Source: Gekko japonicus (taxonomy: Eukaryota). Taken from it: a stretch of DNA of 64,000 nt. The stretch covers positions 1,737,142-1,801,141 of the forward strand of contig NW_015164186.1 in assembly GCF_001447785.1 (NCBI RefSeq), given 5' to 3'. Within the stretch, counting starts at the first letter, position 1, and each line of letters begins with the position of its first letter. A program made the position numbers and the translations under genes. Positions 1 through 64,000 of this stretch are shown in pieces. The notes under the pieces were generated by a model. It worked only from the letters and a program-made list of their open reading frames with translations. It was not told where the DNA came from and did no database searches.

Positions 1-2194
1 CACAAAGTGCCAACACGGCAATTTAACCTGAATACTGAGGTTTTACTTTAGAAAAAAACAACTCATACATTAACTTAAGATGATCCAAGCAAAGTAAGGA
101 AAGCAATCCCAAATGCTTTCATTTACTTAAAATTATTTGGCAGAGAATTCGACACTTTAATGATGGTCTGGGCCTGGCTGGGGTGATGGCACGCATGCCC
201 ACAGAGAGGGCTCTGAGTGCCACCTCTGGCACCCGTGCCATAGGTTCGCCATCACTGTCCTAGGCCCTAGTCTGATACACTAACCACTATACTATGCTGG
301 CTCTCCAAAACTGTATATATTCGTGTTCCAGCAGTGTCTGTCAGCCTTCTGGGATTTGTTTTCAGCTTTTCCAAGGTCCATCTTGAAGCACTACAGAAAA
401 CCTGCAAGATCCATTCGTAGATAACTGTGGCAGGACGCACACACAAAACGAAAGAGACATATTATATATGCAATAATGGAAGTACTGTCGTACCTATGTA
501 ACAGCCAAGGAGTTTTATTGTTGATGAGACTCCAATCAGGTCTTTCAACCACTAGACAGTCCAGCATGGCCAGGAAGATAAAACGCTGTACATTTTGCAG
601 AGGCATTCCTTCCTTATTAAAAATCTCACATCAAGCTCTGCAGCAGCAATGTTCAGAATTTTTTTTCTATTTAATGTGCATTTTTGCAGACCAACAGTTT
701 TTCGGCATCCACTTGTCACATCACAGAAAACATCTAAATTACGTATTGGAGTCATGTTTTCCATTCCAGTTAGCAGACAGTGTTAATCTTTACTTCTCAC
801 CTTGCTGACCTCCTCCAGTTTGCCTCACTAGGATAAAGCTTTAAAATCTGCTTTCAGTTCCTGGGCTAAATCGTGGAATACGTGAAATGATAACTGGAAA
901 AGTTCTGTGCATGTGTAGAGTACCTTTAACACTGGATAATTTGTTGGAATCAAAGGCACAGTGTCTCCAGAGCAGATGGCAGGATGGATCCCAGGCAGTT
1001 TATGTTCATCCCTCTCTCTTTTTTAGGTGTTTACCAATTTATCTGCACATAACATTTCCCAATGCAGCAGTCCATCCACTACACCACAGTGAATCTTATG
1101 TGCAAGTCTCAGAAGCCTTTCAAGGTCAAACCTGTATATACATTGGTTACACATTTGAAGATTCTTTAAATTTATTTTTACTTCATTTATACCCAAAGTG
1201 GCTTACATTGTTCTCTCCTCCTTTTTATCCTCACAACCACCTTGTGGGATAGGTTGTACTGAGAGTGTGAGACTGGCCCAAGGTCACCCAGCAAGCTTTC
1301 ATGGCAGAGCATGGTGGGATTCGAACCTGGGCCTCCCAGATCCTAGCTCATCTCTGTGCTCTGCAACTCACCTGCCATAGATAGCAGCACTGTGTTGGCT
1401 CTCCTCTGGGTTCTGTTGCTGCAGAGACAAAATCCCTGGCCACACTCTGCACCAAAGAGGCTTTCTTTCTAAATGGACTCTCAGCTTAAGAACTGCTGCA
1501 TGGCCAGTTTTAGTTTTCAGCCTTCCCTGTCATGCTGCCTGCTAATCATGCTGGCAGAGAACACGGCACCTAACAGGATTTAAGTTCCATGACGCAAGCA
1601 CAGGAAATCCAGGTGTCGTGGGCCAGGTTAATTCACCAGCCAAAGATGGAGGTGCTAAGAAGGGAACAGGGAATCAAAGGAAGTCCTGCCAGTGGCAATT
1701 TGGAAAGCGCTGAGGGGCCACTTCCCCTTTTTTGCAAAGGTGACGACCTCCACCAATGACACAATTTTGCTTTACTGTGTCAAAAATAAGAAAATTAGCA
1801 ATGATTTATCGATGCCCATTCTCTAACAAAAATCATACTGCCTTTGCAGAGCTCTGTCAGGACTCTCTCATAGCCCACTAGGATCCATTCCTAACCTGCC
1901 AGGTTTTGATCTGGCTTAATGCCAGCATGGGATAATGCCAGCGATCTGAGTCAAGAGTGTCAGACTCAGATCGGGAAACCCAGGTTCAAATCCCCACTCT
2001 CCCATGGAAACTGGCGGCACAGCCAGTCATTCTCTCAGTCTAATGTTGTGAGGATAAAACAGAGGAGGAGAGAATGATGTTGCAGACAGCTTTGGGTCCC
2101 CACTGGGGAGGAAGGCATGGGATAAATACCTAAATACAGATTATATCGTGTAGATTATTTCAGCGATGCTTATAAGACCCTGTTGAGATAAGGG

Positions 2195-2402
2195 TGTGTG
2201 TGTGAGGTGCCATCAAGTCGCAGCTGTCTTATGGCGACTCCGTAGGGTTTTCAAGGCAAGAGATGTCCGGAGGTGGTTTGCCATGGCCTTCCTTTGCACA
2301 GCAACCCTAGATTTCCTTGGTGATCACCCATCCAAGTATTAACCAGGGCCAACCCTGCTTAGCTTCCAATATCTGGCTAGCCTGGGCCATCCAGAGCAGG
2401 GC
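2195..2402 (-). mobile_element. 5S rRNA-derived SINE (SINE3 type) with RTE/BovB-like tail
   Basis: Minus strand reads GGAAGCTAAGCAGGGTTGGCCCTGGTTAATACTTGGATGGG, which matches the 5S rRNA internal promoter region. It is followed by GGCAAACCACCTCC...GTCGCCATAAG...GACTTGATGGCA and a (CA)n end. Confidence 0.7.
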
Positions 2403-4579
2403 AAAAAGAGGTTTACTCTCTTGAAATCCAGGCAAGTGGCAGAATGGTACAGTGGACTGTAACGCTGCAGGTCACACCCTGCTTGTGTGCTCCTGGGAAA
2501 ACGTCTGGCAGGCCACCATTAGAAACAGGAGGCTAGACTAATTAGACACTGTGGTCTGATCCCGAAGGGCTCTTCTTGTATCTTCACCATCTTTTGAATG
2601 GCCTTCCCATGCCTGCAAGTAAAACAGCTAGCACATCAGGATCTATCCCGGCCCATTTCCTGCCATGCTAACTTTCTACACGCAGGAATTGTTTAACATA
2701 CAAGAACGTTAAAAAAATGTGACCGCCATGCAGCCTTCAGGACCTTTTTATGTAGCATCCAGAATTCAGCTCTCAGTGGCTCCTTTCATTACACAATAAA
2801 AGCTGCTGCTGGAAGTGCAAATAGTCTAATTTTGCCTGGAAAACTATGAGCAAGAGGGGAGTGGACTTGTGGGCACAATAATTGATAAGATTAAAAAAAT
2901 ATGTTCATTATCCTGTTCATATCAATTGCTACCATCTAAATCCTGAGAATATGCCCAGCAATCTACAGGGATAGTGGCTGGCTCCTGCCGAGATGTGTTT
3001 GGATGCACAGAGAGGAGCAATTATATTGATTCTCATCTGTAGAGTCTAAGAACCAGCTCACTCCCCCCCATAAGCCAGTGGATCATGACTCACGAGGGCT
3101 GGCTGACACGTGAATGCTCGTTACTTGAGCACTACCCCATCCACTGAGAACCTGAAGAAGTGAATCAGCAATACATTGCTACAAGCTTGGACTGGACTGG
3201 CCCATTCGCCAGGAGAACACCCACTGGACTACTGTTCTGGTGGGTGAGGAGTGATCTAGCTGAACTGCGTCCCAGTGGTCAGAGCTAAGCAGTGTTTGTG
3301 GGGCTGCCAGTACTACTGGGAGGGACTTGGCTGAGCTTGCCGCTGGGGCTTCTTTAATGTCTCAGTCCACCAATCACACATACGGGTGTTCTATAACCCG
3401 CTGTCATCTCCAGCCCGGGGTTATTCCATCTGTCGGTCCCTGTGTTCAGCAGAACAGGAAAAGGCAAAAAAGCAATTGGTGCAGTGGGGAAAAAAAAATT
3501 CCAATAGACCTGATGAGCCCTACATCTTTTGCCTACAGGTAGTCCTCCAGGCCAGCATTTCTTAGAACACAACCCTTGTCCCACAGACTTGACATTTGGG
3601 GCTATATAGATCAGATCGCCATGACAAAATGTCACTGAAAAAAGAGGCAGAGTAGATTTTGAGAGTGAAAAGCTCTGGTTGCTAATGGGTTAAATTAAAA
3701 TTTGGGGTTATTACTGCTTATATGAGATAAAAACCTCTTTCCCAGTTATATGCTTTTCTTTGATGCTTAGCTGCTGTGGGAACTTTCTGGCAACATTGCT
3801 GTACAAGTTAGCTGAAATTTATCTTGCTTTAATTTATCCACATCTCTCTTTTTAAAAACTATTATTCCAATAGCATGCATCCTATAGTTCTTACAATGGG
3901 CCGGAGAAGACATAGACGACAATTCATGCAATGTGTACGAGATATCAATTAACTGTTTTTCTCACATTCTCCATTTTTACTGTCTTTCCAGAATTTGTTC
4001 TTCAGTGTGTTTTAATATCTGTGTGTATTGTCTTTGAGACTTGTCTGCATTTATATATGTTTACAGATCCCCATGACAAAGCACAAGCAAAACACACAGG
4101 GATTGTCACGTCTGATAAAATATTTGTTCCTGCTGTACCAATCTTGCCTTTTTTTGCCTTCTCTTGTTTGACATGATATTTTGAGTTTGTATTCTTAGAG
4201 CCCCGTGTTCAGTGGCCAGCCTTGAGCCACTTGGTGTAATGTACGTAACGTAAACCAGCATCATGCCAGAATCAAGGCAAGGGAGTAATACTCAAAGAAG
4301 AACGAGAGCGCTCTGCAAACTGCCAAGAGGGGAGGCCACTAGCAGGTGCTTGTCCACCAGTGGAGCCAGAAGGAGCTTAAACTCACGAGGCCTGCCAGTC
4401 TCTTTTCTTCCATGCAAAGAATTTCACAGCTGGGCCAAAGCCAGCAGCTGCCAGGTATTCTGGGGATCAGGTGCCCTGCAGGGTGGGTTTTCTGGCCCCA
4501 GTTGGGTTTGTAATGCCAGTCAGCACGTGGGCCTGGCTCCAAGTCAGGGGCTACCTAAATGCAATGTCAGCACCACGAT

Positions 4580-4702
4580 GCATCCTAGAACACAGACGTG
4601 TGCAGCACAGCCCGCCAAGAGAATAGGTCAGACTGTGCTGCATGCTAGAACACAGACGTGTGCAGCACAGCCCACCAAGAGAATAGGTCAGACTGTGCTG
4701 CA
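4580..4702. repeat. 60-bp tandem duplication (2 copies)
   Basis: GCAT(C/G)CTAGAACACAGACGTGTGCAGCACAGCCC(G/A)CCAAGAGAATAGGTCAGACTGTGCT is repeated with period 60. Confidence 0.9.
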
Positions 4703-5386
4703 GTCTTCCGGTGCCTGCCATTTTCACTCTGTCCCCTGGGATAACAGCTACTCTCAAGTCCTAGCTGGCTGGCTGAAAAGCCACTGGGGGGGGCTGTGGG
4801 GGCAAACACGGTGGGCAGCTAAAAGGCTCTGTCTCACTCTTTGGCCCACCAGCCACCCTGTTGTTTTAAACCACTCCCCACTATACAACTGTGCGCACAG
4901 GTCTGCCATCACCCTATCTAGTTAGCTCCTGGTTCACAAATGCTCAGTTGCATTACAGAAACCAAGGGCTAAAGTGCAACCTGTTTCCCACTCTGGAGGT
5001 TCTCAGCACAGATCCACAGCCCAGGCTGGTGTTGCGCTGAGCTGCTAACATTGCACCTGTAGCAGCTTTGCATGTGTAGCAACTCCCTGTTACACACCGT
5101 ACTAAGCACAAGCAGTGTTGCACAGGTCCAGTCTTGTACTCCAGACTCACATAAAAATTGAGCCTTAGCTCAAGGATAAGTGGGTTGGGTTTGCCAAACA
5201 GGCAATGAAATCAGATCACCGGGGATGTAATAGCTTTTAATAACTTTTATATAGTGCCATACTCCTTGAGCCTGTGGACGTTTACTCAGAAGTAAGACCT
5301 GCTGAGTTCAAAGGTAGATATTCTCAAGTAATTGCAGAGAAGTCACCACATTCGGCCATTGCAGCAAAAGCAGAAGCCCGACAAAA

Positions 5387-5392
5387 TTTATT
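5387..5392 (-). terminator. Candidate poly(A) signal of the PPP1R3C-like gene
   Basis: AATAAA on the minus strand about 1 kb downstream of the stop codon at 6373. Confidence 0.4.
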
Positions 5393-5569
5393 TCAGCATT
5401 ATATGTTTGTGAGTCAGAGCTCCCTTCCTCAAATGCATGCAGTGTACATCCGTAGGATGGTGAGGACAATTAAGAAACAAGAACCGATATAAGAGAATCC
5501 AGGCCATTCAGAGTGGGTGAGGACCACTCCCAACTGTAGACAGATGTATATGGATATACCCCCCATACG

Positions 5570-5775
5570 TCTGATGAAGTGCACTTTGACTCACAAAAGC
5601 TTGTGCTGAAATGAAGTTTGTTAGTCTTTAAGATGCCCCTGGACTTCTGTTTGACAATTCTCTAGTAAGACTATCCATGACTGCAGCCTGAAGAAGTGAG
5701 CAGTGACTCATGAAAGCTCCCACATATTTTGTTAGTCTTTAAGGTGCTACTGGACTCTTGCTCTTTTCTACTGCA
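5570..5775 (+). mobile_element. Two Penelope-like pseudo-LTR remnants with hammerhead-like cores
   Basis: CTGATGAAGTG...CTCACAAAAGC and CTGAAGAAGTGAGCAGTGACTCATGAAAGC, each followed by TTTGTTAGTCTTTAAG. ACTGCAGCCT is repeated at both ends of the second remnant. Confidence 0.6.
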
Positions 5776-6372
5776 GCCTTAGAAGCCTTCGGAGCTCTTC
5801 ACAGGCCGTTTCTTGCTCAGTCTTACAACAGCCCTGTAAGACAGGACACATTATTATTATTATTATCATCTCTATTTTTGCAGATGGGGGACTGAGGTTA
5901 AGACAGAGAATGTTACCTAAGGCGAGCGAATGGCAAAAGCAAAATCTGAACCATGGTCCTCCCAGATCACAGCTCTGCCTCCATGTCACTATGCTACTCT
6001 AGCTCTTGGGAGTTTTGCTAGCACACGCCAATAAAAACCAAGTTCTGCCAAGCCCCTTCCTGTATAACCTTCCGACTCATGTTTATGGTGATGTGACAGA
6101 GGGACCAAGCTCTTCCTTCATTCTCTTAGGCTTGCGCGTTGCCTGCACATGAATGCAGGCAGCCACTGGGTGGCAACATCTCCGCTAAAGCACGTTCCAG
6201 TTTTCAAGGCTTCTTCAAGACACTATTGCAAACCAAAGATCATAGTGCAGGCTGCCAAACTATTAACTTGGCATGTGGTATCGACCACAGAACAGTCCTC
6301 ACCAGAGCCACCAGCTGGCACCTGGGAAGAAATGTCAGAGAAGTACAGGCAGAGTGTGATCCAAAAACCTTC

Positions 6373-7273
6373 CTACCAATAAGGGTCACGGATCTCTGAC
6401 CGCCGCCAGGTCTGCAAGCGAGAGAGGACCAAAGCTGCAGCCCGAGAGGTCCCCAGAGGCTCCCCAGCCCCAATAGTGCTCTTTGCCAGCCGCGAAAGGG
6501 CACCGGGAGGGGAAGCAGCCACCACCTGGCGTATTCTGTAGTTCTTCCCTTGGTTGTTGTCCCAGTAGACTTTTGGGCCGGACTGGAAGGAGATACAGAA
6601 CTCAACAGACCCGCAAAGAACTGGACTTTTGGGCAGAGCCACCTCAAAGGAAAATGCATCCGTGTCCATATAGCCGTATGTATTGTGCAGATACTGACAA
6701 CAGATGTCCTGGAAAGTCTTCCAGGAGTCAAAGGTGATCCGGATGTACACTTTCTTCTCGTAACTAATGTTTCTGACTTTGACAGTCCCAGAAAGGGACT
6801 TCTCTTGGATCAGGCAGCTTTCCAAGGAAACCAAACTGCTCTGTAGGCGACTGCGAAAAGCGGAATAGTCAGCAGAGGGTTGGGAGAAGTCCAGCACGTA
6901 CTTTATCATCTCAAGCCGGGGGGCCCGACACTTGTTCCGGAAGCTGGTCAGACTGGACAGGGCGTGGTGCAAATCACACAGGTCTTCCTCGATCTTGGAG
7001 AAGATCCGTACGGCTGTGAGCGAGAGGCCCTTCATGTCAGCAAAGACCACCTTCTTCTTCTTTTTGGCCCGGCAGCCCTTGGCGCCCTCCTGCCTCTCGG
7101 GTTCAACGCAGAGGCAAGACCTCAAGGGCTGGTGCCCCAGGCCGCCTCGCAGCTCCTCATAGGAGTCCAGCAGCTTACGGATAGGAGGAGGGTGGCTCAG
7201 GCAAAGCCGCATGGCCCGGTCTCCTGGCGTGGCTCGGGGCACAATGGCCCGTGTACTGAGCACCTGGAAAAGG
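6373..7273 (-). CDS. PPP1R3C-like glycogen-targeting PP1 regulatory subunit, coding exon 2 (CDS join 9681..9694, 6373..7273; 304 aa)
   Basis: Open frame with AMRLCLSHPPP, the RVxF motif KKVVFAD plus KGLSLT, LDFSQPSADY and a CBM21 domain (GTVKVRNISYEKKVYIRITFDSWK...WDNNQGKNY). The acceptor CCTTTCCTTGCTTTCAG ends at 7274 and the phase fits exon 1. Confidence 0.93.
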
Positions 7274-7640
7274 CTGAAAGCAAGGAAAGGGGTTAGTGGC
7301 CACCTTGGAGATGCCACGTAAGGACTGGAAATGACCTGCAACTTAGGGCTGCTGCTTCACATGCGCCTAACTGCTCCAAACATACAGAAAATCAGAAAAA
7401 GTACTCATCATATCATGCCAGCCTCCATGTTCACTCCCATCCTGGAAAGCTGATGTACGCAAGGGCTTTTCCATACATGCCTCAGTGACAAAATAGCACA
7501 GAGGCAAATACATACATTCAAACTACAGTTTAAATGATCTTCAAGGGTGCATGTGTGCATCCTTTTATTTGGAGATGCTGGGGATTGAACGTGGGACTTT
7601 CTGCATTCAAAGCAGATGCTCTGCCAATGAGCCCCACCCC

Positions 7641-7732
7641 AGCCAAAATTTACTAACAAGGCAGCAGGTTATGCTCATTGCTTAGCCAAAATTTACTAAC
7701 AAGGCAGCAGGTTAAGGGCATGCTCATTGCTT
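7641..7732. repeat. Short local duplication (~43-bp period)
   Basis: AGCCAAAATTTACTAACAAGGCAGCAGGTTA occurs twice, each followed by TGCTCATTGCTT. Confidence 0.85.
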
Positions 7733-9639
7733 CATTGGAAGCTATTCTGGTTCTCATGCTTTACTGTAATAGGAAATGACAGATGAAAGATTAAAGACAG
7801 CCATTGTTTTAATTTTTTTTAAGGCTACTCCTTTAACAAGTGATAGCATCCATTTATTAGGTTGGACACATCATTTAATAAGCGTCTTTCAGTACTTGAC
7901 AAAAAGCACCTACACTGAGGTTTGGATAACAGATCTGACTAATTGATTAATCAGTAAAAAAGCAGGTAATTCAATTAAGTAAAAGTTCTTTAAATTGCTG
8001 GCAGCCTTGCAAAGACAGCACATGCTGAGTACAATTTGCACAGCCGGTCCTGTTTAAGTGGTGGGCTTCCACCCACTTATTAAAGTGGAGTGCAAACAAA
8101 AGGTCAACCTAACAGACGTTGATCCTAGAATGGGAAAATCCAAATTCCCTAGTGGAAAGCTGGCTACTTGAGCCCAGGCCCATAGCCATGGTGGGGCATT
8201 TGGAGGCAGAGCCCTCCCACACCCCAGGAGGATGCTAGACCCCACCCTACCTCCCAACTGGGGAAGTAAAGGGAAGCCGCCCTGCCGCTTCTGGTCTGCC
8301 CCCCCCCCAAACATTTTTCTGGCTACAGGGCTGCTTGAGCCCCATTGAAGTAAATGGGAGCTGTGCCAGTGCGCCAACCCCACACTCTGCTGCCCTTGCA
8401 ACACCTGAAAATTACCAATTCTGGGCACATAACCCCTGATATAGGAAGGGGGGGATTTTGAGAAACCCGATACCTCTATCCTGCTGGATCAGAGTTCCTA
8501 ACTAAAATTAGACGCCAGGAACTGAAAGCAAGACTTTCAACCTGAAAAGCATTTTGTTACTGAGCCAAGACCTCCTCCCTAGCCAGACTGCCATGTACCA
8601 CGAATGGGAAACAGGTGTCAGTGTTGGAAACCAAATCACATATGGGCCTACTTCAGGTGGCACCAATGTTATCCTGCAGCTGATAAAAAGTAGGCCATCG
8701 CGTGCCTTGGCTAATGCTGTGTTCACAGATTAGTGGTTGTCATCTGAACAATGCAGGTTGTCTTCAAAAAGCTGTGTGTGTCTGCCCCTACTTTTGCCAT
8801 CAGACTAAGAAAAAGCAGACAAAGGAAAAACAGTGTAGCTTGCTCTTGTGCCTTTTGCAACAGTTTGATTGGCAGAATACCACCAATGAAACTTATAGCT
8901 GCCCAGAGATAAATATGGGCACTTGCTAATACCAGTGTGCCCAGTGCTGCTGTAGGCAAAACTACAGGGAAGCTGCCATCCCTGCCACAAATCCTACAAA
9001 CTATGTCCTCAAATCTTTGCAAATTAACAACCATCTATCTGTCTGTTCATCCATCCAGCCTCACCCCCCCATCTCTATAGCACATTCTCAGCATTTGATC
9101 CTCCATGATAACAGCCCACAAGTAGGGTTATAAACAGAGAATCCCGGATAGCTCCATCTATTCTTTTACTGGCTTAACCCCCAATTTATTGTTAGGGAAT
9201 TTTCACTGAGATGGACCAATACAACAGAAAGCAGGCTCCCCCGCACCTCGCTTAGAGAGAGAACATAAGGATCTTCAGCAGGTCCAGGTTTTCACGTCCC
9301 TGGGGCACTTCCATGAGAGAAGCTGCACTAGATAAAATTCTCTTATCTACTGATGCCATATCTGCTGTTGCACAGGAGCACACACACACACACACCGCGC
9401 GGCAGGGCTTCTGCATCTTTAACATTTGTACAGCATGGAGAAACTCAGCCGGGAAAAGGCGCCCCTCCCCCGAGATGCTGGACAACGGGAAACTTCTCCG
9501 GCTGAAGCTCCGCCTGCCACTCAACTGCGTAATGACACAGGGGTCCGGCTAGGGGAGGAAGAGCATGTGGGCGCTGTCTAAAGCTAGCGCTTATTTCACC
9601 CAGCAGAGATAAAAGAAGGACTGCAGCACGAGAAAGTCC

Positions 9640-9910
9640 TAACGCGGCCCCCCTTCCCACGCGCCACCCAAAGCACTCACTCGCCACAACTCATCGCGCC
9701 GGCTGCTGTCCCAGATCCACGGCGCCTCTTTGAGTGAATGAATGAATGAACAGCCGAAGCCAGAGCGCGGCACCTACCTGGCCACACCCACGCAGGCGAC
9801 CAATCAACACCCGCGACACACACACACGCACACCCGCCCAAACCCGCCACATGCTTAGTACACCCCAAAGGCTACCGCGGGAGGAGGGGCCTGAGATCAG
9901 CCGGGTTTTG
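9640..9910 (-). promoter_or_regulatory. CpG-rich promoter/5'UTR of the PPP1R3C-like gene
   Basis: Local CpG enrichment around exon 1, a CCAAT box near 9800, and CACCC/GC-box motifs. Confidence 0.65.
9681..9694 (-). CDS. PPP1R3C-like coding exon 1 (MSCG+2 nt)
   Basis: ATGAGTTGTGGCGA|GTGAGT. Splicing gives MSCGDLFQVL, comparable to PPP1R3C MSCTRMIQVL, which also has a 14-nt first coding exon. Confidence 0.85.
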
Positions 9911-10093
9911 CAAGGACTCATTCTTGGAATTTGGAAGGCTAAGGCTCCTTGAGCGTATGCAGAGTGCACTTCTATTCACCGTTGCGGAATTGCATGCAAT
10001 GGGTTGTTCCCAAGTGGAGAAGGAGAAAGCTTTCTGCCTCCCCAAGTGTCTTGACTCTTCCAGGGAAAGGTATGTGCCCCGACAACTCTGTGT

Positions 10094-11064
10094 ACAAATT
10101 AAACCATCCCCTATTCCAGATCTGCTGTGTCTCTCTGGCTAAAAGCTTTAGATTTGACCATAGGAGATCTGAGTGCTCCGCTATGGATCCTTAGGCAAAC
10201 CACATTCTCACTCCCAGCCTCAGCAGCACCACATGCAAAATAGGAATATCAGTAGACTGCCTCACAGAGGTGTTGAGAGAACAAAGACTTAAAAGTACTT
10301 TAAGCATTCAAGGCTACCTAAGGCTTTTATCTCTGAATTTAACGAGGCTAGGATGGATGAGAACACATTCCAGGAGATCTAACAGTAAAAGAGCCAATTG
10401 CCCATGGTTTGCTGGAAAATCCAGCAACACTGTAATAGTAAAAAATGCGCAAATAAATCTAGCGAGCAAAGCTTCCCCCCATTGCCTCTTTTTTTTGGTT
10501 GGGCTACACCAGTTGAATTTTTCCCTCTTAGGCAAAAAGAAAAGAGTTGGCAATCCGCTTTGGAAGCTGTTTGGAAGCACAAATTAAACCATCCCCTATT
10601 CCAGATCTGCTGTGTCTCTCTGGCTAAAAGCTTTAGATTTGACCATAGGAGATCTGAGTGCTCCGCTATGGATCCTTTAGCAAACCACATTCTCACTCCC
10701 AACCTCAGCTGCACCACATGCAAAATAGGAATATCAGTACACTGTCTCACAGAGGTGTTGGGAGAACAAAGACTTAAAAGTACTTTAAGCATTCAAGGCT
10801 ACCTAAGGCTTTTATCTCTGAATTTAACGAGGCTAGGATGGATGAGAACACATTCCAGGAGATCTAACAGTAAAAGAGCCAATTGCCCATGGTTTGCTGG
10901 AAAATCCAGCAACACTGTAATAGTAAAAAATGCGCAAATAAATCTAGCGAGCAAAGCTTCCCCCCATTGCCTCTTTTTTTTGGTTGGGCTACACCAGTTG
11001 AATTTTTCCCTCTTAGGCAAAAAGAAAAGAGTTGGCAATCCGCTTTGGAAGCTGTTTGGAAGCA
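10094..11064. repeat. 485-bp near-perfect tandem duplication (10094-10579 / 10579-11064)
   Basis: ACAAATTAAACCATCCCC...GCTGTTTGGAAGCA occurs twice with only a handful of differences. The ORF track shows the duplicated ORFs. Confidence 0.95.
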
Positions 11065-11099
11065 TTCGTCAGCACGGTGTAGTGGCTATAATGCTGGAA

Positions 11100-11352
11100 T
11101 TAGATAAACATATGGAACAGAGGTACATCAGTGGCTATTAGCCACGAGGTATGGATAGGAACTCTCAGTCTGGGGCAAGTGATGCTCTGTATTCTTGGTG
11201 CTTGGTGGGGGGGCAACAGTGGGAGGGCTTCAAGTGTCCTGGCCCCACTGCTGGACCTCCTGATGGCACCTGGTATTTTTGGCCACTGTGTGACAGTGTT
11301 GGACTGGATGGGCCATTGGCCTGATCCAACATTGGCTTCTCTTATGTTCTTA
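11100..11352 (+). mobile_element. CR1 LINE 3' end nested in a tRNA-derived SINE
   Basis: TTAGATAAACATATGGA...GGCTATTAGCCA...CTGATCCAACATTGGCTTCTCTTATGTTCTTAT. SINE A-box-like and B-box-like halves lie on either side. Confidence 0.7.
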
Positions 11353-11997
11353 TAACTAGAGTCTCAGAGAATCAGGTTCAAATCTCCATTCTGCCACAAA
11401 AGCTCATGAGGTGTCCCTGGACCAGTCATACACTATCAGGATAACCTCCCACACAGGTTTGTCGAGAGGAGAAAACAATGAGCAGTGTGGAGAAAAGCAG
11501 GGCATACATATCTAATTTTTAAAAAACCTAACTGAAATTGCAAAAGTGTGGGAAAGGGAGAGGTGAAAAAAAAATATGAACAACCCTGTGAAAGCAGAGT
11601 CCTTGGCCTTTGGGCAACAGCAGCAGTTCCCTGGCTGATTAGAATTAGCCACATGGCTGCTAATCCAGGAGACAATGCATCTAAAAACAGCATCTTGTAA
11701 TTTGCCTGCTGCCTCTCTAATCAGGGTCATGGCCAGACAGTGACTCACACACCCTGGGCTGCCGCCGGTCAGAGAGACTGCACGTGTCAACTGGTAAGTT
11801 CACAGGCAGGGAGAGCAAAGCAAAAAGCGATTCATTCACAGACGCACACACAATCCATATCCAACACAAAGATGCAGGTGTTGGTCTGTGGGAGAAACAA
11901 ATAACCACACGACCACAAAGGAGCAAGTAGTGAGCTGTCAGGTTTCCCCACAAACTCTTTTTAAATACAAAGATATGGGGGGAGGGAGAGAAGCCCT

Positions 11998-12745
11998 TTG
12001 TTATTGTTGTTGTTCAGTCGCACAGTCGAGACTCGAGTCTGACTCTTTGTGACGGTCAAGTATTGACTCAACGCCGTTGTAAGTAAGTGATTCAGCTTTA
12101 TTATCAACAGGAACATCAGAATAACACACCACAACAGTGGAGCATAGCTCCCTTTTAAACTATCCCAGGCTGATGTAGCCACGCCCTAGAATAGTTAAGG
12201 ACCAATAGCATTGTAAGGATAACAACCAGTCAGGTCTGTTCCCTCCAGTACAGTTTCTCTGGCTTCTGATTGGTTACCACTATACATTAGCCAATAGGAT
12301 TGTTCCAGCTTAGAATCCTGGCTAAGGTCTCAAGCTTAACATTACATTTCATACAGTGAATACATAACCGTGACCCCATGGACCACATCACGCCAGGCCC
12401 TCCTGTCTTCCACTGTCCTCCGGAGTTTGCTCAATTTCGTGTTCACTGCATCGATAACAGTGTCTAACCGTCTCATCCTTTGCCATCCCCTTGTTCTTTT
12501 ACCTTCAATCTTTTCCAGCATCAGGGTCTTCTTCAGGGAGTGCTCCCTTCTCATTTGGTGGCCAAAGTATTTGAGCTTCAGTTTCAGTGTCTCTCCCTCC
12601 ATGAAACAGTCAGGTTTGATTTCCTTTAGGATTGACTGATTTGATCTTGCAGTCAAAGGGACTCTCAAGAGTCTTCTCCAGCACTATAATTCAAAAGCAT
12701 CTATTTTTGGTGCTTGGCCTTCTTTATGGTCCAACTCTCGCAGCC
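11998..12745 (-). mobile_element. BovB (RTE clade) LINE 3' fragment interrupted by a solo LTR
   Basis: The translation ARSNQSILKEI...KLKLKYFGH...KTLMLEKIEGKRTRGWQRMRRLD...EDRRAWRDVVHGVT is the BovB RT C-terminus. A (CAA)n tail lies near 12000. Confidence 0.9.
12054..12369 (-). mobile_element. 316-bp solo LTR with 5-bp TSD (GTGAC)
   Basis: GTGAC at 12049-12053 and 12370-12374. Terminal inverted repeats GGTCAAGTATT/AATACATAACC. Internal CCAAT boxes, TTTAAAA and AATAAA on the minus strand. Confidence 0.75.
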
Positions 12746-13339
12746 ATACATTACTACTGGGAATACCGTCCCTTTAACTATACATACTTTTGTTGGCAGG
12801 GTGATGTTTTAATTGTATTATTTAACTGTTGTACACCGCCCTGAGCCCATTTGGGGAGGGCAGTATTTAAATCTAATAAAATAAAATAAGTGTCTCTTGG
12901 ATCCCATCTTGGCACAATAGGTTCTTGCATTCAAAGTGAGCTACCATTTCGTACATCAAAGAGACACCAAAAGAATGGGAAGCTTTCAGTACCCCAGGAT
13001 TTTGAGGTCCCTTTTCAGGACCTGCTACCTGGGATCCTTAGCTGGAATTTGAACCTTTGTCTGACTGCATGCTCAAAGTGTGCTCTGCTACTGAGCCATA
13101 GTCACAAAGCTTTCTTACACTGATTCAGACCAACTTAGAACGGCTATGTGCACCTGCTTTCCCAAATGGTGAGGGGTTACAGGCAGGGGCTAACGCTTAC
13201 CCAGGTTTGTTCCCTTTGGAGGATAGGGCACTGGGGACTTAGGGCATTTGGGGAATACTTGCTTTATTTTCAAATATACAAGCAGGATGTACAAGAAGGC
13301 ACATGGCTCTGGTTTCTCTGGGCATGGTGTGTTAGGCCA

Positions 13340-13810
13340 AACCTGCAGAGTAGAGCCATTCACACACCCACCAGTCTTTTTCGGCCCCGGCCCCAGCCTG
13401 GTGGAACTCTTCCAAGTGAGATCCAAGCCCTGCAGGACTTAACTCAATTCTGCAGGACCTGTAAGACTGAAATGTTCTTCCGGGCATATGGTTGAGGACA
13501 GCAATGGTCAGAGATCAGTGGCCTCCCGGGTTTCTCCCTCCCCCAATTCTCTCCTGGTTAAGATCCTCCCCATGGGTGGAATATGGATTGTATGCCAACC
13601 ACCCCAGCTATCTGTGATGCCATCAAACAGTAGATCAAATTGCTGAGTAGTACTGGAGCTTAATTGGACTGCATCTATTTTATTATGTATTGATGTATAA
13701 TTATTCTATGTATTTTATGTATAGATGTATATACATATTGTACACCACCCTGAGTCCTGCTTGCGGGAAATGGAGTGGGATAGAAATTAATTAAATAAAT
13801 AATAAAACTA
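13340..13810 (+). mobile_element. L2 LINE 3' fragment
   Basis: RT C-terminal remnant (LPSEIQALQDLTQFCRTCKTEMFFRAYG*), then a TGTACACCACCCTGAG... stem-loop and an (AAAT)n tail. Confidence 0.75.
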
Positions 13811-16279
13811 TTTGTTATTTATGGTCCGCCTTTCTCACATTGACAAGGCGGATTACACATAGTGAGTCAGTACAATCAACAAGTTGGGATATTCAATAAT
13901 TAAATGCATTAGGATATTAGAAGACTGGAAACCACCAGAAAGAACAGGAGCATAGCATATGACATATCAAGTCTTACAGAAATGACATAATAGGAACCTG
14001 GGAGGGGGTGAGTAATTATAGACCTGTTGGACACCTCTAGATTGAGACAATGCTTACCCATCCTCCTCTTTTGAACTGCAGAATCCCTAACACACCAGCC
14101 ATTAACCTCTTGGAGGGTTAACAGCCAAGTACATAGCTGTGCTTTCCCCCATACAGAGACATTTGTTCAAAATTCAAAATGTTATGGGTTTCTTTCCTTC
14201 AAAGTGAGCTCTGTCTACCAAACACTGGACTTCTATGTTTGTTATTGGTCTTCTCTGGGGACTGACCTCCATGGAGGTCCACCTTACATCATTCATAACA
14301 GCAGCTCCGCTGGATCAGTCCAGCACCATGAATCCCTTGGCAGCCAACCAGATGCCTACATACAAGGCACAGAGGCCAAAGTGTTCTGTTGTGATTCCTC
14401 CCCTACAACAGATATTCCGAGGTATGCTGTCTCTAAACAAGGAGCACCTATTTAAGCCATCATGGCTCATAATGATAGACCTGTCCTGCATGAATCTGGC
14501 CATCATTACATCTTTTGGCAGTGAGTTCAACTAGTTAATTATGTGTTGGGAAATCTTTTATGTGCAGAGCGCTTTAACCAGCTAATGGTGGAAACTGTCA
14601 CAGAGCAAGCTAAAGATCACTCTTGTCAAATACACCTATTCTGGGATAGCAGAAGAGAGACCCACCTTCCTCCCCTACAGAAGGTTTGTACAGAGGTCAT
14701 GCCTGCCTCTTTCATGTTCTCCAGCAGCAGAAGAGGATGTAGCTTTGCCTCCTTTTTCGCGGCACTGTTCTCATCAGCCACCCTCTTTTCAGCCATCTTA
14801 CACCTGACGAGATTGATTTGTTAGATCATGCCAGGCCACCATTCAGATCTTCAGAGTGGCTTCCAAATACGTTTCAACAAAGTTGTTGGCAATTCCCCAT
14901 CCCCAAGTTGGACTGAGGCCGGTCCATCCATCCATCCTTCTGTAACCAGCATGAAAAAAGAATCTAAAAAATGTCGTGTTCCATGCAATGAAGCCCTGAA
15001 GCTGACACTTATTTTAATCATTAACAGAGAAGGCAGGGACGCACATTGCCAAACTGAGAAAAGCTCAGGGGTAACCAGTTTGTTTCAGGAAAAGCTAGCT
15101 GTGCAGAAGGTTGGCAGTCTGGCTCTTATGGCACTCGGGATGCCACCTCTTCATCCAATTGTGCCACAGGCTCATGGGGTGGGCAGCCAGAGCTGCTCCA
15201 CCCTCCCCATCCAATACTTTAATTTCAATCATTTAGATGGATGAACATACCAGACTAAAAACAACAAAATCATTGGTAGGGGGACGTGTGTGTGCTGAAA
15301 AATCAAAGTAGCAAAGATAGGGAGGAGCAGAGCTTGTCTCCCCAGCAGACACTCACCCCTGTTCCTAGAGGGGAATGTCTCTTCATACTTAAGAGGAGCC
15401 AGCACTGTATAGATGGACGTTCGGCGTATTAAGCCAGGGCTGGAGAGATCCAGGCTCGAGTCCCTGCTCAGACACAAAACTCAACGTGTGACCTTGAGCC
15501 AATCTCTCTCCCTCTGGATAAAATATAGGAGAACAGAACCAGGGGTGCAGCTCTGATGTCCAAGAAGGCTGGGATAGAAATAGCACAGAGGAGGAAAGTC
15601 TATGCGTGTCAGATTGCAACCCAGAGATTGCCTGCTTAACAGCTCTGCAGCAACAGATGGAGCTGCAGTTTCTTCAGTCCTTCTCTCCTTCCATGGGAAG
15701 AACTGCAGGGAAAGTCTTCAAGCCTTATCGGAGGCCTGGAAAGAGGGTGGGCGATAGGGACAGGGTACAGTGCAAGAGAAGAGCAGGCTGGATTCTCTTC
15801 ATGTTGCTGCAGAAGAGGCAAGAGGCCAAAGGCACATTCCTTCAGAAGAGGAAGGCAGCAGTAGTGCTGAACAATAGTAGAAGAAGTCCTGCCTTTTACT
15901 GAGTCAGACTAGGGCTTTTTTTGTGACAGTGCTCACTGGTAATATGTGTGTGTGTGTATGGCCTTTGCAACTTGCCCACCAGTTAAGACATTCTACAGAG
16001 GCTAACTCTGTGTCCTCACCTCTCAGGTGACTGGCAACCAAAGAGAGGGCCTTTTCCGTAGGGGCACCTTGACTCCATAGTTCCCTTCACCACAGCAGCT
16101 TTATTGACAGGGATGAGGGAAGAACAGCATCTGGTCTTTTACTGCTGTTTTAAATCAGCAGCAGCCTTTAATTAGAAATCATTACAACTCTGTAATGAGC
16201 AGTTTGGTATATTTTACATGCACACGTTTAATGACTGATACTGGGAGGCACATTGGACATTTAAAAATGGAGAACACTG

Positions 16280-16285
16280 TTTATT
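16280..16285 (-). terminator. Candidate GINS4 poly(A) signal
   Basis: AATAAA on the minus strand about 540 nt after the stop codon. Confidence 0.45.
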
Positions 16286-16821
16286 ACTTTAAACTTATTT
16301 ATAAAAGCAAACACAGGGCCTGCAAATAATGCACCTATGGTCCTTTGTTTCTGGAGGCATTCCAGCAACTTTTTGTGGCATGCAAGTGGCAGCTGATATT
16401 TTGTTGTTGCTGCATGTGTGAAAGGACATGGAAAGCAACAACGTTCATATAGCAAGGTAAGGAAGGCCCAGACATCACAATACCATGCACAGGAACAAGC
16501 ACAATTCACCAACACCTGCTTGCACTGGTGAGAAGGCACTCATACGGAGCCGGTTTGTAGAACTTGACAGCCTTGTGCAAAATGGTTGTGGTGTAGCACT
16601 GCCACCTGCTGGATATCCAACAGAACACTGGATGTGCTTCTCTAGCCTCGCCAAAGGTCAGCCTCTCCCCCACCCACCATCCTTTCTTTGATGACAACAA
16701 AGTCGTCTTCTTTGCAGCCATCTGGGCAAGTTTCATAGGGATGGTGTGTGCCTGTGAGCAAAGCAGCCCTGGTGGTCCTTCGGCTTGGCACTTGCGGAAT
16801 GCGCAGGGGTTTCCATGATGT

Positions 16822-16918
16822 TTAAATGAGATTAACTGCCCCCGAAGCCACTAAAGGAGCAATCGTTTTGTACCGGATCAGGTGCTGAGAGTCTTCATCC
16901 AGGTCAATCACATATTCT
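16822..16918 (-). CDS. GINS4: GINS complex subunit 4 (SLD5), coding exon 7 (last)
   Basis: EYVIDLDEDSQHLIRYKTIAPLVASGAVNLI* matches the SLD5 C-terminus. Polypyrimidine tract and AG acceptor at 16919-16920. Confidence 0.96.
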
Positions 16919-17074
16919 CTGAAAGAGAAAACAAAGAAAAAACACTGGCTTAGGGCTACAATCCTGTTCCATCTTTCTCAGGAGCAAGCCCATGATGCAC
17001 TGTGGGATTTAGCTGTAAGTTACAATATGTATGACTGGGCATGGTACATTTTCAGTTATTTAATTAATTCCATG

Positions 17075-17490
17075 TAGGGTTGTTAGATCCTCCCTGGCCA
17101 CCGGTGGGGGATGGGGGTTAGGGTTGCTTGCCCTCTCCAGGTTAGGAAACTCCTGGAGATTTGGAGGTGGAGCCTAAGGAGGACAGGGACCTCAGTGAAC
17201 ATACATGAAGCTGCCTCTTACTGAATCGGACCCTTGGTCCATCAAAGTCAGTATTGTCTGCTCAGACTGGCAGCAGCTCTCCAGGGTCTTTCACATCACC
17301 TCCTGCCTCGTCCTTTTAACTGGAGATGTAAGGGATTGAACCTGGGACCTTCTGCATGCCAAGCAGATGCTCTGCCAGTGAGCCACAGTGGGGTACAGTG
17401 TCATAGAGTCCACCCTCCAATCATCCATTTTCTCCAGGGGAACTGATCTCTGTAGTCTGGAGATGAGCTGTAATTCTAGGGGATCCCCAG
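17075..17490. mobile_element. TAGGGTTG-type non-autonomous DNA element with a nested tRNA-derived SINE (~17198-17385, minus)
   Basis: Same element body as 33686-33884. It is interrupted by a SINE with a GGTTCAATCCC B-box, flanked by CAGTG on both sides. Confidence 0.6.
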
Positions 17491-19544
17491 CCCCCCCCCC
17501 CCCTTGAAAAAAAACAGTTCCCTGCCTGATGGCAAACCCCCCCCCCCCAATTTGTAAGTCAGTCCTTTTCAGGTGGAGCCCTTTTAAGCTTTCATTTTTC
17601 CAACTAGGCACTCAAGATGTCACAGTCTACACTTGCCACAATGTCAAGCCTGAAGTACAGCTTAAACAGTGAGACTACGGTCATCATTACAGTCAAGATC
17701 CACGTAACCGGCAAGACCTCCTTGCTCAAGCATATGTTGAGCAGCCACCTAACAAAAACCGGAGCAGTGCTGGTGAGCCGCTCACAAGGACCAGGATGGG
17801 GGTGGGAGAAACTCTGGTGTGGTTCTCCCAGGAGATCTCTACATGCCACCGTGGGCCAGAAGGGGTTTAATGGGGAAGGGCACCGAGAACTCCAGCCACC
17901 CCTCCTGAGCGTGGAAACATTCAAAATGTCTTTCCTCGTGGTGCATCCGCACTGCCCGCAATTCAGAGCGGAAAGACAGTGTAGTATAGTGGTTAGAATA
18001 AAAACGGAAAGACCTGCCTTTAAAGCTTCCTGAGCAAGGTGAGGTCAGCCACTTATCTGAGTCTAACCTACCTCCACAAGGCTGCTGTGAGGGCAAAATG
18101 GAGGAGGGGAGAACAATGTTGTAAGCCACTTTGGACACCCACTGGGGACAAAAGTAGAGTATAAATAAATAAATAAATAAATAAATAAATGTCACCCTTT
18201 ATACTCTGCTTCTTACCCCTAAGGAGGACCGGCAGGTAGCTTATGATATCGCTCTCACTTTATACTAAACAACTCCAGTCCCACTTTGATCTAGTGAAGC
18301 TGCCAAGCAGGTAAGCTGGAATGGCCAGCAAGATGAGCTGGGATGACCAAGGTAAGAGGTTCACCTCAAACACATTTTCTCATTTTTCACCTGCCCATCT
18401 GCAGCACAGAGATAAACAATGGCCCACCTAATAAGGCTGCTGTAAGGATTACCGAGAACACAGGCACGTTTCTGGCTGAGGCAAGTTTAGAACTGGGGGC
18501 TTCCCAACACATGCCAGGCACTAGTATGCTGATCAGCATCTGATGTCTCGGCTTTCACCACTTCATTGCAATTGTTTCCACGGCATGCTGATCTTAGTCA
18601 GTATAATACACATATATAATCCCAGTTCATCTTTGGAAGATTAACAGGAAGTCCTCGGAAAACTCAGAAGCCTGGCAGGATTCAAACTTAATCAAGGCAG
18701 AATGGAGCTGTTTGGTATAAACAGATTTGGATGATAACAGAAATAAGATGATTAACAATGCAATCCCAAGCAGAGTTGTACCCTTCCAAGTCCATTGAAA
18801 TGAATGGGCTTAGACGAGATAACTCTACTTCGCACAGCACTGCAAGTAAATCAAAAGAGGACAGAAGCATCAAATACCCCGGGTCAGATTCTCCAAGGAC
18901 ACTGATGAAGCACAGAAAATTGATTCCGTAATTCACCAACGATGCAGGAAGAACACAGCCCATCAGGTGGGTGGAATCATAGCTGTATGTCTCCCTCAAA
19001 TTACAATCCAGCCTACAGAGCCAGTGTGGTGCATTGGTTAAAGGGGCAGACCAGCATCCAGGCTCAAATCCCTGCTCTGCCATGGAACCTCCCTGGGTGA
19101 CCTCGGGCCAGCCAAACTCTCAGCCTAACCCACTTCACAGGGCTGTTGTGAGGATAAAAGGGAGAAGACAATGATGTAACCCATTTTGGGTCCCCACTGG
19201 GGAGAAAAGCAGAGTATAAATGAACTAAATATAGGGCACTGTTGTACGAAGACCTTCCCATGGATCATCTTCTCCCCCTCCCCCATATTTTATTCACATA
19301 CTTGTTCATTGACTCGGCAAGCACAGTTTTCAGTTATCTGTACAAACTCCACTTAGGAACCTGTGATCAGATCGAGTGACATTTTATTTAATGTCATGAA
19401 CAGGCAACTAGGGACACAGGATTTGGACCAGGGCTGTGGTACTGGGGCAGGGGAAGGGTTAATCCCTTCCTGCATGCTGCTTCCCCAACAGAAACTGACC
19501 AGATGCCCACAGTGGCCCTCTCTTTCTGCCTTGCCATGACTAAT

Positions 19545-19950
19545 CTACAAGCAGGTAGGGGGTTGCAGTACAAATAAGCTAAAAGAAATAGAACTACTGC
19601 AAGTATGCAATTAGTGGTTGTAATAATACTAGTCTTCCAAGCGAGTACAACATTACAAAATACACAGTAACAGCAACATTTTGTATTCCAGATAATATAC
19701 AGATGGACGAAATTCCCCGGAGTTGGTGTTCCGTTTTTGATGACTTCCTCACACATCAAAACTCATAAAGAAGTGCCCTCACACAGTCACAAATATTCCA
19801 ATGCAGGCTCAGATTTACACTTTGGTCTGTTATACAACAGGAATGAACACTACAAACATTTAGGACTGATGAAGAATCCATTTGGAATATTGCTGTTACT
19901 GTATATATTTTGTAATTTTGTACTCGCTTGGAAGACTAGTATTATTTCTT
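19545..19950. mobile_element. Insertion with ~60-bp inverted repeats and 15-bp TSD, probably a Penelope-like remnant
   Basis: CTTGCCATGACTAAT at 19530-19544 and 19951-19965. TAATACTAGTCTTCCAAGCGAGTACAA...CAGTAACAGCAA is present in both orientations. CTGATGAAGA lies near 19866. Confidence 0.65.
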
Positions 19951-20087
19951 CTTGCCATGACTAATGGCAGCTGCAGAAGAGGAGCACACTCCATCAGGGA
20001 AGCAGCACAGGGGCAAAAGAGACACCCCTCCCCCCATTCTGATTACATGATCTAGATTCAGATTAGCCTCCCATTCCACCTACTGGC

Positions 20088-20206
20088 GGTCTTTAAGCAG
20101 CATCTGGACAAACAACTTATCAGGGATGCTCTAGGGCTGATCCTGCATTGGGCAGGGGGTTGGTCTAGAGGGCCTGTAAGGCTCCTTCCAACTCTGTGAT
20201 TCTATA
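20088..20206 (+). mobile_element. CR1 LINE 3' end
   Basis: TTTAAGCAGCATCTGGAC...GCAGGGGGTTGG...CCTTCCAACTCTGTGATTCTAT, a CR1 terminus. Confidence 0.75.
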
Positions 20207-20262
20207 CACATTAACCATTTTCACCCGGAGAACAAACATAGCTGCAGCATCCCCTTCCCTAC

Positions 20263-20353
20263 CTTTGCTCATCTGTCTCCGGCTCCACCAAGATGTTCTC
20301 CTGCCTCTCCTTCACCCGCAGGAACACAAAGGAGTCCAGGTTCGGTTTGGCAA
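20263..20353 (-). CDS. GINS4: GINS4 coding exon 6
   Basis: VAKPNLDSFVFLRVKERQENILVEPETDEQR; AG/GT boundaries; 91 nt. Confidence 0.96.
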
Positions 20354-20993
20354 CTGCAAAGAAAGACCGCAGAAGACCAGTCTGCTTCATGCCCCTGTAG
20401 TGGAGGGAGCTGTGGTGCCCGTGTGGCACGCATGCGGACGGTCTCCAGTACAGCCCCCGTTAAAGGATCTTGGGTAGCTGATGATTTTGGAGAAGTCTAC
20501 TTGAGAATATTTGGATGGATGGATCAAAAGCAGTGTCACGATTTACTGGCAACGGGTCCACAGCTTAGGTGGTAGAGCACATGCTCTGCATGAAGAAGGA
20601 CCCAGATTCAATCAGCTGAGCAGCCAGGGTGACAAAAGGCCTCTTTAAAGGACCCTGGAGAACCACCACTTGTGGGAGCTGGCTATACTGAGCCAGATGG
20701 GTCAGGCACCACAAAAGGCAACTTGCTCTGTGCTGGGTTCCACAGTGGGCAAGGAGGAGAGGATATACTTCATTCAATTCCAGCTTCTGCCAGGGTTCAG
20801 CTCTCAGCCCTAGCAGCTGTCCAGACATGCTGACCCGGACGCCTGTCTGTCAGATGATCAACCCCTAGTATTAAGGGAATATTCACTACCTAAATTCAGA
20901 TTGCCAGTTTCTTGGAGCAGGGACACAACTATCTGCACACGCACAACTCTATAAGGATCTAGATGGGGCCAGATAAAGTCAGGCCTTGCTTAC

Positions 20994-21082
20994 CTGCCTT
21001 CAGAAGGTCCACCTTCTGCAGGTTGGGAGGCATGTGCTTCAGAGCCATATTCCGGAAATGTGCCTCAGTGTTTGCCATGTAC
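20994..21082 (-). CDS. GINS4: GINS4 coding exon 5
   Basis: YMANTEAHFRNMALKHMPPNLQKVDLLKA; AG/GTAAG boundaries; 89 nt. Confidence 0.96.
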
Positions 21083-21225
21083 CTGCAAGCAAGGAGCAAC
21101 AGCCTTGGTCTTTACCTCGGAAAGGAAAAGGCCTGGAAACAGAATGGCTGAAGCTGGCCAGTCACCAAACATGAGCAGAGAACACCCTGTGGAGGACTTG
21201 AGTCTTTGCACCACCTAATGTCGTG

Positions 21226-21576
21226 TAAAGTAAAGGTAAAGGTTCCCTTGCTCGAAAGCCAGTCGAATCCGACTCTAGGGTTGCGGTGCTCATCTCCGTT
21301 TCAAAGCCGAAGAGCCAGCGCTGTCCGAAGACGTTTCCGTGGTCATGTGGCCGGCATGACTAAACACCAAGGCGCACGGAACGCTGTTACCTTCCCACCG
21401 AAGTGGTCCCTATTTATCTACTTGCAATTTCTTGCTTTCGAACTGCTAGGTTGGCAGGAGCTGGAACTAGAGACGGGAGCCCACTCCGTCATGCGGCACC
21501 CGGGTCTCGAACTGCTGAACTACTGACCTTCCACAGCCTGCAGTTCAGCATCTTAACCACTTGAGCCACCGCAGCT
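21226..21576 (-). mobile_element. Full-length Sauria SINE
   Basis: tRNA-like head, GTAGATAAATAGGGACC core, GTCATGCCGGCCACATGACC and an (ACCTTT)n tail. 12-bp TSD CCTAATGTCGTG at 21214-21225 and 21577-21588. Confidence 0.9.
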
Positions 21577-22339
21577 CCTAATGTCGTGGATAGGACAACA
21601 AAAGATTGTCCACTTTTCTTGACTGGTCCAACTCCATGTCTTTAAAAGAGGAGCCCGATGCAGACACAGTAAGGAAGGAAACCTTTTCTTGGCAAGAAGA
21701 TAAACCTTCACCCGATCAATTTCCCCATGCCGTGTTGCAGTTAAAGGCATAGATGTGGCACCTGTTAAAAGTTGGTCATAATGTAATTACTGTGCATGCT
21801 TAGCTATTTTGCATGCTTGTATTAATCACAGGGCAGGGTGGAAAGTTTGCAAGGCTCCCTGCACCCTAGATACCTTTGCTCAGAGACCACTCTGCCTCTT
21901 AACTGTCACCCAAGTCTCTCTTTATAAGGATTTTAGAAACCTGCTTCTTTTATTTAAAAAAGGAAGTTGTTTTGAATGCTGAATGGGAAGGAGTTCTGAC
22001 TCAGAGGCAGATTATCTGCTTTGCATGCTGAAGGTCCCAGGTTCAATCCTTGGCATCGCTAGTTAAGAGGATCAAAGTAGTAGATGATGTGAAAAGACCT
22101 CTTCCAGAGGACCTAGAGAGCCAGTTGGAGTAGACAAGACTGACCTGGGCAGACTAGTGGTCTGACTCATGACAAGGCAGCTTTTTGTGTTCATGAATTT
22201 TGCTCTCTGTACTAATTTTAACATTTGCTGAGTGTCATGGTTTCATCCCCTAGACCCTTGGCTCTCACCCAGGCTGGAAGTTTGACTCATGCTCCCATGT
22301 GCAGCTGGCTGGGATGAAAGGTTTAAATTATTTCTACTT

Positions 22340-24105
22340 GCCTATCTGAAACAGCAGCTAGAACGGAAAAACATTTGAACAGAGTTCTCTGCTCTAATTG
22401 CCTTAATTGAAACTGCAATAATTTATCAACAATACAACAGCTTGCAAGATTATAACAACAATACAATAGCTATAATAGCTATTTTACCTTAAAGAAACAT
22501 TTTCCTGTAGCTTACTCACAAGTAGGATGGATTCAACAAAAAGAAGCAAGAGAGCTAGAGATACAGAAGATACAACTCCTCTTCCAGTAAGTAAACAGAA
22601 GAAGATAAAGGATTATTTTGTAACCAAGGAGACTAAAGAAACCCTAGTTTTTAATATTCCTATATCAAACAGATATGCTCCTCTTGATCAACCTGCTACC
22701 CTGGAGTCCACTTTGAATACGCCTCCTGATTTAGCTACTCCAGAGTGTATCGTGGATACTCAAGCATTACAACAATTATCTACGAAAGCAGGGCTGCCTG
22801 ACAACTTAGGGAAGGATTTATGTATGTTAACTGCAAAGACAGTTAAATGTATATTTGAGGCATTACGTGAAATAAGAAGCAACCTTGAAGGGATTACTAA
22901 AGTGATAGCTAAACTTGTGAGACCAGCGACACTTCCAAATGCAGCTGGCAATGCAGCTGATGTTTTACACACAGGCACGACTCCAAAAGATGACAGCATA
23001 GGACAAAAGCTAACTCATAGCAAGGGACTTTACAACTTGACTTTACAAGCTCACAAGGTCTGTATTACAGTGACCCACTACAGGGGTATGATGCCTAACT
23101 GGAAGTCTGTAAAACAGGCTGCTTTACATCTGAGATCCCTTTTGCCAGAGTACACTGCTGCAGTTGACCTAATCTCATTAGAAGTATTACCTAGTCCATA
23201 CCATGCACAGAGATTACTGCTGAACTTCAAGACTTCCAAAATGCCCACATTGATCCTGAAATATAGGAGCTACTTGTCGTCAAAAGGAGTTCTACCAACT
23301 AGGGTTTTTGTCAACACCACCATCACTCCCTTGTGTCCTAAAGGAAGGTTCACAGGTTCTACAGTGACAGACATAAGGGCTTATGCCCATAAGTCACCAA
23401 GCGTTGACATGCACTTTAAAAGCACCTCAACTGGAACACCTATGGACATTGATAACAATAGAGGTTGCTCATTCCTGGAAAACTCAATTGAAGGGGACTT
23501 AATTAAATCCTTTCCAAAAATGCCTGAAGAGGAACAAACAGACATCATATAATGATTGGACTGGCTAAAAACCGAACTTTGGAAAGCTAAAGAAAATGAG
23601 ACATCTCAAAGACTGCCCTTTGCTACAGAAATTGATACTGTGGCATCTAACTCAAGTGCTGCAGTTGAAATCCCTGCAACTAGACAACTGGAGGGAAATC
23701 CTAGAGATAGTCAGGGACGGCTTCCTTGTAAGCCAACAGGTGGACAAAGGGCTACTGGTGGGCTACCTGCAAATGGCTGTATATTCTTAGACCCTGAGGA
23801 TAATCTAAATAAGATAGAACAAGAAGTCTGACAACTAAAGTTTCTGTCTTGGAAGCTTGGGGGGTGGCGAAATAAGCTTCACGACCCTGATTTTTTAGAT
23901 TTCCTGCAAGGTTATCATATAATTTTTCTTCAGGAAACTTGGAGTCAGGATCTAGAACAGCTCTCTATTAAGGGTTACAGGTCTTTACAAGTTCCCGCAG
24001 TTAAAATTCATTCAAAAGGCCGGGGTTCTGGAGGTCTGGCAATTTTCATAACAGTAGATCTGGATGTTGAACTACAAGTACTTGCCTACCTTCAACTGCA
24101 CCATG
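22340..24105 (+). mobile_element. 5' half of a two-ORF APE-type non-LTR retrotransposon (possibly RTEX/L2-like): ORF1 plus N-terminal endonuclease, RT missing
   Basis: ORF1 22527-23831 is in one frame, with internal TAA-TGA at 23550-23555. It continues in frame as QLKFLSWKLGGW...DFLDFLQGYHIIFLQETW...KGRGSGGLAIFI, which carries the APE motifs SW(N), QETW and GG(V/L)AI. Outer boundaries are approximate. Confidence 0.8.
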
Positions 24106-24609
24106 CAGACGTTTTACTTAGTTATCTGTCCCTGTGCCTTTAACAGCACCTTGATCTGAAGACAGCTGGTCTTTATTTCTATAACATGAAAAGCTTGTCT
24201 ATTTCCGCAGATTAAGTGGTTGTTAAACTCACAGGAGCCAGCCAGGCCCAGAATTCTCTGGTCAGCTGGCAATCCAAGAGAACATTCACAACTGTACAAA
24301 GGTGACTGATGAATTTTGGAATTGCAGTGATGCACGCATGTTAAGCTATGTGTGATTCATTTACACGGGTAGTATACGCTGTGACAGTACACTTGTGCAT
24401 TCTGTTTGTGGGCATACAGCAGACTTTTAGACTCACCCTTCTACCCCCCCCCCAGCCATCCCTGCCCCCTGTTTGCTAACTGTTACATTAACCTTTGCTG
24501 GGACTTGTTAGGTAGATTACAGCGCCCTCCAGCCTCCTGAGCGACTAGAGCCGTGCTCTGAGAGAGAGGGGCAGCAAAAAACGCAAGATGAAGGCCAAGA
24601 TGTTTTCAG

Positions 24610-24805
24610 CTAGATTCAAGTCCAGTAGAACCTTAGAGACCCACATGATTTTGGAAGCACAAGCTTTCCAGAGTTCAAAGCTCCCTTGCTCAGAAACGAG
24701 ATCTTTGGCTCTCGGAAGCTCACACCCTGAACATCTTGTTGGCCTCCAAGGTGCGACAGGGCTCAAATCTGGCTGTTCTACTGCAGGCCAAGAGGGCTAC
24801 CCTCT
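24610..24805. mobile_element. Fold-back Penelope-like pseudo-LTR remnant
   Basis: AGATTCAAGTCCAGTAGAACCTTAGAGACC... and a degenerate reverse complement within 200 bp. Confidence 0.55.
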
Positions 24806-24839
24806 GAAGACATTTTCAGGGTCACAGGAACATGAGAAC

Positions 24840-25179
24840 CAGGGGTCATTTCCTGCAGGAGCGCACAGGAGCGGAGCTCCGGCAGTAAAGAGCCCAGGGG
24901 GCGGGCACATGCAACAAGCCCCACCCCCTGCTCCCAGCAGTCCTCAGTCAGAGCAAGAAGCAGCCAGGTAAGTTGCAGAAGCCCCCCCCCCCTCTGCAAG
25001 AACAGATCTGCACGTTCCCCCCCCCCCAGCAATAGCTACCAATCCAAAACAGTCCAGTGGAGCCTGAGCGGTGGGTGTTGCTTTCTGGCACACTTCCAGT
25101 GATGTCAGGGGTGTGTGGCATATGCAAATGAGTTATGCAAATGAGCTCCTGCACCTCTTTTCCTACTAAACGACCCCTG
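24840..25179. mobile_element. hAT-type MITE
   Basis: Terminal inverted repeats CAGGGGTCATTT/AAACGACCCCTG. 8-bp TSD ATGAGAAC at 24832-24839 and 25180-25187. Confidence 0.85.
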
Positions 25180-25478
25180 ATGAGAACACAAAGATGATGC
25201 ACACTGCATCAGGTTAATCAAATAAAGAAATTTGCTTTTGGCCATCTTCTCGCTTTCTTTGACTAGATTCCAGGAATCCCACTTCTGTCAGAGGTCTGAT
25301 TCAGAACTGCACATTTTGTGCAAAACCGCTTGCCAGCAACTGCCCTGTGGCAACCCCAGTTACGTACACAGTTTACACTCTTGCTAGCTTTGTAGTGCAT
25401 GCATCTTTGTCCTTTATTTCAATAGAAATAAAGGGCAAAGCGACCCCCCCCAATCATCCCCCTTCCCCATCTACCTAC

Positions 25479-25576
25479 TCTTTAGCAAAGGCAAACTCTT
25501 CCGGGGAAAGGATGGATGGGTCCCCCTCGGCCCGAGTCTTCTCCTTCTCCAAGATGTGGGGGAAATATTTCTCAAT
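25479..25576 (-). CDS. GINS4: GINS4 coding exon 4
   Basis: IEKYFPHILEKEKTRAEGDPSILSPEEFAFAKE; AG/GT boundaries; 98 nt. Confidence 0.96.
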
Positions 25577-27163
25577 CTGCAAAAGGAAAGACACAGCATA
25601 AGAACTGCAGAGCCATCTGTATACGGTAAAGTGCTCTAAAGAACTGCAACAGTGATGGCTGCCAAGGACCGGAGAAAGGCTCTAATGAAACCCAAGACTG
25701 ATCCAAAACCTCCCCAGGAATGTGAATCTTACAAAATGCTCCTGCCCAGCAAAGCATCCCCTCAGATGATGGTGCCTCCCATTCTCCAGGCTTAACGTGT
25801 GCCACAGCAGGGCACAAGGAAGGCAGAGAGCCCCGGAAGCAGCCACATTAGCCAGGTCCCCCAGCACAGCAGATGCCATTGTCCAAAAGCCACTCAGCAC
25901 ATCACTTCCTTCTACTCCACTACTTACGGCTCAACTATGCAAGATCTATGCATGGGAATTCCATCAGCATACACTTGATCAGTGGGAAAAACAATTGCTC
26001 CCCCAGGGCTGCCTCAGGTCAGGCAGAAAACGTGCCAGGGAGGACTTAAAGCCCTGCTCCCCCCAGATCACAATCCTGTTATGAATCAGATCCCACACAC
26101 TTGGTTTTCAGAGGAAAAACTCAGTTCTGATGAGTAACGCCACTTCAGTTGTGAACAGGGCAATCCATCTATAGCAAATGGCTTTCAGACGACACCTTGA
26201 GGAAATCTAGGGCTTGTCAAAATGTTCTCACAACTCCTCATTGAGAAGGCCAGTAAGTGTGGACAACATTCTCAGAAAGGCTTGTCATTATTTATTTAAA
26301 ATATTTATACCCTGTCTTTCAGCTAAAGCATTCCCACTGTGTCTAACCAAAAATTCAATTCCAAAATTCAATGAAAAATACAGAGATACAAAGCAGCCAA
26401 CAGGTTCCCAACGCCATTCAGTCTCCTCCGCCCGCCCTCCAAAGGATCAGAACTGTTTTGCATTCACTGTGACTGAATTACATCTGTTTATTACAGACTG
26501 TTTCCTTTTACACAGAATGCAGCCGTTGCAGTTTATAGGAAGCAAACAGGACAGAGAGTGGCTCTTTAAAACCCTTTTTACTTCAAGCCATTTTTTTCTT
26601 ACTGAGAATAACGTCCCATGAGTTGCTTTCTTGACCGACCATTACAAAAAGGATGCAAGAACTAGATAAGAACATTATACTTCCACCCTAAAAAGAAGAG
26701 AGAAAGGGACCCCCCCCATGGTGTTCCTCAAGAAAGGTGCTTCAAAGTCAAAGGGTCACCTGCCCGCCACTCTTCTCCTCTCTAACAGAGCACACCCAGA
26801 GCAGGACTTCATAGACCACCTCCACAGTCGTCTCCTGCAACATGCAGCTTCAGAGCCCATTTCAGGCCTGGCAGATGCCCCGTGGAAACTGAAAACATGC
26901 CCTAGGAAGGCATCCCAGAATTCTCTGCAACACAACAAAAGCCAGAATTGCTTTCAGAATCCTATCCAGAACTGAATAGATGCCACAGGAGAGAGTTCTG
27001 GAAAGGGAGGTTGGGACCATTTAACAATTCTTGCTGGGAAATACAAGAAGTCTCTGGAGAGATAATGGGGCAGGTGGCTGGTCCCTGAAGAGGCAGCCCC
27101 TGGCAAGCCTCCATGCAGAACAGCTTGTTACATATGCCAAATGGGTCAAAAGGGGGCCAATAC

Positions 27164-27277
27164 CTTTCGGAGCCGGCAGCGCAAATAGCTACTGAGGACG
27201 TAGCGGATCCTCTCGACCTCCATGCGGTGAATGCCAACTTTCAGATCGCCTCCCTTGGCACGTCCCAGGTTCTCTTC
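27164..27277 (-). CDS. GINS4: GINS4 coding exon 3
   Basis: EENLGRAKGGDLKVGIHRMEVERIRYVLSSYLRCRLRK; AG/GT boundaries; 114 nt. Confidence 0.96.
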
Positions 27278-27548
27278 CTGCAAGAGAAGAGCCAAGGGGC
27301 TTTAATTACAGAAAGGGCTTCAACAGTCACCAAGCATTTTTTGTTCGTTTGTCTCTGCTGAGGGAGAACCCAGGACCAGCATCGCATGAAGTTGCCTAAC
27401 TTTTCCATTCACGGGCTGGGTCAGGATTTTAGAGGATTTCCCCAAGACTTAAATCCTTTAACAGGAGATGCTTGGGATTGAACCTGGGATCTTCTGCACA
27501 TCAAACACATGCTGTGCCTCTGAGCCATGACCCCTTCCTGGTCATCAC

Positions 27549-27756
27549 CACTGTTCCCTCTAAGCTGAGTTAGTGTGAGCTAGCTCACAGTTTTTTAGCT
27601 TCTGGCTCACACATTTTTGTCTTAGCTCAGGAAGGAGGGCTCCAGAGCAAACTAATTTATGCAGAAGCCAAATTGCTCGCTCACAACTTTAATGCCTGTA
27701 GCTCACAAAGTAGAATTTTTGCTCACAAGACTCTCCACAGCTTAGAGGGAACATTG
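27549..27756. mobile_element. hAT-type MITE
   Basis: Terminal inverted repeats CACTGTTCCCTCTAAGCTG/CAGCTTAGAGGGAACATTG. 8-bp TSD GTCATCAC on both sides. Confidence 0.88.
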
Positions 27757-28513
27757 GTCATCACTGTTGTCAAGGTGAACCAAACACGATATCAGGAATA
27801 CAGCACTTCATGATGCAGTAGGCATGTTCACAAAAACTGAGGTAAAAATAAATTCCATAGTCCTCCAAGGTGCCACAAGACTCTTATTTTGGCAGGAGCA
27901 ATCTATATGTCCTGCTCAGTCAGGATGAATTGTACAGATTATGCCACCTTGAAAGGAATGCAAAGTCTGGAAAGGACTGGATTAGCAGGAAGCAACGAAA
28001 GAACCTGGGCACCAGGCAAGAGTACAGTTGTTTCCATGGGCAACCTGGTGCTCTCTCTCTCTCTCTTATCCCCACACCCACTTTCACAGTCTTCACTGGA
28101 ATATTTTATCTGTGCTCCCGCCAACATGTTGATTTTATGCTGCCTTCTGTCTGAAAATTGTATTAGGCTCATTGTGAGGATAAAAGGGGAGAACACGTAA
28201 CAATGCATGTCACCCATAGGCCTTGGAGGAAGGGCAAGAGTTATATGTATTATATAAATAAAAGCACATTTTTATTCCTCCCTTCCTCCAAGGAGCTGAA
28301 GACGGCATTTGTGGTTCTTTCCTCTTCTATAACCCTGTGAGGCAGGCTAGATTCAGAGAGTGTGGCTGGCTCCACATCACACAGTGAGCTTTATGGAAGT
28401 GTCAGTTTGCATCTCTTCAGTCTTAGCCTGGCACTCCAATCCCTGCACCACATTCCTGAGTTGTCTCCCCATGCACCCGCCAGCCACTTGGCCGCCTCCC
28501 CCCAGTTCAGTAC

Positions 28514-28600
28514 CATGTGTTCCAGCTGCTCCACAACACATTCGACAATCTCTGACTTGCTCTCCAGCAACTCTGGGGCAAACTTCTCATTCATCCAGGC
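28514..28600 (-). CDS. GINS4: GINS4 coding exon 2
   Basis: AWMNEKFAPELLESKSEIVECVVEQLEHM; AG/GT boundaries; 87 nt. Confidence 0.97.
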
Positions 28601-30195
28601 CTGGAAAGTCAAAGTGGACAGTGAGGATCAAGGATGCTCCATTTTCAGGGCTCTCCCCTCAGTCTTCAGAATAGCATCACCACAGCAGGAAAGATGCTGC
28701 AAGACAAGCTCCCAGACTTGCAGGCTTCCAATATCAGAATCCTCCCCCAATTCTAAGGAACCAATCTTTCTTGCAGTACTTTCTTGCAAGACATCCTCTC
28801 TCCAGAGCTTCAGGGCATGACACTTTATGCTGATTATTTACTCCTCCATCCACTTCAGCCCTTTCTGTTCTACTCTCAGCAGGCGTTTCTTATACTGTCA
28901 GTGTTTGCTTATTGGAGACAGGGAACATGGTACTCTAATCTGCATTCACAACTGAAAGCACCAGGGAATGGTTGCAAAATACCCCGTGTAAAGAGACAAA
29001 GATGCAAGTACCATGTAGGTTGTAACACATGACCATTATATACATTTGGATTTTCGAGGGACACATGGTGTGCATAGAGCAGGAAATGCATAGCCAGTTG
29101 GTAGTTCTTACTTTGTGGCCTTGCAACAATGAACACACATGTGTAATCATCACACATGGCACTCTGTAAAAAAAACCTGTACAACCCTTACAGCCTGGAA
29201 CTATCTTCAATACAAGACTTTATAATACATGGCAAAATCCTTGAAGAGGGAAGGAACTATGCTATCCCAAAAAGCATTCATTTCTGCTCCGGAAAAGATG
29301 CAAAAAAGGGCAATCAAAATCATCAGTGGGTTGCAGCACCTTTCCTGCAAAGAAAAGCTAATGAGAGTTCAGTGCTTATGGTGACAGATGTTTACAAAAT
29401 GTGACGGCACAGTGTGGGAGGGTAAAAAGAAGGAAAGTTTTCTTCTCTGTCTCCCATAATACTAGATCTTGGTGTCACCCAAGGAAGTTGATGGGCAGCA
29501 AAGAGATACAGAACTACTTTTTCGAGATGTAGGAAGTGCTTCTTCACACAATGTATGATTAATTTGTGGAACTCTATGGCATAAGATGTAGCATACAGAT
29601 GGTGTTAAAAGGGACATAGGCAAAAGCATAGTGCCTTGTCAACAGCCATAACAATTAAGCAGAACCATCAGGGTCAGAGAAAGTTCCAAGAACAGAGATG
29701 TTCGTCTTTATGAGGTCTTTACCATTTTAAAAAATTACTGTTTATCAACAACTATTGAGCATTCTTTTAAAACAGAAATGTGGCCTAGAAGTTAGCTGAC
29801 AAAACAACAACAATCCGGTTGGCCACAATGGAGAGGAGGCTGCTAGAGCTGAAATGCTCTTGGGGAGAAAACCATGTTGTACATGCAAGCACCAGTACAT
29901 GGAAGTTTCCCCAACAGGGCTCATGGCAGCAGCTCCCCTGTGCCATTTAGAGCCATTTAACACTGAGGAAACGGTGCAAACCACCAGGGTCGCAATCCCA
30001 ACTGGGCCCCACACAACTAGGAGTTAAGTTTCAGCACAGAACTCCCCACCCACATCCCGTTCAATGGGGCCTCGGGTGGACTCACCACGAGCACAGCCTG
30101 CAGTTAGGTCGAGCTGGGCAGGTGAGCTGGCTTGTACCAAGAGAGGGGCACGAGCTGCCGTCGATACTTTCCAAACAGAAGTCTTTCCTATTCTC

Positions 30196-30392
30196 AAACC
30201 AACCTTTGAGTCCAGCGTGGCACCCTTAAGACCAGCAAAGTTTTAGTCAAGGTATAAGTTTTCGTGTGCAGAAGTGTGCATGCACACGAAAGCTCATACC
30301 TTGAGTAAAACTTTGTTGGTCTTAAAAGGTGCCACGCTGGACTCCCACTTTGTTCTGCTGCTTCCGACCAACACGGCCGCCCGACCTGAATC
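30196..30392. mobile_element. Fold-back Penelope-like pseudo-LTR remnant
   Basis: GAGTCCAGCGTGGCACC.TTAAGACCA is inverted around a GAAGTGTGCATGCACACGAAAGCTCATA core. Confidence 0.65.
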
Positions 30393-30650
30393 AACTCCAG
30401 CTGTACACCCGGGCAGTAACTCCAAGCGACGAAAGGGGAGTTACTTCTGAATAGACATGGAACTGCAGTGGTAACGCTTAAAACCCTACAAATGAACGAG
30501 AATATTTTAAACGGAGGGAGCCCGATCTGTATTTAAATGCCTAGAGACACGGCGGCGCGTTCCCAGACTACCCTAGGCTGCCCCGTCGTCCCGATTCCCC
30601 GTCCCGCCTCCTCCCGTTTTCTGAGCGCAGGACTCAGGCGCCGACCCGAC

Positions 30651-30740
30651 CTGTTCCAGGCTGCGGATGAGCTGGGCCGGGGTCAGCACCACCTCTTCGC
30701 TCCCAGCCTCCGAGCCCTCCTGGTCCGGCTCCTCCGCCAT
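30651..30740 (-). CDS. GINS4: GINS4 coding exon 1 (CDS total 666 nt, 221 aa)
   Basis: MAEEPDQEGSEAGSEEVVLTPAQLIRSLEQ|GT in a CpG island. All seven exons join in frame. Confidence 0.96.
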
Positions 30741-30744
30741 CGCT

Positions 30745-31190
30745 GGCCGAAAGCTCCGCCGTCTCCCGCCACCAGTTCCAACGCAGTGACGTCGACACCG
30801 CGCGCCGCACCGAGGCGATCCGCCCCTCATGAATATGCATGAGGATTGGTCTTTTCCCGCCTCTTAAAAAGGCGGCGTCGCGTTTGGGAGCAGATTCCGG
30901 CGCTTGAGTGCTTGACTTTGCACTTTGTCTGTTCTGTAAAGGGTTCAGGTTTGTATCGCCACAGCGGCCGAAAGCTCCGCCGTCTCCCGCCACCCGTTCC
31001 AACGCAGTGACGTCGACATCGCGCGCCGCACCGAGGCGAACCGCCCCTTATGAATATGCATGAGGATTGGCCTTTTCCCGCCTGCCTCTTAAAAAGGCGG
31101 CGTCGCGTTTGGGAGCCGATTCCGGCGATCGAGTGCTTGACTTTGCACTTTGTCTGTTCTGTAAAGGGTTCAGGTTTGTATCGCCGCAGC
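30745..31190 (-). promoter_or_regulatory. GINS4 CpG-island promoter, tandemly duplicated (~221-bp unit)
   Basis: Copies at 30745-30965 and 30966-31190. Each has TGACGTC (CRE-like), ATGAATATGCAT (POU MORE-like), ATTGG (CCAAT) and TTTTCCCGCC (E2F). Confidence 0.85.
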
Positions 31191-31752
31191 AACCCTGCGA
31201 AGTTGGTTAAACTGAAGGGAAATGATTGAACCAGTGAGCTTCATCATCATGGCAGATAGGGATTCTAAACCCAGATCTTCCCGAGTTGTAGTAGCCCGAC
31301 ACTCGAAGCAACAGCGCATTTATTATATTTTAATCCCTCCCCTCCTCCACAAACCTTAGCGGCTGTATACATGGTTCTCCCGTCTTCCATTTTATCCTTC
31401 CAGTAATTAAATGTCTAGTGGGCACTTTAAAGACTAAAAAAAAAAAATCAGCATAGGTATTTGTAAACCAAAGCTCACTTCCTCTGATGCATTGGAGTGT
31501 ACATGTGAGGAACTGAACTGTGACTCATGCAAACGTGTGTTGCCATAATTTCCACCATATTCAACGTGTCACAGGCCTGTTTAATCTTACCACAAAAGAT
31601 TAACACAACTATCCCACTGGAACTTTTTTCTCATGAAGTAAATTAGGCTGAGAAATAATGGCTAGTCCAAAGCCACCCAGTGATTTTCATGGCTTTCAAA
31701 CTGGGATTTGAATATGAACTTCCCCAGTCATATTACAACAATAGCCACTACA

Positions 31753-31917
31753 ATAGATTCAGATGGGTAGCTGTGTTTGTCTGAAGCAATAGAACAAAGT
31801 TTGAGTCCAGTGACACCTTTAAGACCAATCAAGTTTGAAGTGTGCATGCACATGCAAGCTTATACCCAGCATTAAACTTTGTTGGTCTTAAAGGTTCCAC
31901 TGGACCCAAACTTTGTT
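31753..31917. mobile_element. Fold-back Penelope-like pseudo-LTR remnant with 14-bp TSD
   Basis: The GAACAAAGTTTG.GTCCAGTG..ACCTTTAAGACCAA arms are inverted. CAATAGCCACTACA occurs at 31739-31752 and 31918-31931. Confidence 0.7.
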
Positions 31918-32597
31918 CAATAGCCACTACAGCATATCATACAAATGCTATTTGTGCTGTTAACAATGGCAAATCCCATTTTCCCCACTTCCCCAGGTCA
32001 GTTGTGACTTTAGCAGCTGCATGATAGGCATCCAACAGGTAAAGCATGACCCATAATTGCATTTTCAGGACTGTGGAAAGTTCAGCTTTTTGCATTGTTG
32101 TGCAGGTGTTAAAGACACAGGGAAACAAAACCCCAAACAGGAAGACTGCCACCCTAGCACTGTCAGCAGAGGATGCCACAGCAAGAAGATATGCCCCAAG
32201 ATTCCTTGAAGTGTTTCTACAGATTCTACTTCACTAAGTACCTTTGGAAATTCTGCTGCTCTATTCAGGCAGGGGGTATCACAGGGATGGCTCTGCCACT
32301 GACTACAGGTGCTGTCCCATAGACCCCTTTACATGTATACATGGGTGTTTAAAGACATGTGCATGCACATATGCCAGCAACACCTGTGTGTAGATACAGT
32401 ATACATATTTGCCATAGATTGCACTGATGCATGTCAGGATACTAGACTATGTATTGCTCACATGTAGCCATATATTTAATCTTATGATAACTTCTCCCAC
32501 TTTTCCTAAATTAAACACTGAAATTATTTTTTTATCACCATCAAAATGTAAAGACATGCATCCAACCCCAAGGTCAGAAGATTGTAGGACTAGGTAC

Positions 32598-33185
32598 CAA
32601 TGCTCCCTCTAAGCTGTGGAGTCTTGTGAGCAAAATTGTACTTTGTGAGCTACTGGCATTAAAATTGTGAGCAGGTGATTTGGCAACTGCATAAATTAGT
32701 TTGCTCTAGAGCAGTGTTCCCTCTAAGCTGAGCTAGTGTGAGTTCGCTCACAGTTTTTTAGCTTCCGGCTCACACATTTATTGTCTCAGCTCAGGAAGGA
32801 GGGCTCCAGAGCAAAAGCCGCCTCGCTTCCGGCCCTCATTCAGCCAGGAGGAGGCAGGAGAAGAGGGAGGGTAAGTTGCTTCCTCCCTGCCTCTCCCCAC
32901 CCCTGCCTGCCTGGGGCCAGGGAGGGCCTTGGCGGGGCTTCCTTGCACTCCCGCCGGCTTTGCAGGTCCACCGCCGGGCCCCTCATCGGGCTTGGCAGTG
33001 GAGCTACAAGGCCGGCGGCGGCCGGGACCATTGGGGGTGGGGTGTGTGGCCTTATGACACACTTCCGGTGATGTCAGGGGGTGTGGCCTTATGACATACT
33101 TCCGGTGATGTCAGGGTCTGTGGCATAAGCTAATGAGTTATGCTAATGAGTTCCCCTAGCTCTTTTTCTACAAAACGACCCCTGG
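32598..33185. mobile_element. Composite of hAT-type MITE pieces
   Basis: Two CA.TG.TCCCTCTAAGCTG ends (same family as 27549-27756) are joined to a ...AAACGACCCCTG end (same family as 24840-25179). An internal 37-bp duplication lies near 33040-33120. Confidence 0.65.
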
Positions 33186-33685
33186 TGGCTAGTGACCTTC
33201 AACGCAAGCTCCAGTAAGTTTAGCAAGCAACTCCTGTACTCGAACATACTAGACTGTCTTTTTTTGGCATAGGCCCCAAAATCTGATCACTGACTCCTCC
33301 CCAGCCCTGACTGCAGCAGGCTAGTGGCACAGCCCTCACAGAGCAGTGCAAAATGCAAGTATGAGGTTACAAGTTTGACTGCATGTTTAAGAAGTCCTGC
33401 CTGGGGAAAGCTACCACAACAGGTAACAAAGTTCTGCCCCAGCCTTTCCCCAGCATACTGTTCATATGCAGCATGATTGTTTTACAGACTGAAGTCATAC
33501 AATCTTTCACCTGCATGTTGAACTGTGGCTTCAGTGCTAAATAGGCTGTGCTGGGTAATTTTTCTGGGTGCATTGACAGCTCTGTTTTGTAGTTAGTATG
33601 GTGTGTATGCATATACATTATTACTGTCCTCTGCTCAGAATTCTGAGCAGATTCCCCTTGCATTTAAAGGGAGCACTTAAGAGTC

Positions 33686-33884
33686 TAGGGTTGCCAACCT
33701 CCAGGTGGGGCCTGGAAATATCCAGGAATTACAACTGGTTTTCAGACTATAAAGACCAGTTCCCTGAGAGAAAATGGCAATTTTGGAGGGCGGACTCTGT
33801 GGCATTATATACTACTGAGATCCCACCCTCCCTGGTCTGCACCACCAAACATTCAGGAATTACTCAACTCAGTTGGCAACCCTA
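33686..33884. mobile_element. Non-autonomous DNA transposon (TAGGGTTGCCA terminal inverted repeats)
   Basis: TAGGGTTGCCAAC ... GTTGGCAACCCTA terminal inverted repeats. Confidence 0.75.
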
Positions 33885-34084
33885 TGAAAGTTCCAGGATG
33901 CCAAATTCTACCAAGACACTGTAAATACACAGTCCTGTCCAATATGTATGTAGGTTACACAGCCTGTTATAAGAAGCAAAACCAGGATCAATCCTATACC
34001 CCAGCTTGATTTGTAGAGGATATCCTAAATTCCTACAAAACACCATTTTCAATTGTGGAACAAAGAAATTGCAGTATTCAAGTC

Positions 34085-35427
34085 ACTGATAGCAAATGAC
34101 AGTTTATTTAAGAAAAAACATTACTAATCCATTCATTAGTTTCTGGAAAAAAATGATTGTAACGGGTGCAAAAGGCAAAACACTGTTACTGATTAGAAAA
34201 AACAAGTATTTATACAATTAAAATATTGAACAGATTTCTAGAGGGGAAAGGAAAGAAACCAGCAAGGAGCAGGAATTGAAGAGTAATTAGCTTGAAGACC
34301 TTGATCTAGTATTGGCATCTCTTGTATCACTTATAGGTCAAATACTCTGTTTTGAAAGCTCTCTTGTTTGAGAGCTCTCTTGTTTGAGAAGTCTGTTAGG
34401 ACTTGGTGACTCCAAGCAGCAGAGTGACCCTGCTAGCTTCTATTCAAGCTTGTACACCAAAGCACCCAGGGAGAGGGAATGAACAAAAAAGGAAGAACAC
34501 AAAATATATCAAACCAACTTGATTCACCAGAAGGTATTTACTCCAAAGACTAATGTCCCATATGTTTTCACAAGCATTTCTGGAGGAATGTTTGAATGCA
34601 AGTGGAAGTCCTACCATGTATTGCAGAGACATACTTTTCAGCAGTTTGTGGGAGGAGATGAAGCGCTATCCGTACACCATTTCTAGTTCAGTTACCAGCT
34701 TGCCCTAAAAACTTATAACAAAGTTGAGAAAACCATTTATTACCTATTTGACACATTCAACACCAAGAAGGGGTGGAGAGCACGGGTGGTTACATTTACT
34801 GGTACAGCATCCATTTGAGTCATCGCACATCCTCACATCTAACAAAAGAAGCAATGGACAGTCTGCACTCTCAGGTCTGCAAAGACGAAGCATGAGGCTC
34901 AAGTGTTCCAAAGATTACACCAGCTCTTATGTAAGCGTTAAGGTAGCCCTTTGCATTAGTTTTTTTCTTGCCAACCTTCAACTCCTTTGTCTTGAGGCAT
35001 TTTGAACAACTGAGGTACACCATCCTGAGGCTCAAGTGAGTGAAGTCGCATTTTCAGAAGCTCAGTTGCTTAGGCGGTTTGCAGCTGCCACGTCGTGAAT
35101 GCAGCAGACAACAGAAACCCCCCCCCCAACAAAACCCAGCACCCACAGAGGAACTATGGTGTTCTCAAGAGATTCTTTACAGATTCCACGCAGGTTGATC
35201 AGAGCTGCTGGCTTCAACGGAGAAGTCTAGTGATTTGGACAACATCACCACTTAAGGCTTACCATAATGACACAAAATGGATGCTGGCCAGCCCAGCAGG
35301 TAGCTTCTGAGGGAGCAGGATTTCAAGAAGTCAGTCCATGTGGTAGATGGCACCGTAGATTTGGCGGTGACAGAGAGGAATGATGCATCAAGAGCGGAAG
35401 TAGGGGAACTATCGAACACACTGGACC
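34085..35427 (-). other. GOLGA7: Probable terminal non-coding (3'UTR) exon of GOLGA7
   Basis: Strong acceptor TTTTTCTTTTCTTTTTTAG ending at 35428, about 1.3 kb with no recognisable repeats, and AATAAA at 34103-34108. A matching donor AAG|GTAAA lies at 38095. Confidence 0.65.
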
Positions 35428-36171
35428 CTAAAAAAGAAAAGAAAAACACAAGGCTAATGGATGATTCAAAGTGTGCTGTACATTTTAAAAACAATTCTTC
35501 TCTAGACTCTCAAAGAAGAAGGCAACATATTCATTGATCAAAAGTACTTCCACTCGTGACCGCTACAGGAGTCTACAGGAGCCTGCTTCTCCAAAAGTGA
35601 CCCTTCCTACCTTCAGTGACAATACTAGCCAACCCCCTCCAATTGTGCATTTGGAGAACGATTAGGGTAAGTTGTGGCAATAAGGAACATGGCTCTCAGC
35701 ACCTTCTCTTAAGAAGTTTACCCTTTATGGAATGCTACCATTTTAAAACCGAAGCCTAGAAAAGAACACCTCTGGCTTCTGCACCCATCTGTCACACTGT
35801 TTGAGCCAAGTTCCATCAATACCTCCTTATATAAGAAGGTGGCTAATGTTCTCTTAAGCTCACTCAATAAGCCAGTAAAGATCTCTCTCCACGTGACTGC
35901 TGTAAGACATGGAACTCTGCCAGAGACTGAAGAGCCTCCCTAACCCCTAATCCCTGTCCCTATACCATCATCCACAAGAAAATGCTTTGTACTCATGAAA
36001 CCCTGCCAATTTTGTTATGATTTGTTCTAGCCTTTGAGTTAATGGATGAATAGAGTAGCCTCTCTCCAAGAACACAGATGTCAGCCATCCCACCTTAAAT
36101 TACATTACAGGCAAGTAAAACCTCAGTTTAAGAGAGCTACCCAACAAATGCCCAGGGCTTGTATCCATAAA

Positions 36172-36676
36172 TCAGGGACCGGCCTACCTGAGGGACTGCC
36201 TTTCCCCGTATGTTCCCCAGAGAGCACTGCGATCAGGATCCCAAAACCGCCTGGACCTCCCCGGCCCTAAGGAAGTCAGGTTGATAGTAACCAGGATGAG
36301 GGCTTTTTCGTTTGTAGCTCTGTCCTACTGGAACGAGCTCCCTGCCGAGATCAGGGCCCTGCGGGACTTGTCACAGTTCCACAGGGCCGTGAAAACAGAA
36401 CTTTTTAGGCAGGCGTTCCGATAGGAGCAACGTCTTACCAGCAGCGCCCTGTGTGAACTCTGATCCAATACGACCTAACGCGGTGGCACCGCTGATTGTT
36501 TCCCTAAATTGCACTTTAGTTTTATCGCCATCTAATGAATGTTTTATATTGACTGGTTGTGTTTTAACGGATGTCTTATATTTTTATTGTGAATGTATAC
36601 TGCTTGTCAGTTTTTGGAAGCCGCCCTGAGCCTGCCTGGCGGGGAGGGTGGGGTAAAAGTGAAATAAATAAACAAA
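36172..36676 (+). mobile_element. L2 LINE 3' fragment
   Basis: GPAYLRDCLSPYVPQRALRS...RAFSFVA..YWNELP RT tail, then GCCGCCCTGAGCC...GGGAGGGTGGGGTAAAA and (AAAT)n. Confidence 0.85.
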
Positions 36677-38111
36677 TTCTATATCAATTTGATAAGCAAC
36701 AGCTCCCCAAACTCTCCATTTGGGTGTCCAACACCTATCGCAAGTGATTCATTACAGGAAACATATGTAGCAGGAAATCACTGAGAACAAGTTACAAGAC
36801 CACTGAGAAGCTCAAAGAGCTTGGAAAGTCCATTCCCTCATGCTTGGGCACCCACACTATATTATTCAACATGAACTCTCTCAACAGTTTCCAGACTTGT
36901 GGTGGAAGGAACAGGAGGAGACTGGGAGCAGGCTTTGGAAGCCAGAGAGTTTACAAGGCTTCTCTTCCTTTGACATTATCTTTTTGAAGATCTTTGGAAT
37001 GCTACACTGAACTAAAATATATGTGCAATTAATTAAGCCCTCCAGAAGTTTAGCGTCAGTCCACCTCCCTCCAGTTCAGGCATTTCATGGTTGTTTGAAC
37101 ATCAACAGTGTAGGCGCTTCATGTGTGTAATTGCTCAAAATTCCCAGAAAACATTAGCACTAGCAGCTGACAAATGAGTCATATCTAATGGATTGTGCCA
37201 AACAGATGTGGCTGCAAGAGGAAAAAATGCACTTGAACTATTGAGAACAGCAGCCATCTTCCTCCTGAGTGTTAACAGATTAGCTGGACATCAGCAAATG
37301 ATTTTTTTTTTTTAATTATAAACTGCTCTGAATTCACCCAAAAGATACATGCTGGTGCCAAGGACAGCCATAAGCAAATATTCTCCTCCAGGGGACTCAT
37401 GAGCATTTTGGACACAAATTGCTTGCAGAACCACCAAAATTAAGCAGGATTAGCCTCTTGTTAAGTTATTAAATGAAAGTAATGAAATGGCAAAATTAGC
37501 CTTTAATGTGGAAAGGGAAGGAGTTCCAGAGTTTTCCCACTTTTGCATACATCTTTCATTAAGCTCCCAAGGCAGAAATAATATCATGGAGGAAATTGTT
37601 AAAGTGACTATTTAGCCCCTGTGTAGGACAGACCAGGACTCTTGGCTGCCAACTTTTTTGTGGTCAAGTCGCACTGCCACCAGCTGACCCACAAAGCCTC
37701 TGCAGCGAAACTGGAGGTAGGAGTGATGTGTTGCTTCCAGGATCTGTACCACAAAGGGTTTCCTATGGCTCTCACTTCTAGTTCCCACCAGCATCTTTCA
37801 TATATTTATTTTCTTTACTGCTTTTGTAACTGGAGTCATAAACAGCAAAGCTTTCATATATTGCACCAACCTTTTTCCATATATCAGGCATAGTTTTCAC
37901 ACTGGGATGACACTAAATGGATTAGAGGTTACCATCTGTCTATCCCCCAAACTGTATACAATCCTGCTCCCTTGTATGCCATTCAAATATAACACTTGGA
38001 TTTAGCAACATTAAAAGCTGGATTTTAATAACATTTAGGGCCATATGAGATAAATCACAATACTATACATATCAGCTCCTTCTGCAAATATTTACCTTGG
38101 ATGCCACAGGC

Positions 38112-38159
38112 TTATCTTCCACTACTCACACCTCTGTCTTCATAAATGGTAATTTCAAT
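38112..38159 (-). CDS. GOLGA7: Golgin A7 (GCP16), coding exon 4
   Basis: IEITIYEDRGVSSGR*; CAG acceptor at 38160-38162. Confidence 0.95.
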   Translation of the reverse strand: MEITIYEDRGVSSGR

Positions 38160-38717
38160 CTGCATTGTAGGGTTGTTAAAGAAACAGACTGCAGATAAGT
38201 CAGCAGTTTAAAAAGAGCAAGATAATAGAGAAGGTTCCTATACCACACTTCTAGTTAAGGGATAATCCTTGTTTCTTTGAGCCAGCTCACATGCTATGCT
38301 CTTGGATTCCTGAAGGGAGCAACATTGTTCCAATCTGCTGTTCCTTACAGGCAGAGAACAGTGGGAAGAACTTAAGAACTAACATGTGTTTCACCTTATT
38401 CCCAGGAAAGAAAGAGTTCCTGTTTCAGACTGACTTTCAACAGGATTAAATCCATGCCACAGGGAAGGGATTGTTCATCAGGCTCTTTCATACCTTGTGT
38501 AGCTCATTAGACAGCAAAAGGAAGCTTTCTCCCTTTCCCCCAAGATTTCAAACAGGCACAGCAAAGACGGCTTACCTGTGGATGCTCATCAGAAGAAGGA
38601 AACACATAAATCCAACTCCATGCACAGCCATGAGAAAAAGAGGACCTATAGTACAACATGCCTTTTTCGCTGGTTTTGTTCTTCAACTGACAGAACAAAA
38701 ATCTCTGCTTACACCTA

Positions 38718-39280
38718 GTCAGGAACCCACATACCTAAGGGACCGCCTTTCCCTGTAAGTTCCCCAGAGAGCACTGCAGTCGGGGACCCAGAATCAGCTG
38801 GCCCTCCCGGGTCCTAAGGACGCTAGGCTGTCAACAACCAGGGCCAGGGCCTTTTTGGTGGTGGCCCCTGCATGGTGGAATGAGCTCCTGGAGGAGATCA
38901 GGGCCCTGCGAGACTTTTGCAGTTCTGCAGGGCCTGTAAAACAGAGCTCTTCCACCAGGCTTTTGGGAGCCGCCACCACCAATGAAGAACATCAGTTGGT
39001 TAAAAGAGAGAGGGCCCTGGACCCTGAAAACGTCCATCAACAGCCTTAAAGAACAGCAAACCCTGCAGGGACATCCAACTAACACTGAGAGCTGACTGCG
39101 AGCATTCTAGACTGGCTGAAAAAGCTATATGACTATTAAGAAATACTAGCACTTTATTGTGATTTTATATTTGTTTTAACTATAACTATGTTCTAATGTA
39201 ATTATTTTTATGTGAGCCACCCTGAGCCAGCTTTGACCGGGAGGGCGGGGTAAAAATCTGAAAAATAAATAAATAAATCA
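38718..39280 (+). mobile_element. L2 LINE 3' fragment
   Basis: PTYLRDRLS...RAFLVVAPAWWNELLEEIRAL. Same stem-loop and (AAAT)n tail as 36172-36676. Confidence 0.85.
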
Positions 39281-39564
39281 ATTAATCTGCACACTTTTTT
39301 GAACAACTAACTAGGCAATTCTTGCAGTGAAGATATTCCATTGCAGGCTGCTGAAACGCACTGGCAGGCAGTGTTGCCTGCTATGCACAGAACATCTTCC
39401 CCAATCCAGCTAGCCAATGGATCTGAAGCATCCCACAATCCCCCATTTTTTGAAAAACAGAGTTGTCATTTCTATTGGGAAATTAACTTAGCATCTGTGT
39501 TGTCCCTTGAAGACTAATACAATATTTACACAGAAATATGAACTGAAATAATTTTACCCTGATG

Positions 39565-39764
39565 TAGTAGAAAAGAGCAAGTGTCCAGTAGCACCTTAAA
39601 GACTAACAAAATCTGTGGCAGGGTAGGAGCTTTCATGAGCCATAGCGAAGTGAGCAGTGACTCACAAAAGCTCATACCCTGCCACAATGTTTGCTAGTCT
39701 TTAAGGTGCTACTGGACGCTTGCCCTTTTCTGCTGCTACAGACAGACTAACACAGCTACCCATC
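39565..39764. mobile_element. Fold-back Penelope-like pseudo-LTR remnant with 13-bp TSD
   Basis: Inverted arms TCCAGTAGCACCTTAAAGACTA. TTTTACCCTGATG at 39552-39564 and 39765-39777. Confidence 0.75.
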
Positions 39765-39905
39765 TTTTACCCTGATGCATTATGCTTCAGGAAAAGTCCA
39801 TCATTTGTTTTAGTAATGTGGTCTCTTTTAGAGTCTTGAAGACTGAGCTATGATACATTTCTGAGGACAATACATAAAGATCAAGAAACTATTGAAAAAT
39901 GATAC

Positions 39906-40007
39906 AACTCTTAGTCCTCTCTCAATTGGGTCAGTCAGGAGGAGTCCCTGTGGGGCGTAGATCTTTTCATTTTGTTCCTGAATGTACTTGGCAATTTTCT
40001 TCAGAAC
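39906..40007 (-). CDS. GOLGA7: GOLGA7 coding exon 3
   Basis: [34 protein letters not shown]; donor GTATCATTT. Confidence 0.97.
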
Positions 40008-43000
40008 CTGGAAAAAGAAAAAAACCTATAATATTTGCATCAGTTCCATCATCATCGATATATCGAAGTCTTAACATTGCCAAATCTATGGATACTTAAA
40101 TCCAGAGACTAGAGCTATGAACAGACAAAACAGATCTTTCTACAAACCTAAGGAAAGCCATAGGTTTGGAGAAAAATCTGCAACTGAAACATAATTATAC
40201 TGGAGGGATAAGTCACCCAAATAATTAAAGCAGCACCTGTATGTTTAAGAAACAAATGCCCTCTGTGGCCATTGCTAGGCAACCACAACAGTATTACCAG
40301 TTAAAGGTAGGCTGGCAGGTAGGTGGGAAGGAGAGAAGGAAGCAGGAAAAGGGGAGAGGCTATGAGGGCTTTTAGGAAAGGGAAAGAAGAAATAGCAGTG
40401 AAGAGGGAAAGGAGATGCCCCCCTGCAATTCTTGTGGTCCCCTGCTTGTCAAAAACTCATTTTTCTTAGTGTGTTATAATACAACTTGTGTTAGTCATAT
40501 TATTCCCCTCTTTATAATTGAGGAAAACAGAGGCTGCAAGGTAGCAACGGGCCAAGAAAATTCCCTGTTACCATTGTTAAATTTCAGACACTCAGCTCTT
40601 CAAGGGCAGATATGTCTTTTGCTTGTATAAGGCTATCACTGATGGCTCTGTATACACCATATCAAGTTGTAATTATAGTATCCTATACTATACGAAGCAC
40701 ACCTTGAAGACTAGTATAGTATAGTTAAAACCAGTATAGTATAGTTAAAACCAGATACAGGCCTTAAGGTTCTATCCACTGAACCATGCTGATAACAAGG
40801 ATTTAGTACCCTGTCAAAAATGCTGCATTCAAATGTCACAAATAAATCAATTTATTTATGAAGGCCATGAATCTGGTTCCACATCTGGACTGTGTGATGC
40901 CTCCTTCCTCACAAATCATGCTGAGATGGAAAGAGAAGTCTTCAATCCCAATTAGTCATGACATCCTAATGTGGACACCTATACAAACTTAGGATACCTT
41001 CTCTCTCAGATTAAAGGGTAACAATCCCAGATAATGGGGGGAAACTAACCCCAATTTATCTGAATGCAGGAGGTGCCTGAACAGTATGGCTAATTAATTA
41101 GCTGAAACTTTTAGTTTTCAACCTTGGCAGCCTGCAGGAAAACAGTGTGTCAGACTATATTTAACCAGCCTTATGCCCATCACAAACTAACTGAAATTTG
41201 TTTTGCAACAGCCAAACAGTTTCTCCGGTGAAACTGACTTTGGGCTTGGTGATACAGGAGTCCAGAATACTATCACTGTGAAGTATATGAATCAAACAAC
41301 CTGAAAGGACAAAAACCTGACTAACACTAAAATGAACATTACACATTTTCAAAAGAAGTTTACCCCTTTCTAGCTTATCAGAGATATCAGTGTTTTATCT
41401 CAGTTCAGGTAACATTAATATGCGACTGCAGTAACTTTGTTTCAGAGATCTGTATTAAAGGTACAAAAACAGTGAGAGCAATGAAGCTCATTTCAGCCAA
41501 TATACTTCTCAACTCCTAATCTGTTATGGATGGATAACTGAAGTAATGAATGTTATGGTACTCTGAATACTTAGGAAAAACACCACACAAATACTAATTA
41601 TTGCTATTACCTACACCCAGCTTTTAACAGGAGTGACTTGTGTATTATTACTAGAACTGGATAGAAGATAACCTTTTGACTCAAGCTGATATCTAAAAAC
41701 AGTAATTTTACAGTTTGATCCTGCTAAGTTTAAGCACTGATGAATGTATTTCATATTAATGGTCAACTCAGAAGAATGTAAGAAAAGCTGCACTTTATGG
41801 GCAGATAGGCCAAGTTTATTCAGATAACTTTATTGCACATAAAATTCATCACTGTATTCTGAAGTAGCAGTAAGAGACTATTCATTCATAGAAGAAATTA
41901 CATACAAGTATGACCTTTGCAGACTGTTTTTTTTTTTTAAGACAACTTGGAAAGCTTATGTACTTGATAGACTCCAAGTACCTCTTCTCCATCTCTATAA
42001 AAGCATAGTATCTCTTCTCTATAAAAGCACCGTTTTTAAGCTCTTCAAGTAGTATAGAACTGGCAGCAGACTCAGACTGCACAAATCAGTAACAAAAGCA
42101 CAATGACTATATATGGAAGAATGATTTATTACAAAAGTAAAGATCCTTTACTTCTGAAGCCAGCTATTTGCCCAACATTTAGATAGCCGCTATAAAGCCA
42201 AGAAAATGGTCTTGGGTAGAATTTTTCCATCTCTTTTTTTTAAAGTCGCTCAGGAAAGTAAATATGATTAGATAGCCAGCTGGCAAGCAGGAACAACTCT
42301 AGCTAATGCTGTTATGGAAGAGCCAAGAAAAACATTCCCATTGAGGAGAGAGGGAACCCCTGTATGTTGTTGAAAATAGGAAGAAATACAACATGAGGGG
42401 AGTTTATGACAAGCACTCTACGGATGTGAATGAGTTTCTCCTGGTGTATCTGAATGGCTGCCAAGTAAAACAGAGAGGTCCCTTGCTCCAAGTAGTATTA
42501 ATTCTAGGCCCTGGGATACTGTGGCAGCTCTGTGGCAGCTGCAGACATCACTCTTACGGAGACAAAGTTTACTCACCACAGTGTACAAATATAGAGCACA
42601 ACTCAATGTTTCTCATCTTCATGGAGTTAAATGAAACATTGGGGGGGGGGGAATCAGCTTAGTCCATTGTTGATAGCTTTCCTTTTTGTAGAATTTTAAG
42701 AAGTCGTTGGAAAAGTCATTTTGATGTTTTAAGACAGTGATCTTCAGTAGCTCAGGAGCCACGTGTAGCTGACAGGCTACCTGTGGCTCTTGCCCAATGT
42801 GACACCATTCACATGTACCAGTAAAGTGATCGGGATCATTGCCCAGCAGGGTCTGGTATTGCCAGGCAGTTACCACCTTAGAACAGCCACTACTAGAGGA
42901 CAGGTAAGCTGAGATCCCCCTTGAGTTGTGGGCCTCATTCCAGGGACAGAAGGGTCAGTCCCCTCCAACAGTCCCCTCTTCTCTGCAGCCTCTGTGTTCT

Positions 43001-44345
43001 CATCTCCACACAGGGCAACTTCCAGGACAACAGCAAGCGGACTGCAGAGAAGAGACAGTATAACTACCACAGCAGCCACCCCCCCCCCAAAAAAAGCAAG
43101 ACAGCTACTGTGGGGTGGTAGTTTTCCCTTCTCTACAGCCAGCTGGTCCTCTTCTGGGCACCAGAGCAATCTCACTCTCTTGCACGACCTGCTGTGCCTT
43201 CTGCTAAGGAGAAGGGCAAGATGGAAGAGCTTCCCCTCACTCCAGATATACAAGAGCTGGCTAAGGTTCAACAGTGGTGGGAAGAGGCAATCCTACATAT
43301 CAAAGGTACTCTGGTAATTTAAAAATTTAGGTATAGCTACAATATTATTAGGCATCTTATATTATTGTACACATGTTCGGTGGGGCAGCAAACAGGGCAT
43401 ACAATAGTTATGTGGCTCTTTTGATTGCTGGTACTTGTGTATATGGCTTTAATGTATGGAAGTCCTCTCTGAGAGGACAACTGGGCCCTTTCCAGTTCTT
43501 TTATCAAGAGCCCCATAATTTACAGTTAAGCAATGGGGACAAAAGTTACCCTAACCTCCTCCCTACAAAATTACTATAGGAAGTTGGTTTTAATGAAAAG
43601 GCACATTTTTGGTTTTTAATGATGTTATTTACCATTAAGGTATTACATTAATTGTGTCTGATTCAGCCTTTGGCCATATCCAGTAAATACTATTTATACA
43701 TTTGGATGACAGCTTAATAAAGAAAAACCTGAATGGTAACTGAACATGCCAACATGGACACAAGCCACCCTAGACTCTCACTTCCAATATGCCTTCTCAC
43801 AGAGGTAAGCAGATTTGGACTTAGCGGCTGTTCTCATTACATGCTTGTCTGAATCCTGGTTCTCCCAAAGTGGTCAATCTGTATCTGGGCTATATCACTT
43901 GGGGGGGGGGGGGGGAACACCGAAGTTTACATGATTCTATGGTCCTGAATACATGGAAAAAGAAAAAGAAAACTAGATGTCAATGAGAAGGGTTCTAGCC
44001 AACTTTCTCCATGCCTTGATATGTATGCACAGGGTTTGCTTGTTTTTAAATTTTGGGCCATTCTGTCAACAAGCAGCCCCTTGGCAATCTGAAGTCACAC
44101 AGACCAGGGAGGCCAATCACGTCCTATTTTTTTTACTGACAATTTAGAAAGAACAGCACCACTATCTATTGTCGGGAAGCTAGAATGGTAGCATTCAGCA
44201 TAGCCTGTGACACAAAAAGTTAGTCTTTCAGGTACTATTGGACTCTGCAAGATACTAATATGGCTATGGTCAGAATTTCTCCCTCCCCTCAGTAGCCACA
44301 ACACACGTTTCCTTCTTTTCAAGAGGCCACAGAAAGCTAACATAC

Positions 44346-44498
44346 CTTTTCATAATGTGTCTCCATGCACAAGAATATAGTGTAGGCAGTCAGGCATGCC
44401 AGGCACCCTTCAAGATAAGACTGGCTCCCAAGCTTCTCTGCTTCTGCATAAAGATTGTTTAGTGTTCGCACCGTTTCTTCAAATTGCTGCCTGTCAAT
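44346..44498 (-). CDS. GOLGA7: GOLGA7 coding exon 2
   Basis: [51 protein letters not shown], including the palmitoylated CxxC pair; AG/GT boundaries. Confidence 0.97.
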
Positions 44499-45489
44499 CT
44501 GAAAAATGCCATCAAATTCAGAAGTTAATGCATGCAGTGTGGCTCCTCTGTCAAACTGATTTCCTGCACGGTGACAGTTGCTTAACCTCCACAGCAAAGG
44601 ACTAATGGGTTAAACTTGTGTCTTTAGAGTTGAATGTTTCAGCACAGACTACAGATTATGTAGGCTCTTGAATTACAGGTTTTGGCAGAATACAATCAGG
44701 TTCAGTAGAGTGTTTTAAGGTACATTATGCAGCTACTGTTGATGAAAGCCAACTAATAAAATTAAGCTACCAATTGCCATCATTAGAGCAATATTCTGCT
44801 ATGGGGGCACAGTGCTGGCTCTACTTATTTTGATCTACCCCTGCAGTCAATATAGCAAGTTTCAGAAGATAAATTATCCCATTAATGTTTGTCAAGTACT
44901 AGCTGGCCAGCAGCTTAAGGAGCACTGGAGACCAAAGACACAAGGAGGCTCCAAGAAGCACTTGATTAAAGTAGGAGTGAGAAGACATACCAATGCAAGG
45001 GAGACTGGTGACCTCATTAAGCAACAATGAGGGCTTCGTTATTCTCACAACAATTAAAGATGACTACACTGTTGCTTCAGAAGCTCCTTCTCTTTGTTTA
45101 AACTCTGAGCTGACAGCATGTGGTACTTGGAACTGGAAACCTAGGCTCGGACAGGAACCTTATGCCCATTCACGTGACAAATTCCAAACTCAAAAGAACT
45201 CAGTAAATACACACACAGGCTCAAGCAGTGAAGCCACTCTCAGTCTAATGTTAAAGAGCTCTTTTGGACTTCTTGGAGAAAGAGCAGCACATAGGTAACT
45301 AAGAAACCCCCAGTTCAAATCTCATCTCAGCCACTAATTCATTAGGTGCCCTGGAAAAGTCACTGTTCTCAGCCAAAATCCCTCCTCCTGCAGTTCTACA
45401 AGATGGGGATAATACTGGCCTACCTTAGAGGAAAGGTTATGAGGATGAAGTATATGAAAATCTTATATGTATTACATAATAGGTAAATA

Positions 45490-45820
45490 ATTCTTCAATT
45501 CCGCAGGGCCTGTAAGATGGCACTGTTCCACCAGGCCTTTGGCTGAGGCAGCAGATGTCCATGCATGGCCTCCCTGAGGTTTCTGTCACCCATCTAACAA
45601 CTTCCAGCCATTTTTTTTAGGTCACCAACGAGCCAGGGAACCTCTCGCAACTGCTAATTTTCTGCTCTCGGGCTGTGACCACCATTTTAATGTATATGAC
45701 GGTGTTTTTAATATTTTAATTATTTATTGTACTACGGAAATATTGTTACATGCCATGAACCCGCTTGCAGGAAGGGAAGGCTATAAATATGAATAAATAA
45801 AACAAATAAATAATAATAAT
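45490..45820 (+). mobile_element. L2 LINE 3' fragment
   Basis: QFRRACKMALFHQAFG* followed by a degenerate stem-loop and (AAAT)n. Confidence 0.7.
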
Positions 45821-47317
45821 CAGTATCCTACTAAAAGCATCCGTCCAATTCTAGATAAAATGCTCTTAGCATTAGCCTAAATAAAAGATTTACCTGTGAA
45901 GACAAAACATTTCAATTACTATAATCCCAATATGCTACTTCCAGGGAACCATTCCATATCAATTTGCCAATCAAGAAACCTTTGCTTATTACAGAGAATT
46001 CTGGGGAATGTTTGAAGCTACGCTAGTCACACAGGGCACTGCTGGGCTTGATCACCAGTGTGAACCACAGATGTCCCCAATATACCCAATGCTCCCCATT
46101 GGAATAGTGAGAGATGGGTCAGAAAAACTTCTCATTTGGAGACTTCCAGCTCATTGATGGGTCACTATAGGTCTAAGGGCGAGTGTATTTCAGCAACTGT
46201 GTTAAAAATATTTTGCTTGGGCAGAGATGCGAAACTCTACTAAATTCCATAACTTCTTTTTCACAATCAGCACAGATTAAAATGAGAACGATTTTGAATA
46301 CAACCTTAAACCAACAGTCTCCTCATGCCCCAAAGCAAGACTCTGGAAGGCAGGTAATATGACAGCTGTCTTAGTCAGACTCTATAATGAAAAGACTTCC
46401 ACACAAACGTGACACTATGAGCAACTCGCCCACTTATTATCTACTCTCAGATGTCCAGCAGGATCTACTAGTTCAGTGAACTTGTAAACAGGAACTGACA
46501 TCCATTACAGATGGCAGAAAGATTTGAATATCTTCGCTTTCATTTGACATCCTGAGAATTTCTGCACTAATAGCTCACGCAAGGATGAGTCCACAGCCTA
46601 AGGAGCCACTTATATGAGTCATATGTATTGAGACATCTTCAAATTTCTTCAGTGGAAGAATAGGCAACTGGAGGGATTTCCCATCTGGTACCTAGCATAC
46701 CCCCCACCCTTTATTATGCACTGCAGAAACCCTCCCCCAGACCAGGATATAAGGTTTCTTTAACTCCCTCCTCCCCAGAGCAACAGAATTCTCTCCTTAC
46801 GCACCCCAGTTGTCTTTACACAACACTGGAAATAAGGATACAGGTATAAAGTGCAACAGTTGAAAAAATATGTTTGAAGAAGAACTTCTACCAATCCTCT
46901 GCTGCTGTTCACTAGGGAGGAAGGGGTTAAAGAGTCTTGGGTTTTGGATCAAACTGAGCCAATATTGCTGTTCCTTCAGTTCCTGTCCAATTCATTAGTT
47001 GCTAATTAGTTGCTAAGCAGACCTTTAGAGAATACTTTCCCCCAGTTGTGTTAAGACTACTGCCTTGGTCTTGCCATGTACCATAGGTCTCTACCTCAAT
47101 GTCACTCAAACTTTCTACTTTCTCAAAGTTAATTAGAAAAAAATTAAAGATCAATTAACAGGATTTTAGCCAGCCAATTTAAAGAGGTTAAAGTGCCTTC
47201 ATTTAGTATGTAAGACTCAAAAAGGAAGAAAAAAGTTAAGTTGCAAGATACAAGAACTGTTCCTTAGCATTATCACTGCTGCCATATAATATTGGCAAGT
47301 ATATTCTTTAAGTGTAC

Positions 47318-47509
47318 CAGTAGAAAAGAGCAAGAGCCCAGTAGCATCTTAAAGACTAACAAAATATGTAGCAGAGTATGAACTTTTGAGTGAACAGTGA
47401 CTCACGAAAGCTCATACCCTGCCACATATTTTGATAGTCTTTAAGGTGCTACTGGACTCTTACTCTTTTCTCTTGCTATACAGACAGACTAACACGGCTG
47501 CCCATCGTG
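47318..47509. mobile_element. Fold-back Penelope-like pseudo-LTR remnant with 11-bp TSD
   Basis: Same arms as 39565-39764. TTTAAGTGTAC at 47307-47317 and 47510-47520. Confidence 0.75.
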
Positions 47510-48863
47510 TTTAAGTGTACTAATTCTTCACAACTAATATGCTATAATGTATGTGACAACACATTATTGAAGAGTTCAATGTTTTTAGTCCTACTGTGGC
47601 TGTGTGAGACTATTCCTGCCAGAGGAACACTTTGTTTACTGCAAAATTTATGCTTCCTATTTTCAAAATAGTCTACCTACCTCTGAGATGGCAAAAGCCA
47701 TGTGGTAAATTAGCATGCAGTGCAGCAGTCTGCAACTCTCTGATACTGTGTATGTTCACAATTTTCCTTGTATAAAACTACATTTGGCATATTTTATAAC
47801 TTTATATGGTAACCAACTATCATGTATATTTCAATTTTCCCAAAATCACCCCCCTCCCCAAAAAAGAAAATCCCAGAAAAACTGAGTTTCCGCATGACTT
47901 CAACATTTCTGGAAATTTTACATCTCTAGCAGAGGAAAACCACAATAACTTCAGAACCAAATACTAGACCAAGAATACTGGTGATACTACATTAAAAACA
48001 TACTGGCATGGATTTTAACAGAAAATTGTTACTGTTAGCTGCCCCTAACTCTTGCTAAAAGAAAATCTGTAGTAGTTTCAAGACAACAGGCAGAACACTA
48101 GTTTTGGAGTAGGATGACACCTTTAAGCTCCCCCCCCCCTCTGAAATCTGGTGCATGGTGAAGAGAGCCATACATCAGTTTTGTGTACAGGCCCTTCAAC
48201 AGCCCCAGCTTTTTGCTTGTGAGCTTCACAGATTCAGGGGAGGGGTTTTAACCTTCAATTAAAGTTGATAAACTCTGATGTGATTAGAGTTTGCAGATGG
48301 TCAGTTTTCCTGTCTCACTGCTAGCAATTGGGGTTACATGATTATGGCCATCTGACTTTGCACAGATTCAAAGCTTGTGAAGTTGACAGTGTATCCATTT
48401 CAGTTAGTAATTGCTTTCAATTGTGCTGTGATATGGACAGAGTCACAGTTGGAAGACTTCAGGGCTTTCTATACACGTTCTCTTGAATTTGCACAAAATA
48501 AACTGCTTTTTTAAAAAAACAGATAAGACACATGATTGGTTTTATAATGGTTTACGGTTAATCAAAAACAGATTAGCTAAAACAACACCAGATGTTTAGA
48601 GATTCATCATAACAGGCTCCACCAGATGCTCTGCACTCATAAGAACGCAACCATTTTGCTGCAGCACTCCCCACAAAGGCAGAAAGGCACTTTACTGGAT
48701 GTAAGCTGTTGTACATTAACTCACAACATCCAAGAAAACCCTATAGCATCAGGAAAGAGTATGCAACACCACAGTGAGTTTGCCAATGTTAGTTTGGTGT
48801 TGCTCAGTTCTTCTCACTATGTCAAACTACAAACAAAGCTGATTAGAGCTGCCAAACACTTAC

Positions 48864-48974
48864 CCGGTTCTCCAGCTCTGGAGGGAACTTGATCTGGAAC
48901 TGGCACCTGGTGCCACTGCTGTAGTCCCGCTGGACAAAGACCTTACTCGCAACAGGCGGCTGCTGTGGCCTCAT
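48864..48974 (-). CDS. GOLGA7: GOLGA7 coding exon 1 (CDS total 414 nt, 137 aa)
   Basis: [37 protein letters not shown]|GTAAGT. An upstream acceptor at 48997-48998 implies a non-coding first exon. Confidence 0.97.
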
Positions 48975-50299
48975 CTCGCAGCTCGAACTGGCCAGTCTGG
49001 AGGTAGAGAGATAAGACACTTAGGCACAGTGGTCCTTATGCAGACTCATTCAGGGAAGAAGACCCATCTCATCTCAAAGCACAGAGACCTCTCACCTATA
49101 AGTGGCCCCCATCAACCCAGACACCTCATTTCCTTTTTCCACATCCTTCCTAAAAGCCGCACTATTTCAAAGCTGCCTCTGTGTCACCCACCCTCCATTT
49201 TGAACTGCCATTCAGGAAGACCCTTTAGCAAAGACAGGTCCTACGACCAGTATTACACCATATGTGGTTCTCCCTTGGAATCATCTGTACACCTAACCAA
49301 CTTTGCTCTAAGTGTCACCCTTAGCACACCAGGCAATGAGCCCATTTGGGCAACATGAGAATCAAATGATTTTGCCACATTTCAATTAGTTTAGGTACCT
49401 CAAAAGTTTCAAGATTACCATTTGACCTGCACAGATAACACTGTTACAGTTAAAACAACAAAGAGTATTGCTGTAAACACTGTTACAGTTAAAACAACAA
49501 AGAGGACCGCAACACTGCAAAGACTAATACATGTATTGCTGCTACACTATATAACTAATCAAAACACACCCTTAAGTGGTAACCTTTAAGCTTTGTTCTC
49601 TCCCCACCATCCAATAAAAAGTTTATTTCCAACGAAAAGAAATGGTACCAGCTGATCCTGTTCCCTGCTCCCTTAACATGCAAAACACAAACTTAATTTC
49701 AAACAATCCAGGAGGCACATCTCTCAGGTGTCTTTGCTACTTACCTTTCTCTGGAAGTGGAAACATTCCAATTTCAAAAAAAGTTCCCTGGTATGACAGG
49801 CAAGGCTTTTAAAAGTTATATCATAAATTTGTCCATCTTCATTTTTCTACAGCAGTCTACGACCATGAACCATGAGAAATCACTGGGGGCAAGAACAAGC
49901 TGGAAATCTATCTCCCTGCTTAGCTTCCAAGATCGGGCTCGCCTAGGCTTTCCAGGTCGGGGCACTTTCAATCCACTTTGCAACTGGATTTTACTGTGTG
50001 AAATGGCAAAATGCACTTCTGAACAGCCACTGGATTGAAACTGCATTATTTAGCATGTGTGAAAGCACCCAAAGTCTCCAGTTCAGCTCTCCCGCGATTG
50101 AAATATAGGACAAAGAACACTGGCCTCTTTTACAAGGATACTTGTTGAAAGGACGAAAGCAGAATTCTCTCAAAGACTTTATTAAGAACACTCCATCCCC
50201 CAAAAGCCTTATGTAAACGGGATTACCCCACACACCCTACCTCAAAATGATCGGCCCATTTCAAGACGCCTTCCCTTCCAATACCCATAATTTAGACTA

Positions 50300-50960
50300 C
50301 ACCCCCACTCCGCAATCTACGCAGATTGCCGCCACCCCTCCCCCACAGCCGCCGACTGCCAGCCGCCCTCACCCATCGCCCCTCACCAAACCCCGCCAGT
50401 CATCAGCCGCTCTCCCTCGGAAGAGAGAGACTTCTCCCCCACCCCCGTCTTCTCAGCCTCCCTCCTTACGGGCAGAGCCGGAGCCCCTCCGCCAGCGCGG
50501 CCGCCGCCTCCTCCACCTCCTCCGCTTCCAGCTTCTGTCGCGCCAGCTCCGCGCCTTCACTTACGTCTGCCGTAAAACCAACACTACACAGACCCCTCCT
50601 TTCTCGTCTCCCTCTCACCTACAGGAAAACAAACTAAACAGCGGTTGGGCGGCTGTTAAAGCACCAGCGCATGCGCCCTTTCCCCTCGAAGGAGAACGGA
50701 GAAAGGGGGGGTGCGCGTGCGTATAAGGAGACCCGGAGCGCATGCGCGTAGTTTTCCTTGCTTTAATTTTTCTCTTCCACTCCAGTTCTTCCTTCCCTCT
50801 TTTCTGGTTGCAGCTGCGCAAAGATTCTTGAGAGCGTGTGCCCCCTTTCCGCACAAGAGCGGGAGTGCTTTAATCCCGTTTAGTAGCGAGAGAAAGGGGA
50901 TTTAAATCCAGCTGCAGCACCTGTTTGTTTGTTTTCTCCCCGAAGCGGAGGTTTTTGATT
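50300..50960 (-). promoter_or_regulatory. GOLGA7 CpG-island promoter and probable non-coding exon 1
   Basis: CpG-rich. Two GCGCATGCGC NRF1 palindromes at 50667-50676 and 50738-50747. Several candidate donors; the one used cannot be determined. Confidence 0.75.
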
Positions 50961-51854
50961 TTCGGTTTGCATTGCTGATATCCCCTCTTCTCCAATAGCA
51001 CGCCTTATTTGTGGTGGGACTCACGGAGGACGCGCAAGCAAACAGTAACATCAGTTTTAAATTTGCCTCTAATAATAATTGTGTGCCATCAAGTGGCAGC
51101 CATAACAACCCCAGGACTATGCGGTTTTCCAGGCAAGAGCTGTCCACAGGTGGTTTTACCTTTGCCTAGCAACCCCAGCCTTTTTTGGTGGTTTGTCATC
51201 CCATGGTCAACTGTGCTTCATTTCCAAGTTCTGATAAAGTTGGACTAGGCTAGAGCATCACTCAGGCTGCTCTTCATGCCTTTGGGTCAATGTTATTTGC
51301 ATTTTATTATCCTGCTTTCCCATGTCCAGGATGGTGAACAATTCCAACAAGGGAGCTGGCAACCTAGAGGGGCTGCTGGAGGTGTTCAAGCATAGACTGG
51401 GTATTCATCGACGTGGATTGCTCTAGCTCTGGATTTCCTGCACTGGTTGGGAGGGGGAGGAGGAGTGTTGCACTAAATTGCCTCTAAGGCTGCTTCCAGT
51501 GCTATGGTGATATGCATTTAAAAAATGAAATACAGATAAAATACCAGCAGCTCAGAGGACATATAAATAGCTGCATAAAAATAAAATATTAGCAGCACAG
51601 AACATAACTAGCACAAAAACAGATCATCTGGTTTTCACTGCAGCAATAAAAGATCTTCCCTTCATAGCAGACAATAACAATATAGAAAACCATCTTGAAA
51701 TGTTTTTGCACTTGGCTCAGCCCTGGACCCTCCAAAAACCACTGAGCTCCGCAATCTAAATCTACCTTCACTAGGGATCCTCTCTGAGCCCCATTCCCTC
51801 ATATGGAGGACTCAGACCCCACCTACACAGATTCCAGAATTTTTATTTCAAGAG

Positions 51855-53612
51855 CTGACACAAAATTATTCAGGATGGTGAGCAAGGTTGACTATGAAGA
51901 GCTCCAGGAGGATCTCCACAAACTAAACGAGTGAGCAACAGTGTGGCAAATGAAGTTCACTATGGGCGTGGTCAGACGCGCTGTTTGATCTGGTGTGTGA
52001 CGGTTCANNNNNNNNNNNNNNNNNNNNNNNNNNNNNNNNNNNNNNNNNNNNNNNNNNNNNNNNNNNNNNNNNNNNNNNNNNNNNNNNNNNNNNNNNNNNN
52101 NNNNNNNNNNNNNNNNNNNNNNNNNNNNNNNNNNNNNNNNNNNNNNNNNNNNNNNNNNNNNNNNNNNNNNNNNNNNNNNNNNNNNNNNNNNNNNNNNNNN
52201 NNNNNNNNNNNNNNNNNNNNNNNNNNNNNNNNNNNNNNNNNNNNNNNNNNNNNNNNNNNNNNNNNNNNNNNNNNNNNNNNNNNNNNNNNNNNNNNNNNNN
52301 NNNNNNNNNNNNNNNNNNNNNNNNNNNNNNNNNNNNNNNNNNNNNNNNNNNNNNNNNNNNNNNNNNNNNNNNNNNNNNNNNNNNNNNNNNNNNNNNNNNN
52401 NNNNNNNNNNNNNNNNNNNNNNNNNNNNNNNNNNNNNNNNNNNNNNNNNNNNNNNNNNNNNNNNNNNNNNNNNNNNNNNNNNNNNNNNNNNNNNNNNNNN
52501 NNNNNNNNNNNNNNNNNNNNNNNNNNNNNNNNNNNNNNNNNNNNNNNNNNNNNNNNNNNNNNNNNNNNNNNNNNNNNNNNNNNNNNNNNNNNNNNNNNNN
52601 NNNNNNNNNNNNNNNNNNNNNNNNNNNNNNNNNNNNNNNNNNNNNNNNNNNNNNNNNNNNNNNNNNNNNNNNNNNNNNNNNNNNNNNNNNNNNNNNNNNN
52701 NNNNNNNNNNNNNNNNNNNNNNNNNNNNNNNNNNNNNNNNNNNNNNNNNNNNNGGGAAAGAGATCTTGGGGACATAGTGGATAGCTCAATGAAAGTGTCA
52801 ACCCAGTGTTCCACAGCAGTAAAAAAAGGCCAGTTTTATGTTGGGGATTATTAGGAAAGGGACTGAAAATAAGACATCAAATAATATTTTATTTTTATTT
52901 ACATTATTTACTTTACTTGCAGTCTGCCTTTCTCACTGATACCTAAGGCAGATTACACAATGTAAGTCAATGCCCTGTATAGATCTAGGGAGTGGCTCCG
53001 TTTGGAATACTGTGTGTAGTTCTGGTCACTCCATCTCAAAACAAACATTGCAGACCTGGAAAACATACAGAAGAGGGCAGCCAAGGTTATTAGGAGGTGA
53101 CCTATGAGGAAAGACTGAAGAGTTTCCTCATTCCCTATGAGGAAAGACTGAAGAGTTTTGGGACTTTTCAGTTTAGAAAAGTGATGACTAAGGGGGGGGG
53201 GACATGACAGAGGTTTATAAAATGTGCACAGAGCAGAGGGAGTGGACAGAGAAAACACTGGAATTTGGGGGTACCCAATGAAGGTGGATGAGCAGTAGAT
53301 TCAGGATGGGCAAAAAGAACTACTTATTTACTCAAATAATTAAAATGTAGAATTCACTGCCAGATGATGTAGTGATAGCTGCAGGAATAGATGGCTTTAA
53401 AAGGGAAAAAAAGCCATTGGTGACAAAAGAGACCCTCCACATGTAAAGGCAGTAAACCTCTGAATACCAGTGCCAGGAGGCAATATGCGGGGAAGGCCTT
53501 CACCTCTGTATCCTGTTGCTGGCCCTCTAGAGTAGCTGAATGGCTGCTGTGTGAAACAGGATGCTGGACTAGATGGACCACTGGTCTGATCCAACAGGGC
53601 TCTTCTTATGAC
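51855..53612 (+). mobile_element. Degenerate CR1 LINE 3' portion spanning the gap
   Basis: ADTKLFRMV...ELQEDLHKL...WQMKF, ERDLGDIVDSSMKVSTQC and LEYCV.FWSLHLK, ending in CTGATCCAACAGGGCTCTTCTTATG. Confidence 0.85.
52008..52753. other. Assembly gap (746 N)
   Basis: Run of N. Confidence 1.
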
Positions 53613-54857
53613 AACCCTGTGTGTACCTGACCGCCCTATCTACACTTGACTTGAGATCAGCCACAGTGATGTCTGCAAAGATATGATGGGCAGCCTCCAC
53701 TGAGATAATTCTGAAGCATCTTGACATTGCAAGCAATTGACTAACCCAATCACACGTGTTCCAGAAGCACAATAGAGTCAGTCAGTCAACCTTTATTGGC
53801 ATAGAAAGCACAATAGAATTACCTATCTTCAGCATGGGCTGTTTGAAAGGAAACAATCTTAGAGCAAGATTCAAATCCAGTAGCACCTTAAAGGCCAACA
53901 AGATTTCCAGGTCATAAGCTTTTGAGAAAAGTATCTGACAAAGGGAGCTTATACCCTGGAAGACATGTTTGTTTTTAAAGTGTTACTGGACTTGAATCTT
54001 GCTCTTCTTTTGCAGACCAACACAGCTAACCACCTGAATACTAGAGCGGTAAACCATACAGAGACACAGTGGCTGGGCAACCTCACAGGAGCCTTTTAAC
54101 AAAAATAAATTTGTTAGCATGGGAGACCTTCTGAAGGTTGCCACCCTGCAAATGGTTCACGTGTATTCTTAGTGGTGCTTCCACCTTGTGAAATGGCCAG
54201 CCTGAGGAGGTCAGGAAGATTCCCACACTTCTGCAGAATGTGCAAAAGAAAAATGTTCAGGAAGGCATTTTTATAAAGGGATTAGACCTGTACTAGAATG
54301 GAACCATCCAGGAGGGCACCTGATAATGAAATAGAATTGTAGACTACTGCAATGATTATTGTATGTGCCTTCTGCTTTTACTGTATTGTCTTAGACCTTG
54401 TAACTCCAGTTTATGAATAGTTTAGGGCATACTTTGCCTCAGACAGTTTCTTGTGTTCATTGTTCTCTAATTCTGTAATCCACATCCTATTGCTTTGTTC
54501 ATTATTGTCTTGTGCTGTCTGATTGCACTGCTTTATATTCTGTAACCCACCCTGAGTCTCAGTAAGAAAGGTAGGTAATAAATAAAGGAAATGAATAAAG
54601 GAAAATGTTGCAAGATGCAACGTGGTTGTTTTCATACAGCACAAAAGTACCCAGGGGTCATTTAGTAGAAAAAGAGCTGCAGGAGCTCATTAGCATAACT
54701 TATTAGCATATGCCACACCCCCTGACATCACCGGAAGTGTGCACCAGCCCCTCTGACAGGCAGAAGCACCTGGCAAAGGAAAAGGGGAGGGGGAGGATCT
54801 CAGGCGCTTCTGCCTGACAGAGGTGCTGACGTGCCCACAGCCAGCCTGGGTGCATTA

Positions 54858-55102
54858 TAGAATCATAGACTCAGAGTGGGAAGGGACCTCCAGGGTCATC
54901 TAGTCTAACCCCCTGCACAATGCAGGAAATTCACCAATACCCCCCCACACACCCCAGTGACCCCTGTTCCATGCCCAGAATATGATTAAAAAAACCTCCA
55001 GGATCACTGGGGGCCAAACTGGCCTGGAGAAAAATTGCTTCCTGGACCCAAAGTGGCGATCAGCATTTCCCTGGGCATGTAAGAAAGGGCCACAAGAACT
55101 AA
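54858..55102 (-). mobile_element. CR1 LINE 3' end
   Basis: Plus strand ATAGAATCATAGA...GAAGGGACCTCCAGGGTCATCTAGTCTAACCCCCTGCAC is the reverse of a CR1 terminus. Confidence 0.8.
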
Positions 55103-55287
55103 TGTTAAGTCCGTGCTTAACAAAATAGCCAGAGAGTGATTCAGCAAAACTCAGGTTTATTTCAGCTCGACGATCAACTTCTCTGACACGGTACAACTTC
55201 TCTGATAGCCCGAACAGCTTCCCATTGCAGCTGCTCGGTATTTAAACATTCCCGGCTAATATAGCCACGTCTACTATACAGTTAACC
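55103..55287 (-). mobile_element. Short LTR-like insertion within the CR1 fragment
   Basis: TGTTAA...TTAACC ends, with minus-strand TTTAAATA and AATAAA. Flanked by a repeated (CC)ACAAGAACTAA. Confidence 0.55.
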
Positions 55288-56399
55288 ACAAGAACTAAGC
55301 ACTGATTCAACCCTTCCTGCTCTACCTCTCGTGATTTGCCTAAGTTCACACAATCAGCATTATGATCCTTTTTAAAGTTGAAAGCATGATATAAATGCAA
55401 AGGACTATTTGTAAGATTATCTGTAAGACACAAGACCAGGACGCATCTCTCTTCTGGCAATCACTTGGAGAGACCCTATCACTCAGCTTCCATTGCCCCC
55501 CACACACCCCACACTGGAATAAGAACATAATATCAGGCCATAGCACATTGCAATAAAGCCCCTACAACTGTATACAGAAATACTGAGCTTCCCTACCATT
55601 TGCCACAACTAGCCCACCACACAACCAGGATCAAGACTCCTAAGTGGACCAACAGACAGGCATACACTTGTTTGAGAAACTGAGTATTACATTACAACAC
55701 CTCTGGAACATTACAGATCAGTAGAGGCAGCACTGCACAGTGGTCAGAGTTGCAGATTGATGTGGGGAGACCCAGGTTTGTATTCTCACTCTGCTGGCTG
55801 AGTGACCTTGGGCAAAATCTCCCCTTCTCTCCCTAACCTACCCCACAGGGTTGTTGTGAGGATGAAATGGAGACTCATGGGCAGGGTCCCCAGCTTCCCT
55901 GGCAGGAACACTATGTTAAGAAATCTCTCACAATTATGCAGCCATAGCAGGCAGGAGGGAAGGAGGCGAATACCTCCAGCACCAGAGACTTGTAGAGGAA
56001 GAGTCAAACTTTGGGGACTCACCTGTGCCCCAGAGGGCCAAGGCAGCAGGGGGAAAATAGTTACTTTTTCCCACCATAGAGAACAATGGAGGGGATAGGG
56101 GCAACCTGTTTGGGGGCCCGTAGAATTGGACCCCCTGGTGCAATGTTCTTCAAACTTGGTTGGTATCTTGGGTAGAGGCTCCAGCAGCTACCCTGCGGGT
56201 TTGGAGCCTCTCCCTCAAACCCCCTCCCCTCCAGCTCCCGGAATATACCCTATGTTTTCACCATTGACTTCAATGGCCCATAGGATATAATGGGGCCGAA
56301 ACGTACATTTGGCTGGCCCTTTTCAGGCCCGGCGTTCTAGCGCAGAACCTGAAAAAGATGGGGAGGGCGGCTCTGCAGGCCGAGCCTGAAAAAGGTGGG

Positions 56400-57720
56400 G
56401 AGGACAGCTCAGCAGCCCCCCCCCCCGTGGTTGCATCTGTCGCCGAAAGTGGCGGCAGCAGGGGCCATAACTTTTTAAAGACCCCTATCAAGAGCTGGGG
56501 GAGAGGTGGAATTTGCCCCTACCAGTCCAAGGCCACTACCCCGGGGCTCAGGGAGGCAAGGGAATGTTTCACCCCACCCCTCCCCCCTGTGCCGGCGTCG
56601 CAGCTGCCGAGAACAGTGACGGCGGCCATAACATTTTAAAGAGCCCCTCCCGAGAGCTGGGGGAGCCAGAAAGACCTCTCACATGTGATGCTGCTCGGAC
56701 ATCACGCGCAAGAAGTTGAATTTGCCCCTGTGAGTCCAAAGCCATCACTTCGGGGCTCAGGGAGACAAGGGAACGTTTTGCCCCTCCGCTCCCCCCCCCC
56801 GCGCCGGCGTCGCAGCTGCCGGTGAGAACGGTGGCGGCAGGCATAAATTTTTAAAAAGCCCCTCCCTCCCGAGAGCTGGGGGAGCCAGAATGACCTCTCG
56901 CGTGTGATGTCACACGTGAAAGGTGGAATTTGCCCCTACGAGTCCAAGGTCACCACCCCAGGGTCACACGCGAATGGTGGAATTTGCCCCTACGAGTCCA
57001 AAGCCACCACCCCGGGGCTCAGGGAGGCAAGGGAACGTTTTGCCCCTCCCCTCCCCCCACGTCCCAGCTGCCAAGAACAGCGGCGGTGGCCATAAGTTTT
57101 TTAAGAGCCCCTCCCAAGAGCTCGGGGAGCCAGAATGACCTCTCCCGTGTGATGTCTGAGTGGCAACGCCGCTCGGACATCACACGCGAGAGGTGGAATT
57201 TGCTCCTACGAGTCCAAAGCCACCACCCCGGGGCTCAGGGAGGCAAGGGAACGTTTTGCCCCACCCCTCCCCCTCCCCCCTGCGGACATCGCAGCTGCCG
57301 CCAAGAACAGCGGCGGCGGCCAGAACTTTTAAAAAAGCCCCTCCCGAGAGCTGGGGGAGCCAGAATGACCTCTCATGCTCGGACATCACACGCGAGAGGT
57401 GGAATTTGCCCCTACGAGTCCAAAGCCACCACCCCGGGGCTCAGGGAGGCAAGGGAACGTTTCGCCCCTCCCTTCCCCTCCGCGGGCATCGCAGCTGCCA
57501 CCAAGAACAGCGGCGGTGGCCATAACTTTTTAAAGAGCCCCTCCCGAGTGCTGGGAGAGCCAGAATGACCTCTCGCGTTGCTGCTCGGACATCACACGCG
57601 AGAGGTGGAATTTGCCCCTAAGAGCCCAAAGCCACCACCCCGGGGCTCAGGGAGGCAAGGGAATGTTTCGCCCCACCCCTCCCCCCGTGCGGGCGTCGCA
57701 GCTGCTGCTGAGAACAGTGA
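56400..57720. repeat. GC/CpG-rich tandem array, ~206-bp unit, about 6.5 copies
   Basis: GAATTTGC.CCT...GGGGCTCAGGGAG.CAAGGGAA recurs near 56508, 56717, 56924/56978, 57194, 57400 and 57606. Confidence 0.92.
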
Positions 57721-57721
57721 T

Positions 57722-60700
57722 GCATACCGGAACCAGAGCGAGCAAAGGATCTAAGCAACAAAGACTTTCCCGATACTACGTAACAACTATCGACAATAAA
57801 TGTGAGTGAAGGAACTGTAAAATAATAAGCATTAAGTGGGAATCGGCAGATGGCAAAACTTCAAGTCTAGAAAGGGGGAGGGAAGCTTCTCAGAGGGGTA
57901 GGAATAACCCTACCCTAGACAAAACAGCGAGAAAAGTAATAAAGGAAAACTAGAAGCCAAGCTGAAATAAAGCCAAGAGCTTGCCTAACTCACATTGAGC
58001 GCAGAGAGCTACATCTTAGATCACAAGGAAGAATCTTGGAACTTTTGGGAACTTTTGTCCTTAACGTAAACAATGTCTCAGTGAGGGGGGAAAATGTTGG
58101 CCAGAGGGAAACTGAACACAGGAACTGCCAGCCTTGCATCACCAGTCACAAGACCGGAACCAACTGCAGACATTGCCAGCATGATCTCTGAAGCCTTGTG
58201 CCCTCTGCTGGATCAGATGACTAATCTCAACAAAAACTTTGATGTGTTACAGAAAGAGCTTAAAGAGACTAAGATAAAAACAGAGAAGACAGCCAAAAAG
58301 CTGAAAAAGGTTGAACACAAGACAAAAACATTGGATCAAAGAATGGAGATAGTGGATAAAGTGAGGACCTCTGTACAACAATAACTATTACAGCTCCAAG
58401 TGGAAAGATCAATGTCTATCTTGAGACTTCAAGGTGTCCCAGAAAAAAAAATGAGAATCTGAAAGAGATCTTAAACGAAGCATTGGCTCCCCTGATTAAA
58501 TATAAACCCGAAGCATTAGAAGCAGACATGGATATAGTGTACAGGACATATTCAGAATTTGTTAAGAAAAATAACCTTCCAGGGGAAATATTTGTAAAAT
58601 TCTCTAAAAGTTCTACAAGAGACCTGATTCTTAAAGCCTGTAATGGGACAATATTAAAAATTCAAGAAGAAATTAAGATCTTAAAGGATGTTCTATTTGA
58701 GATAAGAAAGAAGAGGAAGCAATACAAAAACATCACATCTTTTCTCCAGAGCAATTCAACTCAGTATCGATGGATTATCCCAGAAGAACTCATTGTCAAC
58801 TTTAATGGAAAAAAAGAAAAGATTGACACTTTTGCTAAAGCTGAGCTGTTTCTGAAGCAACGTCAAAGTCCAGCAGCAGATAAAGGAAAAGCAGAGGACA
58901 ATAAAGATACACCAAAGAAAAGCGAACAACATGAGCCAGGCAATGACAGTTCCTCATCATCTTCTTCGGTATCAATGGGTGAGATTTTTGATTCTGACTC
59001 TGAATCTAAAATGGGAGCAGCTGCTCCCAGATCATACAAGGTTAAATTCCCATGGGAGAAGAAGAAGAAACGTAAAGGAAAGAAAATAAATCTATGAAGA
59101 TCCGAGATTCCCCTTTGAAATTGTTTTAACAATGGTGATGTAAACTACTCAATCTAATACTCCCCCCCCAAATGGGGAATTTTTTATTGCATTTTTATTA
59201 AAACTACAAACTATAACAGAAAAAAGGGAGGGGACTACATTTAGGGGATAAAGAAAAGATACCCACTACTGACTAAAAACCCAAGAGAGAAGATCTTCTA
59301 ATCAACTTGAATACACATCTAGTCTTAATCATATTAATCTCATTATTTATTTTATTTTATTTAATTTTTATTTATCTTTCAACTTTCTACCCCGCTCGAA
59401 CCCCCAGGGGGTCTCTGAGCGGCTTACAGTTAATCGCTTATCCCTACCTATGGCCACATATGCTGGGGATGGGGACTGCCCTACCGGCACCCTGTGGAGG
59501 TCTTTATCTTCTTCCTCCCGGTCGGCTTGTCGGCTCGGCTTTATTCTTCCTCCTCTGGCCCTCCCAGCTGGACTCTTAAAAATTCTCTCGCTTTCAGAAC
59601 AGAGTCAATCTTTTCTTTTTTATCCTTGATTTTGAAGGTGACGCATTCTGGAATTAGCCATCTATATCCAATTGAATTTGTTTGAAGAAAAAGAACAAGG
59701 TCTTTATATTTCTTTCTCCGCTGTCTTATTTCAAATGGAATACCCTTCAGTACTCTGATAACACTCTCCCCAGCTCTCAGGGGTGCCCCAGATACTGCTT
59801 TCAGGATTGCATCCCGTACATGCCTCTTTGAGAATCTAACAATAATTTCCCCAGGCAGATTATTTTTCTTTATGTATCCTGAATATGACCTATAGGCCAC
59901 ATCCATTTCGCTTAGCAAAAATTCTGCCTTCATCTCTGTCACTGGGGCCAGTATTTCACTCATCATTTCCTTCAGATTCTCTCCTTAGTCTCTGGCATGT
60001 CCTGAAAGTGAAGGATCATATTAGCTGTTTCCATTTGTAATTGCAGCAACTGCTCTTCTGTAGAAACTTGCTTTTTTCCAGTTTTTGTACTTTCTTCTTC
60101 ACCTTTTGGGTAGTGGCGTCCACTTCTTTCACCTTCTCATTTGTTTGATTCATCATTTTCAGAGTCTCGCTTATCTGATTTTGTTGAGTGGTGATACACT
60201 GAGTCATTGATGTCATCTGCTCTTTGAGATTATTCATTTGGTCCAGCAGGTGGTGCATGGAGTCTGCCAAAGTCTTTGCCCGCTCGTTGGCTCCTTCCGG
60301 TTTTGGGCTCTCAGTTACTTTCGATTTCAGATGTTTCGCTTTCTCTGTCCTCTTCCCCACTATCTTTTTTGCTTTGTTTACTTTCGCAGACTTTTTGAAA
60401 GTCTCTGAATATGCGCTTAAACACTTGCACTCGCCTTGGTAAGTACTCCTTAACAGTTTTAACCGTTTATACTTCCACTCCTCCCCTCAATCGCTCTAAA
60501 GTCTATGCACTTGAGAGGCGTCCCTCCCCCTCTCGCTTTATCTTCTGTTCCGTGGGGTGGGGGTGGGGAGTTTCTTTTTTTTAGTCAATGCTTAAACGAC
60601 TCACGTTCATAATCGGTCCACAGACTTCGTTTACACTCCATTTCTAACGCTCGATCTCCTGCGCTTGCCCCGGTCAGTGTCACTTAGTCCATTTGGTATC

Positions 60701-61162
60701 TCAGCACGAAGAACCATCAGAACGGAGAGGTGCCTCAATTCTCCGACATTGCGCCATCGAAGAGGCAACCTCTCAAAAGCTCCATGGCCAGGGTCCCTTC
60801 AGCCGGGTCCCTGGGGGAGTAGTGAGCCTGTACACCCCCTCCTTCAGCTGGAGCGCAGCTTCATCCCGAGGAGGTCCGGGAGGTGAGTCTGCTAGCGTGC
60901 CGCCATCAACCGGAAGTCCTACTCAATCTAATCCTATTTTTATTTTATTTATTTATTATTTTATTTATTGTTAACATTTTTACCCCGCCCTCCCCATGAG
61001 CCTTCATTTTTATAAATTTAACTTTTATAATGTAATTTTAAGCATTAGGGAATTATCAAAAATCGAAATTAGACTATCAATGATCCTTGCCTACTCTGTA
61101 TTTTAGATTGCAGTTTGTAGTAGGTAGATGTAGTGATAGAAGCAATAAAAAATGTAAAAAAA
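57722..61162 (+). mobile_element. Outer L1-type ORF1-only element (ORF1 ~58073-59097, disrupted; 3'UTR split by a nested insertion)
   Basis: Coiled-coil, then LRLQGVPE, MDIVYR, LPGEIFVKF and YRWIIPE (L1 ORF1p RRM/CTD-like). No ORF2. Ends AATAAAAATGTAAAAAAA at 61144-61162. Confidence 0.7.
59159..60919 (-). mobile_element. Inner full-length L1-type ORF1-only element with 14-bp TSD
   Basis: 5' end GGACTTCCGGTTGATGGCGG at 60919. ORF1 remnants at 60016-60360 and 59541-59966. AATAAAAATGCAATAAAAAA near 59180-59200. CTACTCAATCTAAT at 59145-59158 and 60919-60932. Confidence 0.8.
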
Positions 61163-62378
61163 CCCCCAACATATGTGAAAGAACCTCATGTGGCTCCTGA
61201 GCCGCAGTATGACCACCCCTTCCATAGAATCTGCCTTCCAAACTGGTCATTTTCTTCAGGTGAACTCATCTCTGTCACTGGAGATCACTTGTAATAACAG
61301 AAGATTTCCAGCCACCACTGTCCATTGGGTAGTATTGGACTGGGGTCTGTTTTTGATTCCATACTCTGCCATGGAAACTCCCTTGGAGATCCTGGGCCCA
61401 AGCCCATCGCACTCTGTCAACCTAACCTATGGTACCTCACAGGGCTTTTGTTGTGAGGATAAAATGAAGAAAGGGAAAACAATGTCGTAAGCCACTTCCA
61501 GTCCCCACTGGGGAGGAAAGCAAGATATAAAGATCTAAATAAATGTAATTGGCAATCTGGTAAAAATCGCCCTAGGAAACTTCACTGGATATTTTATGGT
61601 CTGCCAACTGGCCTGGAAAAAAGTAAAAGCCCAATTTAAAAGGTCAGGCTGATATTAACAGGACAGCTAGAGGGACCAGTTGATACATTGGCAACCCTGC
61701 TGTGGGCACACAAAAAAATCCATTTCAATGTATAGAGTGATTGGAAAAGTCTTGAAATGTGACTTCTTCCCTCACCAAACTGGAATTTAAAGTTTCCTCT
61801 AAAATTCCTTTAGCTGGATAATGAAGTCAGGGCTCTTCAACTACCTGCATTGTTTGTGGACTATAACATTTTGCTGCAGTTGGCCAGGCCATGTTCTCAT
61901 ACAAACATTCTCTGTTTTCCTCTTTCTTGCACACACACAGTCACATGTGCTTTTAAAAACAAAAGTTGCCGGAAATCAGCCTGAGGAACGAAACTTTTGT
62001 CGTGCCAAAGCATCTGTTCCATCTCTGCGCAGGAATGTGACTCTCTCTATTGCTTTCACTGGTAGAGTTCAGTTGGAGAGAGCAGATGTTACAGCAAGGT
62101 ATGTAGCAAAGGCTGGCCACAGCCCCAAACCCACTTTCAGGTGTGTGAGTGAAGAGCATTGCAGCTGAGTAGAAGTCAGTGAGTGCTGGGAAAAAAGATG
62201 AATGTGAATTCACCCACAGTTGGGTTGAAAAAAGTATTGGCAGTCCGGTCAAATTGGGACTAGGAAAGATCTCAGTGGCCCCTTGCCCTGGAGGGGCTGG
62301 CAGCCTGGAGCAAGCCAAGATGAGACCCAAGGATGCTGGTAGTACCACTGGGGCTGCCTGGCTTGCACCTAACTAGCA

Positions 62379-62640
62379 TAGGGTTGCCAATCCCCAGTTG
62401 GGGGCAGGGGATCCCCCTAGCTTGGAGGCCCTCCCCCGCTTCAGTGTTATCAGAAAGTGAGGGGAATGTCCGCTGGGTGCTCCATTATACCCTATGGAGA
62501 CCAGTCCCTAAAGGGAATAATGGAGAATCGATCTGTGGGTATCTGGGGCTCTGGGGAAACTGCTTCTTGAGGTAGAGGCACCAAACTTTCAGCACAGCAT
62601 CTGGTGCCCCTCCTCAAAAAACTCCCCAAATTTCAGGCCA
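62379..62640. mobile_element. TAGGGTTGCCA-type non-autonomous DNA element fragment
   Basis: Starts TAGGGTTGCCAATCCCCAG. The body resembles, in reverse, the repeat at 56070-56300. Confidence 0.55.
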
Positions 62641-62658
62641 TGCCTCTAATTTATCCAG

Positions 62659-63149
62659 TGTTATTTGTTTTGGAGAGTTTTGTCCAAACACGCCACCCTT
62701 ATCCTGCCTCACTAGGCACTCATTCCATGGTCGACTATTCAGATTACTGCTGTATGGTAACTGTTATGTCTGGACAAGAGCAATCTTCCACTCCGGCTTA
62801 ACTGCTGCTGGAGGCATGCCTGGACTTGTCTGGTAGGCCTCCTAGAGGGAGCGTGGTGAGGCATGTCTGGGCTTGCTCAGGCAGGCCACCTAGTGGTAGC
62901 TTGAAGCCCCAGAACAAAGGCAGGCAGGATCATGGAACCTGCCAGCAGTTTGGCCCCTGAGGACAGCCAGCCAATTGGGAGCCTGGAGGCCATTTGAACT
63001 CACCAATTGCATGGGGGCTGGGAGTGGCTTAGGTGTATATAGTTAGGGCAGTTGCCCCATGTAAAACATTCCTGTTGAGATGCAATAAACTGCTGCTTGC
63101 TGAAATCACTATGCCTTTCCCTCCACCGTGTTAAACCCACTGTTTAACA
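62659..63149 (+). mobile_element. Probable solo LTR
   Basis: TGTTA...TTAACA ends, with CCAAT, TATATA and AATAAA in the expected order. No clear TSD found. Confidence 0.5.
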
Positions 63150-63534
63150 ATAACCATGGAGTGGACACTTGGGCAGCATACTTTTTAAAAATTTATTTTC
63201 TGGGCATGCGCAGAAGCACTTATTTGAAGCACCACTCCTTTTTGACAGCTCCGTGATCCTTCCGCCAAGTACTGTGATAATTGGTTCCTATACAACTGTA
63301 TTTCTCTGCCAGAAATCACTCCCTTTCCTATCTGATCTTACTCCCTTTCCCACTCATTTCATAAGGCAATTTCCCCTTTTTCTCTCCCCATAGTTTTTCC
63401 ACCAGAGCAATATTATGAAGTGGCCTGGAGTAAAGTTCCGGGGCAGAATCCTGATCACCGATATGGAACCTAAATAGGGACTATTTCCACCGCCGTCCCA
63501 CCCCAAGAAATGGCAGAAAGGGGCTTTCCCCCCT

Positions 63535-63678
63535 GAATTTGTCATTCAAAAAACACACACACACCCCAGGGCTCCCAATCCCAACAAAACATTGTGTTGC
63601 ATAGACGAATTTGTCATTCAAAAAAAACACACACACCCCAGGGATCCCAATCCCAACAAAACATTGTGGTGCATAGAC
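63535..63678. repeat. 72-bp tandem duplication
   Basis: GAATTTGTCATTCAAAAAA...CCCAATCCCAACAAAACATTGTG.TGCATAGAC occurs twice. Confidence 0.9.
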
Positions 63679-64000
63679 GTACAAGTGGTGCCTCATGACC
63701 CTGTGGCAGAGAGTCACTTACGCACATATTGCTAACTGATTTCTTTTTCTAAGGAGCAAAAACAGAAGGGAAAGTTCAGACTTCCCTTCCAGCTTGAGAC
63801 CACGATGGAGAGTTGAGACATCTGGAAATGCGGGGTGAAACCAGACAATCCATAAACCTCAGACTTTGTCCAGTGTCAGAAAACACGAATTTGGGGATGG
63901 GTGAAAATGGGAGGCCAACGACTGGGGAACAGGATACGGAAGATGCTGTCTGATCATGCACTTTAAATACGGAAGGGATCAGCAACAACATCAGATCAAA

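What the first reader, a model, noticed from the sequence alone, without database searches (positions are those of the whole stretch)
23800..24145. LINE ORF1/ORF2 junction TGA-CAA-CTA: candidate programmed stop-codon readthrough
Seen: ORF1 ends with TGA at 23829-23831. The very next codons, in the same frame, read QLKFLSWKLGGW...IFLQETW...GGLAIFI, the N-terminus of an APE endonuclease. There is no spacer and no ATG in that frame before the next stop near 24143. Established: CAR-YYA directly after a stop is the tobacco mosaic virus-type readthrough signal, and CAA-CTA fits it exactly. L1 instead uses an inter-ORF spacer with reinitiation, and SART1 uses overlapping stop-start codons. Inference: this LINE family may make its EN/RT as an ORF1-ORF2 fusion by leaky termination, like gammaretroviral gag-pol, which would set protein stoichiometry. 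I do not know whether this has been described for the family.
Basis: partly seen in the sequence, partly recalled or inferred. Interest (0 to 1): 0.82.

Follow-up and report, generated by a model that had tools for sequence, protein, structure and literature searches.

The report
Lizard-type LINE with leaky stop codon
A dead copy of a two-gene jumping element keeps a junction suggesting that its active relatives make their cutting-and-copying enzyme by letting ribosomes run through a stop codon, using a signal best known from plant viruses; this is inferred from sequence, not yet measured.

Summary
TGA-CAA-CTA is at 23829-23837, in frame with an APE endonuclease that has no ATG. The copy is dead: two further stops break ORF1 (23550-55) and ORF2 homology ends near 24083. 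The junction stop is nevertheless a family feature. Of 65 ORF1-like relatives, 21 keep a C-terminal NG[CS][IV] motif, and 16 of those 21 (median 30% identical) end 17-18 residues after it; the window's stop is at 18. The internal TGA, by contrast, aligns to Arg in 16 of 21 relatives. One record runs through the junction in the same register as W-Q-L-K-L-L-S-W-N (P0008). None of the 9 nearest endonucleases has its own start before the first strand. Best reading: programmed readthrough giving an ORF1p-EN-RT fusion (0.65). Untested: conservation of the hexamer in DNA (no eukaryotic genomes available) and readthrough itself. One more distant subfamily may use another frame. Readthrough was already proposed for Paramecium non-LTR elements, where the one junction I read lacks this hexamer; ten literature searches found no vertebrate LINE case. 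Verdict: new variant of a known kind, interest 0.64.

The parts
22335..22344 (+). Left copy of a 10-bp direct repeat (core of an 18/22-nt imperfect repeat); candidate target-site duplication
   Evidence: (D5); an exact 10-mer is shared by random stretches of these sizes in about 3% of trials, so suggestive only
22345..22526 (+). Putative 5' UTR, A-rich, no upstream ATG
   Evidence: first ATG is 22527, with A at -3 and G at +4; the 5' boundary is inferred from the repeat
22527..23831 (+). ORF1, 434 codons plus TGA, broken in this copy
   Evidence: best relative P0002 matches residues 5-433 (E 1.5e-35)
22596..22619 (+). PIP-box-like motif QKKIKDYF in ORF1p (PCNA-binding role recalled, untested)
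   Evidence: consensus KQxKIxD; strict pattern in the first 70 aa of 11 of 65 relatives, loose in 35 of 65
22800..22916 (+). Long helix, residues 92-130, probable coiled coil of ORF1p
   Evidence: pLDDT 81-95; 'coiled coil' is inference
23037..23315 (+). RRM-like domain, residues 171-263
   Evidence: pLDDT about 87-97; mostly RRM matches, best E 6.3e-4, human L1 ORF1p 2w7a E 9.1e-3 at rank 21
23550..23555 (+). Two copy-specific nonsense codons TAA-TGA (decay control)
   Evidence: the TGA column is Arg in 16 of 21 aligned relatives
23772..23828 (+). Conserved ORF1p C-terminal motif NG[CS][IV]xxDxxxxLxxIxxx at a fixed distance from the stop; hides an out-of-frame ATG (23773) whose frame closes after 5 codons (23790)
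23829..23831 (+). TGA, natural end of ORF1 and proposed readthrough codon
   Evidence: W at this position in P0008 and at the matching position in P0030
23832..23837 (+). CAA-CTA, exact CAR-YYA hexamer, coding Q-L
   Evidence: Q-L also follows the W in P0008; DNA conservation not tested
23832..24083 (+). First 84 codons of ORF2 (APE endonuclease), no in-frame ATG, 3'-truncated
   Evidence: relative P0029 carries EN + RVT_1 (E 4.4e-33)
23886..23949 (+). Predicted stem-loop starting 55 nt after the stop; weak, possibly chance
   Evidence: z -2.85, but picked as the lowest of 15 windows (where an upstream window reached -2.6); the whole 169 nt after the stop gave z -1.5; no Rfam match
24079..24088 (+). 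Right copy of the 10-bp repeat, at the point where endonuclease homology ends

Best explanation
This is a decayed, 3'-truncated copy of a two-ORF APE-type LINE. In the active ancestor, ribosomes start at the ORF1 ATG and mostly stop at the TGA, releasing ORF1p (helix + RRM RNA-binding protein). A minority insert an amino acid at the TGA because CAA-CUA follows it, and continue in frame into endonuclease and reverse transcriptase, giving an ORF1p-EN-RT fusion at a fixed low ratio, as gammaretroviruses do for Gag-Pol. Shown: the junction sequence, the shared frame, the missing ATG, the family-wide ORF1 end, one fused W-Q-L record. Inferred: that readthrough occurs, that the hexamer is conserved and drives it, and that the fusion is the working enzyme. 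This copy itself can make neither full ORF1p nor RT.
For: (1) 16 of 21 motif-bearing ORF1 relatives end 17-18 aa after the motif Asn, 13 at exactly the window's 18; median pairwise identity 30%, one near-identical pair. (2) Internal control: the decay TGA aligns to Arg in 16 of 21, the junction TGA to protein ends. (3) P0008 is colinear across the junction as NGC...SRDE-W-QLKLLSWN: same frame in a second family; W is one base from TGA, or TGA under a table-4 gene caller. (4) In the endonuclease tree the window sits with 9 rows none of which has its own start before the SWN strand; outside, 4 of 76 start inside the domain (Fisher 2e-6, rows not independent). (5) Last ORF1 residue is D, N, Q or E in 18 of 18, all with A at -2, against 35% background; A at -1/-2 favours readthrough (PMC4615788 passages). 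(6) UGA-CARYYA gave about 15% readthrough in a mammalian reporter, UGA as well as UAG (PMC4132726 passages), and the motif needs no downstream structure (PMC13517186 passages).
Against: No DNA of any relative was obtained, so the hexamer is seen once; Q-L in P0008 could be plain protein conservation at 54% identity. P0008 is one sequence from a 664-nt contig. The tree group has support 93/73 on 76 columns and is not starred; starts come from an automatic gene caller on decayed or partial copies. 44 of 65 ORF1-like hits lack the motif and were not counted. The ORF1 end register does not by itself imply readthrough: P0050 ends at 18, yet its near-copy P0055 reaches the endonuclease in the +1 frame (9-residue jointly encodable run against 2-5 for 16 other tails), and P0055 groups (99/86) with P0122, which has its own start 8 residues before SWN. 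P0030 has W-L-P, not W-Q-L. The window's own last codon (GTC) lacks the -2 A, and the D/N bias may be a protein constraint; 21 of 44 control ends also have A at -2.
Confidence: 0.65

Rival explanations
1. Termination followed by AUG-independent reinitiation at or just after the stop, as proposed for mammalian L1; ORF2p is a separate protein and CAA-CTA is incidental.
For: L1 ORF2 initiation is described as independent of the AUG present (PMC5009743 passage) and as termination-reinitiation (PMC5972666 passage). It explains the real stop and the missing ATG equally well. An in-frame CTG lies at 23844.
Against: It does not explain zero spacer plus an exact CAR-YYA (0.3-0.4% per stop) or why P0008 keeps the same frame and spacing. 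The CTG at 23844 has T at -3 and +4 and lies inside the first endonuclease strand.
Confidence: 0.17
2. ORF2 starts at an upstream out-of-frame AUG that overlaps the ORF1 tail (the AAT-GG of the NG motif), with a frameshift or a different frame in the true family; the in-frame look here is a copy artefact.
For: ATG at 23773 with G at +4; P0055 reaches the endonuclease in +1 relative to the P0050 ORF1 tail; many distant relatives have their own start.
Against: In the window that frame closes after 5 codons; P0008 independently has ORF1 tail and endonuclease in one frame; P0055 is visibly rearranged against P0050, so its frame may come from an indel.
Confidence: 0.06
3. A spliced or internally initiated RNA removes or bypasses the stop.
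For: One donor-like GTAAG at 23728 and AG dinucleotides at 23839 and 23854.
Against: No pyrimidine tract before 23839; an acceptor at 23854 would drop the SW(N) strand; single motif matches are expected by chance. No transcript data seen.
Confidence: 0.05
4. The family has one long fused ORF and the TGA is a CpG-decay product of CGA in this copy.
For: CpG observed/expected 0.16-0.19 in ORF1 and one TGA in this copy did arise at an Arg column.
Against: 16 of 21 relatives end in this register (binomial about 1e-18 against a random stop, rows treated as independent); the two run-on records have W, not R, at the position.
Confidence: 0.03

Closest known systems
Paramecium tetraurelia Group 3 non-LTR retrotransposons (PMC5405496; passages and supplement rows read)
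   Same: APE-type non-LTR elements with ORF1 and ORF2 in one frame separated by an in-frame stop; read-through suggested from consensus sequences only.
   Different: Ciliate clade with a variant genetic code; in the one junction I read by eye (RT21873, stop at 1018-1020) TGA is followed by GTG-AGC, not CAR-YYA, and the endonuclease starts 111 nt later (table row). Other Group 3 junctions not read.
Tobacco mosaic virus type I readthrough, UAG-CAR-YYA (PMC13517186, PMC4132726 passages)
   Same: Exact hexamer directly 3' of the stop; polymerase lies in the extension; no downstream structure needed.
   Different: Stop is UGA, not UAG; host is an animal retroelement. The review states that among viruses type I is found in plant but not animal viruses.
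Gammaretrovirus and epsilonretrovirus gag-pol readthrough; LTR elements Tca2 and VdLTRE5 (Tca2 seen as listing and as cited); SIRE1 recalled only
   Same: Structural RNA-binding protein upstream, enzymes downstream of an in-frame stop, ratio set by leakiness.
   Different: LTR elements with protease processing; MoMLV needs a pseudoknot after UAG-G; Tca2 and VdLTRE5 lack CARYYA. No protease is known in LINEs (recalled), so the fusion would stay intact unless a host enzyme cuts it.
Mammalian L1 and silkworm SART1 (PMC5972666, PMC5009743 passages; the SART1 paper itself not held)
   Same: Two-ORF APE LINEs; ORF1p with helix + RRM resembles L1 ORF1p.
   Different: L1 has a 63-nt spacer and reinitiates; SART1 uses overlapping UAAUG. 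Neither arrangement is present here.
RTEX / RTE-X clade (label recalled from the look of the endonuclease and the C-terminal zinc finger of P0029; comes from no call)
   Same: Endonuclease start of the LxxLSWN...KL.DPDF type, GVKQGC and YADD in RT, GRY...R.C.C...E...H...C tail; RTEX relics exist in amniotes (PMC5753468 passages).
   Different: No esterase in this ORF1p, whereas some RTEX ORF1p carry one (PMC3905857 passages); no RT phylogeny with named references could be run.

Membership tests
APE-type non-LTR retrotransposon (LINE) | APE endonuclease at the start of ORF2 | tested here: met
   Pfam PF03372 E 1.2e-4; 86 BLASTP relatives
APE-type non-LTR retrotransposon (LINE) | Reverse transcriptase after the endonuclease | tested here: inconclusive
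   Absent from this truncated copy; present in nearest-path relative P0029, RVT_1 E 4.4e-33, best PDB match L1 ORF2p
APE-type non-LTR retrotransposon (LINE) | Upstream RNA-binding ORF1p | tested here: met
   Model with long helix + RRM-like domain; no Pfam family
APE-type non-LTR retrotransposon (LINE) | Target-site duplication and 3' poly(A) or repeat tail | tested here: inconclusive
   10-bp repeat brackets the copy (chance about 3%); no tail seen at the truncated 3' end
RTEX / RTE-X clade | Placement by RT phylogeny with named reference elements | not testable with these tools
   No reference set on the script machine; a supplement search for RTEX labels found none
RTEX / RTE-X clade | SGNH esterase in ORF1p (reported for some members, not all) | tested here: not met
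   No Pfam match in the window ORF1 or 4 relatives; fold matches are RRM-type. Not filed as a member.
L1 clade translation scheme | Inter-ORF spacer followed by an ORF2 AUG | tested here: not met
   Zero spacer, no in-frame ATG
SART1-type stop-start coupling | Overlapping UAAUG or AUGA at the junction | tested here: not met
   Junction is GTC TGA CAA; no overlapping ATG
Type I (TMV) readthrough signal | CAR-YYA immediately 3' of the stop | tested here: met
   CAA-CTA at 23832-37
Type I (TMV) readthrough signal | UAG as the stop codon | tested here: not met
   TGA; UGA worked as well as UAG with this hexamer in a mammalian reporter, so 'works like' stands
Type I (TMV) readthrough signal | Nucleotide conservation of the hexamer across relatives | not testable with these tools
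   Only proteins available; one W-Q-L record.
Type I (TMV) readthrough signal | Measured readthrough above background | not testable with these tools
   Needs a reporter, ribosome profiling or mass spectrometry
Type III (gammaretroviral) readthrough | UAG-G plus pseudoknot 8 nt downstream | tested here: not met
   TGA-C; no strong structure next to the stop (these programs do not predict pseudoknots)

The most novel reading that the evidence does not exclude
A whole vertebrate LINE sub-lineage makes its endonuclease/RT only as a Gag-Pol-like ORF1p fusion through a conserved, functional plant-virus-type UGA-CAR-YYA signal, so the enzyme is built into the ORF1p oligomer on its own RNA; sister subfamilies have swapped the signal (W-L-P in P0030 and W-L-A in P0032 would fit UGA-CUA) or gone back to a start codon, making the junction an evolutionary switch between translation strategies.
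Probability: 0.35. Interest if true: 0.82.

Novelty: new variant of a known kind. Interest (0 to 1): 0.64.

Why it matters
How two-ORF LINEs translate ORF2 from one capped RNA is a long-standing question, worked out only partly for L1 and SART1. A vertebrate family with a nine-base, structure-free readthrough signal would give a directly testable third route, fix ORF1p:ORF2p stoichiometry by a known rule, and offer a simple explanation for cis-preference (the enzyme tethered to ORF1p; inference). It would also be a natural animal user of the CAR-YYA signal, which the review I read lists for plant but not animal viruses. In practice, pipelines that demand an ATG would truncate or miscall ORF2 of these elements, as seen in 7 of 9 nearest database proteins.

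Tried and rejected
Word-based homologue searches with the endonuclease fragment (longer proteins) and with ORF1 found nothing at E<=0.001; a third with alignment A2 returned 6 proteins, 2 new. Those two negatives are weak, since the full HMMER scan found 243. Cluster members, names and taxa of the hits could not be obtained, so the organisms behind P0002-P0153 are unknown; 'lizard-type' rests on recalled resemblance of neighbouring SINEs and on a vertebrate GINS4 exon. The scan of bacterial and archaeal genomes gave 1 locus from 135 pattern matches; it is an off-frame reading of an unrelated GC-rich bacterial gene with no BLASTX match to the family: rejected. No second copy in the window. ESM Atlas gave only generic endonuclease clusters and unnamed ORF1 leads under 0.9. 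Rfam: none. A crude SECIS pattern gave 3 hits; the pattern is loose, was not controlled, and I give selenocysteine insertion no weight. P0078 and P0152 carry an HG-VV-YPD stretch upstream of the endonuclease but share an MPQI start-like segment and a longer spacing; not counted as fusions. P0032 (W-L-A) lacks the NG motif, so its W cannot be tied to the stop; kept as a lead only. P0016 and P0044 run 28 and 38 residues past the motif without endonuclease sequence; counted as misses. No complex prediction was sent.

Full report
Observation. The junction is as described: GTC TGA CAA CTA AAG TTT CTG TCT TGG at 23826-23852, with no in-frame ATG before the next stop. The frame after the TGA is the start of an APE endonuclease (Pfam E 1.2e-4; aligns to the first strand of exonuclease III, E 0.31). 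CAR-YYA follows 17 of 5760 stop triplets in the window, and codon frequencies in the element give 0.4%. Because Leu at the second position is common in relatives (36 of 60; Gln at the first 7 of 60), I put the real chance at 1-3%.

State of the copy. ORF1 starts at ATG 22527, the first ATG after the presumed 5' end, and is broken by TAA-TGA at 23550-55. CpG is depleted to 0.16-0.19 of expectation. The first-strand Asn of relatives is Lys here. Homology to relatives ends at about 24083 and none of 148 tblastn segments falls outside 22300-24200, so there is no RT and no second copy. A 10-bp repeat sits at 22335 and 24079 (about 3% by chance) and may be a target-site duplication around a 3'-truncated insertion. 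The junction is therefore a fossil of the active family, and simple decay of a CGA codon was the first rival to exclude.

Is the stop a family feature? An HMMER scan of 1.84 billion cluster representatives with the element read with X at the three stops gave 243 hits at E<=0.001, of which the best 150 were returned. Among those and two later hits, 65 are ORF1-like; 21 of the 65 keep an NG[CS][IV] motif near the C-terminus and 44 do not (fragments, early stops or other tails; not counted). Of the 21, 13 end 18 residues after the Asn, as the window does, 3 end at 17, 2 at 19-20, and 3 run on. The 16 are about 30% identical to each other, with one near-identical pair. The internal TGA behaves differently: its column is Arg in 16 of 21 aligned relatives. 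So one TGA is decay and the junction TGA is the true end of ORF1. ORF1p is modelled with a 39-residue helix and an RRM-like domain (mean pLDDT 65, about 87-97 in the RRM).

Is ORF2 in frame and without a start in relatives? P0008 (129 aa, one sequence from a 664-nt contig) spans the junction in the window's register as NGCVVSDQDGDLNLISRDE-W-QLKLLSWN. W would be TGG in a mutated copy or TGA under a table-4 gene caller; either points to TGA, followed by Q-L. P0030 also has W at its stop position, then L-P. In a tree of 85 of the 86 endonuclease hits plus the window (76 columns, rough support), the window falls in a 10-row group (93/73, not starred): P0008, seven proteins that begin after the SWN strand, and P0121, which lacks that strand. 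Outside the group 4 of 76 begin inside the domain and most have a start at or before the strand. Truncated hits need higher identity to be listed, which inflates the seven, but a close relative with its own start would have scored higher still and none appeared. One of the seven, P0029, is a 1098-aa EN-RT protein with a C-terminal zinc finger. The last ORF1 residue is D, N, Q or E in 18 of 18, i.e. A at -2, against 35% in the preceding linker and 21 of 44 in control ends; adenines there favour readthrough (PMC4615788, passages), though the window's GTC is an exception and a protein constraint could explain it.

Against. The hexamer is thus seen once. P0050 ends in the standard register, but its near-copy P0055 reaches the endonuclease in the +1 frame of that tail and groups with P0122, which has its own start. 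P0055 is rearranged, so an indel could explain this, but it may equally show that the ORF1 end is conserved in families that do not read through. The register result proves the stop is real, not that it leaks. No strong RNA structure adjoins the stop (z -1.5); a hairpin at 23886-23949 reached z -2.85 after being chosen among 15 windows.

Mechanism. Most likely (0.65), ribosomes terminate at the TGA most of the time and a fraction read through because of CAA-CUA, making ORF1p-EN-RT. UGA-CARYYA gave about 15% readthrough in a mammalian reporter and all six bases mattered (PMC4132726, passages); the motif works in plants, yeast and mammals without a downstream structure (PMC13517186, passages). 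AUG-independent reinitiation of the L1 kind (PMC5009743 and PMC5972666, passages) is the main rival (0.17); an overlapping out-of-frame AUG (0.06), splicing (0.05) and decay (0.03) are weaker.

What is known. Readthrough into pol is established for gamma- and epsilonretroviruses and described for the LTR elements Tca2 and VdLTRE5, which lack CARYYA (PMC3441728, passages). For non-LTR elements it was suggested from consensus sequences for Paramecium Group 3 (PMC5405496, passages and supplement rows); the one junction I read there is TGA-GTG-AGC. Ten searches of the open-access library listed no paper whose title, abstract start or read passages describe readthrough in a vertebrate LINE; I read passages of 12 papers, none in full (also PMC11203168, PMC3905857, PMC5753468, PMC4559204, PMC8226300). 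Subscription journals, Repbase Reports, the SART1 paper and bioRxiv supplements were not visible, so an earlier curator's note cannot be excluded. The clade looks like RTEX/RTE-X from memory; this was not tested and ORF1p has no esterase.

Verdict. A real, family-level junction in a dead copy; readthrough is the best but unmeasured explanation. New variant of a known kind, interest 0.64.

Noticed in passing
window 22596-22619 (+): ORF1p N-terminus carries a PIP-box-like QxxIxxYF, strict in 11 and loose in 35 of 65 relatives; three relatives (P0018, P0058, P0083) have a second such motif near the C-terminus instead of the NG motif. In L1 the PIP box is in ORF2p (recalled); an ORF1p PIP box would also be carried by a readthrough fusion.
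   Followed up: partly
window 22335-22356 and 24079-24100: Direct repeat (10 exact, 18 of 22) brackets a LINE copy that is intact at its 5' end and cut at its 3' end about 250 nt after the stop, without a tail: the reverse of the usual 5' truncation; may reflect priming on a broken RNA.
   Followed up: partly
window 23772-23828 (+): Short conserved ORF1p C-terminal motif after a long unconserved linker, at a fixed 17-18 residues from the end; function unexplained; in a fusion it would abut the first endonuclease strand.
   Followed up: partly
proteins P0030, P0032, P0055: W-L-P, W-L-A and L-A-N-S-P linkers before the endonuclease would fit a UGA-CUA(G) context, the other known vertebrate readthrough signal; inferred from protein only.
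   Followed up: partly
window 25475-25582 (-): Exon of GINS4/SLD5 (PDB match E 2.5e-13) about 1.4 kb from the element, on the opposite strand.
   Followed up: partly
window 6376-7356 (-): Long ORF with CBM_21 domain (E 2.4e-30), like a glycogen-targeting PP1 subunit (PPP1R3 family; name recalled).
   Followed up: partly
window 58360-59094 (+) and 59544-60486 (-): Two ORFs facing each other that resemble each other and, from memory, L1-type ORF1 proteins; Pfam gave only weak unrelated matches.
   Followed up: no
window 10195-11138 (+): Near-identical repeated reading (about 550-nt tandem duplication) seen in the ORF list.
   Followed up: no
window 21230-21580 and 22000-22190: SINE-like repeats recalled as squamate types; basis for 'lizard-type'; not tested.
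   Followed up: no
window 52008-52753: Assembly gap of 746 N.
   Followed up: no

Follow-up and report, generated by a model that had tools for sequence, protein, structure and literature searches.

Half-L1 elements (HAL1) of mammals were reportedly described by Smit in 1999 and by Bao and Jurka in 2010. According to the accessible portions of PMC5753468 and PMC13756887, these elements encode ORF1p alone and have had several independent origins, and in the guinea pig the ORF1 of HAL1 remained coding for about 29-44 Myr (PMC3627910, in excerpt). HAL1 is natural evidence that ORF1p is required in cis and that ORF2p can be borrowed. Other bipartite non-autonomous LINEs in which ORF1 is present are HeT-A, of the Jockey clade, and Ag-Sponge, of the CR1 clade (PMC5786205, in excerpt). 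HAL1 is known from mammals in the available parts of the literature surveyed, and abundant ORF1-only families of lizard type would extend the strategy to squamates.

Here we examine a locus in a 64,000-nt stretch of the Gekko japonicus genome (contig NW_015164186.1), hereafter the window. Our reading, which we consider likely, is that a minus-strand unit in this window, full-length but dead, belongs to an abundant, HAL1-like squamate family of ORF1-only L1 elements and was inserted in a member of a less abundant ORF1-only family. The stretch 57750-61500 was mapped at 80% likeness onto two DNA runs (contigs; X1 and X2) and two RNA runs (X21 and X22). All four are of one organism; X1 and X2 come from one study, and the window may derive from either. 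A tandem array at 56500-57720, conceivably the 5'UTR of the outer element, lies outside the mapped stretch.

Two nested ORF1-only elements

The locus comprises an outer element on the plus strand and an inner unit on the minus strand, with the following features:

57750-58093, plus strand: repeated sequence ahead of the outer ORF1, likely to belong to its 5'UTR (depth 470-3,400; 5' end undefined)
58094-59097, plus strand: outer-element ORF1, interrupted by a stop at 58382-58384 and by a frameshift in an A-run (58443-58451)
59098-59161, plus strand: first part of the outer 3'UTR, containing the target site (joint 59161-61005)
59145-59158 (to 59161 with one mismatch), no strand: left copy of the target-site duplication
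59159-60918, minus strand: inner ORF1-only L1 derivative, decayed, full length, 1,760 nt, delimited by its 5' end motif and by read depth
59162-59179, minus strand: copy-specific 18-nt stretch between six A and the duplication, at the X1 depth drop
59180-59540, minus strand: inner 3'UTR, 361 nt, with C-rich and T-rich tracts, two AATAAA and six A
59261-59296, minus strand: 3'UTR block common to diverged relatives, with loose ends accumulating at both edges
59345-59430, minus strand: piece of a repeat tail within the inner 3'UTR, with a stem-loop and AATAAA-type end, like an abundant short window repeat
59541-60363, minus strand: inner L1 ORF1 (coiled coil, RRM, CTD), broken, stop uncertain
60364-60918, minus strand: inner 5'UTR, CpG-rich, 555 nt, its first 19 nt like the lizard clade-1 L1 5' consensus and the zebrafish L1 5' end
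60919-60932 (to 60935 with one mismatch), no strand: right copy of the target-site duplication
60936-61004, minus strand: separate short insertion (repeat 3' tail), 69 nt, beside the right duplication and missing from another outer-family copy
61005-61162, plus strand: second part of the outer 3'UTR (AATAAA at 61144-61149, seven A at 61156-61162)

The second, plus-strand ORF1-only element around the inner unit had gone unnoticed in the original prediction. The inner unit is nested in the 3'UTR of this outer element, with its target site 48 nt downstream of the outer ORF1 stop. A 214-nt X2 contig, with 18 differences over 174 nt, links 58988-59161 straight to 61005; this joint belongs to a 10%-diverged paralogue, and a second joint, from 59107 to 61060, agrees with the outer-element join. 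The X2 joints imply at least one other outer copy, in which ORF1 lies about 230 nt from the AATAAA end and in which ORF2, the inner unit and the 69-nt tail are all absent. Depth is lower over the outer element than over the inner unit (890-41,000), and the outer element yielded neither a duplication above 8 nt nor a 5' motif.

The bounded 1.76-kb unit that had been proposed is confirmed: 1,760 nt lie between two copies of the 14-nt exact direct repeat CTACTCAATCTAAT, at 59145-59158 and 60919-60932, and an exhaustive count over the whole window returned this repeat as the sole exact 14-mer recurring at a spacing of 1,700-1,850 nt. The duplication, read in this copy only, lengthens to 17 nt with 16/17 matching. 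Among 5,000 pairs sampled to gauge chance, 4 reached 14 nt, but the sample took in the site itself. On the sense strand the cut site is T/AG, a poor match to the TT/AAAA preferred by the mammalian L1 endonuclease, and that preference is itself one of mammalian L1.

The minus-strand 5' end of the inner unit reads GACTTCCGGTTGATGGCGG. Lizard clade-1 L1s are described as having a 5' terminal motif in two halves nine bases apart, and a near-identical start to the motif seen in the inner unit is given for zebrafish L1 (both in the available portion of Boissinot and Sookdeo, PMC5381506); both halves of the lizard motif are found in the inner unit, at a spacing of 2 bases. The extra leading G of the predicted L1-style 5' end doubles as the last base of the repeat, and the 5'UTR, expected to span about 500 nt, measures 555 nt, with 58% GC and 28 CpG.

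An L1-type ORF1 had been expected in this full-length unit; its identity holds by profile and structure, but its frame is not open. The inner ORF1 region, 823 nt long, has lost its start codon (ATA at 60363-60361) and carries two frameshifts, near 60071-60073 and 59982, and this copy is dead. Three pieces of it align in order to one 305-aa relative, P0001, and since the upstream two match residues 9-86 and 88-117 of that protein, all of a coiled coil-RRM-CTD ORF1 is present, split by two frameshifts. The longest open piece is 147 aa. That the product is an L1-type ORF1p is agreed on by the ESM Atlas, a profile comparison and a structure model. The top ESM Atlas match of the piece is an 'L1 RRM domain' cluster (0.96), and 239 matches were found at E up to 0.001 among 1.84 billion representatives, the best being P0001 (47% identical). 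When a profile of 25 relatives was compared with the PDB, the best four matches were all LINE-1 ORF1p (human, E 8.5e-13). The AlphaFold2 model of the piece (pLDDT 85.6) retrieved human LINE-1 ORF1p at all of Foldseek ranks 1-10 (E 3e-5 to 2e-3), with modest TM-scores of 0.35-0.46 and 16-19% identity in the structural alignments. Pfam by itself makes no call on the 147-aa piece (PF02994 E 0.17), which, used singly, also matches no PDB sequence. In word-index protein searches at longer lengths, none of 436 candidates for the piece reached an E of 0.001 or less, and a search with P0001 returned, out of 2,624 candidates, P0001 alone.

Twenty clusters of relatives were looked up; 10 are named, and all 10 are from lizards or snakes, which supports the squamate setting proposed at the outset. 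ORF1-only families would be easily mislabelled as host genes or as ordinary L1; two Gekko japonicus relatives, whether ORF1-only or not, are annotated as 'apolipoprotein A-IV-like'.

With the TAA at 59541 taken as the stop, ORF1 is followed by 361 nt up to the end of the inner unit, which leaves no room for ORF2. The absence of endonuclease and reverse transcriptase (RT) sequence from the unit, as first noted, is borne out: downstream of ORF1 the element's strand never stays free of stops for more than 78 aa, and none of the 60 long window ORFs scanned (60 references, of 101 listed ORFs of at least 95 aa) matches RT or endonuclease Pfam families.

As for the 3'UTR, the double AATAAA that had been reported is there (59199-59194 and 59188-59183), whereas the length is 361 nt instead of about 300 nt, and the A-run consists of six A that overlap the second of these signals. 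From there to the duplication come 18-21 nt of different sequence, so this copy is without poly(A) adjoining the target site; the outer copy ends in AATAAA and then seven A. C-rich and T-rich tracts with AATAAA are also given for the 3'UTRs of lizard L1s (PMC5381506, in excerpt).

The tail piece at 59345-59430 folds as a stem-loop (-21.7 kcal/mol, z -2.5, 4/200 shuffles as good) and is similar to the tails of five other repeats in the window, with 5/5 comparisons scoring above 300 shuffles each. Such tails may resemble the ends of the L2 clade. The piece may be family-wide. A loose end at 59428, supported by 10 reads in X22, appears to come from a diverged relative that carries the upstream neighbour of the tail, and no joint omitting 59345-59430 occurs among the best 15 of 24 joints from read mapping, a mapping that skipped repeats at 59337-59380. 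Among the literature matches listed, no title was relevant to the embedded tail motif.

Repetition of the inner unit

Locus-specific contigs, differing from the flank at 0-1 positions, set a baseline depth of 60.9-85. All 14 bins of the inner unit are deep, with minimum summed contig depths of 25,595 in X1 and 43,979 in X2; we read these sums as 'many copies', not as copy number. Median X1 bin depth is 233k over the 3'UTR, 376k over ORF1 and 132k over the 5'UTR, and the corresponding medians in the RNA run X21 are 184, 288 and 92 reads; an AT-rich repeat inflates the bin 59262-59387 and leaves adjacent bins unaffected. Every listed place from ORF1 to the 3' end is repetitive (10.8k-650k), with depths of 10.8k-72k from the ORF1 stop as far as the embedded tail and a minimum of 10.8k-10.9k at 59505. 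X1 depth then falls sharply, from 195,004 at 59180 to 54.8 at 59162, which indicates that the family ends where the inner unit ends. As had been proposed, the inner unit therefore represents a multi-copy family and is not a one-off deletion: in both DNA runs and one of the RNA runs, the 3'UTR bins and the stretch joining ORF1 to the 3'UTR match ORF1 in repetitiveness.

Other copies differ from this one at its lesions. Their start codon is ATG (all of a depth of 21,366 in X1; 85/87 reads in X21), and they have the extra base at both frameshift sites (at 59982, in 49/180 X21 reads), so the family has an open ORF1 and the inner copy is one of its dead members. Most mapped contigs are less than 95% alike to the window (10,251/14,404 in X1, over the whole stretch). 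Among the best 24 of about 2,530 loose ends, those near the end of ORF1 or within the 3'UTR resemble diverged forms of one sequence, with no single shared break. Logan contigs are short; none of the listed pieces spans the whole stretch, and the sole copy read end to end is the present one. No empty-site allele of this locus occurs among the best 15 of 24 joints.

Over the inner unit, X21 reads show almost no strand preference (1,499 vs 1,829); 42 of 7,250 X21 reads are 99% alike to the stretch, and first mates of X22, few in number, favour the minus strand (141 vs 72). We do not take these figures as evidence for transcription of this copy.

Scans for related loci found none in 3 stretches from viral contigs, 119 from genome contigs and 595 from metagenome contigs. 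Five metagenome loci retrieved with a 20-nt pattern from the 5' end were rejected as chance, their matches extending over at most 29 nt with no ORF1. A mir-1294 Rfam match in 56000-62000 was likewise discarded as sub-threshold (29 bits vs 90).

Divergence, mechanism and alternative accounts

Inner and outer ORF1 share 53% identity over 137 aa and 66% DNA identity over 326 nt. Across the 137 codons, pN is 0.30 and pS 0.71 (dN about 0.38, dS about 2.2), with 51, 39 and 70 differences at the three codon positions and synonymous sites near saturation. At the level of codon comparison, a pN/pS of 0.42 (bootstrap 0.31-0.54) shows that purifying selection acted on the path between the two. Because the inner and outer 3'UTRs are not significantly alike (score 36 vs a shuffled maximum of 62), the low dN/dS could go back to autonomous ancestors, before the loss of ORF2; nor are the 5' regions significantly alike (score 35 vs a shuffled maximum of 50). 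In a quick tree (72/112 rows, unrooted and without labels for known autonomous elements), inner ORF1, outer ORF1 and P0001 cluster at SH-aLRT 95.

A more ambitious history is possible, and we entertain it tentatively, with more doubt than belief. An old squamate lineage of ORF1-only L1 would have had a single origin, would have split to the present 53% ORF1 identity and replaced its UTRs, and would have kept ORF1 under purifying selection without ORF2 throughout; at least one of its families would have reached very high copy number, though autonomous squamate L1s are described as few-copy, and one would have fixed a foreign stem-loop tail. If this were true, the lineage would be a long-lived non-mammalian test of the idea that ORF1p made in cis lets an RNA capture ORF2p in trans.

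For the mobility of the inner family itself, we propose that the CpG-rich 5'UTR holds an internal Pol II promoter, from which a 1.7-kb RNA ending at the AATAAA signals would be made. By analogy with mammalian L1 and HAL1, this RNA would encode its own ORF1p and be coated by it in cis. The ORF2p of an autonomous L1 would presumably nick the target and copy the RNA by target-primed reverse transcription, and the insertion would leave a duplication of 14-17 bp, such as the one observed here. The family most likely originated from an L1 of lizard clade-1 type that lost ORF2 and retained both UTR ends. Neither the partner nor the parent was found.

The short copies might, in another account, be by-products of autonomous L1. 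The '3'UTR' would then be a long spacer between ORF1 and ORF2 that contains a premature poly(A) signal, and the copies would stem from 3'-truncated transcripts of full-length masters, without propagating themselves. Lizard clade-2 L1s do have ORF1-ORF2 spacers of 270-384 nt (PMC5381506, in excerpt), retrotransposition of 3'-truncated RNAs containing ORF1 is discussed for mammals in the accessible part of PMC4859970, and full-length masters could be among the loose ends beyond the best 24 of about 2,530. The inner 5' end is, however, of clade-1 type, and clade-1 spacers are given as 0-110 nt (PMC5381506, in excerpt); the inner end moreover has AATAAA and tracts rich in C and in T, as lizard L1 3'UTRs do, and none of the best 24 loose ends lies at 59180 with a common continuation, those at 59245-59261 looking like diverged forms of the same end. 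We consider such an origin unlikely. Scarcely credible is a one-off internal deletion of an ordinary L1, during or after insertion here: an end-to-end reading does exist for this copy alone, but the stretch from ORF1 to the 3' end is repetitive at all listed places, and a second, diverged element of like design is found at this very place, and its join recurs in a further copy. Ordinary L1s truncated at the 5' end would give a 3'UTR depth far above that of ORF1, and the depth found is not far above it.

The missing poly(A) would be accounted for if an ORF1-only element had been moved by the enzyme of a non-L1 LINE, reading the embedded tail at 59345-59430. The stem-loop (z -2.5) and the likeness to five window repeat tails fit this, as do diverged relatives that seem to carry the tail piece (the X22 loose end at 59428). 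Enzymes that read such stem-loop tails start at the very end of the RNA, yet here the tail lies internal, and the family extends about 170 nt beyond it to an L1-type end (depth 147k-233k, 59136-59261); movement of this kind is very improbable. We give next to no credence to the idea that a single decayed locus was amplified in segmental or satellite-like fashion, without retrotransposition, which is favoured only in that the flanks read are those of this copy: depth drops steeply at the 3' end of the element, most contigs are less than 95% alike, and the lesions of this copy are absent from other copies.

Comparison with known systems

A dead copy of an abundant HAL1-like squamate family is thus the reading that we prefer. 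The concept of an ORF1-only element is already established, and the finding is an extension of its range, with no new mechanism. The nearest relatives, squamate in 10 of the 10 named clusters among 20 looked up, argue against descent from mammalian HAL1/L1M. An independent squamate origin is probable, which is a modest point as HAL1s have already been reported to arise several times (PMC5753468, in excerpt). No reptile ORF1-only L1 family was found in the available portions of the literature, including PMC5203782, bioRxiv 050880, PMC3880073 and PMC5381603, and a Repbase or Dfam entry is possible. Families of this kind in squamates would offer independent material in which to measure how selection acts on ORF1 where ORF2 is absent.

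Like mammalian HAL1, the inner family is L1-derived, encodes ORF1p alone, is multi-copy and is non-autonomous by anatomy. Unlike HAL1, it is squamate, with an ORF1 closest to those of lizard and snake L1s; this copy is without poly(A) and has a foreign repeat tail inside its 3'UTR, and two deeply diverged families are found together.

Lizard clade-1 L1 (Anolis L1_AC), as described in the accessible part of PMC5381506, is like the inner unit in its 5' motif, its coiled coil-RRM-CTD ORF1 and its A-rich sense strand, and also in its 3'UTR, with a comparable length (194-570 nt in lizard), C/T-rich tracts and AATAAA. The inner unit differs from it in being without ORF2 and in measuring 1.76 kb against 6.15-6.70 kb, with a 5'UTR of 555 nt against 792-1,465 and motif halves 2 instead of nine bases apart. 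Compared with the few-copy L1 families of Anolis in the same source, the inner family is apparently far more abundant.

HeT-A and Ag-Sponge resemble the inner family in that a LINE 5' part, ORF1 and a 3' part are retained and RT is needed in trans (PMC5786205, in excerpt), whereas the inner family belongs to another LINE clade, has an unrelated type of ORF1 and gives no sign of telomere targeting.

A short block in the inner 3'UTR

The decayed, ORF1-only inner element carries in its 3'UTR one segment that stands out in both depth and read structure:

59261-59296, (-) strand: 36-nt 3'UTR block with a depth peak and loose ends in RNA reads

Summed depth, which is not a copy count, reaches a local maximum of 650k-854k at 59290, within the block. 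Because RNA reads show loose ends at its two borders, the block is common to diverged relatives, and it is possibly a conserved signal; its folding showed nothing notable (z -0.5).

ORF1 and the copy-specific 3' end

On the (-) strand, a stop-free frame of 78 aa (59368-59604) runs from the end of ORF1 through the repeat tail embedded in the 3'UTR. Other copies of the inner family carry indels at 59498-59519, and the family's ORF1 may therefore terminate beyond 59541, perhaps within the embedded tail. The last 18 nt (59162-59179, (-)) are specific to this copy and form a small C-run/G-run hairpin. A similar stem-loop is present in the short repeat at 61480-61540, which is of a common kind. Template switching when copying began is a possible origin of this 18-nt end.

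Two Gekko japonicus relatives of L1 ORF1, P0004 and P0017, are annotated 'apolipoprotein A-IV-like', and are candidates for ORF1-only transcripts in geckos. Elsewhere in the window, a 327-aa ORF (6373-7356, (-)) contains a CBM_21 domain (E 2.4e-30), and is presumably the gene for a glycogen-targeting phosphatase subunit.

The array preceding the outer element

The outer element, which hosts the inner one, lies immediately downstream of a tandem array:

56500-57720: CpG-rich tandem array, period about 206 nt, 62% GC, 76 CpG

Self-comparison of the window revealed near-identical tandem duplications at 10094-11064 (486 nt, 98.6%) and 30735-31190 (about 230 nt, 93%), and an assembly gap of 746 N (52008-52753) lies ~6 kb upstream of the nested elements. 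Mouse L1 has a 5'UTR of monomer type; by analogy, the array could be such a 5'UTR belonging to the outer element, or it could be a repeat unrelated to it. As for a monomer-type 5'UTR, the 5'UTRs of lizard L1 are reported to be without tandem repeats (PMC5381506).
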